Shown here piece after piece: positions 1 through 64,000 of a stretch of DNA of 64,000 nt. A model generated the notes under the pieces. The model worked only from the letters and a program-made list of their open reading frames with translations, ran no database searches and was not told the origin of the DNA. The translations under genes were made by a program, and so were the position numbers. How positions within the stretch are numbered: the first letter of the stretch is position 1; each line of letters begins with the position of its first letter. Source of the stretch: Oopsacas minuta (taxonomy: Eukaryota; Animalia; Porifera); contig JAKMXF010000321.1 of the NCBI GenBank assembly GCA_024704765.1, positions 620,001-684,000 on the forward strand, written 5' to 3'.

Positions 1-239
1 CATGCGAAATTGCTGCTGCCTCTATGTAAAAATACACATAAATACAGTCTCCCCGCCTATAACCTGAGGGATCCAGACCCCCCAGGCCCCATACTTGGCG
101 CCAGTAAGAACCTCTTTATTATAGTGTCATAATACCTGACTGTCTATCTGGTATGTCTGGTGAAAACTCGTATCACGAATTGTATGTATTCCTTCGCTAA
201 ACATCGCAACATAAATAGAAAAATTGATGTTGACAAAAC

Positions 240-710
240 ATGAACGTTTATGGATGTGAGAATGACAACAAATCAGTAATTGTGTTTGATAAAGATCTCA
301 AATTCATGAAAAGAATCAAACTAAAAACTATTCAAGTTAATTTCGATACGCAGACATACAGCATAAAACTATACGAGGATAACATGTATGTCATGTTTGG
401 TAAATATCCTCCTTTCCATCTACAAATATTCTCTCTAGAAGGAGAGCTAGTGAGGTGTTTGATAGAAAAAAGTGAGATTGGTTGGAGTTATTTCTTCTTA
501 ATTGATCAACTGGGGAATATTATCATAGCAGATTGGGTAGGAAATCAAATAAAGATATTCTCCAATAAAGGAGAAGTACTACACACTATCAGTAGTGATA
601 TGCTACCAGAAGATCAGGAGTTCTATCATCCGAATGGGGTAGCAATTGACAAGCAGAATAGAATTATTGTAGCTCATAGGAACAAGAAATATAATCTTCT
701 AGCTTTCTGA
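240..710 (+). pseudogene. NHL-repeat (beta-propeller) C-terminal fragment, probably truncated or frameshifted
   Basis: NHL motifs (VYGCE..VIVFD, IIIADWVGNQIKIF, FYHPNGVAIDKQNRIIVA). An in-frame TGA lies at 231-233, and another frame reads IDVDKT* directly into the motif, consistent with a 1-nt deletion near 240. Confidence 0.6.
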
Positions 711-1546
711 AAATCGTCTGTTTTCTTTATTAAAACATTTATAGATTCATTTCCCGTAACGTATAGATCTCGGCAACTAGCCCAAATATTTATGTAAATG
801 TCGAAAAAATAGTTAATTTAAATCGTCTATAATACCGACATCTCAAGATTAATCCTGAAAGCTAACTCGTTTGCATTGGTATAAACTATATTATATTCAG
901 TGGGAGTCTATTAATTACCCCAAACTATCACATGTATCCGTTTGGAGCAATCAACCCACTTTCCACTGGATAGAACATAGTTTATCCCAATGCAAACGAG
1001 TTATAGGACATGATTGAAAACAAATCCCGCAATTCGTTGAATTTAATCGACATAGCCACTCCACTATTAGGGTAAATACAGTGAAACTTGGATTATGCAT
1101 ATTACTTCTTTAGTACCAAAAATTTAGTTCCCATTTATCCCGATAGTGCATACTAATTTTCCCGAAGGTTACCTCTTATCCGAGTTTTACTGTACATAGG
1201 TATACTTATGTATCTCCTACAATAGTAGCTCCCATGAAGGTGCCTAAAGTTAATCATCGCCCTGGCTACAATTCGAGCTTCACTTCATAATGTTTGGTCT
1301 ACAGTAGCCTTCCCTCTAACGAATTTAGTTAATCCCTGTACAGAGCTCCCATTTTCCCTTGGACATTGGACAGAATCCTTTTACACCTTTCGGTCGCTAG
1401 CTACGTTAGCTCGTGCATAAAATCATTTAGGTTATACGAACTATCATGTCATTCATGTAATGTTAGTATATATAATGTATATAGACATGGTTGACACATG
1501 TCAAATTAATTTTATAAGGAGAAATCGCATTAATCACAGTCATCAG

Positions 1547-1893
1547 CAGTGGCAGACTGGGTCTAAAATTTTCTACAAGCATGGTTGACGTTCGGGTCTC
1601 TCAGGGTTACAGTGGGAATCATGTGCAGTTGTGACGCTTCCCACACTTTATCAGGGGATTTAGAAATATAACTTGGCCGACCTCTATTGTGGAATGGTCG
1701 ACAAATCTATTGATATACTTAAAATTAGTTTGATTGGTAAAAGTATCACAAAATGGCCCATAATGCCCGATCTGGCCGACGGTATCAATTACACCTCGCC
1801 TATGGCGGTCTAGAAGAATCCTGATCAAGGGAAACTTCTTTTGAAGGGGCATCCTGGCCACTGGACCGTGGACTGGTAAGCCAGTCCCCACTG
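1547..1893. mobile_element. Non-autonomous hAT-type MITE
   Basis: Termini CAGTGGCAGACTGG ... CCAGTCCCCACTG. The flanking 8-mers GTCATCAG / GTCGTCAA match 6/8, a degenerate TSD. Confidence 0.65.
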
Positions 1894-2754
1894 GTCGTCA
1901 ATAGAGGATTCCCTGTACGCTTGAATATGAACTGTTAATTGCTCAACAAAATATACATATTTCAGGTACTATTAGACTCACAGTTAGTAGGTTTCTCTCA
2001 ACTAAAAATCCCTGTACAGGGGATCCTTGTACGGTTGGCAGTAGCTGCTGTAGAAATCGGATAAGATGTACCCCTAGGATAACAAGATGTCATATGTGCT
2101 ATCCGAAGTGTGTCTTTTTCGAATATTGTTCATATTCGTACAAGGATAGAACATCAGTTTTATCCCATGATAATACATTGGGAATTGCCTAACATTGATT
2201 GAGATTGAAGGAGCTACAAACTTCAAATTTGGTAGAAATGTAGAATCTTATTTCTATAGCTACCATTTCCAATATCTATAAATTCAAATTGTGTGTCCGC
2301 GAACACACTAAGCTCGGTAATGCTGTAACACGACAAACAGTATCTTTTCTTTTTTGGAAGTTGTGTAATATTCTATTTACTTCACAATTCCCTATTGAAA
2401 TAATATGATATATGATTTTATGTTTTTACAATTATCACACCATGATTATATTATCTATTGTAAATTAAGATAATCTAATGATGTTAATCATGGTCTTTGC
2501 CATTCCGTTTCAATAACTGGCACTTTACAACATATCCTATTGAAGAATATGTTCTAATTATAGAGCTTCTCAACTACACATTATAATAATGCTAAAGCCA
2601 TATGATCTAATGAAACAGATTTCCCACCACGTGGCCTGTTGAACCCAATATGTAAGTCTAAGAGACTAATATTATATACTTCATGCTATAAACAGAAGAA
2701 TGAATGTATACATGGATAATTTCCATTTGAATTATATAATTGGTAGATATAACA

Positions 2755-4347
2755 ATGGTAGATTATTCAGATGAAATAGGACCGAAGAATGAATTTTATG
2801 CGCATTTACAAACGAAATATTCAAGTCTTCTTCATAAAGCACAAAAGCAGTCTATGATAATTTGTATTCCACATTCGGATACAATCGCTAATATCAGCTA
2901 TAATCAACTATTCGTATTGTACCATATCTTACAGCCATCTCCTTATGTTAAATCACAATTTATCGCTAAAATAGGGAAAGAACGCGAAGAAGTTTATTCC
3001 ATTCAAAATGGTGAAATTACAAACAGTTCATTTACTGTACCCGCTAAGATAATTTATGAAGAAGTTGGTTATGATGAAGAATTCAATGAATACCAGACAC
3101 TAGTCATAGACAGGCCTCTAGATCCCAAATGTATGTACACGCCTCTTAAAAGCAAGACCAATTCTTCAATATTTGAAACTATCAAACAAGGAGAGCAAGA
3201 ATGGAAGGCTATGCCTACACATCATGTAGCTCAAGAATTTCTAAATGGACAAATTGGGGATTTCAACGACCACTATATGATTCTTCTAGAACTCCTTGAT
3301 CACGCTGTTTCAAAAATTAAACAAATGTGCGAACAGACAATGAAGAAAACATTCCCACACGTTTCAACTGATTTAGAAGCAAATGACGTCGTCCCTATGT
3401 GGATATACGTAGAGAATTATACACTAATGAAGGCATATGATAAAGTATTCTATGTTTGCGGTAAGAAATGCAAAGTTTATGATCATGATCTCTACAAGTA
3501 CATGTCATCTAACCAATGCATTACCATTGCAGATCTAGATATCCCTGATACTTTTGATTTTACATACATAACTGCGCTTGAGCGTATTTCAGAGCTTTCT
3601 ACTACTCATACTCCATTCGCGAAACTTAAATGCATAGCTGATACACTGGACCTTATTTCATCTGAATCTCAGTCACTACACAATCAAGAAAAGAGGTTAT
3701 ATAATGTACAGGACCCACCGCCAATGACAGCTGATATTTTGATACCTTTGTTCTCATACGTTCTGTTACGTGCTCAGGTTAGCTTGTTATGTGCTAACCT
3801 ATTCTATCTGAATTCATTTTCCTGGCACACTTTACGTCTCCCTAAGCTCAGCTATGCTGTGGTAACATTTCAAGCTAGTTTACAGTTGATTCTGTCTCGT
3901 ATTGGTATTCAATTTGAAGATGAGATTTCTAAAGAAAACGGGGATTATTTCTATGAAGGTGCACCCTATGTATCTCAGACATCTGTAACAGGTCGTAGGG
4001 GATCATTGGTACATATAGGGGACGCTTCTTCGCACCCTCTAGACCCTACCTGGCGACTCCCAAGCAAAGACGAATCGTTTGAGATTATTGAAGAAAAATT
4101 CGCAAGTTTTTCACAGTCAAATCAAGTAGAACGAAAACCTTTTTTGAGTAAGAAATCTAGTGATTGGGGATTTCTAAGTCGTTTTCCTACAAAGAGACAT
4201 TCAGTTGACGGTAATATGGGAGCGCTATCTTCTCCTCCTCCTAGAGTGCAAAGCACATTAACTCAAGATTCATCTCAGAACAATTCACTGCGTCTTGATA
4301 ATGTTCTAGCATTTTTAACTACTAAAGATGAAAGAGATATATTTTAG
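2755..4347 (+). CDS. VPS9-domain Rab GEF with ANKRD27/VARP-like N-terminus, no ankyrin repeats
   Basis: First ATG at 2755. VPS9 motifs TPFAKLKCI, MTADILIPLFSYVLLRA and SYAVVTFQASL; N-terminus KNEFYAHLQ..IICIP resembles ANKRD27. Confidence 0.8.
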   Translation: MVDYSDEIGPKNEFYAHLQTKYSSLLHKAQKQSMIICIPHSDTIANISYNQLFVLYHILQPSPYVKSQFIAKIGKEREEVYSIQNGEITNSSFTVPAKIIYEEVGYDEEFNEYQTLVIDRPLDPKCMYTPLKSKTNSSIFETIKQGEQEWKAMPTHHVAQEFLNGQIGDFNDHYMILLELLDHAVSKIKQMCEQTMKKTFPHVSTDLEANDVVPMWIYVENYTLMKAYDKVFYVCGKKCKVYDHDLYKYMSSNQCITIADLDIPDTFDFTYITALERISELSTTHTPFAKLKCIADTLDLISSESQSLHNQEKRLYNVQDPPPMTADILIPLFSYVLLRAQVSLLCANLFYLNSFSWHTLRLPKLSYAVVTFQASLQLILSRIGIQFEDEISKENGDYFYEGAPYVSQTSVTGRRGSLVHIGDASSHPLDPTWRLPSKDESFEIIEEKFASFSQSNQVERKPFLSKKSSDWGFLSRFPTKRHSVDGNMGALSSPPPRVQSTLTQDSSQNNSLRLDNVLAFLTTKDERDIF

Positions 4348-4793
4348 ATTTTACAAGCGTATTTCACCTCTTTTTATTGTTTAACGTTTTATGTGTGACT
4401 CTTGTACAATTTACTAATTATTACTCACATAATACTTACCTTATATATGGCTTATTTAAAAAACATCAGTTATAAGAACTCAACCTTCATTTACCTAACT
4501 TCAAACTCAATCATTGGAGAAAATTACATTTCAGTCATTTGTAAGAAGTATTTACAGAGGTCAATCACACGATAGCATTTGAATTTTCCCTGACGTACTC
4601 CAGGTTGGGAACCTCTGTCTAATTGTGAGAGCGATCAGTTCATCTAATATCATCTTGGGGGAATATGATATGCTTAAATCTGGTGGTTTTACTTATTAAT
4701 TACATTTGTATGTACACTATGTGATCTTACAAATACGACAAATTCTCTATGTAATATTCTAATATTATCGAATTGAAGAGAATACTACACAGC

Positions 4794-6090
4794 ATGGCTA
4801 GTGTAGAAGTGAAGAGAAACTTTGTTCAACAACTAAAAGAGAGTCGTCAGAAGATACAAGACAGCTTCAAGAGGTCACATGAAGCTCTACAAGCCAGAGA
4901 GAGTAACCTCCTCTCTTTGATTGATCAAATTGAGAAAGATTACAATAGCAAAGCTCATAAAATGAATAAATTAGTAGAAGCATTGAATCATAATAAATTA
5001 ATGACATTAGATACTCTGACAGATAATGAGCTTAGTGAAACTCATCAAATAATTTGTTCAGCTATTGACAAAAAGATTACAGAACTTACAGCAGAGATAG
5101 ACAGCAGAGATAGACAGCAGAGATAGACAGCAGTATTGAGTTCGAGTGGGACGATCAATTTGAGGCTGAATTCAACATCTAGGAAGTATTAAGCTTAATG
5201 GACAGACTAATAAATCACATACAGATACCTTCCCTCCTCAAGTGAAGCCTGTTGTACCTAATTACAAGAATAAACAGCTGCCTATTGCTTACTCCTGCAA
5301 GAAGTCAAATTATCAGAAATCTTCAGGAGAACTGAACGATGCTAGAAGTGTAGCAGTGCATTACTTAACAGGAAACATTTACATAGCTGATGAGAATAAC
5401 AATCGTGTACAAATATTTACCGGTAAAGGAGACTATCTATTCATGTTTAGTGAAAATATGAATAATCCTAGAGGAATTTGTATATCTCAGAATAATGTAT
5501 TTGTTACACAACACAGTGGTAATTGCATTAATAAGTATGACATAGGAGGGAAACTAATCAAGAATGTTGGTAGTAGAGGGAAAGGAAAAATTCAATTCAA
5601 TGAACCATACGGTATAGATGTCTCTGACAGAAATAGCAATATCTATGTATGTGATTTGAATAATAAACGAGTTAAAATCCTTACAGAAGAACTAAATTTC
5701 CATTCCATATTAGGAGAAGGCTTGCTTAGCTATCCACGTGATGTTAAGGTTACAAGAGACAGAGTAATGGTGATAGATAATAGTGATCCGTGTATGTTTG
5801 TATTCAATTCAGATCATGTTCTAACAAACAGAATGATAACAAGAGGTGATGGAAAAAGAACAAACTTTCCAATATGTTTTGACATAGACAGAGAATACAA
5901 CATCATTATGAGTTACTATCATTGTCATTGTGTGTGTATATTCAATCAGAAGGGAGAACAGATACACAAGTTTGGTAAGGAAGGTCAGGGTATCGGGGAG
6001 TTCTATCATCCATATGGAATAGCATTAGATAACGCAGGACACATTATAGTTGTGTGTCAGAAGGACAATAATTGTCTACAATTCTTTTGA
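4794..6090 (+). pseudogene. Coiled-coil + NHL-repeat gene broken by two frameshifts
   Basis: The coiled-coil ORF stops at 5126 inside a 13-bp tandem repeat. A second shift near 5175 (GCTGAATTCAACATCTAGG) separates IEFEWDDQFE from LGSIKLNG. The NHL ORF 5242-6090 is intact. Confidence 0.75.
5088..5133 (+). repeat. 13-bp tandem repeat (ACAGCAGAGATAG) x3.5
   Basis: Read directly; it lies in coding sequence and shifts the frame. Confidence 0.95.
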
Positions 6091-6507
6091 TGACATAATT
6101 ATGGTAGTTGACAGGAATAATATTACTGATATATAGTTTTTAACAGAGACTAGCTTCCACTTGTTAAATAGAGGTAAACAGGGACGTAGAATTTTTAAGT
6201 GTCTAAGATTAGTAAAATTTAATTTTATCTTTCTTTGTTGTAAAATGGATATTTAGTTTTTCTATTGGAATTATGTTAAATTCTTATTTACAAAATTTAT
6301 ACCAAAACATGCCAATCAATTCATATGACTAGAAAATGGGAAATCTAAGATACTTTTAAGAGATTTAGATATCCTGCACCTGTATACAACAACGTAAGAA
6401 CATATAAGAACCAACTTTTGAACAATTCTGGTCTCCGACAATGTCTTATAACCAGCATACAATGTATTTCCTTTGAGAAATGTTTACCTATTTTCACTTC
6501 AGACTTA

Positions 6508-7671
6508 ATGACAGAGGTATTCGTGTTCCCCTACTGGGCAGCAGTGTCTCTATCCCTAGTAGGAACAGGTGCTGCCATCCTGCTATCATTCGTAGTACTA
6601 TTCCTCTCTGGGATATCTGTTAATCTATTCAGGAAGTTATACAGCTATATTATACAGAGAGGAAGTCATGCTAGTAATGCTAGACCTTATGTTATAAGGA
6701 ATCCACAAACACGTGACTTGGATATAGCAGCAGGAGATGATAAAGCTGAAGAGGATTGGGATGTTTACAGACGACAGGTTAACCTGATTGAAGAGCTGGG
6801 TGAGGGAGAATTCGGGAAAATATATGACGCTGAAGTTATGAAAGACAGTCAGAGAGTTAGAGCTTTAGTTAAGACATTCTTAAGTGGCTCTGTCCAAGGA
6901 ATGGAAGAGTTTAAAATGGAAATGGAAAGATTAAAAGTATTCCAGCATCCGAATGTAGGTAGACTTATAGCTGTATTGACGTCATCAGTGCCATTTTACA
7001 CTATCATGGAGTTACCCTTGAATGGAGCATTGAAAACTTTCTTGCTAGAGAATATGAATTTATTCACTAATCCTACCTCACAACACTATCTAACTCATCT
7101 ACAATTACTATCTATGGGATATGATATTTGTAATGGTTGTGCTTATCTTGATACATTACCATATATACACACGGATTTAGCAACTAGGAATTGTTTTGTA
7201 GCAGGTGACCTGACTGTTAAGGTAACTGACTATAGTGTAGGTAGATCACTGTTTACTAATGAGTATTCTGAAATGGAGGATGATTCTTTGATGCCTATAC
7301 GATGGATGGCGCCTGAATCTCTACTTGATAATAATTTCAATTCCAGGAGTGTTGTTTGGTCGTTAGGGGTTACTTTCTGGGAAATATTCACGTTTGGTGA
7401 GTTTCCATATTCTTACCTAGACGATGAAGGATTTTTCAATATGGCTACTGCTAATTTTGTGCCTCTGAGACAGCCATCAGGTTGTCCTAGAGAGCTGTAC
7501 ATGCTAATGCTAAAATGTTGGAATAGGAAGGAATGGGAACGAATTACTATAACAGAAGTAATGGAATTAGTTGAGAAGATACTTATCTCAGAAGAAGAGA
7601 CTCTAACTACTAAACTATCTGAGTATGGAGATGATATTATGAATGAGATATCTTTTCCTAATAATGACTAA
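6508..7671 (+). CDS. Single-pass receptor-type tyrosine kinase-like protein with essentially no ectodomain
   Basis: TM helix (WAAVSLSLVGTGAAILLSFVVLFL), then LGEGEFG, LVK, HTDLATRN, DYS and PIRWMAPES. A possible acceptor at 6502 means a small upstream exon cannot be excluded. Confidence 0.85.
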   Translation: MTEVFVFPYWAAVSLSLVGTGAAILLSFVVLFLSGISVNLFRKLYSYIIQRGSHASNARPYVIRNPQTRDLDIAAGDDKAEEDWDVYRRQVNLIEELGEGEFGKIYDAEVMKDSQRVRALVKTFLSGSVQGMEEFKMEMERLKVFQHPNVGRLIAVLTSSVPFYTIMELPLNGALKTFLLENMNLFTNPTSQHYLTHLQLLSMGYDICNGCAYLDTLPYIHTDLATRNCFVAGDLTVKVTDYSVGRSLFTNEYSEMEDDSLMPIRWMAPESLLDNNFNSRSVVWSLGVTFWEIFTFGEFPYSYLDDEGFFNMATANFVPLRQPSGCPRELYMLMLKCWNRKEWERITITEVMELVEKILISEEETLTTKLSEYGDDIMNEISFPNND

Positions 7672-7803
7672 TACCCCCTCTCCTCTTTATACACTTATTT
7701 TATGGATGTTTTCACTTTTATAATTTTTTACTTTTTGTCTTCTTTTGAATTTATTTGTTTATTTTCTTCCTTATTACTTCTCGAAGTTTGTATTACATAA
7801 TTA

Positions 7804-7929
7804 CAGGAAACTCTCGTTATATCGAAGCTCAAGGTACCTTTGACGGTTTAGAACCATATTCATAGAATTAGTTACTTCGTTATAAGTGGGATTGGTGATA
7901 TATCCGTGTTCGATAACAGGAGATGACTG
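7804..7929. mobile_element. Tc1/pogo(Tigger)-type MITE, family CAGTCAACTC(C/T)CGTTATATCGAA
   Basis: TA then CAGGAAACTCTCGTTATATCGAAGCTCAAGG ... TTCGATAACAGGAGATGACTG; the same termini recur many times in the window. Confidence 0.6.
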
Positions 7930-7988
7930 AAATTAACTTTCCTGTAAGATTATTTGACTAAATTTCCATTAAAATGTATTAGAAATAA

Positions 7989-8777
7989 ATGCATACATTT
8001 TACACAACCATACCTGAACAGACTCACTCATGGCGTACATTCGATACTAACTCTGCCTCCAAGAATGTGTCCACCCCTGTCAGAGGTGACAACGACTTCA
8101 GGCCTGTTTTCTTTCAGCTATCAGCAGTTAGCAATGCTCGCGGTTCTTCATATCTAGAGTGGGGAGGTAACAAAATATTATGTTCAGTATTCGGTCCTAG
8201 AGAGAACACATTGAGAAGAGATGAGTTCTCTATCAAGGGTAGATTAGTATGTGAAGTTAGTATATGTCCATTCTCTATACCACACACACCTAACGCTAGA
8301 CAGCAGTCATATATAGACACAGATAGACTATCTGCTCTACTCGTATCCTCATTAGAGAGCTCTGTCTGTATTGATAAATATCCTAAATCACAGATAGAGA
8401 TATGTCTACTGTTTATAGAGACTGATACATTGAGTATGTCTACTGCAGCTGTTCTCAGTGCTTCTCTAGCACTAATTGATGCTCGTATTGAGGTATGGGA
8501 TATTACAATAGCATGTAGCTGTATGATACGATCAGAGAATAGTGTTAAAATGGATCCTAGTTGGAGTGAAATAACAGATAGTGAGTATGTAGGACTATTA
8601 ACACTATTCTATCAGCCTAGTCTTAACGTAGTGTCTGGTGTAGAATGTGAGGGAGAATTGACTAATCTACAGTTAGTTAAAGGAATGGATAGTTGTATTG
8701 AAGGCTGTCTACAGCTAAAGAAGTATATAGAGGGTAAATTGAAGGAAAATATATTGAAAAGTAGAGCAGAAAAATAG
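7989..8777 (+). CDS. EXOSC6: RNA exosome RNase PH-like subunit, MTR3/EXOSC6-like
   Basis: FRPVF..ARGSSYLEWGGNKILCSVFGPRE and KYPKSQIEI..ASLALIDA motifs. RPVF favours MTR3 over RRP41. Confidence 0.75.
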   Translation: MHTFYTTIPEQTHSWRTFDTNSASKNVSTPVRGDNDFRPVFFQLSAVSNARGSSYLEWGGNKILCSVFGPRENTLRRDEFSIKGRLVCEVSICPFSIPHTPNARQQSYIDTDRLSALLVSSLESSVCIDKYPKSQIEICLLFIETDTLSMSTAAVLSASLALIDARIEVWDITIACSCMIRSENSVKMDPSWSEITDSEYVGLLTLFYQPSLNVVSGVECEGELTNLQLVKGMDSCIEGCLQLKKYIEGKLKENILKSRAEK

Positions 8778-9738
8778 CAGGTTATTAGTCGTTAGCATCA
8801 ATTATAGCAATTGGTGATTGTCTGTTTAATTCCCGTCATAGTTGATGTTATTTTAAGTACAAATATAAATATATTCCCGCGAAAAGTTTACTACGTTTGT
8901 TTATTTATGATGTTAAGTTTGATGGTTTCGTGACCGTTAATTTCCCCAAATATTATGTTTATCCATGGCATTCTATGGTTTATCTTATTTCCTCGTGACT
9001 TATTGGGGAAATTACACAAATTTTCCAAGAGTCTATTCGCGTCACCAAATTATATCGGTTCCACTGTTTAACGCACTCAAATATCGAAAAACAAGTTTTC
9101 CATACGATCAATAGACAATACAAATAACCACAAACTACATATATGGTATGCATGTGTAATAGCCTCAATTCTGTATGTTCTGGAGCAAAACAGTAAGGTT
9201 CTTCAAATATAGCAGAAATAATTGAAGGTTACATTTACGCTGTGTCAAGCTCTTCCAGTAGTTTTGGAGCTATAATAGTAAACCATATTATGAACGGGAG
9301 AGAAAAAATCCCTAAAAGGAAAAGAGTAGTTGAAGAAGTGAGTAATCTCAAACATCTATTCAATGCACTGTGATCTTATTCATATAGTTAAAGAAGAGCA
9401 TACAGTGGTTAGTATATTACAGAATTAGCTAAGAGCCCTGATTTAGAGAAACATCCAATGATTATCGTTGAAATTAGGTTAGTTGAAGTATGGATAGAAT
9501 AATCACTAGGTGGTACGTACAGAAGTATTTAGGTATTTTTCTTGGGGGTGGAATATTCTCGGGCGTCCAACGCCTGCATAAAGCCATGATTACTCTTCTT
9601 CTTTCCTCAAGTGCACGCGAGAAGAAGTTGTAGCACAGATGGCAAGGTCTTTATTAATACTGTATGTATGTTGATGTATATTATTATGTAGATTTAATCA
9701 TTAAAAAAGGTAAAAAGCCAGTACTGGCATACGAATTG

Positions 9739-9867
9739 CAGTAAACTCTCGATATACGAAGAGCTCGGGTACCAGGCCCGATTTATTTTGTTGTAAGCGG
9801 AGTAAAATCAATTACTTTCAAGTTATAAGGAGGTAGAGAATTAATTGTTTATAACGGGAGGTTACTA
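9739..9867. mobile_element. Tc1/pogo-type MITE, degenerate
   Basis: CAGTAAACTCTCGATATACGAA ... TTATAACGGGAGGTTACTA inverted termini. Confidence 0.5.
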
Positions 9868-9908
9868 TATTTTAATTAATGTTTATAAATTAGATAAATT
9901 GCCTCTTA

Positions 9909-12365
9909 ATGACTAAATGGGTAACTCAATCCCGTCTGTTGTTATTATCAGCAGTAATGAAACACGGGACTGAGGATTGGGGTATTGTCAATGATGTCAT
10001 TAAGACCTACCTGTCAAACAGATCTATCCAATCTTGTCTCACAGCTGACATGTGTAAAATAGAATATGAATCATTGGTTTCAGGACAAGATCAACCTGGT
10101 AGTAGTTTTGACATATCTCTACAAGATAAACTTGTAAATGAGTTGAAGAGACTAAGGATAGAAGAGATTGAAAGCCAACTAGCTATTTGTAAACAGAAAT
10201 ACTTAAATGTGTTTCAAGACAAACAGCTGATTGAGACTGGCAGATTGAATGGACAGAATTCAGACATTCTGAGTGAGATAGAAAAACAAGGAAATGATTT
10301 TGATTTGAAAGTTTTCTGTAATGAAAGAGGAATACGACTGAAAGCTGAAAAAGAAATAAAATCAACTAGCAAAAATACAAATAAGTCAAAAGCTAACAAG
10401 ACTCCTGCAAATGGTAATTTGAATATTTGTAATTTCCACTTATCATTATTACGAGCCCCTTCGCTTGCTCGCGCTGCGCTGCTTATGAACACTTTATGTT
10501 CGCACGGGGCTCGGTGCCTCGAAGTTAGTTAAGTATAAAATTGCCAAATTTAATTGATAATAAATATTCCAACTATTTGTTTACTATATATTCATAAAAG
10601 AATTACGAAAGTAGATTTTCCCGAAAATGTAACGAACATTTTCAATATCATTTAATCCTGTAACATATATTTACCAGACAAAGACCAGAAGTCTAAATTA
10701 CCTATGATAGTTACCATCCCTACTTCTCAGCTTCCTCCACCCTCTCATCAGGAGAGACCTGCTGTACCTGCTACTAGCTCCAGAAGAGGAGAGAGATCAT
10801 ACACACCTGACACTCAATCACTTAACATTGGTTGGTGTTACACTACACACAATTAAGGTTATCAATCAACAACACATCTCCGTTATTATACTATATTAAA
10901 ATTGACACAATACTGTACTACTGATTCTTACATAAATGTACAGTCTAATTTACTTGTGGCCTTGTGGGGGTTAATCGGGAAGCATTTTTAGATACTACAC
11001 TTTGGGAAATTCTCCATTTCTGGCATTCTAATTTTATAACTTTCTGTTATGAACTATTTCAATCCAAATTGCCTACGTGGTAACGTCAAATCCACTTTGG
11101 AATTTTAGGTTTTCTACTACTTACTATGTCACACTTACCCTATACGGGGATCTTTGGATTATCCTGGGATTTGACAAGAAATCCACGCAAGAGTTTAAGA
11201 ACACAGGGAAATATTTGCAATTATATGTGTGTTAAATAATTGCATAGAATTGCTATATATGGATATAAACATGGAAATCCTGATAAATATTGTGAGAGGT
11301 TAGTATGCTATACTGTATTGAATTATTTTCACTTTTAGGAAGTCCTTGTTGTACAGAGACTTCTAGAGATATAGAGTCGAAGAGTGACTTTTCATTTCCT
11401 TCACAGCCTAGACATAATCGCTCCATTATGCAGATTCCTATAAAAGATTGTATCTTGACTAAGATCGAGCAAGAAGCAGGTGCTAGCGGGATTAAAACCT
11501 GGAGGAAAGCTATTCTATTAGTTTGGAGAGAAGCTACTCAACACAAATATGCTAATGTATTTCTGAATCCAGTTACTAATGACGAAGCTCCAGGATACAG
11601 GTTAGAATTTATATATCACATAATTTAGCTTTTTATCTAATAATACAGTCAACTCCCGTTTATATATTAACACTGATATATCTAACTTGTAAATACATAC
11701 ACACTGGTCCCAAACTGCCTAATTAATTCGGTTATATCAAAGTAATTATCGCTGCTCCTTGAGCTTCGATATGATGGGGAGAGCACTGTGAATCTGTTAT
11801 AACTAAAATGTTCCCTTATTAGATGTTTTACTAAGGATGGTATATTTTGTTTATCTGCCTGGATGTTGTTCTAGGTAATTTTGAGGCACTCCTCGCTTGG
11901 TTGCAGGGGGATTTCTAAACAAAATCCACCATCCATGGTTAAATATCTAATAAGCATATAGAGAATTTTTGCAAAACAATATACTGAATACATTTTTGTA
12001 GGAATATAGTTAAACACCCGCTAGATCTGAACACTATAAAGCGTAACGTAGAATCTGGTAAGACAAACACGACAAGAGAATTTCAGCGTGACATGATGTT
12101 ACTATTCATTAACGCTATAATGTATAACAGATCTGATCAAGTAGTAACTAACATGGCTCAAGAAATGCTATTCGATGTTGTGGAATCAATCGAGTCATTC
12201 ATTGACACTCAATTGAAGTTACATAAACAGAGAGATTTAGGATTAGATGATGAAGGTAGGATATCTGGTATGAAGACGAGACGAGCTAGGAGAGCAACTC
12301 GAGAGGAAGAAATTGTTGGATTAGCTAAGAGGACAAGATTTGAGTCACACAAGAATAGGAACTGA
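9909..12365 (+). CDS. BRD8: Bromodomain-containing protein 8 (NuA4/TIP60 subunit); exons 9909-10413, 10678-10830, 11339-11600, 12002-12365
   Basis: N-terminal W...LLL.SAVMKHG..DW SANT-like motif. The spliced bromodomain reads FLNPVTNDEAPGYRNIVKHPLDLNTIKRNVESG..EFQRDMMLLFINAIMYN. GT-AG phases are consistent. Confidence 0.88.
11646..11788. mobile_element. Tc1/pogo-type MITE in BRD8 intron
   Basis: TACAGTCAACTCCCGTT ... CCTTGAGCTTCGATATGATGGGGAGAGCACTG. Confidence 0.55.
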
Positions 12366-13342
12366 TTTATATAACTTGTGTATTGTTCGTATGCTATTTT
12401 TACTTATTTATCTAGCTTCAACTAAATTTGGTTTTATTAGGTAGAGATTAGATTGAGATACACATTTCAGTTTCTATACATTTGTCATGCATGATACAGG
12501 TAATAGTTGATCTCTCATTTGTCTAGTGTCTACCATACTTGTCAACCTTCTCTATCTTCTCTAGCATTGCTTGACAATTACAATTGTTTAAACATACCCT
12601 TCTTACTCCGAACCTTATTACCCTGTAGGCCTGAATCCGACCAGAACCTATTAGAATTAAATTTTTACTGATTACCATATACGAGTAATGACCAACCGAT
12701 GAATCGGACCGGCACGAACGCCATGATTTAATTAACTTAAAATCAATGAGTTGTTACTCCTATTCCTTATTCCTTGATAAGTAATAGGAATAAATGCTCT
12801 ATTATCATAAGTTAATTAATCTTGACCTTCATCGTCTGGTCATTTCTGCAATTGAATGATATTTTGCAATTTATAAATTCAAATTCATTTTAGCGATTTC
12901 ATCATAACTTCACACATTTTAACAAAGTTTCCAAATTGATTGCAACACTATCCAGCTACATTAACATCATGTATGTCCATATATGGCATCCTATAAAACA
13001 ATTCGCGTATTCTCTAGTTGAATTTTTTCACTGATTAATTGCATAGCTGTTTATTCTATAATACACCTGAATTCCTTAGAAGTGCTTAATTGGCATAAAA
13101 TTCTACGATATGCAATCTATTAATAGTTGAAATTACGTAATTAGAAATATTGGAAGTGGAAACTATATATCCTAGATATCTGCAATATAGCCACTATTGA
13201 TGCTAAAATTAGAATACTGATAAAATTGCTAAATATAGAAGTTTTCCCCCTTTCGAGGATTTAGCTGTTTGCTATATAATGTAAGACTTTGTATATTTCT
13301 GTACAATTAGCCATCAAATAATAGTCAAAGCCCAACATCAAA

Positions 13343-14056
13343 ATGAGCTGGAATAGAGACTTCCTAGCCCTTGTGAAGAATGTTAGCTCCCTGTCACATG
13401 GAGAGATTGTTGTACAGCACGATAAGATGGAAGACGACATCAATACTATTTATATACTTCTAAAGCCGAAAGATGGACCCTTCAAACATGGACATTTTGA
13501 GTTCGAGATTTCAGATTATTCAAGCTATCCTGACGGATGTCCGAATGTAGAATCACAAACTAAAATCTATCATCCTAATATAGAGGATGGTGCAGTATGT
13601 TTCTCAATGTTCGATGATTGGAGTTCAAGTTATGATCTCACTGACCTTGCGATGGGTCTTCTGTTTCTTCTCAAGAATCCTGAAATATCTGACCCACTGA
13701 ATTCAGAATTTGAAGGCTGGGAAACTGAAGACACTTTTAGGGAAAATGTAAGGAAATCCCTGAAGGGACAATACGGAGAGTATCCTAAAAACTGGCACTG
13801 CCTCGAGGGAGAAGATATAGATTCCGGAGATGAATCGAGTGATAATGAACACAATGACACAGCTGATAAAGACCCCCCCTCTCCCGACCCTCCACAACCA
13901 GATAAGACTCCTGTTACCATAGAAACCACTATCGCTGATCCAATACCAACACCTGAATCTATACAACAGCCTTACAGCAAACTAACTATTAATACAACAT
14001 TCGCCATTGGAGCAGCGCTAATATTCACTATTGTTATATATAAAATGGTAAAATAG
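13343..14056 (+). CDS. Ubiquitin/UBL-conjugating E2 enzyme (Ubc12-like core) with acidic/Pro-rich linker and C-terminal TM anchor
   Basis: TKIYHPNIEDGAVC active site, GLLFLLKNPEISDPLN, and terminal hydrophobic helix FAIGAALIFTIVIY followed by KMVK. Confidence 0.85.
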   Translation: MSWNRDFLALVKNVSSLSHGEIVVQHDKMEDDINTIYILLKPKDGPFKHGHFEFEISDYSSYPDGCPNVESQTKIYHPNIEDGAVCFSMFDDWSSSYDLTDLAMGLLFLLKNPEISDPLNSEFEGWETEDTFRENVRKSLKGQYGEYPKNWHCLEGEDIDSGDESSDNEHNDTADKDPPSPDPPQPDKTPVTIETTIADPIPTPESIQQPYSKLTINTTFAIGAALIFTIVIYKMVK

Positions 14057-14802
14057 TACTAAATTTCTAATTCCTTTTTAGATGTTTATTTTTCAAATTA
14101 ACTTGAATTTCACTGAGCAATTCTACCAGATAACATGCTTTACTATTGTTACTTGTGGTTTAGCAAAATTTAATCAATTCATATTTCTACGTCATAGTTT
14201 CAATTTCCTTTGAGTATAAGGTGGTTTGGGTATGCAAGTAGGAATAATTATTCGTATTTCTTTCAAACATATTAATTGGAGGCACTACGTGTATTTGGAT
14301 TATAAATTGGCACAGTGTGTTAGATAAGAAATCGTGATCCTCAGTGCGCATCACACGGTAATTGTCTATGCATCCTGAACATTTCAGCCCTTAATCATAA
14401 TCAATAATAGTTTTGACAATGCACTGTCTACGGTTATAGAAAATATAATAATAAATGCAGTGATTTCAATACTGACACACTTCACTATATAATCGGGAAT
14501 TCCGTTTCCATTAACTTTGATACAATATCTAACAGGATAAGATCTATCTAGACGAATTCAGTATTCAGTATTCGGTTTGTAATCAAAACAAATATAATCA
14601 GTATTCGTTTGGGTTAACCGAATATTTCAGTATTCGCATCGTTATTCAGTAAGCCTGATTAATGAATACTGATTTTCGATTCGAGCTGTTTGCCTTGTAA
14701 TAAATACGAATCCATCTGATTGCATGTTCGGTACACACATCGCTATATTAATTGGGGAATATTCTCAAATACACACAGTTGCACAGCAAGATTTCACTTA
14801 GA

Positions 14803-16029
14803 ATGACAGAGTTATCTAACACAAGTCCGCATCACACACACATCAATGATTCTGTCATCAAATTTAACATAAATCCGACTAAACTAATCGTAATACACAG
14901 TCCATGTATTGTAAGGAATATAAGCAATTATCTGAGTAGCCTGGGAGGAAAGGAAGAGAGAAATGAAATATTCTCTAACAAGGAAGACAGACTTCCTTTC
15001 CGATTCCGTCCAGCTGAATCATACTCTAAGCCTGCATTCGCTGATCCCACACGTCCATCTTCAATGCTAATTAAAGTTAAGATCCCTAAAATACGAACTA
15101 GTCAATATCAAGATAACTGTGTAATTGAGTGTATGGGAATAGTACAAACTTTATACAAGTTTAAACGTCCATTTGACTTCCAATTCCTTTCACCTGCATT
15201 ACATCCTTTGCCATCCAAATACTCGTTAGATGATTACAATCCGTACAACACAGTCGTAGATAGTTCACAGTTGAAAAAAGATATTCCATTATTCGTTCTT
15301 CCCTCTTCTAATCCTAGACTGGACTGGACTTATCTCTCATTCAAGCCTACAGACAAAGAGTTAACTGGCAGAGCTAGAACATTTGGCATAGTACACGGCA
15401 TAAAGTTTGAAGAACCGAGTGTACCTACTGTACCAAGAAAACAAGTCAAACAGAAGGAGTATTTGTTGCCATTATTGGAGAAATTATTCGAAGAGAGGCC
15501 AATTTGGAGTCGAGTAGCGTTGCATTGTAAGACAGGAGCTGATTCCGGGAGTCTAAGGTCCGCACTGTCTAGTATAGCTTACCATTTCTCCAGCGGTCCA
15601 TGGAAATATTGTTGGATTAAATTTGGTATTGACCCTCGTGTGCTACCCAAATATAAATGGTTTCAGATAGTAGAGTGTAAGATAACACGTTTGAAACATG
15701 CTAGATCAAAGGTACTACAAGCTAGTGACCATAGCTTTACTACTTCTCTTATTGAGGAGACTGTAAGTAGAGATATGTCAAGTAGTCGTGTAGTAAGAGA
15801 ACATGTGAATAATCCGATATCATATTTACTTACACAGGATACAACTGCTCAAACAGCTAGGCTATCTTACCAGATTATTGATATAGAACTTGATTCTGTG
15901 AGAGAGCTAGTACATATTAATGATGGTAAGGAGACTGTATGTACTAAAGAGACGGGATGGTTCCCTACGGAAGTTCAGGATAAGATTAGAAGTATAATTA
16001 AATATAAATTGGATTATGATTCGGACTAG
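14803..16029 (+). CDS. GTF3C5: General transcription factor IIIC subunit 5 (Tau95/Sfc1)
   Basis: LPFRFRP..YSKPAF, GIVQTLYKFKRPFDFQF, FEERPIWSR and YHFSSGPW..CWIKFGIDPR. First ATG at 14803; the ORF is open from 14752. Confidence 0.85.
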   Translation: MTELSNTSPHHTHINDSVIKFNINPTKLIVIHSPCIVRNISNYLSSLGGKEERNEIFSNKEDRLPFRFRPAESYSKPAFADPTRPSSMLIKVKIPKIRTSQYQDNCVIECMGIVQTLYKFKRPFDFQFLSPALHPLPSKYSLDDYNPYNTVVDSSQLKKDIPLFVLPSSNPRLDWTYLSFKPTDKELTGRARTFGIVHGIKFEEPSVPTVPRKQVKQKEYLLPLLEKLFEERPIWSRVALHCKTGADSGSLRSALSSIAYHFSSGPWKYCWIKFGIDPRVLPKYKWFQIVECKITRLKHARSKVLQASDHSFTTSLIEETVSRDMSSSRVVREHVNNPISYLLTQDTTAQTARLSYQIIDIELDSVRELVHINDGKETVCTKETGWFPTEVQDKIRSIIKYKLDYDSD

Positions 16030-16430
16030 TTTTTATGAATATTTGTTTTAACTAATATACTCACAGTCGTCCCACAACATTCTGCTAATCCATGGTAAAT
16101 CTCGGACAAAATATCATAATTATTATGAAAATGCACCAAAAAATTTATACTAATTTGCCTCCTATACACAATTTGATTAATATTCGTTCTACAACATACT
16201 TGTAGATGTTCTTTGAATTCCATCATTTTGAGAGAGGATTATCACTCCTGAAGAGGAGACATTATTATCTTGTCATTAAGCTTACTGCTTCATTTACAAT
16301 CCTATTTACATCAAGTCTTTACTTGGCTAACAGGATACACACTGATTATGGTAATTACATGATTAGTGTGAAGTTATGCTATGTCAACTTGAGGGTTGCT
16401 TCATTTCTACTATAAACTCAACGTTAAATA

Positions 16431-16598
16431 CATTCAACTCCTGTTTCATCGAAGCTCAAGGGATAATAATAATAATTACTTCGATATAACCGAAGAAATA
16501 TATGTTACTTTGAAGGTTGTACCATATTTGTACAATTTCAAACATCAATATAAGCGGGTATTTGATATATCCGTGTTCGATATAACTGGAGTTGATTG
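16431..16598. mobile_element. Tc1/pogo-type MITE
   Basis: TACATTCAACTCCTGTTTCATCGAAGCTCAAGG ... GTGTTCGATATAACTGGAGTTGATTG. Confidence 0.55.
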
Positions 16599-17352
16599 TG
16601 ATTGTATGTATCATTCTGGCAACTGCTCATTAACTATTATCCTTTAGAATTTAGATTCAAAGTAAAGCAAAGATATCCTAAAATAATAGAATGTAAGTTT
16701 ATTCATTTTTGTAGCTTTTTCTGAGCCTTTTTAATTATTTATATTATTTATAGTTTACTATGATTATTATGAAGGTCAAGGTTACCCGATGCGAGATCTA
16801 GATAATCTCAGATTGAAATATGAACAATATCATAAATGAATAATTCTCTTTACACTTCTTTTCAGTGTATTAAATGCTTTTGATTGATATCTTTTGTTAC
16901 TTGCATTGATTTACAGTCTGAGGTTTGTTTGTACTTAGAGCGTTGTTCGTATATTATAACTTTTTTCATGGGAATAGAATGCATTTTGTATGGTAAATAG
17001 CAAAGAAAATTCTTTCGAAATACGATTTGCTAATAGGGAAACACTGTAGATTATTTATAAACATGTGTTTCAGCTTGGCTAGGATAAGTTCAATTATGGA
17101 TTAAAGCGTTTATAATGTACGTACTTTTTATATTGTGAAATACATTTGGCACGAAAATTTGTTAACATGTCCTGTTTTCACTGTAAATGCCATCAACCAC
17201 TCTCAATACACCTAGATGTTAATATTAATAGAATCAATCAAGGTAGTAGAATGTGCCCTATTTCCGCTTATTCTAATTTGTGAGCTCTTATTCACATAAA
17301 ATGTTCAGATAAAAATATTTCCATATTGATATATTAGCATTTATTTACTCAA

Positions 17353-20300
17353 ATGGAATCAGAATTAGAAGCAGCAGAACGAGTAGAATCTAATGAATTA
17401 GATGAACTTCTGACTTCTTGTATGGATCTATTAGATTTAAACATAACAGATCAGTTGACAGCTAGGAAATACCAGCAAGAATTAATTGAACAATGTTTCA
17501 AACAAAATAGCATAATATTCCTCGGTACAGGCACAGGCAAGACCTATATTGCCGTAGAAGTCATCAAGAGATTCAAGTCTCAAATATTAGGAAATTTCTA
17601 TGATCCAGATAGCAAAGAACGAACCGAGATCAAACGAACTTTTTTTCTGGTGAATATGGTTCCTCTTGCTATCCAACAAGCTGCATATATAAAAACACAC
17701 TTAGGTAGTAAATTTCGCGTTAAGAGAGTTATAGGAGCTGATATGGATGAATCATGGGATGCAAATCATTGGCAATGCGAATTCCAACAAAATCACGTTT
17801 TTGTATTAACTGGGGAGATATTACGTAAATTACTAGTTAGCGTTACTATTAAAATGCGAGATATAAATCTATTGATATTTGATGAAGCTCATCATGTTTC
17901 AAAAGATGACATTTACAAACAAATAATGGAAATATACCACAAAGAACGGAGAGAAGACAGTCACGTACAGACTAGAATAATCGGCTTAACCGCTTCACTA
18001 CTAAATGAGAAGAATATGGAACGTAAACTTGATGACAAACTTGAAAAACTAGCTAGCATATACAACAGCACGATAATCACAGCTAAGAATTTCGTAGAGG
18101 TTGATGAGCATTGCGCTAGACCTGATTTCTCCACTATACCATACGTACCACTTACACTAGACCAGAGACATTCGAAATTAAAATGTAGGCTAGAAAATTT
18201 CTCCAATTTTATTGAAGCATGTGGTGGTGATAAATGGAAAGCTATCACTAACACTAGTAGTGCTGCTTCCAAGATAGCAACCATACTTGGTACTAACCAT
18301 ATATTCCAGAAAGAACAAAACTTTGAAATCAAAACATTACAATGTGTCAAAAAACTAGGCAATAAATTACAAGTTGTTGTCGAACAGCTTGGACCAAGAA
18401 TAGCATTTTCATTTGCAGAAAATCTCCGAAACAAATTGTTAAAATATATCTTAACAATAGAAGTTGATCACATACAATCAGCTGTTAGCTGCCTGCTATC
18501 TATCATATCTAGCTATCTAAACAGTTGGGAAGGATCTGGACCTAAATTAAGTGACGTATCAGATAAAGTTACTGTGTTTTGTCATGAATTGAAGTATACA
18601 AGTCAAACGGAGAAATTTTGCGGAATAGCATTCATAAAAGATAGAGTTATAGCATACATGCTGAATCTCTACCTTAACCAATTAACTGCAAATGAGAAAG
18701 AGCTGTCACACATCAGAAGTAGTCACTGTACTGGACAATCTCCTAGTGCTCTATTCCCTGAAGTTTTCTTCGATAGTAACAGTCAAATATCTTTATTAGA
18801 AAAATTCAGAAAAGGTGAATTAAATTTCTTACTGGCTACAGAGGTATTGTTAGAAGGATTCAATATGCCACAGTGTAATTTGGTAATGACATTTGATAGA
18901 ATAGATCATTTCAGATATTTCACTCAATCTAGAGGGCGTGCCAGGGCTAAAGGGGGACTATACAAGTATCTTGTTCCTGCAGATGATGTGGTGGTTTGCC
19001 ATAAAGAGTTGGAAAAATATGACCAGTTTGAATTATCCCTACGCTCCTTCGTTCTAGAAAACTTTGTATATACAGAGAAAGAGTATATAGAACCTAAGAA
19101 TATCCCCAGTCCATTGACAACTAATAAAGGAGCTTCTATTACATATGAACAGGCAGTTTCTTATGTATACCAGTATTGTCAAAACTTGGTCGATGGTGTT
19201 AACCTGGACCAGTTTACTGTTTGGGCCCCCGTGTTCAGGATATACCGACGTGAGGAGATCGGGGATAATGACAAGTTCTTCTGTGTTATTTCAATGCCTA
19301 AATGTTGTTACGCACTTACTGAGACAGTTACAAGCGAGTTTTGGGTCGATAGCAAACGAGCAGCTCAGAGACACGCTGCACTTAATGTATGTAAGAAACT
19401 TTATGAATTGAATGAAATTGATGAGTTACTACAGCCTAAATATAGATTAATTAAACTATTCAAACAGAAAAAGAAGGGAGCATCAGCTCAACGAATGGAC
19501 TATCGTGGTAGGAAGACATACGATATTATTATACCTAATTCACTACAAAAACGCTGTGACAAAAATTCACCGGATAAAACAACTCGCTACTACCTATACC
19601 CTATCCGCATAACAAGAACACTTTACACTAATACATATACAATGGGTATTCTATCAACAAATCTTTGGAAAGTTCTCCCTCCTTCATTCATGTTGAAAGT
19701 TGGTTTATATGATGTTGAGGTTGAACTGATAGAACATATAGAGATTGATCTTACATCAGAAAAACTAGCACTATTATTGAATTGCTATGAAATATTAATC
19801 AAATCAATATTCCCTCTCCCATCTAAACATCTTGAATTTTCCTCAAAAACTGATTGTATTAAGGAATATATTATTGTTCCTATCAATGGTTTTGCAGATT
19901 ACTCAATTGACTATGAAAGAGTCAAAACTATCCTCCAAACAATTCCAAACGAAAAACCAAATCCAATAAATCCACAATTGGAGCCGAGGGAGTATGAAGG
20001 AATGTTTATTAAAAAGAATTATTGTTCTAAATTTGATTCTGACCAATATAAAGTTGTGCGGGCAGGTAAAAGTGTTACTATCGACTCTGAGTTTACAGAC
20101 GAAGACAAAGCAGAATCTTATCGAGGGTATTTCAAGGATAAATACGGAGTTGAAATGACTGTAAAAGATCAACCTTTCTTAGAAGTAGTGCCGTATAAAT
20201 TTGTATTACCAAGTTACACACGTAAATCAGGAACTATAGATATTGATAATGTTAAAACGAAGAGACGAAATACAATTATTCTATTCCCAGAGATAGTAGA

Positions 20301-20864
20301 TGAGTTGTTACTCTATAGGAATGTCACCCCAGACCTATTACTGCTACCTTCTATTCTACACAAGATTGAATCATTTTTGTTAGTTATTGAATTCAGGGAA
20401 AAATTGTATCCGGATATTGATGCTCATTTCCTAGATTTAAATCATCTCTACAGTGCTTTAACCCTCAGGAGATGTCAGGAAGAATTAGACTTAGAAAGAT
20501 TAGAATTCCTGGGTGATACTTGTCTCAAATTCTTAACCTGTCTATCTCTATTTTGCTGTAGTATAACTGCAAGTCAAGCTTTACTCACTCTAAGGAAATC
20601 TATATGTGTAAGTAACAAGCAATTGGTAGAGATAGCTGTTAAGAAAGATATGAATCTACCTGCTTATATGCGAGGACGTGAATTTGTAGCTAAGTGTAAT
20701 TGGCTGCCTCCGCGTGTAGTTCCGACACAGGAAATTATGAATAGAGAAATAGTTGATAGCGATAATACACTAATATCGGATAAAATGGAGATCGCTAGCA
20801 GTAATGCTGACTCTGTTAAGGCCAGTGAGGAGATAACGGATATGGAAATTGAAAGTGTTCAAGC

Positions 20865-20896
<32 letters not shown>

Positions 20897-22026
20897 CTAC
20901 TACTACTACTACTACTACTACTACAACAGATCAACAAGCTATGGATACCACCAGCAAGCAGGTTGATACCAATACCATAGATAAATCTAATACAGATGAC
21001 GTCACTAAAGTCTTTCCACCAGATTCTTCCTATTTGAGACAATCTCTTGCTAATAAGTCAATAGCAGATTCATTTGAGTCTATAATAGGATCAATATTAA
21101 TAAGCGGTGGGATACCAGTTGCAATGAACTTCCTATACAAATACGGTAAGAATGAATTATTTCTTACTATTGAAGGAACCCCATTGGATTTGAATGTTCC
21201 TGTCGGGATACCTGCTAAACCCTCTGATTTTCAAGATCCATTCCATCTATTCTTACAACATGGTGATTGGCTGAGAAAAATATTCTCTTACACTACGCCT
21301 ATAGTTGAATGGAATGCATCTCATAAATCCTTCTACGAGAAAAATCATCAGAAAGATATAAGACTATTAGCAAGAGAGAAATTGAAAATGCGAGAGTCTT
21401 TAACACAAGGACATGAAGCTATCCTATTAGAAGCATTAACTCATGATTCTTATAACTTGGGTACTGTATCACTAACAAGGAGTTATCAGAGACTGGAGTT
21501 CTTAGGAGATGCTGTACTGGATTACCTTGTCACTACATACTTAATGTGCTATGCTCCTAAATCCTACCAACCTAAAGATTTACATATTATGAGAGCGTGT
21601 GTTGTATCTAATAGGAATTTTGCTAGATTGGCTGTAGACAGTGATATAGCTTCAGATTTGATATTTTCAAATCAACACTTAGGGAAGGAAATTGCGGATT
21701 TTACAGATTACATTTTATGTGATTCTAGCAACCAAGTGAAATTCTACAGACAAGAATTAGCATACTTATTAGAACAAAAGAGAGTGAAATCAAAATTCAA
21801 ACTTAAAGATAAACCAATCAGTAAGCTAGCAAAAGCTCCAAAAGCTCTAGGAGATATTTTTGAGTCTACAGCCTGTGCTGTATTCCTAATCTCAGACTTT
21901 AACCTTGTAACTGTATGGGAGTGTTTGGGTGGTTCGCTACGTGATAGCATTGAACAATTCTTAGAGGCTTATAAGTCTACAAAAGTTATGGTTTCGAAGA
22001 ATAAAATTCCTGAGGCAAATTCCTGA
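17353..22026 (+). CDS. Dicer-family endoribonuclease, intronless, 1557 aa: DExD/H helicase, helicase-C, DUF283, PAZ, RNase IIIa, RNase IIIb; no C-terminal dsRBD
   Basis: GTGTGKT, DEAH, QSRGRARA; DUF283 (SKRAAQRHAALNVCKKL); PAZ (YFKDKYG..DQPFLEV..LFPEI); ERLEFLGDT + IADSFES; QRLEFLGDAVLDY + KALGDIFES. Orthology (Dicer1 vs a lineage-specific paralog) not determined. Confidence 0.95.
20866..20928 (+). repeat. Coding trinucleotide repeat (ACA)10(ACT)9(ACA)2 = 21 Thr in the RNase IIIa insert
   Basis: Read directly. Confidence 0.95.
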
Positions 22027-22497
22027 GGCAAATGCCTATCAAATATAGGTCATACTTAGTTGTTGTGTTTTGTTGTTGTGATGAAAAATTAACTAATTAT
22101 TCTATAATTAAATAAGTATATGAATACTAGCAGTAATGTAAATGGGAGTTAATAACCGTCATTATGATCAATTGCTCCTTAAAGATCAAAAGGAATCGTG
22201 ACGCCCAATTTCCACATTTTTTACACTTTTTATTCAAGAATAAAGATTTGTGTATTTGCATTTATTCAATTAAACTATTTGCCTTACTGTATTGTGAAGT
22301 TTTATCCATTGACTTACAAATTTAAATACAGGTCATTATCACATGGTAGCCTTTATCCGCCACAAATCAATTACTTTTCTACTAATCACACACTTTTATT
22401 GATAATAACAAATATAGCATACACAACTAAAAAGAGCAACAATAATATACAACACCTCATCAAGGGTAACACAAGAGGGTATATTTACATATGTATA

Positions 22498-22989
22498 TTA
22501 TTCAAGAATATAGTCATACATCAAATAGCCATTATCTTCACTACTGTAAGTCTGGTCCTTATGGTTACCTTGACATATGCTAACTGTATCAGGTGGCATC
22601 ATTTCATCATCCCAGTACTTATCTGCATCCAATAGTTGAATCCTGAATTCTAGCCAATCTTCCTTGCCGAATTCCAGCCATTCATTCCAGTCAGGATTCA
22701 GAGTTTCGTTTATGGTTATAGTTTTGCGAGTATTTTTATGTAACCGTGTATCGTATGCATCTACTACCACATATGGATCTGGTAAGTTAAACGGTCCGTC
22801 AGTGTCCCTTAATTCTCTCGCATACTTCACATAGATCTTTAACTTTCCGTTTACTGGCGAGAATGTTTGTCCATCTTTGGTAGAGTTTTGAGGTATTTTA
22901 ATTCCTTCTGTTTCATCTTTCCCAATTGCAGCAGTAGTAACACTGATACCAACTATCATCATAGTTAGTATTAATACTTTTGCGATCAT
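22498..22989 (-). CDS. Secreted stand-alone C2-domain protein, type A (perforin-C2-like)
   Basis: Signal peptide MIAKVLILTMMIVGISVTTAA; C2 motifs DTDG..PDPYV, ETLNPDWNE and LDADKYWDD. Confidence 0.85.
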   Translation of the reverse strand: MIAKVLILTMMIVGISVTTAAIGKDETEGIKIPQNSTKDGQTFSPVNGKLKIYVKYARELRDTDGPFNLPDPYVVVDAYDTRLHKNTRKTITINETLNPDWNEWLEFGKEDWLEFRIQLLDADKYWDDEMMPPDTVSICQGNHKDQTYSSEDNGYLMYDYILE

Positions 22990-23907
22990 AGTTACCTTGA
23001 GTCTGAGTTTGGTATTATTCCGTGTATAATATATAAATTGAAACATTCTTATATACTTGAACAGACAATTTACAAAAATTCCGCTTTTCCCGTCATATCA
23101 CAAAACTATTTTAGATGATTAAATATCTTTTATGAAAATATATCTAAGTAATTCTATTACAATCATAGAATAAGCAGAGTGATGACCCTGTGTGTAGTGC
23201 GTGTCATTACAGTTAGAAATATTTTCTAATTTCTTAGACAGAATAATATTATCAGAAAATGGTACATATTTCTAGAATTCTACATCCGTATTGTACGATC
23301 TTTGATGGACGAACTTTTCTGGCTCATACAGTAGGACTCGGTAAGAAGTACTTTGTATTTCTTATATCATTATAATGCAATACCTAGGCGGTTAAAACGT
23401 TACTAATTTGTGTTTCCCAAAAGAGGTACTTAAATCCGAGTACTAATGCGTTTTATTGGTAAACTTGATCAATCGAAAACTGCTTGTTACAGCTTGTATC
23501 TATTTATATTACCTAAGTTGAGAGCTCTAATTGGTTTTTAGCGGTTCGAATTACGCTTTTACTTTAATAATTTGGTTAAAATTCAAAACACTGCAAAGCT
23601 AAACTGTTAATTGCTTGGAAATTATAGCTCTTATCAGCATTTTGCCATCCCAATAAGAATACCGCGTTTTTCTCTTCAGTTTCGAACTCCTATATATTTG
23701 ATTTTGCAACTTTCAATAATTCGAATAATCATTAATTCGAACAATTTATTTCTCGTGACACCAAAGTAACAGTCATCGGCTGTCACACAATAACAGCTAG
23801 CATAGGGTCGTAGGAACTTGCGCGGCAGATGTGGCCTTCGCCGCTCGGGGCCCGCGCCAATATTTTTTCTATACTACTCCATAATTACCTTACTGATGTT
23901 TGTAGTA

Positions 23908-23994
23908 CAGTCAACACTCGTCATTTCGAACACGAATATATCGAAGAATTTTGTAGAGGTACCTTAAACTTCGATATAACGGGAGATGACTTTG
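23908..23994. mobile_element. Short Tc1/pogo-type MITE
   Basis: TA-CAGTCAACACTCGTCATTTCGAA ... TTCGATATAACGGGAGATGACTTTG-TA. Confidence 0.55.
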
Positions 23995-24355
23995 TACATT
24001 ATCTCAGGTTTAGAATTATAGTTAATAATGGGGACTAGGCCCAACCAGGTTCCTGAACAACTACTATTGGCTAGCTGTTAGGAAATAATCTTTAAGATCA
24101 TTGAAATATTAAAAATATGTGAACATACATGACCAAACCTACTACGAGGAAATTACATTCAAATATTGTAAGTTTTGAGAAATGAGAAATATTTCTGACT
24201 GTAATGACACGCACTACACACAGGGTCATCACTCTGCTTATTCTATGATTGTAATAGAATTACTTAGATATATTTTCATAAAAGATATTTAATCATCTAA
24301 AATAGTTTTGTGATATGACGGGAAAAGCGGAATTTTTGTAAATTGTCTGTTCAAG

Positions 24356-24363
24356 TATATAAG
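24356..24363 (+). promoter_or_regulatory. Putative TATA box (TATATAAG) of the C2 genes, conserved upstream of all four copies
   Basis: TTCAAGTATATAAGAATG lies ~60 nt before the ATG and is retained in both diverged promoter types. Confidence 0.45.
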
Positions 24364-24421
24364 AATGTTTCAATTTATATATTATACACGGAATAATACC
24401 AAACTCAGACTCAAGGTAACT

Positions 24422-24958
24422 ATGATCGCAAAAATATTAATACTAACTATGATGATAGTTGGTATCAGTGTTACTACTGCTGCAACTTTAACTGTGGAAA
24501 GAGAAGTTTCCAGATCTCACGAACAAGAAAGTGTACAGAAAAGAGAGACTCAAGGAAGTGGATCTAACTCGAGCACGAATGGACTTCAAGGCCCAATAGA
24601 ATATGGTTACTTAATAATCTATATAAAGTATGCTGTCGGTTTGTCGGATACTGACGGGGTGGGAAACTTACCAGATCCATATGTAGTATTAAATGCATAC
24701 GATAGGTGGGGTAATCTATACATAGGGCAAACTAGTTACGTACAGGGTACTGTGAATCCAGCTTGGTATGAAGTGTTCTATTTTGGTACAAACTATTGGA
24801 GCGAAGTCAGAATTCAAGTGTTTGATGAGGATTTCCTTTACTGGGATGACGTAATGACTCCAGTAGGTTATTTAAGTCTTACGCCAGGTTACCATTATAA
24901 TTATGTTTTCCTGACTAACGGCTATGGTTATGTAGTGTTTGACTATTATCTTATTTAA
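24422..24958 (+). CDS. Secreted stand-alone C2-domain protein, type B (pro-region with KR site)
   Basis: Same signal peptide; VQKR dibasic site; DTDG..PDPYV, GTVNPAWYE and FDEDFLYWDD. Confidence 0.85.
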   Translation: MIAKILILTMMIVGISVTTAATLTVEREVSRSHEQESVQKRETQGSGSNSSTNGLQGPIEYGYLIIYIKYAVGLSDTDGVGNLPDPYVVLNAYDRWGNLYIGQTSYVQGTVNPAWYEVFYFGTNYWSEVRIQVFDEDFLYWDDVMTPVGYLSLTPGYHYNYVFLTNGYGYVVFDYYLI

Positions 24959-25773
24959 GAGATGTAAACTTCCCTCCTTGTGTTACCCTTGTAGAGGTGT
25001 TGTATATTATTGTTGCTCTTTTTAGTTATATGTGCTACATTTTGTAATTATCAATAAACAGTGTGTGATATCTATTAATTTACAATTAGGTTATAACAGT
25101 TTGCAGTTAACTCTGTTTAATTTGTGAAGTTATGCGGATGATCCATACCCATATATAGGCAAAGAGATAATACAAAACAGTTTGTATAAACTTGAATATT
25201 ATCAGGCTAGGCTCGATCCCAGCTTGAGGCTTCTCATACTCTATAAATCGAATAATTTATGAGGCGAAAATTATTATTTAATTGCTTTTGTATATGTATA
25301 ACCTCGTTATCGCCTATCACATAATTTACATACCATTATAAACCTAATACATTTTCATGAGCAAATTTTAAAAGTTCACAAGTGTTACAAATTGTCACAT
25401 CAAAATCATATCCCGAGGTGAAATCTGCCGGCCACTTTAAAGCCTTCGACAATTTCCAGCTCTTAATCTATAAAACGGCGTGGGCTGTAGAGCGAAGACA
25501 GAAAAATACACAATAAACAAATATACAAAAGGCACTTAGGTCTATGTACTGAGTATTTCCCTGTAGTATGTCGACACAGCAATAAATTCTTTTACAAGTG
25601 AAGTTCACGAAAATTGTACATTTACCCTTGATAAGGCTTCCAGCATGTGTAACATATATTATTATGTACATATTCGTCTCCAGTAGAATTGGATACACAC
25701 TTCCCAAAATATGTATAACCTTTCGGACCCGTTCGGATTATCGAGGTCTGTCTCCACTGTATCTATATACACG

Positions 25774-26394
25774 TTAGGGTGTCCCAAAAAAATCGAAATT
25801 TTGAAAGTTTATGGGGGACCCCCTAAGAAGTTTCTGTGTCATAAAATGATTGTGGAAAAAATTCAGGTATTTATGAAGTGATTTAGGGTCCCTCACAATG
25901 GCTTTGTAAATTATATTTTACACCTGTTTTTTAACAATTTCAAAATTTAATTTTTTGCTAGAAACTTGCTTTAAAATGCTAACCCGGGTGAATCGACGAT
26001 GCAGATTTCAGATTTACCATCAGAAATTTGTTACTCCAACTATGTCTGAGCTAAATTTCATTTAATCTATTAATAATATACAATGAATTACAAAATATTT
26101 TACTTCTTGAAAAAAATATATAAATTGTACAGATAACAAATTTCTGATGGTAAATCTGAAATCTGCATCGTCGATTCACCCGGGTTAGCATTTTAAAGCA
26201 AGTTTCTAGCAAAAAATTAAATTTTGAAATTGTTAAAAAACAGGTGTAAAATATAATTTACAAAGCCATTGTGAGGGACCCTAAATCACTTCATAAATAC
26301 CTGAATTTTTTCCACAATCATTTTATGACATAGAAACTTCTTAGGGGGTCCCCCATAAACCTTTCAAAAATTCGATTTTTTTGGGACACCCTAA
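25774..26394. mobile_element. Foldback element / long-TIR MITE: ~260-bp arms (25774-26033 / 26134-26394), 100-bp spacer
   Basis: TTAGGGTGTCCCAAAAAAATCGAA ... TTCGATTTTTTTGGGACACCCTAA, near-perfect arms. A TA TSD is possible; superfamily unresolved. Confidence 0.85.
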
Positions 26395-26644
26395 TACGTA
26401 GGTATGGATCCTCCCGAAACTGTCCCGATTAAGCAGAGTTTACTACAACCAGTTGGAACCTAATCTCTACACACAATCAGGCACGAGCCAAAGCCCCTTG
26501 GAACTATAACTTAAATAATTGTAGTCTATAGATATCACACACTGTTTATTGATAATTACAAAATGTAGCATATATAACTAAAAAGAGCAACAATAATATA
26601 CAACACCTCTACAAGGGTAACACAAGGAGGGAAGTTTACATCTC

Positions 26645-27181
26645 TTAAATAAGATAATAGTTAAACACTACATAACCATAGCCGTTAGTCAGGAAAATAT
26701 AATTATAATGGTAACCTGGCGTAAGACTTAAATAACCTACTGGAGTCATTACGTCATCCCAGTAAAAGAAATCCTCATCAAACACTTGAATTCTGACTTC
26801 GCTCCAATAGTTTGTACCAAAATTGAACACTTCATACCAAGCTGGATTCACAGTACCCTGTACGTAACTAGTTTGCCCTATGTATAGATTACCCCACCTA
26901 TCGTATGCATTTAATACTACATATGGATCTGGTAAGTTTCCCGGCCCGTCAGTATCCGACAAACCGACAGCATACTTTATATAGATTATTAAGTAACCAT
27001 ATACTATTGGGCCTTGAAGTCCATTCGTGCTCGAGTTAGATCCACTTCCTTGAGTCTCTCTTTTCTGTACACTTTCTTGTTCGTGAGATCTGGAAACTTC
27101 TCTTTCCACAGTTAAAGTTGCAGCAGTAGTAACACTGATACCAACTATCATCATAGTTAGTATTAATATTTTTGCGATCAT
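26645..27181 (-). CDS. Secreted C2-domain protein, type B' (6 aa differ from B)
   Basis: Reverse complement matches 24422-24958 except for 7 nt. Confidence 0.85.
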   Translation of the reverse strand: MIAKILILTMMIVGISVTTAATLTVEREVSRSHEQESVQKRETQGSGSNSSTNGLQGPIVYGYLIIYIKYAVGLSDTDGPGNLPDPYVVLNAYDRWGNLYIGQTSYVQGTVNPAWYEVFNFGTNYWSEVRIQVFDEDFFYWDDVMTPVGYLSLTPGYHYNYIFLTNGYGYVVFNYYLI

Positions 27182-28379
27182 AGTTACCTTGAGTCTGAGT
27201 TTGATATTATTCTTTATGAAGATATAAATTGAAACATTCTTATATACTTGAACACGACAAATTACAAAAAGTCCGCTTTCCCATCATATCCCAATACTGT
27301 TACATGCTTCTGAAATATATCCATAAGTATTTCCATTACTATCACAGTAAAAGCAGAGTGCAAGTCATAACACAATCAAATATAATTTATCATTTCTTAC
27401 ATAAACTTACAGTTGTCGAGTGTAAGCTATCGTGTCGTATGGTATTTTGTCATAATTATTTTTGTATGTTAAAGCTAGGGTTGTTCAGTTATAATTATTA
27501 ACCTTACTTGTTGTTTCCTTCAAACCTGTGCTCCAATTAGTTATGATCTAGTCATGTATTGTACTTTACTCTCATATTAAGATCCTAATCAAGATCCATT
27601 TACGTATTGAGGGTCGTTTATTACCCGAATTATCTTACACTTCTGATAAAATTGTGCAATTTTTAAGCAATAGGAGATGACATAATCTGATTGCACTAAC
27701 ACAGATTAATCAACTTGCTCTTACTTTGATAGAATTTGAAATACTTATAGAGCAGGCACTTTTTCTATCAAAGTAAGAGCAAGTTGATTAATCTGTGTTA
27801 GTGCAATCAGATTATGTCATCTCCTATTGCTTAAAAATTGCACAATTTTATCAGAAGTGTAAGATAATTCGGGTAATAAACGACCCTCAATACGTAAATG
27901 GATCTTGATTAGGATCTTAATATGAGAGTAAAGTACAATACATGACTAGATCATAACTAATTGGAGCACAGGTTTGAAGGAAACAACAAGTAAGGTTAAT
28001 AATTATAACTGAACAACCCTAGCTTTAACATACAAAAATAATTATGACAAAATACCATACGACACGATAGCTTACACTCGACAACTGTAAGTTTATGTAA
28101 GAAATGATAAATTATATTTGATTGTGTTATGACTTGCACTCTGCTTTTACTGTGATAGTAATGGAAATACTTATGGATATATTTCAGAAGCATGTAACAG
28201 TATTGGGATATGATGGGAAAGCGGACTTTTTGTAATTTGTCGTGTTCAAGTATATAAGAATGTTTCAATTTATATCTTCATAAAGAATAATACCAAACTC
28301 AGACTCAAGGTAACTATGATCGCAAAAGTATTAATACTAACTATGATGATAGTTGGTATCAGTGTTACTACTGCTTCAA
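27118..28379. repeat. 617-bp-arm palindrome (27118-27734 / 27763-28379), 28-nt loop; promoter type 2 shared by B' and A'
   Basis: Coordinate sum 55497. The inner ~530 bp is perfect by eye; 3 mismatches lie in the outer part. Confidence 0.95.
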
Positions 28380-28807
28380 TTGGGAAAGATGAAACTGAAG
28401 GAATTAAAATACCTCAAAACTCTACCAAAGATGGACAAACATTCTCGCCAGTAAACGGAAAGTTAAAGATCTATGTGAAGTATGCGAGAGAATTAAGGGA
28501 CACTGACGGACCATTTAACTTACCAGATCCATATGTGGTAGTAGATGCATACGATACACGGTTACATAAAAATACTCGCAAAACTATAACCATAAACGAA
28601 ACTCTGAATCCCGACTGGAATGAATGGCTGGAATTCGGCAAGGAAGATTGGCTAGAATTCAGGATTCAACTATTGGATGCAGATAAGTACTGGGATGATG
28701 AAATGATGCCACCTGATACAGTTAGCATATGTCAAGGTAACCATAAGGACCAGACTTACAGTAGTGAAGATAATGGCTATTTGATGTATGACTATATCCT
28801 TGAATAA
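28316..28807 (+). CDS. Secreted C2-domain protein, type A' (1 aa differs from A)
   Basis: Matches the reverse complement of 22498-22989 except for 5 nt. Confidence 0.85.
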   Translation: MIAKVLILTMMIVGISVTTASIGKDETEGIKIPQNSTKDGQTFSPVNGKLKIYVKYARELRDTDGPFNLPDPYVVVDAYDTRLHKNTRKTITINETLNPDWNEWLEFGKEDWLEFRIQLLDADKYWDDEMMPPDTVSICQGNHKDQTYSSEDNGYLMYDYILE

Positions 28808-28987
28808 TATACATAAGTAAATATACCCTCTTGTGTTACCCTTGATGAGGTGTTGTATATTATTGTTGCTCTTTTTAGTTGTGTATGCTATATTTGTTAT
28901 TATCAATAAAAGTGTGTGATTAGTAGAAAAGTAATTGATTTGGTCTCACATGAAATTATGACAGGATTCCCTTGTTCTATACATGTA

Positions 28988-29208
28988 CGGTGGAACCTCC
29001 GTAATCTGACACCTCTGTAATGCGGAATTTCCCTAAGCCAACATGATTTCTGTTCACGTACTTTGTATAGAAAACAACGTCAATAATCCGGAACCTCGCT
29101 ATTCCGGAATCCGACAATTCAACGATAATCGAGTAAGATCAATTCTACCTCTATAATTCGACATTTTGTTCGTCTCCCATTAAGTGTCGGATTATTGAAG
29201 TTCCACAG
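28988..29208. mobile_element. Tc1/mariner-type MITE with TA TSD
   Basis: TA-CGGTGGAACCTCCGTAATCTGACAC ... GTGTCGGATTATTGAAGTTCCACAG-TA. Confidence 0.7.
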
Positions 29209-29396
29209 TAACTTTCAAAAACTAGATCCTATTGTATTGGTTCTATGCATTCCGCAAATCCTTGACCTACGTAATCACGGATCATATAATTCTCTTTTCT
29301 ATGTATGTCATTTATGTGACTGTTGCATACAATATATACCTTAAAAGGAATTGATTTTATATTGTATATATTTTTAATATATTTTAGCCACTAGAT

Positions 29397-31203
29397 ATGC
29401 CATACTATGTAGAAGAGAGAGGTAGAATAGCAATACTACATTTTAACGAGGGAGAGAATAGACTTAATTACTACAGTGTAAAGAGTATATTGAAGTGTTT
29501 AGATGAGATAGAAGCTAACCTAGACTTCACTGCTATGATTACGTTAGGGCATGACAAGTACTTTACTCTAGGATTAGATTTAGATTGGATCGGTAAGTTT
29601 CCTTCCCTTAATTGTTAATTATTTGCAATTATTAACACCTACACTGTACAGTCAATTCCATTTACTTATATCGATTATCGAACACAGATTTATCGAATAC
29701 CCGGTTAAATAGAATTCTGAAATTATACAGTCAACTACCGCCACATTGAAGCTCAAAAGACCGCAATAATTAGTTCGATATAAGCGGAGTTGAGTAATAT
29801 TAATTTATATTACTCAACTCCGCTTATATCGAACTCCGCGTCATAGTAGGACTGTATCACGATAAATTCCAAAGATTTATTATAAGCAGGAATTTATATT
29901 TGGTTTCAACTATACGTTCTTACATTATTGGTCGATAAGAATTAACCTACAAATGTTCTTATAATGCAATTCCATTCCCTGAAGTGAGTTCCAAATGAAA
30001 AATGATCTTTCTGTAAAACAAATATAATCTTCCTCTATATTTTACATTCATAATTTAACAAAGCTGTAATTCACAATATGCAACTGGAAAGTTAAAACTG
30101 TTTAACATCGAACCCGATTCCTACTCTTGGTTATATTGCTTATATTGATGTAATTATTGTGGTCCTTTGAGCTTCGATATAACAGGAAGTGACTATAATA
30201 TTATATATTTACCAAACAAAGTTCTTATGTATTATTCGTTTTGCTAAAATATGTTTGTTAGCCAATTCTATGGATACTTTTCAATTACTTATTACTTATT
30301 CAGGAATTATTATATACCTGACCCTGTGTAGGAGAAAACATGTCTACAAACTTTCACCTAACACAACAATTTACACAAGATCTCAGCACTCTATACTACA
30401 GACTTATTACATTTCCTATTCCTACGATAGCAGCTATAAACGGACACGCGTATGGAGCAGGTACCTTCATTGCTCTATGCCACGATATGTTAATAATGAG
30501 AGAAGATCGTGGGTACTTCTGCCTGCCTGAAGCTAAGTTAACTCTACCTTTTAGGAGTGAAATGACTCGTGTATTAGTCCGTAAGAGAATTCCTCTTAGC
30601 ATACAATCTACTGCTTTACTGTCTTTTCCATTCTCTGCTGCAGATGCATTGAAGTTCGTTATAGTATTCTTATCTGTTTTTGACTAATTTCTAAAGTACT
30701 AATCGCGGTAATTTGGTACAGTAAAACTCTGATAAGATATACACCTTGGGGAAACTAAAATGTCTAGGCAGTACTATCCGAGTGTACGTCTATTCCGATT
30801 AGGGATTGTATTATAATGAATGAGAACCAAATTTTAGTTTGAATAAAGTAGGCCGTATTTACCTAGTTCGCCGTAATTCAAGAGATATCAAATTGGATTT
30901 TTTGCAAAAATTTCTACATTTGCCCTTCCGTTCGAATACAATTGCTTTTACCTAATTATTCTTTACATTCTATATAGATACAGTATAATACACGCACATT
31001 GTCCTCTGTCTAAATTGCTAGATACATGTAGAGAGCAAGCAGAGAGATTAGCTGGTAGTAAGAAGGGATTAGATAGAGATAATCTTAAACGAATTAAACT
31101 GGGTGTATTCGATTGGGCAACTATAGCTTATTCTGAAGATCAAAAGGATCTATCAAATCCAAAGAAATCTTCATTCTCTGCTTATTCAAAGTCTAAACTA
31201 TAA
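29397..31203 (+). CDS. Peroxisomal enoyl-CoA hydratase/isomerase (crotonase family); exons 29397-29592, 30332-30653, 30978-31203
   Basis: FTLGLDL, FPIPTIAAINGHAYGAG..ALCHD..MREDRGYFCLPE; splice phases consistent; C-terminal PTS1 SKL. Confidence 0.85.
29649..30195. mobile_element. Cluster of Tc1/pogo-type MITE pieces in intron 1 of the crotonase gene
   Basis: Several TACAGTCAA.. starts and TTCGATATAA(G/C).. ends. Confidence 0.5.
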
Positions 31204-31666
31204 TTTAGATTTCATATGTATACATTGCTAGATATATTTTCGAATAAATATATTTTCTTAGTATTTGTCATTTTATTCAGGTTGTTCATTCTCATCTCTT
31301 TTGTTATATTTCTAATCAGTAATTATTATTATTAAGGTTAATGCGTTACGTAACATTTGAACGGTGCCTTACAGAATTGATTCAAATTTCTATGCAAACT
31401 ATATTTCAAAAAGCGCATAATATTCAAAAATTAGTTATAAAACAGTCTGGAAATCGGTAATTTGTCACCGAATTATTGTAATTAATTATCGGCTATTCTT
31501 GTACTCGAAAATAACACCAATTGTAGAATATATTTCTGATACTTTTTGTCTTGATTTGATTCCTCATGGCCTCATGAAAGAAATGGACAAAATAAGCAGA
31601 TTTCTGTAATTGTAATAGACTAAAGTCATCAGACATTATTGTTATAGATTTCTGTAGTAATTAATT

Positions 31667-32263
31667 ATGGCAGAATTTCTGACAGAAGAAGATATCCATC
31701 AATTCCGTATTCACTTCGATCACCTGGACACTGACCAGGACGGTATTTTGTCAATAGAAGAACTCACTGCTTTCTTCACCCAGGAGATGGGATCTCACCT
31801 CCTGGAGGAGGAACTACATGACATGATTATAGAGTTTGATGAGAATAAGAATGGAAAGATAGAATTTGAAGAATTCTTAGCCATGCAAGTAAATTACATA
31901 TCATACGTTACAGTAAATATAATTCTTATCTCTTTGTTATGAACTGTCACTGAAAATACCTTTTATAGCACTTTCCTACCGGTATTTTGGACCAATTTTC
32001 CAGTGACAGAAGTGTAATCTATATTTGATTAGGTTAAAAAGAATATGATGATAGGACAGGAAGAAGAGATCTGGAAAATATTTCAAGCATTTGACAGTGA
32101 CAAGAATGGATATATAAGTGCTCCTGAGCTAAGAAATGTAATGGCTACTCTAGGAGAGAATCTATCTGAAGAGGAAATAGCAGCAATGATAAGAGAAGCT
32201 GATATAGATGGAGATGGACATATCAACTATGAAGAGTTTGTTAGAGTTATGATGTTCTCATAA
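31667..32263 (+). CDS. Calmodulin-like protein, 4 EF-hands; exons 31667-31888, 32033-32263
   Basis: EF loops [36 protein letters not shown] and [12 protein letters not shown]; phase-0 GT-AG intron. Confidence 0.9.
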
Positions 32264-32801
32264 AAGATGTAATATGTATAATAATCAAAAATATGGTTTG
32301 TATCTATTTGCTGGATATGTGTTCATAATGCTTATGTTTAACATTTATATTTTAATAACAGAAATGGTAAAGTAAAGCGTATTGTAGTCCGTAATTCTTG
32401 CTACAGACTTAACATAGTATAACCTTATATGTCTATTGAAGTTTACTTCTATAAGTGGGGAAATCTATTACAGTATACATTTTCGGGAATAATTAATTTT
32501 TGTGCTCATTTTGGAATAAACACGTACTTATAGCTATTTTGAATTGAAAATTTTCAACCAATAATTAGTTCCTATTATAATAATCAAATATCATTGATAA
32601 ACAGTCATTGAAGGGAATGGCTATCCATATTGACTCCAGAATTTCTGGTTAAAGACATATATGAAAATATAAATGGAGAATGGGGTGTTATCAGGAGACT
32701 GACCGTCCTGACCTCCCTCACTTATAGAGGTTCTCCTGTACCAATGGAATGTATTCTGTCCTATCATAATTTTCTTCATTACATAGCATAATACGTATCA
32801 T

Positions 32802-33722
32802 ATGGCTAGCAAGCTCATAAGGGGTATAGTAGATATAGGTGTTAATTTAACAGACCCAGTATATCAGGGTGTATACTACAAGAGTAAACACCATCCTCCT
32901 GACCTGGATAGAGTCCTGGTACGAACTGAACAGTCCGGTATCACTCAGATGATAATTACAGGAGGTTGCCTTAGTGAATCTCGAGAAGCTTTAGAATTAG
33001 CTACAACAAGTAATATGTTGTATAGTACAGTAGGGTGTCATCCAACACGCTGTTTAGAATTTGAAACTTGTAAAGAAGGGCCTGCTGCTTATCTAGCTAG
33101 TCTCAGAGCTCTTGTGATGTCTAATAGAGAATCTGGTAAGATAGTAGCTGTAGGAGAGACTGGTCTAGATTTTGATCGTCTGAATTTCTGTCCGAAAGAA
33201 ATACAAATCAAACATTTTGAGCCTCAAATACTTCTATCCATAGAATTAGGTCTTCCTTTGTTTCTACATTGCAGGAATGCTTTCAATGAATTCCACGCGG
33301 TTATGAAGAAACATATAACCTCGTGTCACGGTGGTGTAGTACACTCGTTCACTGGGTCACTAGATGAGGCTATAGCATTCACAGATATGGGGCTATATAT
33401 TGGAATAAATGGATGTTCTCTTAAGACTGAAGATAATATTAAAGTTGTATCAGGAATACCTCTTGATAAAATGATGGTAGAGACAGACGCTCCTTGGTGT
33501 GAGATTAGACAGACACACGCTAGTTACAAGTTTATTAAAACTCAATTCCCAGCTGTTAAGAAGGAGAAATGGAGTGGTGATAAAATGGTGAAATCTAGAA
33601 ATGAACCATGTAAGATTTCGCAGGTTTTAGAAGTAATCGCGGCTATAAAGGGATGTCCTATAGACTTAGTTATCGAGAAAACATACGAGAATACCAAAAA
33701 TATGTTCTTCCCAAAGTTATAA
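32802..33722 (+). CDS. TATDN1: TatD-family DNase
   Basis: DIGVNLTD, STVGCHPT, VGETGLDFDR, FLHCRNA, VVHSFTG, ETDAPWC and KSRNEP. Confidence 0.92.
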   Translation: MASKLIRGIVDIGVNLTDPVYQGVYYKSKHHPPDLDRVLVRTEQSGITQMIITGGCLSESREALELATTSNMLYSTVGCHPTRCLEFETCKEGPAAYLASLRALVMSNRESGKIVAVGETGLDFDRLNFCPKEIQIKHFEPQILLSIELGLPLFLHCRNAFNEFHAVMKKHITSCHGGVVHSFTGSLDEAIAFTDMGLYIGINGCSLKTEDNIKVVSGIPLDKMMVETDAPWCEIRQTHASYKFIKTQFPAVKKEKWSGDKMVKSRNEPCKISQVLEVIAAIKGCPIDLVIEKTYENTKNMFFPKL

Positions 33723-33901
33723 AAGCATATCAAAATTATAGTATTTATATGACTAATTCAAATTGGCGGAAATTAGCTGGAGTGAAAGTTGGGAGATTCG
33801 CTTTCCTTACTTGATAACTTTCCATTACCAAATTCCTCGTGACAAATTTACCGATTTAATATGTTTATTGTTTATGTTTGTTTAATTAGCTTAATTATGA
33901 G

Positions 33902-35113
33902 ATGGCAACATCTTTCTATGAAAGCTCAAATTATAAATCTCATTTTGATTCTACAATTGAAAAACTGCGAAATGAAATAAAAACACAAATTTATTCTCTC
34001 ATAGAATCTCTTAAAAAGCGAGAAATAGAATTATTAAGTGGGTTAGACGAGATAGTCAACACTCACAAATCAAAAAACAAAGAGTTACAACAAAAACTAG
34101 AAGAACTAACAGAATTGTATAAAGCGAATAAAAAGAACTTTGAATCTTCTGAATTACAATATTTACAGAAAAACTTTTTGGAGGAGATTGATAGAAAGAT
34201 AGAATCTACAACTCAACAGATTAGTAGCTCATCTTTCCCAGATTTTACATGGGATGATAAATTGTTAAGTCAAATAGAAACATTTGGGTCAATCAAATTG
34301 AAAACGAAAGAATCCATCAAATACACTGACAAAATAACCCCAATTGTGAGTGTATGTGAAAAAGGGAATGAAAAGGGGCACCTTAAGAGTCCTTGGGGAC
34401 TAGCGATTGACTACACATCTGGGAACATTTATATCTGTGATCAACAAAATAATAGAATACAGGTATTCGATTCTGGATGCAATTTCAAGAATATTTTTGA
34501 TATTTCTACAAGTTTACGTCAACCAATGGGTATTGCTATACATAAAGGTAATCTCTACGTATCCGAGGGATGCCAAGATGTACTAGTATTCGATTTACAA
34601 GGACAACTTCTAAAACGTCTTGAAAGACGGCACAGACCAGATTCGAAAGAATCTAGCATTTATGGAATTTCGGTACATGAAACTACGGGAGACGTTTTCA
34701 TATGTGATTTCAAAAATAATCGAGTTCAAGTTTATAGCGAGGAATTTAAACTCAAACATTTGCTTACTGGCTTCACTAAACCATGTTATGTAGAAGTTAC
34801 ACATACACACATAATCGTATTAGATAAAGGTAATCCTTGTCTGCATTGGTATGATTATGATTATGCATTTGTGAAGAGTCTCATTACTAGAGGGGGAGAT
34901 GGTCAAGTTGAAAATGTGGCTGCTTTCTGTTTAGATTTTGAGGGAAATATTCTTATGACTGATGACTATAGTATTTCTATATTTAACAAGCGAGGAGAGT
35001 TGATACATAAAATTAAGGATGATGTTACTTATCCAACTGGTATAAAACTTGATAGTAAAAATAGAATTATTATTCTATCATATCGGGATAAGAATTGTCT
35101 ACAGATGTTCTGA
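33902..35113 (+). CDS. Coiled-coil + NHL-repeat protein (no RING/B-box)
   Basis: Heptad N-terminus; PWGLAID..IYICDQQNNRIQVF and related repeats. Confidence 0.85.
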   Translation: MATSFYESSNYKSHFDSTIEKLRNEIKTQIYSLIESLKKREIELLSGLDEIVNTHKSKNKELQQKLEELTELYKANKKNFESSELQYLQKNFLEEIDRKIESTTQQISSSSFPDFTWDDKLLSQIETFGSIKLKTKESIKYTDKITPIVSVCEKGNEKGHLKSPWGLAIDYTSGNIYICDQQNNRIQVFDSGCNFKNIFDISTSLRQPMGIAIHKGNLYVSEGCQDVLVFDLQGQLLKRLERRHRPDSKESSIYGISVHETTGDVFICDFKNNRVQVYSEEFKLKHLLTGFTKPCYVEVTHTHIIVLDKGNPCLHWYDYDYAFVKSLITRGGDGQVENVAAFCLDFEGNILMTDDYSISIFNKRGELIHKIKDDVTYPTGIKLDSKNRIIILSYRDKNCLQMF

Positions 35114-35614
35114 GCTAGCTAGTAGTGCCTTCTGTCTGTGTGAAAATTGACATGATAGCTCTCCCATAATAATTGTAGAAAATTATTCAGTGATTTGAAT
35201 TTTGATTATGTATTTATCTTTTGTATGTACATCATTTTGTTTATCTATCTTTTGTATCTATATTTTGTTTGCAACACTTGCTTGCGCTGTGCCGCTTGTG
35301 AACACTTGGGACGTAGGAAGCATTATTGGTGCGGAGAACTCCACACCTTCTGTACCGGCTCCTACGGTCCTGACTTCATGTCAACGGAAGGCATCCAATT
35401 CATTTTAAGTTGGACCATGAATACGCATGCCAAATTTCAAGGTAGCTATAACCAGTTTCCCAACAACTCGCACAAACAAACAGCAAATATATTGAGATTT
35501 ATATACGTATGTGATATTATTGTTTTACTGTGCCGACTACTATAATACGCTACGTGCTACGTAGTGATTTGTACGTGTATTTACATTCCTACCTTTGTAT
35601 TAGTATAAAGAACA

Positions 35615-38600
35615 ATGTCAGTTAGATCTGCAACCAGAGAGGGAACAGCTTCAGTACAAGAAGAGCCTCTGGCTGTGGCAACAGAGGACAGCATCCAACC
35701 TATGAAATCTCCCATCCCTGCTACACCAGAAATAGCAGACAAGAAAGAATTACATGAACTACAACTAGTCAGGATGATGGGATTTGAGGGTAAGATTACT
35801 GGTGGCCTAATATCACATCCTGATGGAGTACATCTGTTGTATGCTCTCGGCTCTACAATCGTTATATTGAATATGATTAATAATTCTCAGAGCTTTCTAA
35901 GAGGACACAGTAACAATGTTTCTTGTATAGCTGTCAATAAGAAAGGAGACAAAATAGCTTCAGGTTATTGCTGTATAAATATTGTCAACTAACGTTATAT
36001 CGAACACGGATATATCGTAATTGTGTCAATAGCATAAATTCCATCAGTAATGTCGAAATCCGCTGATTTCAAAAGTATTTATTTCTGTCCCTTGAGCTTT
36101 GATATAACGGGAGTTTTTTTGTTATTTTCGAATTCTAATTGACTTCTTTGGATTCTATATATTATTAGTTATTCTGTTGTTATATACTAAATATTCAGGT
36201 CAGGTAACCTACATGGGATTCAAGGCAGATGTAATCTTATGGGACTTCAGTAGTCAGAGTATGATGGCTAGATTCAGTCTACATAAAGTGAAGGTACAAG
36301 CTCTAGCCTTCTCTCCTAACGATCTTTATCTAGCGACACTAGGAGGGAGAGATGATGGTACTATTGTTATGTGGAATTTGGAGAAGTTAGTAAATACTTA
36401 TTTTGACTATTTTTAACTGAATTTTAGGATGTATTATTTACAGTGTTGTGTTCTAAGAAAAACTTTATGTTCCAAATTACAGTACTGGAAAGTTCCCAAT
36501 TCCTATCCCTCCGTCATTCGTTATTTATACAATAAATATTGGTTATAAGAACGTGCAGGATACAACCAACATCCTCTGAAAAATGGTTCTCTTATATTCC
36601 TATATATTTAATGCCGGTTATAAGAGCATACTGGATATAAGAACGTGTATTACAACTCTCAAGAGGGTTCTTATAACCAGCTTTTACTGTACTGTAATAA
36701 TGTTATAGACTGGACAGTATATGTGGAGCTCCAGCAGCTATGCAGAGAGCAGGATGTGCATACACAGTAGGATTCAGTAGAGAGAAAGATGACGTCTTCT
36801 TCACGGTAGGAGATCACACTCTACGTGTATGGGAGCTGGACCTAGATAACAGGAAAATATACCCAACTGATTGTGACTTAGGATTGATAAAGAGAGTGAG
36901 CAAATGTCTGGTACCTTCTCTAGATGATACATTTCTACTCACAGGCACTACTAGTGGTGATATCGTACAGATTACTACTTCCTCTAGGGTATTGCATGGA
37001 TACGGCCCTCAGAAACACAAGTATCCTCTTGGTATGTGAATATTTACTAATTTATTCAAACATGTTTACTTGTCTCTTGACAGACACATGTAGTATTGCT
37101 TGCCCCATTTACTAACTCTAGACACCATGTGTAAACTCACTCAAATTATTCCTATATACAATGGTCCTCAATCCTGACCCCAAATGTTTGCATTATGTTT
37201 AATTGCAGGAGTTCCACTGGTGAAAAAAGGTTAGGCATTGCTATATACCAATTTTTACGTTCACGTCATTCGGAAGAACGAATATGTTTTTACTATGTAA
37301 TACGTATCACATTATCCATGTCATTATCTTATTTCGATTTTGTCAAACATTGACAAATTATACACACACACCTTGACATAACATATACATTAGGTATAGA
37401 GGCTCTGTGTAAACTAGAGAGTGGAGAGCTCCTAGCAGGAACAGGGAAGGGAGCAGTAGCGTTACTGAATGGAGAGAGTTTCAAGAAAATAAAATCTGCT
37501 ACAGTAGAGGGTTCTGTAACCTCTCTATCTCTTCATCCCAGTGGTGAGGTGTGTTTCATAGGTACAGATAGATGTAGAATGTATAAAATGAGTCTAACAG
37601 ATTTCCAACCAGAGTTATTAAAACTCAGTCAATCATCTGCTGTTACAGACGTGTGTTTCCCAGCAAACAGAAACGAATTATTCGTTACTAGTGGTAGAGA
37701 GAATATTCATATTTGGCATACACTGAGTGGTAACGAGTTGTTACGTATAACTCTAGCTAATTTAACCTGTCTAGCTGTTGTGGTGCAGCCTGATGGTAAA
37801 GCTATTATATCTGGATGGGAAGATGGAAAGCTCAGAGCTTTTCTTCCTGAAACAGGTGAGACCTCGGTTAATGAAAAACTTGTTTCAGCTCCACATGATG
37901 TACATCTCAGCATGCGGGCGGGCGGCGCGGCATCTCTTTCTTATTATATCATTATTTATGCTGTTATCATAATACAAAGTGGCCAATTCATGGAAATATT
38001 TAAGTGACTCTACCTTCGAAATATGTTAATTAAGCGTGTGAGGAAATGGTGAAATAATAGCAATATTCATGCGGACAGGTAAACTTGATACAAGCGGTGG
38101 TGCTGAAACAAGTTTCCAACTAACAATGACCTGAAATGTGCTAACATTTTACACATTGATATTATTCAATAGCTAATAACTAAAATTTGACAAATATTAA
38201 GAGTTAAGACACTAAGTAAATTCAAACAATACATGCTATTGTTATGTTAGAAGATCTGTAACATAGCTTCCTTATAGTTACATACAACTATAACTCTCCC
38301 TTTTTTGTCTATACACACCCCTCTAGGCTCAACTAGTCTTTCTTCTCCATGTTTCAACTCTAGACTTGTTTGTAAAGTATATCGTCTATTATCTTTCATA
38401 AATACGTACACATAAGGTTTTCTATTGTCGGTTATCAAAAGGCGACCTGAGGAGTCTATGCAGAAGAAAGAAGGCATCAAATCATTTGACTCTCTAGATA
38501 AGAATTGACTAAGTAGGTCTCCTCTTAAATCAAATTGCAGAATTAAGTAGTATTTGCTATTCAATACGAATAAACTATTCTTGTGTATCTTAATGTCAAG

Positions 38601-41600
38601 AGGTTGATACAAGGATGAATGTGTTATAGTTTTAACTATGCCACCAATAGAGTATACATTGATACGATCGTTCTTATAGTATACATTGATACGATTGTTC
38701 TTAGAGTCACACACGTACAGATTAGGATCTGAGTATGCTAACCCAGTGGGTGTGTTCATCTCACCCTCTAGTGAACCATGCTTACCAAAAACATCACAAC
38801 TAGATATGTACTTATCTTGAGACTCATCTCTTAAAGAAATGGAAGCTATTAAATCATGAGTGACAATATTGCGAGATTTAGCACTGATATATAATATGTT
38901 GTTTTGAAACTCAATGCCGTATGGTTGAGGTGAGAAATATACGACTTCTGGTTTAGGTTCACGGTTTAAAGGGCTATTTCCTGGTATATAAGATATGCCC
39001 ATGATGCTGTTATGTCCTGATATATAAGGTATGCGTCCATCGCCTATGATGCTACTATAGTAATCTCCTTGTATGAAAAATTCCTTCCTGTTAACTAGCA
39101 TGAAAGATGCGAAAGGGACCTTTTTCACTTTCTCAGTAACAAGGGAATAACAGTATAAGTTACAAGATATGTTATCCAATACATACACTGCATGGGCTAT
39201 ATAATCATAAGCTATTCCTTGTGGATATTGACATCCTAATAGAGATACTGTAATTATAGGTTTACGCCTTAATTCGTATTCTGTTATTCTAGCATGAATA
39301 ACTGGAGGAATAGCAACTGGAGGAATAATAACTGGAGGAATAGCAACTGGTTGTTCTACTGCCATTTTATCAATTGTTCGTTTCACTCGCCTTTCCACAT
39401 TTACTCGACTACTCTCTGTTATATAATTATCTAATTTAATTTTTTTCTGCTTTACTTCTCTCCTACCTTCACTCACTACTACATTACCTATCTCCTTCAA
39501 CTGATCACCTACTCCTTCCTTCCATACAAGCTCCACACTGTGAGGAGGATACTCTCTGTCTAAAGCTTCTATTTTCTTGTCTGTATCAGATAAGATAGAT
39601 TTCTTGAGATCCTCAAACTCTCCACTCTTGAACTGATCCTCTATGTTAATTCTTATTGCAGTGAGAGAGGACATTTTATTTTTGTATTCGCTCTGTTTGT
39701 TTGTGAATTCCTTCTCCAGTTTGTTCAGTTCTTCACTCAGTTCTTTTTCAATCTTGTGGATATTAGCTTTCAGTTCTGATACTCTTTCTCTCAGAGCACT
39801 GCGAGCTATCTCTAGTCCAAACAAGAATTCTTCTTTATCAATTTCTTCTGGAGATATTCTCGTAGCCATTCCCTATACTCTTAATACTTACTAGGGTCCT
39901 AGATATAATATTCCTATATATGATATGCTTAATTTTAGCCTAAAGTATCTACAAATGAATGTTTCAGGTTACAAATAACTTAAACGTAATAATGTTCCCA
40001 ATCAGTACTATACCATGAATTATACAAAATTACTAGATAGGGATAATCAAGTTTAAGTGAAACGGGGGCTGAACCCTACCCCTCAGTTACGCAATTACGA
40101 TTAAATAAATCTGATATAACCCACAGTATACAAATACATTTTATAATCAAATCGGCTATCACTAAACTCTCGTCATAACGAAGTGATTCTTTACCCCTTA
40201 TAGCTTGAAAGTAATTTAATATACTCCTATTACAAAATAATTCAGCTCGTAACGAAATGAAACAGAGGTCCTAAGCAATTCATTAAATTTTGCATGTTTG
40301 TAGGTCAGCCTATGTTCACAATACAGGATGCACATAACAAAGGCGTAACTGCTATATCTATGACGTCAGACTCCAAACGTATAATCTCAGGAGGAGGAGA
40401 GGGACAAGTAAGAGTTTGGGAGATTAATAAAAAGGTTCAAAGTTTGAAAGAATCTATGAAGGAACATAAAGGTCCTCTTACTTCAATTAGAGTAAAGAGT
40501 AATGATAAAGAGTGTGTTAGTGCATCAGCTGATGGTACTTGTATTATATGGGATCTGATAAGATTTGTTAGAAATCAGGTACACATACTTACTGTAGGCA
40601 TTCGAATAGTAGACTCAGCGATTATAAGATTAGCTTTCTTGAGGGGGGAAATTCCGATATTTGTAAGGCGTTAATTCATTATAACCTCACTTGTGTATTT
40701 GTAATAATTACTTGTTTTTATCCTAAGTAACAGTAATTAATTCAATATCCATGTAGGGATTATTCCCCGTAGCCTATTGTTAATTTTTAAGACTCTCGAG
40801 GTGTGATTCGATTAATCAAGGGAGGCTACTATGAGTACTCTTCAATGAAATAGTGACGGTTATCTTATAAATAATTAAATATGGGTAGCGGGTACTTGTG
40901 TTTGTTTAGTTCATGCAATTGATCAACAATTTATAATCTTTAGGATATACAGCACACTTCCTAACTACTTTTCAAATTATCCGTGACCAACTTTTCCAGT
41001 ACAAACATTTTGTTCATTAAGTGCATTTGCTTTCTTTTTTATGTGAGTGTGATGGGGGATATTTACAGGGCCGGATTTACCCTGGAGTGGTCCGAAACAT
41101 GGTCGACATTGGTCGGTGCCCCCCCCCAAATTTCAATTATTTTAGAAACTAGAAAGTGCCATATTTTCCAGTGCAGGGGTCTCTGTCAATATTGGGTGGG
41201 AATAAATGACTGACCTGAAGTGGCATGATGGTTAATATAACATATTTCAAAAGTAAACAATGTATAAAGTGAACCTATCTATGACATATCAAATTTCTAA
41301 TTTAGAAATTTTAGTCTCTAAGAATGACCCTTTGTATAAGTGGCCCGAAGGCTATAGCCTGCTTAGCCTAATGGTAAATCCGGTACTGGATATTTATGAA
41401 AATAATAAAATGGATCTCATATTATAAAATGCTGAAACCACTACTATGAATGTACAATTAACTGTGCCTTATAAACAGGTTATCTTCGCTAACACAATGT
41501 TCCGAGCAGTTTGCTATGGACTAAACGAGTGTCAGATAATAACATCAGGAACAGATCGTAAGGTCTCCTACTGGGAGGTATTCGATGGTAGTCAGGTACG

Positions 41601-41844
41601 AGAGATAGATGGATCTAAATCCTCAGCTATCAATACACTAGACGTGTCACATAATGGAGAGTACTTCGTTACTGGGGGAGATGACAGAGTTATCAAAGTA
41701 TGGAAATACATGGAAGGAGAACTTGTGGGATATGGTATAGGACATAGTGGAGAAGTTAGCAAGTTGGTATTGTGCCCTCAACAGAAATACATTGTCAGCG
41801 TCAGTGTTGATGGAGGTATACTGATATGGGAGTATATGAAATAG
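35615..41844 (+). CDS. CFAP52: Cilia- and flagella-associated protein 52 (WDR16); exons 35615-35963, 36199-36385, 36709-37031, 37394-37855, 40304-40578, 41479-41844
   Basis: Spliced product contains ASGQVTYMGFKADVILWD, LHKVKVQALAFSPN, AHNKGVTAI..SGGGEGQVRVW, VIFANTMF and GHSGEV; all GT-AG junctions are phase-compatible. Confidence 0.92.
35983..36115. mobile_element. Tc1/pogo-type MITE in CFAP52 intron 1
   Basis: GTCAACTAACGTTATATCGAA ... CCTTGAGCTTTGATATAACGGGAGTT. Confidence 0.55.
38247..39869 (-). CDS. Intronless coiled-coil + NHL-like protein nested antisense in CFAP52 intron 4
   Basis: 540-aa ORF; GEMNTPTGLA..LYVCDSKNNRI and EPRGVCIDKKGRVIVVC; short PVAIPPVIIPP repeats. Confidence 0.85.
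   Translation of the reverse strand: MATRISPEEIDKEEFLFGLEIARSALRERVSELKANIHKIEKELSEELNKLEKEFTNKQSEYKNKMSSLTAIRINIEDQFKSGEFEDLKKSILSDTDKKIEALDREYPPHSVELVWKEGVGDQLKEIGNVVVSEGRREVKQKKIKLDNYITESSRVNVERRVKRTIDKMAVEQPVAIPPVIIPPVAIPPVIHARITEYELRRKPIITVSLLGCQYPQGIAYDYIAHAVYVLDNISCNLYCYSLVTEKVKKVPFASFMLVNRKEFFIQGDYYSSIIGDGRIPYISGHNSIMGISYIPGNSPLNREPKPEVVYFSPQPYGIEFQNNILYISAKSRNIVTHDLIASISLRDESQDKYISSCDVFGKHGSLEGEMNTPTGLAYSDPNLYVCDSKNNRINVYYKNDRINVYSIGGIVKTITHSSLYQPLDIKIHKNSLFVLNSKYYLILQFDLRGDLLSQFLSRESNDLMPSFFCIDSSGRLLITDNRKPYVYVFMKDNRRYTLQTSLELKHGEERLVEPRGVCIDKKGRVIVVCNYKEAMLQIF
41066..41388. mobile_element. hAT-type MITE with perfect 8-bp TSD (GATATTTA) in CFAP52 intron 5
   Basis: CAGGGCCGGATTTACC ... 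GGTAAATCCGGTACTG, flanked by GATATTTA on both sides. Confidence 0.9.
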
Positions 41845-42445
41845 TAATGTGACGTAACTGCTACCCTATCACTTGAACTATTGCTACATCAATTACATTG
41901 TATTATTGTCTATTTATGCGGTATGCTATATTCAATCTTAATATCATTAAACGCACCCTTATTATCTTATTTAATTAGATTTCAATAATATACTTGTCTC
42001 CGGAGTGTTAGCTGTTTTTATGGAAACAACAGTAGTTTCCCTAGGTAACATAAAACTTATGGAAGCAGCGCGGTACGGACCATGCCATGCCATTTTTCGC
42101 TTGAATGTTGCATATATGATATACTGATACCCAAATATATATCGGTACTACAATACTAAGATAGGAATATAGTTGTAATCTGAGATTATACAACTTTTAT
42201 AACTTATGGAATAACAAACGCTACATATAAACACTGCGCTCAAAATTTCCAGGGCGGAGCTGGAGCCTTAGCCCAGCCCAATACATTTAGGAAAAAATCG
42301 CTACTTTTCTCCATTCAATGCTAAATAAGTAAACTAATGACGAATTCAAAAAGACGAGAGTAGACAGGAAATTATTGTCACAATCCTCACACAATGAAAT
42401 ATAAATGTAAAGAAATTATTTGTAGGACTTCATGCTATTTCATCC

Positions 42446-43450
42446 TCAAAAGCATGTATTTGGCTCAAATACCCTAATATATCCATATCCACATGCTTGA
42501 ATCATCTGAAAGTTTCTACTCACGGCCACTAGCCATCCTAGTTTAGAATTTTCTTGAATAGAATGATCATTACTTCTGTAGTAGCGAATTCCTCTATTAC
42601 CGAGGTACCAAACAGCAAACTCCTTAGAAGCTAAACTGCCAATAAGCACATTGCCTAGACAATCAAAAAGCAATGAAATTCTAGATTCGTATGGGAAGAA
42701 ATATTTATTGAATTCCACAGTTTGAAGAAGTTGTTTATTTGAAAGTGAAAATCGTAGAATTGTAAAGTTACCATCATTTCTGGAATATGAACTATGAAAT
42801 AGTTTGTTCACTGAATGACTTGAATAAATATCTGAATTCAAGATAACCATTGCATCTCCCTGAATTCTAAATGCAAGAAGTTGATGACATAATCTCTTTG
42901 AAACACTAAACTCTCCAATATACTCGAAATCTTGTGTATATATGTTAATTTGAGGATGTTCTGGTGATATTCCATATAAACTACTATACAAGTAAATATT
43001 ATCATTCTTATCACAGTCAAAACGACAATTATTTCCAAATAAATGAACATTCTTTACATTGTAATCATTGCATCTAGTTATTTGATTGTGTAAATGAGTT
43101 GTGACTAAAACATAATCTGATAGATAGATATTCTGTGAAACCATGGTTGATGTGAGACCGGGTAACGTACAATGAGTAACCAAATCACCCTCCAAGGTAT
43201 AGACCATAATTATACAAGATATAATACCAAAATATTTTTTTCTAAAAAATAAAGCAATAATATCTTTTGTTGGATGAAGACAGAGAGCTTCTATGAACGT
43301 AGTAGGAGTAGTGAATTCACCGAAATTATCCTTTTTGAACGAATATATATATTTGTCATGAAGGAAAGCTGCGCTAGCACCATTCCCTATTTTCTGTTTC
43401 TTAGCTGTGTTTTCCTCTACATGTTCTTCTGTTAAAATATGTTTCCTCAT
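42446..43450 (-). CDS. Orphan beta-propeller-like protein
   Basis: 334-aa intronless ORF, paralogous to 44382-45299 (shared YTL.GDLVT, NDYNVKN, CDK.D.IY, PQI.I.TQDF, KELxQTVxFNKxFF). Confidence 0.65.
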   Translation of the reverse strand: MRKHILTEEHVEENTAKKQKIGNGASAAFLHDKYIYSFKKDNFGEFTTPTTFIEALCLHPTKDIIALFFRKKYFGIISCIIMVYTLEGDLVTHCTLPGLTSTMVSQNIYLSDYVLVTTHLHNQITRCNDYNVKNVHLFGNNCRFDCDKNDNIYLYSSLYGISPEHPQINIYTQDFEYIGEFSVSKRLCHQLLAFRIQGDAMVILNSDIYSSHSVNKLFHSSYSRNDGNFTILRFSLSNKQLLQTVEFNKYFFPYESRISLLFDCLGNVLIGSLASKEFAVWYLGNRGIRYYRSNDHSIQENSKLGWLVAVSRNFQMIQACGYGYIRVFEPNTCF

Positions 43451-44206
43451 TTGAGATAGCTATATAGCGGACTAATGAGATATGAATAGATAAAGTTGTG
43501 CTATGACATAGTAATCCTTTGTAATTATAGCTGTAATGTGCGATCAGCGACGTTCATATTATCTACATTCCTAAGTTTGTATGCGCAATCTAAGTTTAAT
43601 ATACTCTCAAAGCTTTTGTTTAAAATCTCAGTAATTTAAGCTCATGCGCTCTGTAAGTAGGCAGAGCCATAGGAGGCGGATCGGTTCAGGTTTCAACAGG
43701 ACCAACTTTGGATAGGTTAGTATAGTGAGTATGGGGGGAACTGGACCGGCTTTCCCAGGTTTAGCATTAACAATATAGAAGATAGCCAGACCAATTCAAT
43801 TGTGCCTGCTTCGGGGCTGAACTAGGATTATCGCTCAGTAATATTAAATATGTGTAGTAATTGTATACTTGCTCCAAACAGTTTATCCTTATAGAATTAG
43901 CCACAATCATTTGTATTGTAAAAGGAGATTTTCGTTACTTTAGCAATGTAAAGTGCAAACGGTACGGACACAATTCAAAATACACTAATTAACCAAAATT
44001 GTTTGTGTACTTATGTATATATGTATCTCCACGCACTCTTGTTACGACATATGAAAATTAAACAGTCATGACCTATTCTCTGAGTCAATAATATAACATA
44101 CACGATACACAGAAAAATTGTGACTGATTAAAGTAGTGATATGGTTTTAATTGCGGGCCTATGGTCAGGGACTAAAAAGTAACAACCACTAAATGGTTAT
44201 CATACA

Positions 44207-44295
44207 CAGGTGCGGTCACAGGATTTGACATACCTGGGAGCGAGATTTGCAAATCCGAGGCAAATGTCCCGTTTGCCCCTCTGGGACCGCCACTG
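44207..44295. mobile_element. Tiny decayed hAT-type MITE
   Basis: CAGGTGCGGTCACAG ... CTGGGACCGCCACTG; flanks ATCATACA / GTCATGCA match 6/8. Confidence 0.45.
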
Positions 44296-44381
44296 GTCAT
44301 GCATGTGTTCACATCGCGAAGCAACATAGTATTGAATAATTTCTAGTTATTTCTTTAATAGTCGACAGTTTGTGAATCGAA

Positions 44382-45299
44382 ATGCAGAAAAGTACAACTG
44401 ACGATGAAATGGAAGAGAATACAGATGACAAACAGTGCGAAAAGAGTTATACAAACGAAGAGTTATACTCTTTTACTAATAACAAGTTCATAGAATTTCG
44501 AATTTCCACCAACATTCATGCATTCTGCCTTCATTCTAATGAACCATTAATAGCTATAAGCACTAATCTACACACTAGTAACTCTATCTTCTACCCTATT
44601 ATGATATACACCTTAAACGGAGACTTAGTTACATATTTTTCATTTCCTAACACTGTATATTCTTCAGGAAATATCTATATATCTTATGATATGTTGCTCA
44701 CAAATCATTCACATTATGGAACAACTCGAGTTAATGATTATAATGTGAAGAATATTGATTCTATTGGATTGAATAACTGTTTCTGTTGTGATAAAGATGA
44801 TCATATTTATGCGTATTGTTCATACACAAAGCCTCAGATTCATATACACACACAAGATTTTGATAAAATTGGTTATATCAGTATAGCCCAGAAAAGAAGC
44901 TCTCCTATGGCTATGAAAATCCAAGATGATAGTATGGTTATTATGAGTACAAAATATCATAAATACTCAACAAGAGGCAATATCACAATTCTGGTTTATT
45001 CTATTTCTAGTAAGGAACTTATGCAAACAGTGAAATTCAACAAACATTTCTTCGAAAACGACTATCATTTGTCAATATGTTTAGATCCTTTTAGCGATGT
45101 GCTAATTGGCAGAAATTTTTCAATGACAGATAAAGAGAAAATTGCAGTTTGGCATTTTGGTGGAAGAGTACGATGTTATAAGTGTTATGATATTCCTAAT
45201 AACAGAAATGACCAATTAAACGGGTTAGCAATGACTAAGGACTTTGAGATAGTTCGATCAACTACCAAAGGTTATATTAGGCTATATGATCCAGAATGA
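44382..45299 (+). CDS. Orphan beta-propeller-like protein (paralog of 42446-43450)
   Basis: 305-aa intronless ORF sharing the motifs listed for its paralog. Confidence 0.65.
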   Translation: MQKSTTDDEMEENTDDKQCEKSYTNEELYSFTNNKFIEFRISTNIHAFCLHSNEPLIAISTNLHTSNSIFYPIMIYTLNGDLVTYFSFPNTVYSSGNIYISYDMLLTNHSHYGTTRVNDYNVKNIDSIGLNNCFCCDKDDHIYAYCSYTKPQIHIHTQDFDKIGYISIAQKRSSPMAMKIQDDSMVIMSTKYHKYSTRGNITILVYSISSKELMQTVKFNKHFFENDYHLSICLDPFSDVLIGRNFSMTDKEKIAVWHFGGRVRCYKCYDIPNNRNDQLNGLAMTKDFEIVRSTTKGYIRLYDPE

Positions 45300-46153
45300 A
45301 ACAGTTACTTTGTTTTGAAATTATATATACTAAAACGATCGGAATCAATAATTAAGCAATAATTATGAGTTTAAAGAGGTTAGTTGTATTCCTGAGTTAA
45401 AAATATTACTTGTGTGAGCTGAAGAGGGTAATCTTGCTTATTTTTTATAATAGAAGTTTCTGTTTTCAAGTGATCAAAATGCCACAAAAACACTAGATAT
45501 GTTGAATTAGATAAATGTCCAATGTAAGTGGGCTGTTTATCGAGAGACATTTTCGTCATAGTAATGCATACGAAATATACAAATTGCTATATTCTATCAA
45601 ACAGACATAACTCGTAACAAAACCCCGAATAATCGAGGGAATACATCGCGAACGGTAAAATGAGACACAAAATATTTTCCGCGAATTATCGAAAAAGTGA
45701 ACGGCAAGGGCTGCCTGTATATATATTTATAGGATTATTCGTATGTTCATAATGTATAATTGTATATTCTTATTAGTATTTATGAGTCAGAAATCAGAAT
45801 ACAACTTTGTGTATCTTAAAATGAAGAATGCTCAGTAAAATGAATTTATAATAACTGCATGTAGTTGTAAATGGAGACATACACTATTTCTTTGAGCATA
45901 TATTCCAAATTGACAAGTTTTGCTGTTATTATGGAAATCCTACACCCTAGCACTATGCTAATCCATATAGGTAAATTAATAATTGCATAGAATGGAAATA
46001 TCAGCTGAGTACAAAACCAGGAAAATACTCAGAAATTGTTTATCCCTAATGATTTAAATATTAAATGCATAGACATATAAATACCTACATGAGTTGTATA
46101 TATATATATATATGAAATTAATGTACCATTGAAAAGAAATATAGTAGAAGGAA

Positions 46154-47281
46154 ATGTGTAACAATCCATATATTGGAGTTCATTACTATCTGAGATATCT
46201 TGCGAGGATAGAGTCCTACACCTTTCAGGGTTTAGGACTAATCTACACTATATTATGCATCTTGTGGTTACCTTACGTCATAGCTAGCATATATTCACAA
46301 ATTAGAAATAAAAGAAGACTTATTACTTTAATGCATCTAGATAGTAGTCGTGATTATACAAATCGTCTCTTCTTGCAAAAGGAATCTATATTCCGGTATG
46401 TTATCTTTCTTGTATTCCTTTGTTTTGAGCTGATCTACTGTATGCATATCAGTATACTTGGAATTAAATATTTCACTACCTCATTTAAAGATATCATGAT
46501 CCCGTTTGGTCCAAACTGCTCCCTAGATTCGAGCACAGCCATTGGCATTTCATATGGCAGTAGATTTGTTAGTATTCTTTTGCATTCATCCAACATATTC
46601 GGGAGGTTTTCGTTATTCATGATGATTTGGCTATTTGGTGCTTCTCTTCTCCATTTGAGTTTTGCCGCCAGAAATAAGCTGAGAGTGAAAGTAATTATTC
46701 GCTTCATCTTGTTAGGAATAGTTATTAATCTTATCGTGGTGATATTTGCCTATATTCCGTATACTAGAATATTCGGTATATTGGCAGATACCTTTTTGGA
46801 TCAAATCAGTATCTTTATTATACTCTACATTGCTAAGAAGAGATTCTTTCCTGCCATGAATAGTCGTGTTATAGATGCATATCATCTCCATAATACTAAT
46901 GTGTATCTACAACAGAAAAGATTGTTCAAACAGTATAAAGTGCTTGTCTTTGTTTTCTTGTTCACAATTGAAGTGTATATTCTGAAGAATTTTGTCAACT
47001 TTAATGAGATATCTAATTCTATTTATTATAATCTTTGTTGGTTTCATGTGACCATTCATCCCCGTATGCTCACATTGTCAGCATCTATGAAGAATACTCT
47101 TAGTCAAATCAGCAAAAACTTTATCCTATTTGTTAACTTGATTGAGATTATTGTGTTTTGTATTTGTATAGTTGTAAACTTAAACATTATATATGTTACC
47201 GCCAAAGGATTCTTTAAGAGAAGGTTTTATGACAGAGAAAGGTATCGTTATCAAATGTTTTCTAACCCCTTATTGTCTTGA
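46154..47281 (+). CDS. Orphan ~7TM membrane protein
   Basis: About seven hydrophobic segments; clear paralog at 48430-49551. Confidence 0.7.
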   Translation: MCNNPYIGVHYYLRYLARIESYTFQGLGLIYTILCILWLPYVIASIYSQIRNKRRLITLMHLDSSRDYTNRLFLQKESIFRYVIFLVFLCFELIYCMHISILGIKYFTTSFKDIMIPFGPNCSLDSSTAIGISYGSRFVSILLHSSNIFGRFSLFMMIWLFGASLLHLSFAARNKLRVKVIIRFILLGIVINLIVVIFAYIPYTRIFGILADTFLDQISIFIILYIAKKRFFPAMNSRVIDAYHLHNTNVYLQQKRLFKQYKVLVFVFLFTIEVYILKNFVNFNEISNSIYYNLCWFHVTIHPRMLTLSASMKNTLSQISKNFILFVNLIEIIVFCICIVVNLNIIYVTAKGFFKRRFYDRERYRYQMFSNPLLS

Positions 47282-47439
47282 TTAGAAGTACCTCACGTGG
47301 ACACAAATAATCAATTCCAGCTACTTTATGTGTCTACTTGTATACATATGTAATTTTATAGATACTGTATTTATTACTAGCGACATATTAAATAGTTCAT
47401 TTGCACCGAATAAATATGTTATTAATATTAACAATACAC

Positions 47440-47645
47440 ACTATCATTTGTCAATATGTTTCGAGCCTTTTGGCAATGTGCTAATTAGCAAAAATTTATC
47501 AATGACAGATAAAGAGAAAATTGTAGTTTAGTATCTCAGTGGAAGAGTACGAAGTTATAAGTGTTATGATATTCCTAATAACAGAAATGACCAATTAAAC
47601 GGGTTAGCAATGACTAACGAATTTTAGATCCAAAATGAGACAGTT
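47440..47645 (+). pseudogene. 3' fragment copy of the propeller gene (source ~45060-45306)
   Basis: Near-identical CTATCATTTGTCAATATGTTT...GACAGATAAAGAGAAAATTG...CCAATTAAACGGGTTAGCAATGACTAA, with a stop and an internal deletion. Confidence 0.75.
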
Positions 47646-48429
47646 TCAGTTGTAATGTGTTTTGCAAAAATTTATATTTGCATTTCATATATTGGAATTG
47701 AGGAATATACCTAGATTTATAATTTTATAAGCAAAAACGTAATATGAATTTTCCCTCAATATTTTCCTGGATTTAGTCATTTTTCCCCTGGATCTTAAGT
47801 CAAATCATTGGATGGTCGGAGATTGACCGAAAATTTACGTAGAAACCAAATTTTTACGAAGCATTTTAAAATCCCTTAATGATCCCCAACAGGCCTTAAT
47901 TTGCTTTTACATATGCCATTAGTTAACAAGTTTTTATTAGTAACAATCAAATAAATGTAGATATATGGACGCTTTCGCGTTTGTAAACAATAAGCCATAA
48001 TCACTATCAGTATGCAACAAACTATCAAAGTACTATTTTAAATGGTCGTACATACTTTGAGAAATATCTCGTACATTTCCGAGGTAGGTACAAACGTTGA
48101 GGAAATTTGAAAATTGACCTTCATCGATAACAAAAAGTATCACACGTAGATACGTAGATAGCAGTCAAATTTACATAGTCTACGTAAATTTACGGAGACT
48201 TGGCAGCACTGCTGACAGGGGGCAAATTTGGGACGGGCGGATATGAGAAACAAGTAGAGTATTACTTTACATGGCCTTACAGTTGATAGTTACAAATTTA
48301 ATGCTTTTAATTAACATTACAATTTGCACCTACCAATTCGAAGTATATACACACAATACCATATATAGTAAATAGACACATACAGTAGAAACTGAAATTA
48401 TTTGTCTGTGTTCTCCAAGGTACTTCCAA

Positions 48430-49551
48430 TCAAGACAATAAGGGGTTGGAAAACATTTGATAACGATACCTTTCTCTGTCATAAAACCTTCTCTTGGCGG
48501 TGGCATACATAATGTTTAAATTTACAACTATGAAAATACAAAATATACTAAGATTAATCAAGTTACACAATATTAAACAGTAAAAGCTGATTTGATTCAG
48601 AAAATCCTTTGTAGAATCTGATAAAGCGAGCATAGGGAGATGATATGTGACATAAAACCAACAAAGATTTCTAGAGATTGATTGAAATACGACAAACAAG
48701 TTGAACAAGAAAATATCGCTCAAAATATACACTTCAATTGTGAATAAGAGGCCAAAGACTAGTACCTTATACTGTTGGAACAATCTTTTCTGATGTAGAT
48801 ACACATTAGTATTATGGAGATGATATGCATCTATAACACGACTATTCATGGCAGGAAAGAATCTCTTCTTAGCAATGTAGAGCACAATAAAGATACTAAT
48901 TTGATCTATATAGCTATGGGCAATAGTTCCGAACATCTTAGTATATGGGATAAGCTCAGTTACTAACACGATAAGATTAATAACTATTCCTAACAAAATG
49001 AAACAAATAACTACTTTCACTCTCAGCAAATTTCTAGCAGCAAAACTCAAATGAAGAAGAGAAGCACCAAATAGCCAAACCATCATAGAAAAGGAAAAAT
49101 ACCCGAACAAGATGGACACATTTTGAAGAATGCTAACGAATCTACTGTCATATGAAATGCCGATTACTGTGCTCGAATGTACGAAGCAGTTTGGCCCAAT
49201 AGGGATCAGAATATCTCTTAACGTGTTGAAATAAAATATTACTTCATATATATTCATGTTCATGCAGTAGAAGAGCTCCAAGCAAAGAAATACAAGGAAT
49301 AATACATACCGGAATATAGATTCTTTGAGCATGAATAGACGATTTGTATAATCACAACTACTATCTATATGCATTAACGTGACAAGACTTCTTTTGTTTC
49401 GTATTTGTGAGAATATGCTAGCTATGACGTAAGGTAACCAGAAGATGCATAATATAGTGTAGATTAGTCCTAACGCCTGAGACATGTAGAATTCTATACA
49501 TATAAGGTTGATCCCATAGTGATGACCTCCAATATATGAATTGTTAGACAT
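48430..49551 (-). CDS. Orphan ~7TM membrane protein (paralog of 46154-47281)
   Basis: Shared LHLSFAARN, YIAKKRFFPAMNSRVIDAYHLHNTNVYL and YDRERYRYQMFSNPLLS. Confidence 0.7.
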   Translation of the reverse strand: MSNNSYIGGHHYGINLICIEFYMSQALGLIYTILCIFWLPYVIASIFSQIRNKRSLVTLMHIDSSCDYTNRLFMLKESIFRYVLFLVFLCLELFYCMNMNIYEVIFYFNTLRDILIPIGPNCFVHSSTVIGISYDSRFVSILQNVSILFGYFSFSMMVWLFGASLLHLSFAARNLLRVKVVICFILLGIVINLIVLVTELIPYTKMFGTIAHSYIDQISIFIVLYIAKKRFFPAMNSRVIDAYHLHNTNVYLHQKRLFQQYKVLVFGLLFTIEVYILSDIFLFNLFVVFQSISRNLCWFYVTYHLPMLALSDSTKDFLNQISFYCLILCNLINLSIFCIFIVVNLNIMYATAKRRFYDRERYRYQMFSNPLLS

Positions 49552-51054
49552 CCTTTCTACAAATTCTTCTTACTCGTATATACCATTGCATATATATAAG
49601 GCAGCATATATACATACACACATAACAATTTCACTATTATATCATTCTTTTAGCAATTATATGAAATATTAACAAAGATGCAAATAGCCCATTGAATCTA
49701 CTTATTTTCCTCTAATGTCTTAAGAAAGTCTATTAATTTGTAATACAGATTACTATATTACTAAATGTGATAACCAAAACAAATTTAAGTTACGTAGCAT
49801 TATAGGAAAATTAGAACAGGATTCCTGTTATTTAACATTAGTAAGCGATAAAAGTTTATTATAGATTATACTGATTACCAACCGATTATATCAATATTTA
49901 ACCCGACAAATTCCATTTGATATTTCCCTTACTCATGTTAGCCATGCAAATTCTAGCCGACTCACGAACTTGTCGACTGTCTCATGAATTCAGGTCTAGC
50001 CTTCCTTAGAATCTTGTTCGACTTTATGGGATAGCAGTGGGAATTTTATTTCTGTTGACGAAAAATTTGGGGGAGATCTCACGTATCTCAGGATTCCGAA
50101 TCTTTCCATTTTAAGTAATCTGTCCTTAGATCTTCGGATGTATTTGAACTGTGGTTTTCCATCCTAACTACTTGAGTACTACTTCTTAACAATTCTATAT
50201 TTCATATATACCACCAATAATACAGATACGTTTCATGTTGTTTTAGCAAAAATGTGTTAAGTGCTGATGATTATGCATATTTATTATCAGTATTATGAAC
50301 ATTTTCTGAATCATTAAAGTATGATAGTATTTTGACTTTTGTTGTACTCATTTTGATATTTCCTGTGTAGATAACGCAAAGCACCTGACTCCGACTGATT
50401 TTTGGCTTCTGGATCTGAGCAAATTTAAGTTAAATACAATATCAAGCTGTATTGGCTATCATGATACTCAAGAATAATAATCCCCTACTGACGGTATAAA
50501 TTTGGAAACATAACACATTTTTGCTCTCCTCACCTCGAATTTTCATTTGCCTAGATCAGTGAATTAGTAACTATTATAGTATAGAGAAAGATCCTCGATT
50601 TTCTCGCTCTAAAATATAAAGTCATCAAAAATAATGTACCTAGAGGAGCGTCCAGCTCTCCTAGATTGTCCCTTGAGTGAAAGTGAGTCAAACATTGACT
50701 GAAGTGAACCTAGAAGAATACTAGGCTAACTTCAGTTACTTCATACTCGTGGAATGTTCCACCTGAAGATATTTGGTGATCAGTAGTAGCATTAATTAAT
50801 ATGGAGACAATACGCATTAATTCTTTTAACACTATACCACTATACCACTACGGCCAGGTAAGCCGCTGCTGGATTAGTTATTTGTTATTGTTAGATCCAT
50901 CTGTATAGGTAACTTAATACCGTTGTCGACACTTAATCGAAGAACCTATCCAGATAGTACACTATGTATATGTCAATAGTGTTAATCTGGTGACTACTAA
51001 CTTGTGCTTAATTCCGTTTAATGGGTCCGCTTAACTAGGTTGTTTGTAGCTTTA

Positions 51055-51190
51055 TTGGGATTTGCATATTTTGCATCTGTATAGTTGTAAATTAAACATT
51101 ATATATGTCACCAATAGAGGATACTTTAAGAGAACATTTTATTACAGAGTAAGGTATCGTTATCAAATGTTTTCCAATCCCTAATTGCTA
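51055..51190 (+). pseudogene. 3' fragment copy of the orphan 7TM gene
   Basis: GTATAGTTGTAAA-TTAAACATTATATATG...AGGTATCGTTATCAAATGTTTTC matches ~47150-47281 with indels. Confidence 0.65.
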
Positions 51191-51931
51191 AATAGCAAAT
51201 TAATTAACAGAAATTATTAATATACTAAATAATGCATCTGTGTAATTGAAGAAGTAGTACCAATTTAAATTTTATCTAGATACCTCGGTTTCGATTCTCG
51301 CTCGCTTGGATAATCCCTGTTCGGAATTTCTCTTATCAATACGTATTATGCTGGAAATCAGGAATTATAATCAGAATACAAGGAATTTGTTAATAATGTT
51401 AGACATGGATTATGCCAGGTAATCAGGTATACAAAGTTAATTTTATGTATACTGGTTATAGTTAGCATATTTCTAATCTGTTAAATTTACACTTGCATTA
51501 GTAATATTAGAGAGGTAATATTTTGCTAATTAGATTTAGAATTTCAAAAAATTACCTACTCCAGTACATACAATACGTAAATACAGAGTTACCAAACATG
51601 AATGAACGAACGTGTCTAAAGGTAATTGATCACTATAGTTATTGGATATAGTGATAATATGGATTGTTCACAGCTGTATTCACTATATCTCTACTAATGT
51701 GTGTAGCGACAAGCATACAACTCTATAAATCTCAGCTTGTAAATATCCTAGAGCAAAGAAATTGGGTGTGATATCATTATACATACCTATAAACACTTTT
51801 CACTGTAGGAGTACTCACATATTTATAATATGCAAATCCTCTACGGGATATTGAAAGTAAGCAGCAGTCAAATAAAACAAGTAATCGAACAAATAGTATA
51901 AATACAATACTAATACTAAACTTACTTAACT

Positions 51932-54490
51932 ATGAAGATACAAATCATATCAGTTGTTCTATTACTCTGTATCTACCTGCAGGTAACAATCTGTAAACGA
52001 AGATTAGATGTCTTAGGATTATATCCAAGAAGTGGGGATGGATGGACAGGGCCGTTCGTAACATACACTGCTGAACTAGCTCTCAAACATATCAATGAGA
52101 ATACAAACCTTCTCAATGATTATCAAATCGTAATAGACTGGAAGAATACACAATGTGATGGAGGTATCGCTCTCAAACAATTCATAGACGCTCTGGGTAA
52201 GAATCAGAATCAAACATATCTGGCTGTGCTCGGAGCAGGATGCTCTGTTGCCACAAGTCAAGTGGCTGTAATTTCTTATCGGTATGGACTTGCACAAATA
52301 ACTTTTGCATCAACAGCCCCAAATCTAGGCAATAACGTGATGTACCCGAGATTCGTTAGAGGAGTACCATCTGATTTGAAAGTAGTTCATGCTCGTGCAA
52401 GATTCTTACAGCAAAACAACTGGAAACGTGTTGCCATCATAAATGAACAAGACCCGACATTCGTATCGAGCTCTCATCACATGGAAAATGTATTGAGCCT
52501 ATTGAATGTAGATTATAAGGTGGAAGACATCACTCTAGATGGGACAGTACCATTGGAACAACAAGTGAGTATTTTAGCAAATAACCTCAGAGGATACAGA
52601 ATAATCATAGCCAACATGTATGAAGATGCTGCAATAAAATTATTCTGTTATCTCTACAAACAAAAGGAGAAATATCTACTGCCAAATATCGCTACATGGT
52701 TATTCCTTGGTTGGTTTACAGATCAGTGGCATGACAAACAAGGTGTGTTAGAAGAAGTTGGTTGCACCGCAGAACAAATAGCAACAGCTTCTAACGGAGC
52801 TTTGGGCTTCTTAGCGACACACAGCAAAAAGCACTTTATGGGACAAACAAACAACAACCAAGTAACCATTGCAAACAGAACGACAGCTGAACTATTCCAA
52901 GAGTACAAAGAGCTCATTCTTGAACGAATAAATAATGATACCGTTAGGTTTGACAGGGAATTTGATGTTTATGACGCGTATGTGTACGATTCCATTTGGA
53001 CATTAGCTCTCGCTATGCAAAACGCTTCAGATAAAGGTTTTAATCTTACCGAAATTTCACAAAAACAGAATCTTGAAGACACTAACATATTCAGTAAGAA
53101 CAGTGAATTCTCGAGTGCTGTATACAATGGTATGTTGTATCAAAACTTTATCGGTTGGACTGGCAATGTTAGGTTCAGTGGTCATGAAAGATTCTATCCT
53201 CAGGTGCAAATACTGGAATTTGTAGATGGGAATCTTGTCTATCGAGGAGATTGTGAGAACATTCCATACTTTGACGATTTCACAGAGGATAGTATAAATA
53301 GCATCATGTGTAGTTTGGATGAGACGTTTACTTATTGGAACAAAGAAACAGCTACAGACGGGATAAATAACATGTATACATCAGGAGCAATCGTTGCCTT
53401 AGTATTCCTGCTATCACTCTGTATAGGTGCATATGTCACATTCCTTATAATAGTGATATTAGTAGGGAAATGGGAAAAACTGGAATCCATTTATGAATCA
53501 TCACCCATTATCACTTGTATCATCTTAGCAGGGAACTATTTCTTGTTGATAGCTGGAGTACTGTATGTATTTACTGATAGATTTGTAGGACACGAAAACC
53601 CGTTACTCATGAGCAGCAGCTTCGAATCATTTACCACAGAAATGTGTGGAACATCAGGCTGTAAATTTCTGTGCATGTTACCTGTGATTTTCGCGTTACT
53701 TGGGTCCAGCCTCATATTTGGTGGGATGATTGGGAAAGCTAGTACTATATATTTGTATGCAATTAAGAATTCACTAAAACACTATCTAAAGATTCTGTTT
53801 CTAATCTCAAATTGTTTGCCAGTGTTCTTCATCTGTGTTGATATTATTCTCGTGATAATCTGGGGGTCAGTGAGTTTTCTAGTTGTAAAATCTGAAGTTC
53901 TACCTACTGGCATAGACAATGAGCCATATATCCGTGTATTACAGTGTGGAATGTCTACACAACAAGAAACTGCAACCTCAATATTCATTGTTTTCCTAAT
54001 CATATACAAAATTATGATAATAGTAATCGGTTTGGTAATGGCATACTTTCTTAGAGATATTAAAAAGAAGGATCTACGTTACTGGGATACAATTACTTGG
54101 ACCATGTACACCATGTCGATATCTACCTTCGTGCTTTTTCTATTTCTCTTTTTGATTGAGGATTTCAATGCAAAACATGCAGTAATTTGTGTGCTCGTGT
54201 TAGTCACTGTTACGACATCAGCAAGCATTACAGGACTCCCTCCTGTCTACTACATATTTAAGTACCCACACCCTGGATATGAGGCTATAATTATCCCTAA
54301 AGGGCTTCGAAATACAGAGCCAAAGGACATTTTGATGAAACACCAAATTATTAATCTAGAGAGTGATAATGCTCAGTTGAATTGTGATGTTGAGGATCTG
54401 AAGAATGAGAACAAATTTTTGAAACAACGCAAAGGTGTGTTAGAAGAGAATAAATCTCAGTCTAATATGGATACTCCTGATATTAATTGA
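51932..54490 (+). CDS. Class C GPCR, GABA-B receptor-like (copy 1)
   Basis: Signal peptide; Venus flytrap (NTQCDGG, GAGCSVAT, STAPNL, YAYDSIW-like YVYDSIW, FIGWTGNVRF); 7TM; C-terminal coiled coil; no cysteine-rich domain. Confidence 0.9.
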   Translation: MKIQIISVVLLLCIYLQVTICKRRLDVLGLYPRSGDGWTGPFVTYTAELALKHINENTNLLNDYQIVIDWKNTQCDGGIALKQFIDALGKNQNQTYLAVLGAGCSVATSQVAVISYRYGLAQITFASTAPNLGNNVMYPRFVRGVPSDLKVVHARARFLQQNNWKRVAIINEQDPTFVSSSHHMENVLSLLNVDYKVEDITLDGTVPLEQQVSILANNLRGYRIIIANMYEDAAIKLFCYLYKQKEKYLLPNIATWLFLGWFTDQWHDKQGVLEEVGCTAEQIATASNGALGFLATHSKKHFMGQTNNNQVTIANRTTAELFQEYKELILERINNDTVRFDREFDVYDAYVYDSIWTLALAMQNASDKGFNLTEISQKQNLEDTNIFSKNSEFSSAVYNGMLYQNFIGWTGNVRFSGHERFYPQVQILEFVDGNLVYRGDCENIPYFDDFTEDSINSIMCSLDETFTYWNKETATDGINNMYTSGAIVALVFLLSLCIGAYVTFLIIVILVGKWEKLESIYESSPIITCIILAGNYFLLIAGVLYVFTDRFVGHENPLLMSSSFESFTTEMCGTSGCKFLCMLPVIFALLGSSLIFGGMIGKASTIYLYAIKNSLKHYLKILFLISNCLPVFFICVDIILVIIWGSVSFLVVKSEVLPTGIDNEPYIRVLQCGMSTQQETATSIFIVFLIIYKIMIIVIGLVMAYFLRDIKKKDLRYWDTITWTMYTMSISTFVLFLFLFLIEDFNAKHAVICVLVLVTVTTSASITGLPPVYYIFKYPHPGYEAIIIPKGLRNTEPKDILMKHQIINLESDNAQLNCDVEDLKNENKFLKQRKGVLEENKSQSNMDTPDIN

Positions 54491-55332
54491 TAAACCTTTA
54501 TAATCCTGAATTAGTTTATTATTAGTTTATAATCTGTACGTTATATTTTCCCTATTGAGTATTACTAAGTGTACAATAATTATATAATTGTGTGATGCAT
54601 TGACTCTTGATATTGTATATGAAATCTAGTAATGTGTTTCTATGTTACACATTGTTTCTACGATTTAGTTTTTTCCTTAGGGGTAATCCGCCATTGCCAT
54701 GAGGTGAAATTCATTAAACATTATTCTGTATGGATTGCCGTTACAAAATGTTATTACTAAAATGATATTAAAATACAACACAAAAATAGCTTCAAATAAG
54801 CTGTGGTTGTCATCCCCTGGAGGGTTATTGCTTTTATCTTGATAAAACACCCTGGTCATATAGCTAGCTGAATCTTTTAAATCTATTTTTATAATTTGTG
54901 ATAAATCTAGGAACAAGTTCTAAGCGAGATCTCAAAAACTATCTGAGATAGGTGTCAAAATGTATTGATCTATTACGTAACGTTTGAACGACCCCAGATA
55001 TCAATGAGAATACAAGAGCACCCGAAGTGTTCGCGAGCCAAGGCAGCTCAAGAAAGCGAAGCTTGCGTGTAATATTAGATCAGCCAAATTCGTAGGTAAC
55101 AGATGACAGAAAATATACATACAAATGATCGTAATACAAATACTGCCAACAATGCGAAATACACGATGATTTGTTGTTTTCCTTTCTCCATTCACCAACT
55201 ACAGCCATTTCGTATTTATCTAAAACTAACGCGCTTCACTGTTAAGTCGATGCGCGACAGCTTGGTGCTTAAGTACCTGTGAATACCTGTGATTCAAATT
55301 TCAACCATCTAACATCTATATTGGCTTAGCAG

Positions 55333-58300
55333 CAGTGGCGTAGCCAAGGGGGGGGCCCACGACCTCACTATTTCAATCTTAGGGGCTGCTGCAAGGGCTT
55401 ATCCATCCTAAAGAGGGAGTCCAAATATATTCTTTTCTAATGGATACAGCTACATTACTGCCTATTATTGTTCAACCATAGCTTTGTAAAATCTCACTAG
55501 ACTGATATTTTCGAGTGCTTTTTTGTTAATTTCAAATAAGTGCAACCTTGATTATCGGACTCGTTGGAACAAGTCCAAAAGTTTCAATAATCGAAGCTCG
55601 CTAAAGATTGACAACTATGTAATGGGATAGGAACTGGGGCCAGTGGGTATGTTCGGATATTCAGGATCGCTTAGTTTACATTCCCTTTAGTAATTACAAC
55701 TAGATCATCCAAATGGCCAAGAGGATTACCTTGACTAGTTTATGGAGTACAGAGCCTCTACCCAAGGAGAACGAGAATAAGGAATGCTCAAGGACATCAG
55801 AGAAAGAAATTCAGTTGACTGAGTCACAACTATGAGTTGATCAAACTGAAATAACTTCATCCAGTGAAGACGAATGTATGAATAGTCAAGCAGAGTTACA
55901 AGATTCGCCAACAGCGAGCAGTGCAGAGCGAAGGTTTGAGAGCGGCACTATCCCCACAGATACAACTGAGGAATGTCAAGGTGAGATATCATAGAAACCC
56001 TCTATGTACATATTAATTATATGCCTCTTTACATTTCAAACATGTATCACTATAGATATTGCGCTGTACTTATCTGATATACCAAAGCAACCTCGTATTA
56101 TATTCTCTACAACTAAGTTTGGAGAAAAACTCCGCTCATTTAATCCAGATTGGTATAAGACCTACTCTTGGCTTGAATATTCTGTTAACCGAGATGCAGC
56201 CTATTGCTTTCCATGTCGATGGTTTTCCAGTTGCTTGAATCGGCCAGATGCACCTTTCACACAAGTTGGTTTTAGGGACTGGAAACATGCTACTGGTCAG
56301 AAAGGAAGATTGATTGAGCACAGAAAGAGTATGGCACATGTGGAGGCTGTCCATACTTGGGAAGAATACAAGGTCAACATTCAGCATGGAACAACAATAA
56401 CTCGTAGTCTAGACAAAATCGGAAAAAGTATGATAAAGGAAAATCGTCACTATGTCAAAACCATTGCGGAGATCATCCTTCTATGCTCAAGGCAAGAAAT
56501 AGCACTGAGGGGACATGATGAGACCGGAGAGTATTTGAATCCTGGAAATTTTCGATCATTACTGACTTTTATTGGTAATCATGATCAGATAGTGGGGAAA
56601 CGTATCAAAGAAGGTCCACAGAATGCAAAGTACACTTCACCTGAAACTCAAAACGAGCTTCTGGGTGTAATGGGCGATATGGTTTTGCAGACTATATCCA
56701 ATGAGGTACAAAAGGCCGGTATTTACTCGTTGTTCGCAGATGAAACCAAAGATATCAGTCGGAAGGAGCAACTTTCAATTGTCTTACGCTATGTTAACAA
56801 TAGCAGCGTTTATGAACGTTTTGTTGGATATACCTTTGCAAAACAAATGGATACAGAATCACTCTATAAGTATATTTGTAATGTGATTCAGAGCTGCAAC
56901 CTATTTCCAGAAAACTGTGTGGTCAGTGTTACGACGGAGCATCTGTTAAGAGTGGCAGGTGTTCAGGCGTCCAGGCGCGATTTAGAGTATCTGCTCTAAT
57001 GGCCCTATATATTCATTGCTGTGCACATCGCTTGAACCTTGTTCTTGTCGACTCCATAAAGGGTGTACCTATAGCACAGGACTTCTTTTCGTTATTGGAA
57101 GCAGTGTATTTATTCCTATCCTCTGAGAAGTTTAATGCCCTGTTCGAGAAAGTTCAAGCGGAACAAAGACAAGAGAAACAGCCACGACAGCTCAAACGCC
57201 TAATTGAAACACATTGGGCATGTCGTTTTGAGGCGATTAAGACTTTCAAAGAGACTTTTGGAGCCCTATTAACTACTCTTGGATCCATTTCTGATGGTGT
57301 GCAGCGAGGTCGAGCAATAGAGGCAAAAGGACTTTTTCTTCAGATATTTGAATTTAAATTCGTATTATGCTTAGTGACGTTCGAGCATCTTTTCAGTATG
57401 ACGAACGGTTTGTCAAAGACACTTCAGGATCCTGACCCTGATTTTAGTGCTGCAATGTCATTGATTGATGCAACCATTGAAACTCTTCAGACTTACAGAT
57501 CAGAGAAACAGTGGAAAGAAATTTGGAATGAAGCTCTAACGGTTGCAGATGATCACGACATCGAAATAAGCAGTTTACCACGAAAAAGAAAGCACAAATT
57601 ACCTGCTAAACTGTGTGATGCCTTACTCACTACTACCGTTGGACATCGGGAAGAGCATTCAACTGAAGATCAATACTGCGTTAGCATCTATTATCGTGTA
57701 CTTGATTGCATGATAGATGAATTAAACAAGCGTTTTAATAACGAATCAAAGTTGTGCATGAAAGGAATTTCAGCTTGCTCTCCCAAGTCTAAGAATTTTT
57801 AGACTTTGCCACGATCAAGTCTATGCTTGTAAATTACAAAATTTCGGAGGAAGATGTGCGAATTGAGTTGATGCAGGCGAAGAAAGTTCTCAGAAATCAA
57901 CACATGGAAGATATTCATGACGTTATTGACAAACTAAGACCACTGAAGGCAGCCTTTCCAGAGTTGTTACGGTTACTAGACATAGCGTTAACTATTGCTG
58001 TTAGTAGTGCAGCTTGTGAGCGTTCATTTTCCTCTCTCAAACGAACGAAGACTTATCTGCGCTCAACCATGAGCCAATTAAGGCTTAATAATCCAGCCAT
58101 TCTGTCTATAGAAAGCGATATTGCTTCTAGTCTTCCATTAGAAGTGGTTGTGGACCGGTTTGCTTATCAGCACAAGAATCACAGGATATGCTTGTTGTGA
58201 TTAGTAATAGTTTGTAAATTGCTAGAATTACTTATTGGATGATAAACACTATTATTATCATAGTTGACTGTTTGAATGACTTGTACTGCCAAGAACTAAA

Positions 58301-58357
58301 AGTGAATTAGTGCCCCAGGTGTGCCCAGGTTGAGCTCAAGGTCTGGCTACGCCCCTG
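55333..58357 (+). mobile_element. Full-length but decayed hAT DNA transposon; TIRs present, TSD absent
   Basis: CAGTGGCGTAGCCA ... TGGCTACGCCCCTG; flanks CTTAGCAG and GGCATATT do not match. Confidence 0.88.
55713..58200 (+). pseudogene. hAT transposase (TTF zinc finger, DUF4371, hATC dimerisation; ZMYM1-like), inactivated
   Basis: Intron 55981-56055; stop at 55833; frameshifts near 56925 (GQCYDGA motif out of frame) and near 57800; catalytic motifs FADETKD and ACERSFS. Confidence 0.88.
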
Positions 58358-58372
58358 GGCATATTATTAAGA

Positions 58373-58498
58373 TAATTTTATGTATACTGCTTATAGTTAG
58401 CATATTTCCAATCTGGTAAATTTACACTTGCATTATGTAATATTAGTGAGGTAATATTATGTAATACTAGAGAGGTAATATTTAGCTAATTAGATTTA
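58373..58498 (+). repeat. Direct-orientation copy of 51438-51538 with an extra internal duplication
   Basis: TAATTTTATGTATACTG.TTATAGTTAGCATATTTC.AATCTG.TAAATTTACACTTGCATTA...GCTAATTAGATTTA occurs at both sites. Confidence 0.8.
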
Positions 58499-59173
58499 TT
58501 ATCGAATTGAAAAGAAAAGTTATTCCTGTATAAATTTAAGATTGTTAATTAATCTAAAGCTATGTCACAGTATTGTACAAGTACACATGTTTCATTATGT
58601 TTGCTTTGGGGCTTACGAACCTACCTATTTCTAACGCACCTGGCCTCGGGCTGTGGCTGTCTCACAGAACCACAATGAATTGCTCTTAATCCATCAAATC
58701 AATATCTATTTATCAATGATATTCTTACAAACAATTTATAATGTATTCCATGAGCATGAGTGTATGAATCGGAGTAGATATTATATTGTCACTTTTTAGT
58801 GTACAATAGCTATACATACATCTATATGAATTTGTGAATTCTCGATGGGATATTATGGTTAGCAGTAATAATCAAAAAATAATCAAAAAATCTAAATTTA
58901 TGTGCAGACAGCTTAATAATTAATTGAATTTATTAAGAGTGGTACTGATCATTTGAGCGTACCATTTAATTGGGCACTTTAAACAAATTCCATTAATTGA
59001 CTAAGCTGTCGGCATTGATTAGAATTTTTTGCTTGATCCGCTCGCAGTAATACTCAATGGGGAAAGAATAACGTTCAGATTATAATCTAGAACATGCATT
59101 TGGGAACTGAGCCATAATACTAGTCAGCACAGTAATACAATAATTCATGATTATACAATGTAAATAATTAACA

Positions 59174-64000: not shown

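Follow-up and report, generated by a model that had tools for sequence, protein, structure and literature searches.

A nested palindrome of four C2 genes in the glass sponge Oopsacas minuta and its probable origin by inverted duplication and gene conversion

The C2 genes, their products, and their repeats

According to our analysis, positions 22363 to 28942 of the studied DNA from the glass sponge Oopsacas minuta (a stretch of 64 kb, here called the window) carry four genes, each encoding a signal peptide and a C2 domain, in the nested palindromic layout A<-P1->B ... B'<-P2->A', as described in the original prediction. Genes A (22498-22989, minus strand) and A' (28316-28807, plus strand) encode proteins of 163 amino acids, and genes B (24422-24958, plus strand) and B' (26645-27181, minus strand) encode proteins of 178 amino acids. 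All four are intronless and form a lineage-specific cluster, whose products are predicted to be small secreted-type proteins. The cluster is flanked by Dicer and by an enoyl-CoA hydratase (ECH) gene, and TatD, NHL, and further genes unrelated to it also lie nearby. For the order of the four copies over the long range we follow the assembly, in which the window contains no N.

Each protein opens with the signal-peptide-like sequence MIAK[V/I]LILTMMIVGISVTTA, after which come a disordered linker and a single C2 domain of the canonical calcium type. The Pfam C2 profile (PF00168) matches all four with E values of 1e-11 to 5e-9 and scores of 36.8 to 44.9 bits, the curated cut-off being 22, while the AlphaFold2 model (pLDDT 90 to 98 across residues 46 to 163), used as the query in Foldseek, is matched with probability 1.00 to many C2 structures; the profile scores and the predicted eight-stranded beta-sandwich place the proteins in the C2 family. 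The aspartates of the calcium-binding loops are conserved, with D62, D64, D71, D121, D123, D127, and D128 (A numbering) invariant or nearly so in a 27-sequence family alignment, and the domain is a putative calcium binder. With SmC2P1 (3W56/3W57), the Foldseek TM score normalised to the target is 0.83 to 0.85 at a sequence identity of 23 to 24%. The C2 domains of cPLA2, extended-synaptotagmin (E-Syt), and PKC-epsilon rank above 3W56/3W57 by Foldseek E value, and ferlins, synaptotagmins, and PKC come first in a sequence profile search; since the cPLA2, E-Syt, and PKC-epsilon domains score equally well or better, a specific perforin-type kinship is not shown.

The transcribed parts of the genes form two pairs of blocks. 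The A block (22363-23020, minus strand; 658 nt), which spans the 3'UTR, the coding sequence, and a shared 5' hinge, is 99% identical to the A' block (28285-28942, plus strand; 658 nt), which ends 32 nt past AATAAA. The B block (24391-25075, plus strand; 685 nt), comprising hinge, coding sequence, and 3'UTR and ending 17 nt past AATAAA, is 99% identical to the B' block (26528-27212, minus strand; 685 nt). The left arm of P1 (22926-23224, minus strand) contains the core promoter of A, with TATATAAG at -66, the 5'UTR, and signal-peptide codons, and is separated by a centre of 962 nt of unique sequence (23225-24186) from the right arm (24187-24485, plus strand), which drives gene B. In P2, the left arm (27118-27734, minus strand) drives B' and the right arm (27763-28379, plus strand) drives A', the two being joined by a loop of 28 nt (27735-27762) at the centre of the palindrome. 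At full extent, the inverted-repeat matches are 22905-23224 with 24187-24506 for P1 and 27097-27734 with 27763-28400 for P2. The locus thus holds four inverted arm pairs, each 97 to 99% identical. In the spacer between the modules, outside any gene module, lies a foldback (MITE-like) element of 621 nt (25774-26394; arms 25783-26033 and 26134-26384), which shows raised word depth and variant contigs in the reads.

Identity tiers, the hinge, and read evidence

Exact alignment reproduced the predicted pairing of the coding sequences. A and A' differ at 5 nt in the coding sequence and 6 over the whole block (0.9%), and B and B' at 7 and 9 nt, respectively (1.3%). The figures for the promoter arms were likewise recovered: the P1 arms show 2 mismatches in 299 nt (1 in the approximately 235 nt of promoter), and the 617-bp P2 arms are perfectly complementary over 27205-27734, that is, 530 nt with 0 differences. 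Similarity is significantly higher between the P2 arms than between the coding blocks (P = 0.003), as expected of arms with only 28 nt between them. Between P1 and P2, in contrast, identity over -300 to -1 is 81 to 87% in aligned columns, with about 70 gap columns in addition, whereas the two P2 arms are 99.7% identical in the same comparison. The substitutions and indels claimed by the original prediction are thus present, and P1-P2 divergence clearly exceeds that between A and A' (~99% identity). The P2 arms extend to -570 and the P1 arms to -235, the distal P2 arm having no counterpart in P1; homology of the P1 centre to the P2 arm (~72%) is found only at the B-side end (24129-24202 versus 28044-28125).

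The A and B types are much further apart in their mature parts. Their 5'UTR, signal peptide, and 3'UTR are 87 to 100% identical, and their mature domains 44% (protein), with a dN of 0.49 and a dS of 0.87 in the mature coding sequence; since dN/dS is ~0.55, positive selection between A and B is not demonstrated. In the 21 signal-peptide codons, A and B show 0 synonymous differences (P = 1.7e-5 given a dS of 0.87), so that the DNA itself must have been homogenised, as selection on the protein cannot account for this. Three clearly separated tiers of divergence are present: the A/B mature coding sequence; P1/P2 together with the B flanks; and A/A', B/B', and the promoter arms.

The flanks place the middle tier outside the promoters as well. 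Directly outside the 99% block, the 3' flank of B (25085-25149) matches the B' flank (26401-26464) at 77% over 66 columns (z = 13.7), and a 55-nt indel lies just after the B' block. The drop from 99% to 77% reads as the classical sign of a conversion-tract boundary within an older duplication, and the 77% homology would mark the true age of the module duplication. At A/A', the flank comparison gave no leftover homology beyond the outer end of the block, which suggests that the old duplication ended within ~20-30 nt of the poly(A) site of A.

Promoter type and coding type meet in the hinge (-30 to +63; B copy 24392-24484 on the plus strand, the other, nearly identical copies being 22927-23019 and 27119-27211 on the minus strand and 28286-28378 on the plus strand), which comprises 5'UTR and signal-peptide codons and is identical in all four genes except for codon 5 and two private changes. 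Codon 5 carries G in the A type and A in the B type; a difference at -9 is private to B'. Promoter-type-specific bases begin at -31 and extend upstream, beside a transcription start that is predicted, as are the poly(A) sites, the start from TATATAAG at -66/-65. The switch does lie inside the 33-nt shared block in which the original prediction had placed it, and codon 5 follows the coding type, as proposed; the 5'UTR, however, does not follow the promoter type, because the promoter-type bases start only at -31 and -30 to -1 is essentially common to the four genes.

The reads came from one sample as runs X1 to X4, in the form of k=31 contigs. The four C2 genes are very highly expressed: the RNA-like run X4 gives a word depth of 270,000 to 600,000 on the C2 genes versus ~226 to 305 on the 3' end of Dicer. 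In X1 and X2, word depth on contigs of the A type, the B type, and the P2 arm is roughly double that on the P1 centre and the B flank, and the sequence of the P1 centre differs by ~1% between runs. The possibility that A and A' are haplotype duplicates was rejected, as the single-copy genes on their outer sides are not the same and follow the order that synteny predicts.

It appears improbable that an assembly artefact, either a wrong path in the repeat graph or a fold-back chimera, accounts for the copy order or for the way in which promoters are joined to coding sequences. The genome is described as a hybrid assembly made by SPAdes with corrected PacBio reads (k up to 99) and then by SSPACE, a procedure in which 650-nt repeats at 99% identity can be resolved wrongly; in addition, the k=31 contigs break at 22955/23005 and cannot join promoter-type to coding-type markers, which lie at least 42 nt apart, and the contigs of X1 to X3 leave the junction of A with its flank uncovered. 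Against an artefact, the window is free of gaps, the outer flanks of A and A' hold the two genes expected from synteny with Vazella pourtalesii, and P2 has a different gene on either side and hence is no simple fold-back read. The P2 loop sequence is not a sequencing adaptor, and it is crossed by an X4 contig (27225-27774), from a run that was probably outside the assembly input. Variants of both copies also occur in the reads. Provided that the contig reproduces the final k=99 graph of such an assembly, every 99-mer would have been in the input reads; promoter-type bases lie 56 nt from codon 5, and codon 5 lies 51 nt from the mature-type bases, so that linkage by 99-nt words would preserve the 2x2 matrix even with a wrong copy order.

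Gene conversion and competing explanations

All four combinations of promoter type and coding type occur in the assembly, each coding type being paired with each promoter type, as had been claimed. We consider it probable that this matrix arose by inverted duplications and ordinary gene conversion between inverted repeats. The data themselves establish the sequence anatomy, identity tiers, old flank homology, synteny, gene expression, and C2 fold; we infer from them in which order the events took place and that conversion did the homogenising. An inverted duplication of one gene together with its promoter would have produced a head-to-head pair, whose mature parts diverged deeply into A and B. 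The entire A<-P->B module would then have been duplicated, again inverted, its unconstrained flanks now being ~20-25% different. Since then, each segment may have converted with whichever inverted partner it was still able to pair with: the two arms of one palindrome with each other in the promoters, and A with A' and B with B' in the mature coding sequence and 3'UTR, the 5'UTR/signal-peptide hinge sitting in both networks. Conversion tracts would be limited by the cluster of P1/P2 mismatches and indels at -31 to -45 and by the A/B heterology from codon 22. P1 and P2 would drift apart as units because their arms convert only inside their own palindrome, A would pair with A' and B with B' because the divergence between A and B is too great for them to pair, and both switch points would fall in one short interval because of the two heterology barriers.

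The two orthogonal homogenisation processes suggested by the original prediction are supported by these data, the arms being alike within pairs and the transcribed regions between pairs, with ~77% old homology outside the 99% block. Its view that a single duplication cannot easily give the pattern is overstated, since inverted duplication of the pair with partner-specific conversion gives the matrix directly. Inverted, near-identical arms, as expected of palindromes under concerted evolution, are present, and the boundaries at B/B' and P1/P2 are sharp. A pair of class-C GPCR genes in the same window, arranged tail to tail (51932-54490 and 59174-61729), is 92 to 100% identical over +1 to +2330 and falls to 65 to 70% over the final 225 nt of the reading frame, which is the same kind of boundary as at B/B' and supports conversion.

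The principal alternative is that the whole module was duplicated in inverted orientation recently (~1% of divergence ago) and one promoter was then replaced or rebuilt, either by ectopic conversion from an unseen third copy or by fold-back repair that made the P2 palindrome anew. A/A' and B/B' are indeed only ~1% apart, as much as the P1 centre varies between runs, and the P2 palindrome looks young, with 530 nt of perfect complementarity around a loop of 28 nt and with arms that reach beyond the P1 arms into sequence unmatched in P1. We deem this course of events rather unlikely, however, since old divergence extends to the B/B' 3' flanks, where there is no promoter, and conversion would still be required for the identity of hinge and arms. 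Moreover, neither a further C2 paralogue nor a P2-like sequence was found elsewhere in the 64-kb window, and two protein searches gave only the four window genes as close relatives.

Two features count against conversion limited by plain heterology barriers. Under the conversion model, it is a coincidence that the edge of the duplication lies so near the poly(A) site of A, and the limits of the near-identical blocks nearly coincide with those of the predicted transcripts, which could point to a transcription-linked process. The mRNA might then be the unit of homogenisation, with transcription-associated breaks or an RNA/cDNA template driving conversion of A with A' and B with B'; if so, extremely expressed intronless genes would repair from, or through, their own transcripts. 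The 5' switch, between -31 and +13 and beside the predicted start, the 3' ends of the blocks 17 nt (B/B') and 32 nt (A/A') past AATAAA, the extreme X4 word depth, the lack of introns, and a GPCR block that likewise starts ~17 nt upstream of the ATG are all consistent with this. We nevertheless regard it as unlikely: heterology explains the boundaries (the P1/P2 mismatch cluster, the 55-nt indel past B', and the outer limit of the duplicated DNA), the GPCR block stops inside the reading frame, away from a poly(A) site, poly(A) remnants are absent from the block ends, and the transcription start and poly(A) sites are themselves predictions.

The original prediction had also raised the swapping of promoters and cassettes by inversion and a system for combinatorial expression or for diversification, and neither is borne out. 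The four nested inverted-repeat pairs with their shared hinge superficially resemble invertible-promoter or shufflon layouts. However, when inversions across all oppositely oriented hinges and blocks were enumerated, each returned the same promoter-by-coding set, in which either promoter drives a single A-type gene and a single B-type gene; the locus is not a DNA switch, because no inversion changes the pairing. No recombinase reading frame was found at 20 to 31.5 kb of the window, all four combinations coexist, and variants of all four genes occur in X4. The k=31 contigs list no strand-changing joints, weak evidence given that such contigs cannot show them.

In Vazella pourtalesii, the order TatD-ECH-[C2 genes]-Dicer is kept on four contigs with all C2 genes in direct (tandem) orientation, and no inverted repeats were found in the C2 arrays on these contigs. 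Of the comparison with a related species that had been proposed, the incongruence between promoter and coding sequence is thus found there and the inverted repeats are not: the promoters group as (g2,g4) and (g3,g5), and the mature parts as (g1,g2), then g3, then g4. Exchange at the conserved 5' block hence appears to be a trait of the family, for which inversion is unnecessary, and this same kind of reassortment in a purely tandem array, on which inversion has no purchase, adds to making programmed inversion or cassette shuffling highly improbable. C2 copy number varies among Vazella individuals, and the C2 tree including Vazella contains only lineage-specific clades. Dicer shares 66% amino-acid identity between the window and Vazella, a relative too distant for dating the module duplication. 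Under the conversion model, concerted evolution would have left the promoter-by-coding matrix behind as a static by-product, and each protein type may still be expressed from two differently regulated promoters.

Comparison with known systems

The closest layout is that of hsp16-1/hsp16-48 in Caenorhabditis elegans (Russnak & Candido 1985), which, as recounted in PMC3966223, comprises two small head-to-head genes that arose by duplication and inversion, in a 1.9-kb module itself duplicated as an inverted repeat around a unique spacer of 416 bp, with gene conversion favoured as the reason for the identity of the modules. The order A<-P->B ... B'<-P'->A' is the same as in the sponge. In the worm, by that account, the whole module including the promoter is identical, whereas in the sponge the transcribed parts are 99% identical and the promoters 81 to 87% with indels, each promoter being homogenised only with its own opposite arm, unlike in hsp16.

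In the human Y palindrome P6 (PMC3723533) and in primate X palindromes (PMC8981503), arms more than 99% identical are maintained by intrachromosomal conversion, and spacer inversions are rare and leave the gene content unchanged. The C2 locus resembles these palindromes in its near-identical inverted repeats. Their arms, however, measure kilobases to megabases and have a single partner, while those of the sponge measure 0.3 to 0.7 kb and are nested, with two partner networks overlapping in a 93-nt hinge, in a gene-dense region between Dicer and ECH.

Conotoxin-type and antimicrobial-peptide families combine a constant leader and UTRs with a hypervariable mature part. A and B are similar in this respect, the 5'UTR, leader, and 3'UTR being 87 to 100% alike and the mature part 44%, although the latter is a folded C2 domain with calcium-ligand aspartates rather than a short peptide. 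SmC2P1 (PDB 3W56/3W57) is a stand-alone C2 domain described as nearest in structure to the perforin C2 domain (PMC10400287), and the sponge protein, according to its predicted model, likewise consists of one small C2 beta-sandwich whose loops carry clusters of aspartates.

Identity pattern of the nested C2 locus

According to our analysis, the segment 22363-28942 holds four intronless open reading frames (ORFs), A (22498-22989, minus strand), B (24422-24958, plus strand), B' (26645-27181, minus strand), and A' (28316-28807, plus strand), all encoding a signal-peptide-like start MIAK[V/I]LILTMMIVGISVTTA and one Pfam C2 domain each. They are embedded in four nested inverted-repeat pairs, for which the repeat search gave 658 nt at 99% identity for A/A', 685 nt at 99% identity for B/B', 638 nt with a 28-nt loop for P2, and 320 nt with 962 nt separating the arms for P1, where P1 and P2 are the palindromic promoters lying between A and B and between B' and A', respectively. 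When the gene-oriented units of the four genes were aligned together and identity was scored per 40-column window, A equaled B and B' equaled A' (100%) 5' of the ATG, with P1 and P2 40 to 92% identical, whereas from about codon 22 onward A equaled A' and B equaled B' (98 to 100%), with A and B 12 to 80% identical. The opposite promoter and coding identities described in the original prediction were thus reproduced, together with its counts of coding differences (5 nt for A versus A' and 7 nt for B versus B') and of arm mismatches (2 in 299 nt for P1, none over 530 nt for P2). P1 and P2 are indeed clearly diverged, with 81 to 87% identity in the aligned columns from -300 to -1 plus about 70 gap columns, so that they differ more than A from A' or B from B'. 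The 5'UTR had also been said to follow the promoter type, but promoter-type bases start only at -31, adjoining the start site that TATATAAG at -66/-65 predicts, and all four genes share the 5'UTR proper.

The published Oopsacas minuta assembly is a SPAdes hybrid (PMC10280926), and the G+C content of about 35% and the few introns of that genome (PMC10280926) both agree with the window, in which no N occurs. The four-copy order was read from the assembly alone, and the k=31 contigs of all four read runs (X1 to X4, from one sample, released in 2023, comprising an RNA-like run and runs with Nextera adaptors) break in the hinge, the stretch from -30 to +63 common to the four genes, and so do not phase promoters with coding parts; X1 to X3 are without contigs across the junction of A and its flank. 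The hybrid method and the breaks call for caution about long-range order. A and A' are bordered on their outer sides by different genes, arranged as synteny predicts, and the two modules (head-to-head pairs with their promoters) are therefore not two haplotypes of one locus. P2 likewise has different genes on its two sides, and its loop is crossed by an X4 contig (27225-27774). The word depth of collapsed two-copy sequences in X1 and X2 is about double that of the P1 centre and the B flank, a ratio that by itself does not discriminate between a true duplicate and two haplotypes. We consider it quite unlikely that the locus order is an assembly error. The P2 loop was also checked as a sequencing adaptor, which was ruled out.

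Two further features of the reads were recorded. The collapsed P2 arms (27225-27734), which reach about 2x in X1 and X2, have only 0.45x the depth of the single-copy P1 centre in X3, which may reflect a library bias against the long palindrome. In the P1 centre (23184-24227), X1 to X3 match the window exactly and an X4 contig differs by 11 substitutions and one indel, a variant that is either a polymorphism of about 1% or a second haplotype within one sample.

Encoded C2 proteins and their expression

Word depth in X4 is 270,000 to 600,000 over the C2 gene bodies, about 226 to 305 at the Dicer 3' end, and about 12 to 22 in intergenic DNA, a contrast which indicates that X4 is RNA-like and that the four C2 genes are very highly expressed; its contigs carry private variants of A, A', B, and B'. 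A word-based protein search with B returned matches only from the window's own cluster. An exhaustive profile search found 1267 relatives, whose best matches outside the window are sponge astacin-EGF-C2 proteins, e.g., Halichondria panicea XP_064387793, and small single-C2 proteins of 187 to 220 aa in a cluster that includes Vazella pourtalesii transcripts. The stand-alone secreted C2 proteins are related to the C2 modules of the astacin-EGF-C2 proteins. The AlphaFold2 model of A consists of a disordered linker followed by a C2 beta-sandwich (residues 46 to 163, pLDDT 90 to 98) and matches many calcium-type C2 domains, among them those of cPLA2, extended synaptotagmin, PKC-epsilon, and SmC2P1 (3W56/3W57), and the loop aspartates are conserved throughout the C2 family alignment. 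A literature search for secreted or extracellular C2 proteins yielded mention of SmC2P1 only. Candidate roles include Ca2+-dependent binding to membranes of microbes or prey, or to the glass sponge's own syncytial membranes, and such hugely expressed, uncharacterised proteins deserve study independently of the locus layout.

The database protein models of the C2 genes (154 and 169 aa) start at Met10 and leave out 22963-22989, 24422-24448, and the equivalent stretches; as the MIAK start is kept in Vazella and gives a proper signal peptide, these models are probably nine residues short. The window, which is animal DNA, also codes for a tyrosine kinase, class-C GPCRs, NHL proteins, and a single-exon Dicer. 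The latter (17353-22026) comprises 1557 aa in one uninterrupted frame and carries a stretch of about 22 threonines between its RNase III domains; in the Vazella orthologue, a shorter threonine run occupies the same position.

Inversion and the Vazella pourtalesii locus

Inversion-type swapping within a combinatorial expression system had been among the explanations first proposed, since each coding type is found with each promoter type. We represented the locus as Acod / P1 / Bcod...B'cod / P2 / A'cod, the orientation of its four hinges alternating, and enumerated the inversions between all opposite-orientation hinges and inside the coding blocks; after each of them, either promoter type still drives one A-type and one B-type gene. 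Because every enumerated inversion keeps the pairing set, and no recombinase gene lies nearby (in the locus or among the neighbouring genes), this proposal was abandoned, and a programmed switch is highly improbable. The case warns against calling promoter-by-coding layouts of this kind switches. A single inversion from pure palindromes (A<-P1->A and B<-P2->B) was also ruled out, since it would place the copies as A B A' B', making A and A' direct repeats, whereas the observed order is nested.

Four contigs of Vazella pourtalesii from sponge metagenomes conserve the order TatD-ECH-[C2 genes]-Dicer, with the Dicer protein 66% identical. They carry four or five C2 genes (g1 to g5), all in direct orientation, and no inverted repeats were found at their C2 locus; the nested palindrome is specific to the lineage of the window. 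In the upstream region and signal peptide, g2 groups with g4 (84 to 96%) and g3 with g5, whereas in the mature part g2 is nearest to g1 (90 to 100%), then to g3, and farthest from g4, so promoter and coding histories conflict in Vazella too. Since this mosaic occurs in an all-direct array, reassortment near the conserved 5' block characterises the family and needs no inversion. In a tree with the Vazella genes, A and B have no one-to-one orthologues.

Copy number is polymorphic in Vazella, where one individual lacks a segment of about 2.3 kb that includes one C2 gene (L004:7036-9450 versus L005:6962-7061). The breakpoints lie in homologous 3' parts of adjacent paralogues, which indicates unequal recombination; being in the gene 3' part or 3' flank, they attest to recombination in the family and do not point to a hotspot in the hinge. 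Contig L001 starts with a palindromic TatD/WD40 copy (L001:1-4200; positions 1-1594 are an inverted 99.7% match to L004 1668-3261) missing from L004 and L005, which probably arose as a fold-back artefact of assembly at the contig end.

Divergence tiers, proposed conversion partners, and known systems

Divergence within the locus falls into three well-separated levels. The mature parts of A and B are the most distant (dN 0.49, dS 0.87, protein identity 44%), with a dN/dS of about 0.55 that does not demonstrate positive selection. Intermediate values are found between the modules outside the homogenised blocks, i.e., between P1 and P2 (81 to 87% identity, many indels) and in the B/B' flanks, where homology of 77% over 66 columns (25085-25149 versus 26401-26464; z = 13.7 against shuffles) directly follows the end of the 99% block at 25075/26528. 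Older homology was also sought past the A/A' block (z = -1.4) and between the A-side of the P1 centre and P2 (z = -0.2) and was absent in both. The lowest divergence is that of A/A' and B/B' (about 1%) and of the promoter arms (0 to 0.4%), with the P2 arms resembling each other significantly more closely than the coding blocks do (P = 0.003). In the signal peptide, A and B show zero synonymous differences (P = 1.7e-5 given the mature-part dS), which implies homogenisation of the DNA beyond mere protein-level selection. The old homology of the B/B' flanks weakens the alternative that the module was duplicated recently and one promoter then replaced.

These tiers and the signal-peptide identity fit two inverted duplications, which would have turned a gene into a head-to-head pair and the pair into the nested module, followed by gene conversion with the partner set by local homology. 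For mature-coding DNA, the sole pairing partner would be the matching type in the other module; for promoter DNA, the best one would be the facing arm of the same palindrome, in P2 just 28 nt off. The hinge could pair with all three other copies; it is identical in the four genes apart from codon 5, which goes with the coding type, and two private changes. Because either promoter has the same sequence in both arms, the mismatches between P1 and P2 clustered at -31 to -45 would form one barrier for the A/A' and B/B' tracts, placing both switch points in a single 44-nt interval. An alternative that we regard as unlikely is conversion linked to transcription or templated by RNA; the near-identical blocks extend from a point beside the predicted start site and stop 17 and 32 nt past AATAAA. 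Of the mechanisms first proposed, two orthogonal homogenisation processes agree with the opposite partner choice shown by promoters and transcribed parts. Two overlapping homogenisation networks can give a full promoter-by-coding set, with opposite histories of promoters and coding parts, in the absence of dedicated machinery.

Replacements between B and B' were examined as well. All seven coding differences are nonsynonymous (E60V, V80P [2 nt], Y120N, L138F, V160I, and D174N), two of the replacements adjoin calcium-binding loops, and the four differences in the A/A' mature part are all synonymous (Fisher P = 0.003 to 0.005 for the contrast), which hints that the B type alone may be under diversifying or relaxed selection. 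The spacer contains a foldback (MITE-like) element of 621 nt (25774-26394) with arms of 250 nt, inserted exactly at the end of the B/B' flank homology; its elevated word depth in the reads, together with loose ends and variant contigs, suggests that it belongs to a multi-copy family.

A tail-to-tail pair of intronless class-C GPCR genes (851/852 aa; 51915-54266 and 59371-61746) serves as a same-window control with a second conversion-type boundary. The pair is 92 to 100% identical from 17 nt before the ATG to +2330 (about 2.3 kb) and only 65 to 70% identical over the last 225 nt of the reading frame, to the stop codon, with homology absent outside. Another inverted pair (46154-47281 and 48430-49551), with frames of 375 and 373 aa without Pfam match and 73 to 82% identity, looks like an older, unhomogenised inverted duplicate. 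Inverted pairs with sharply bounded conversion appear to be abundant in this genome, which, if so, would suit the measurement of conversion-tract rules in an early-branching animal.

The C2 locus is a clean and small case of conversion partner choice partitioning a gene cluster: the finding is real and the mechanism of a known kind, the twist being that promoter and transcribed parts choose orthogonal partners. The closest precedent is Caenorhabditis elegans hsp16-1/hsp16-48, a head-to-head module duplicated as an inverted repeat and kept identical probably by conversion (PMC3966223). Sex-chromosome palindromes represent the same process on a larger scale (PMC3723533, PMC8981503).
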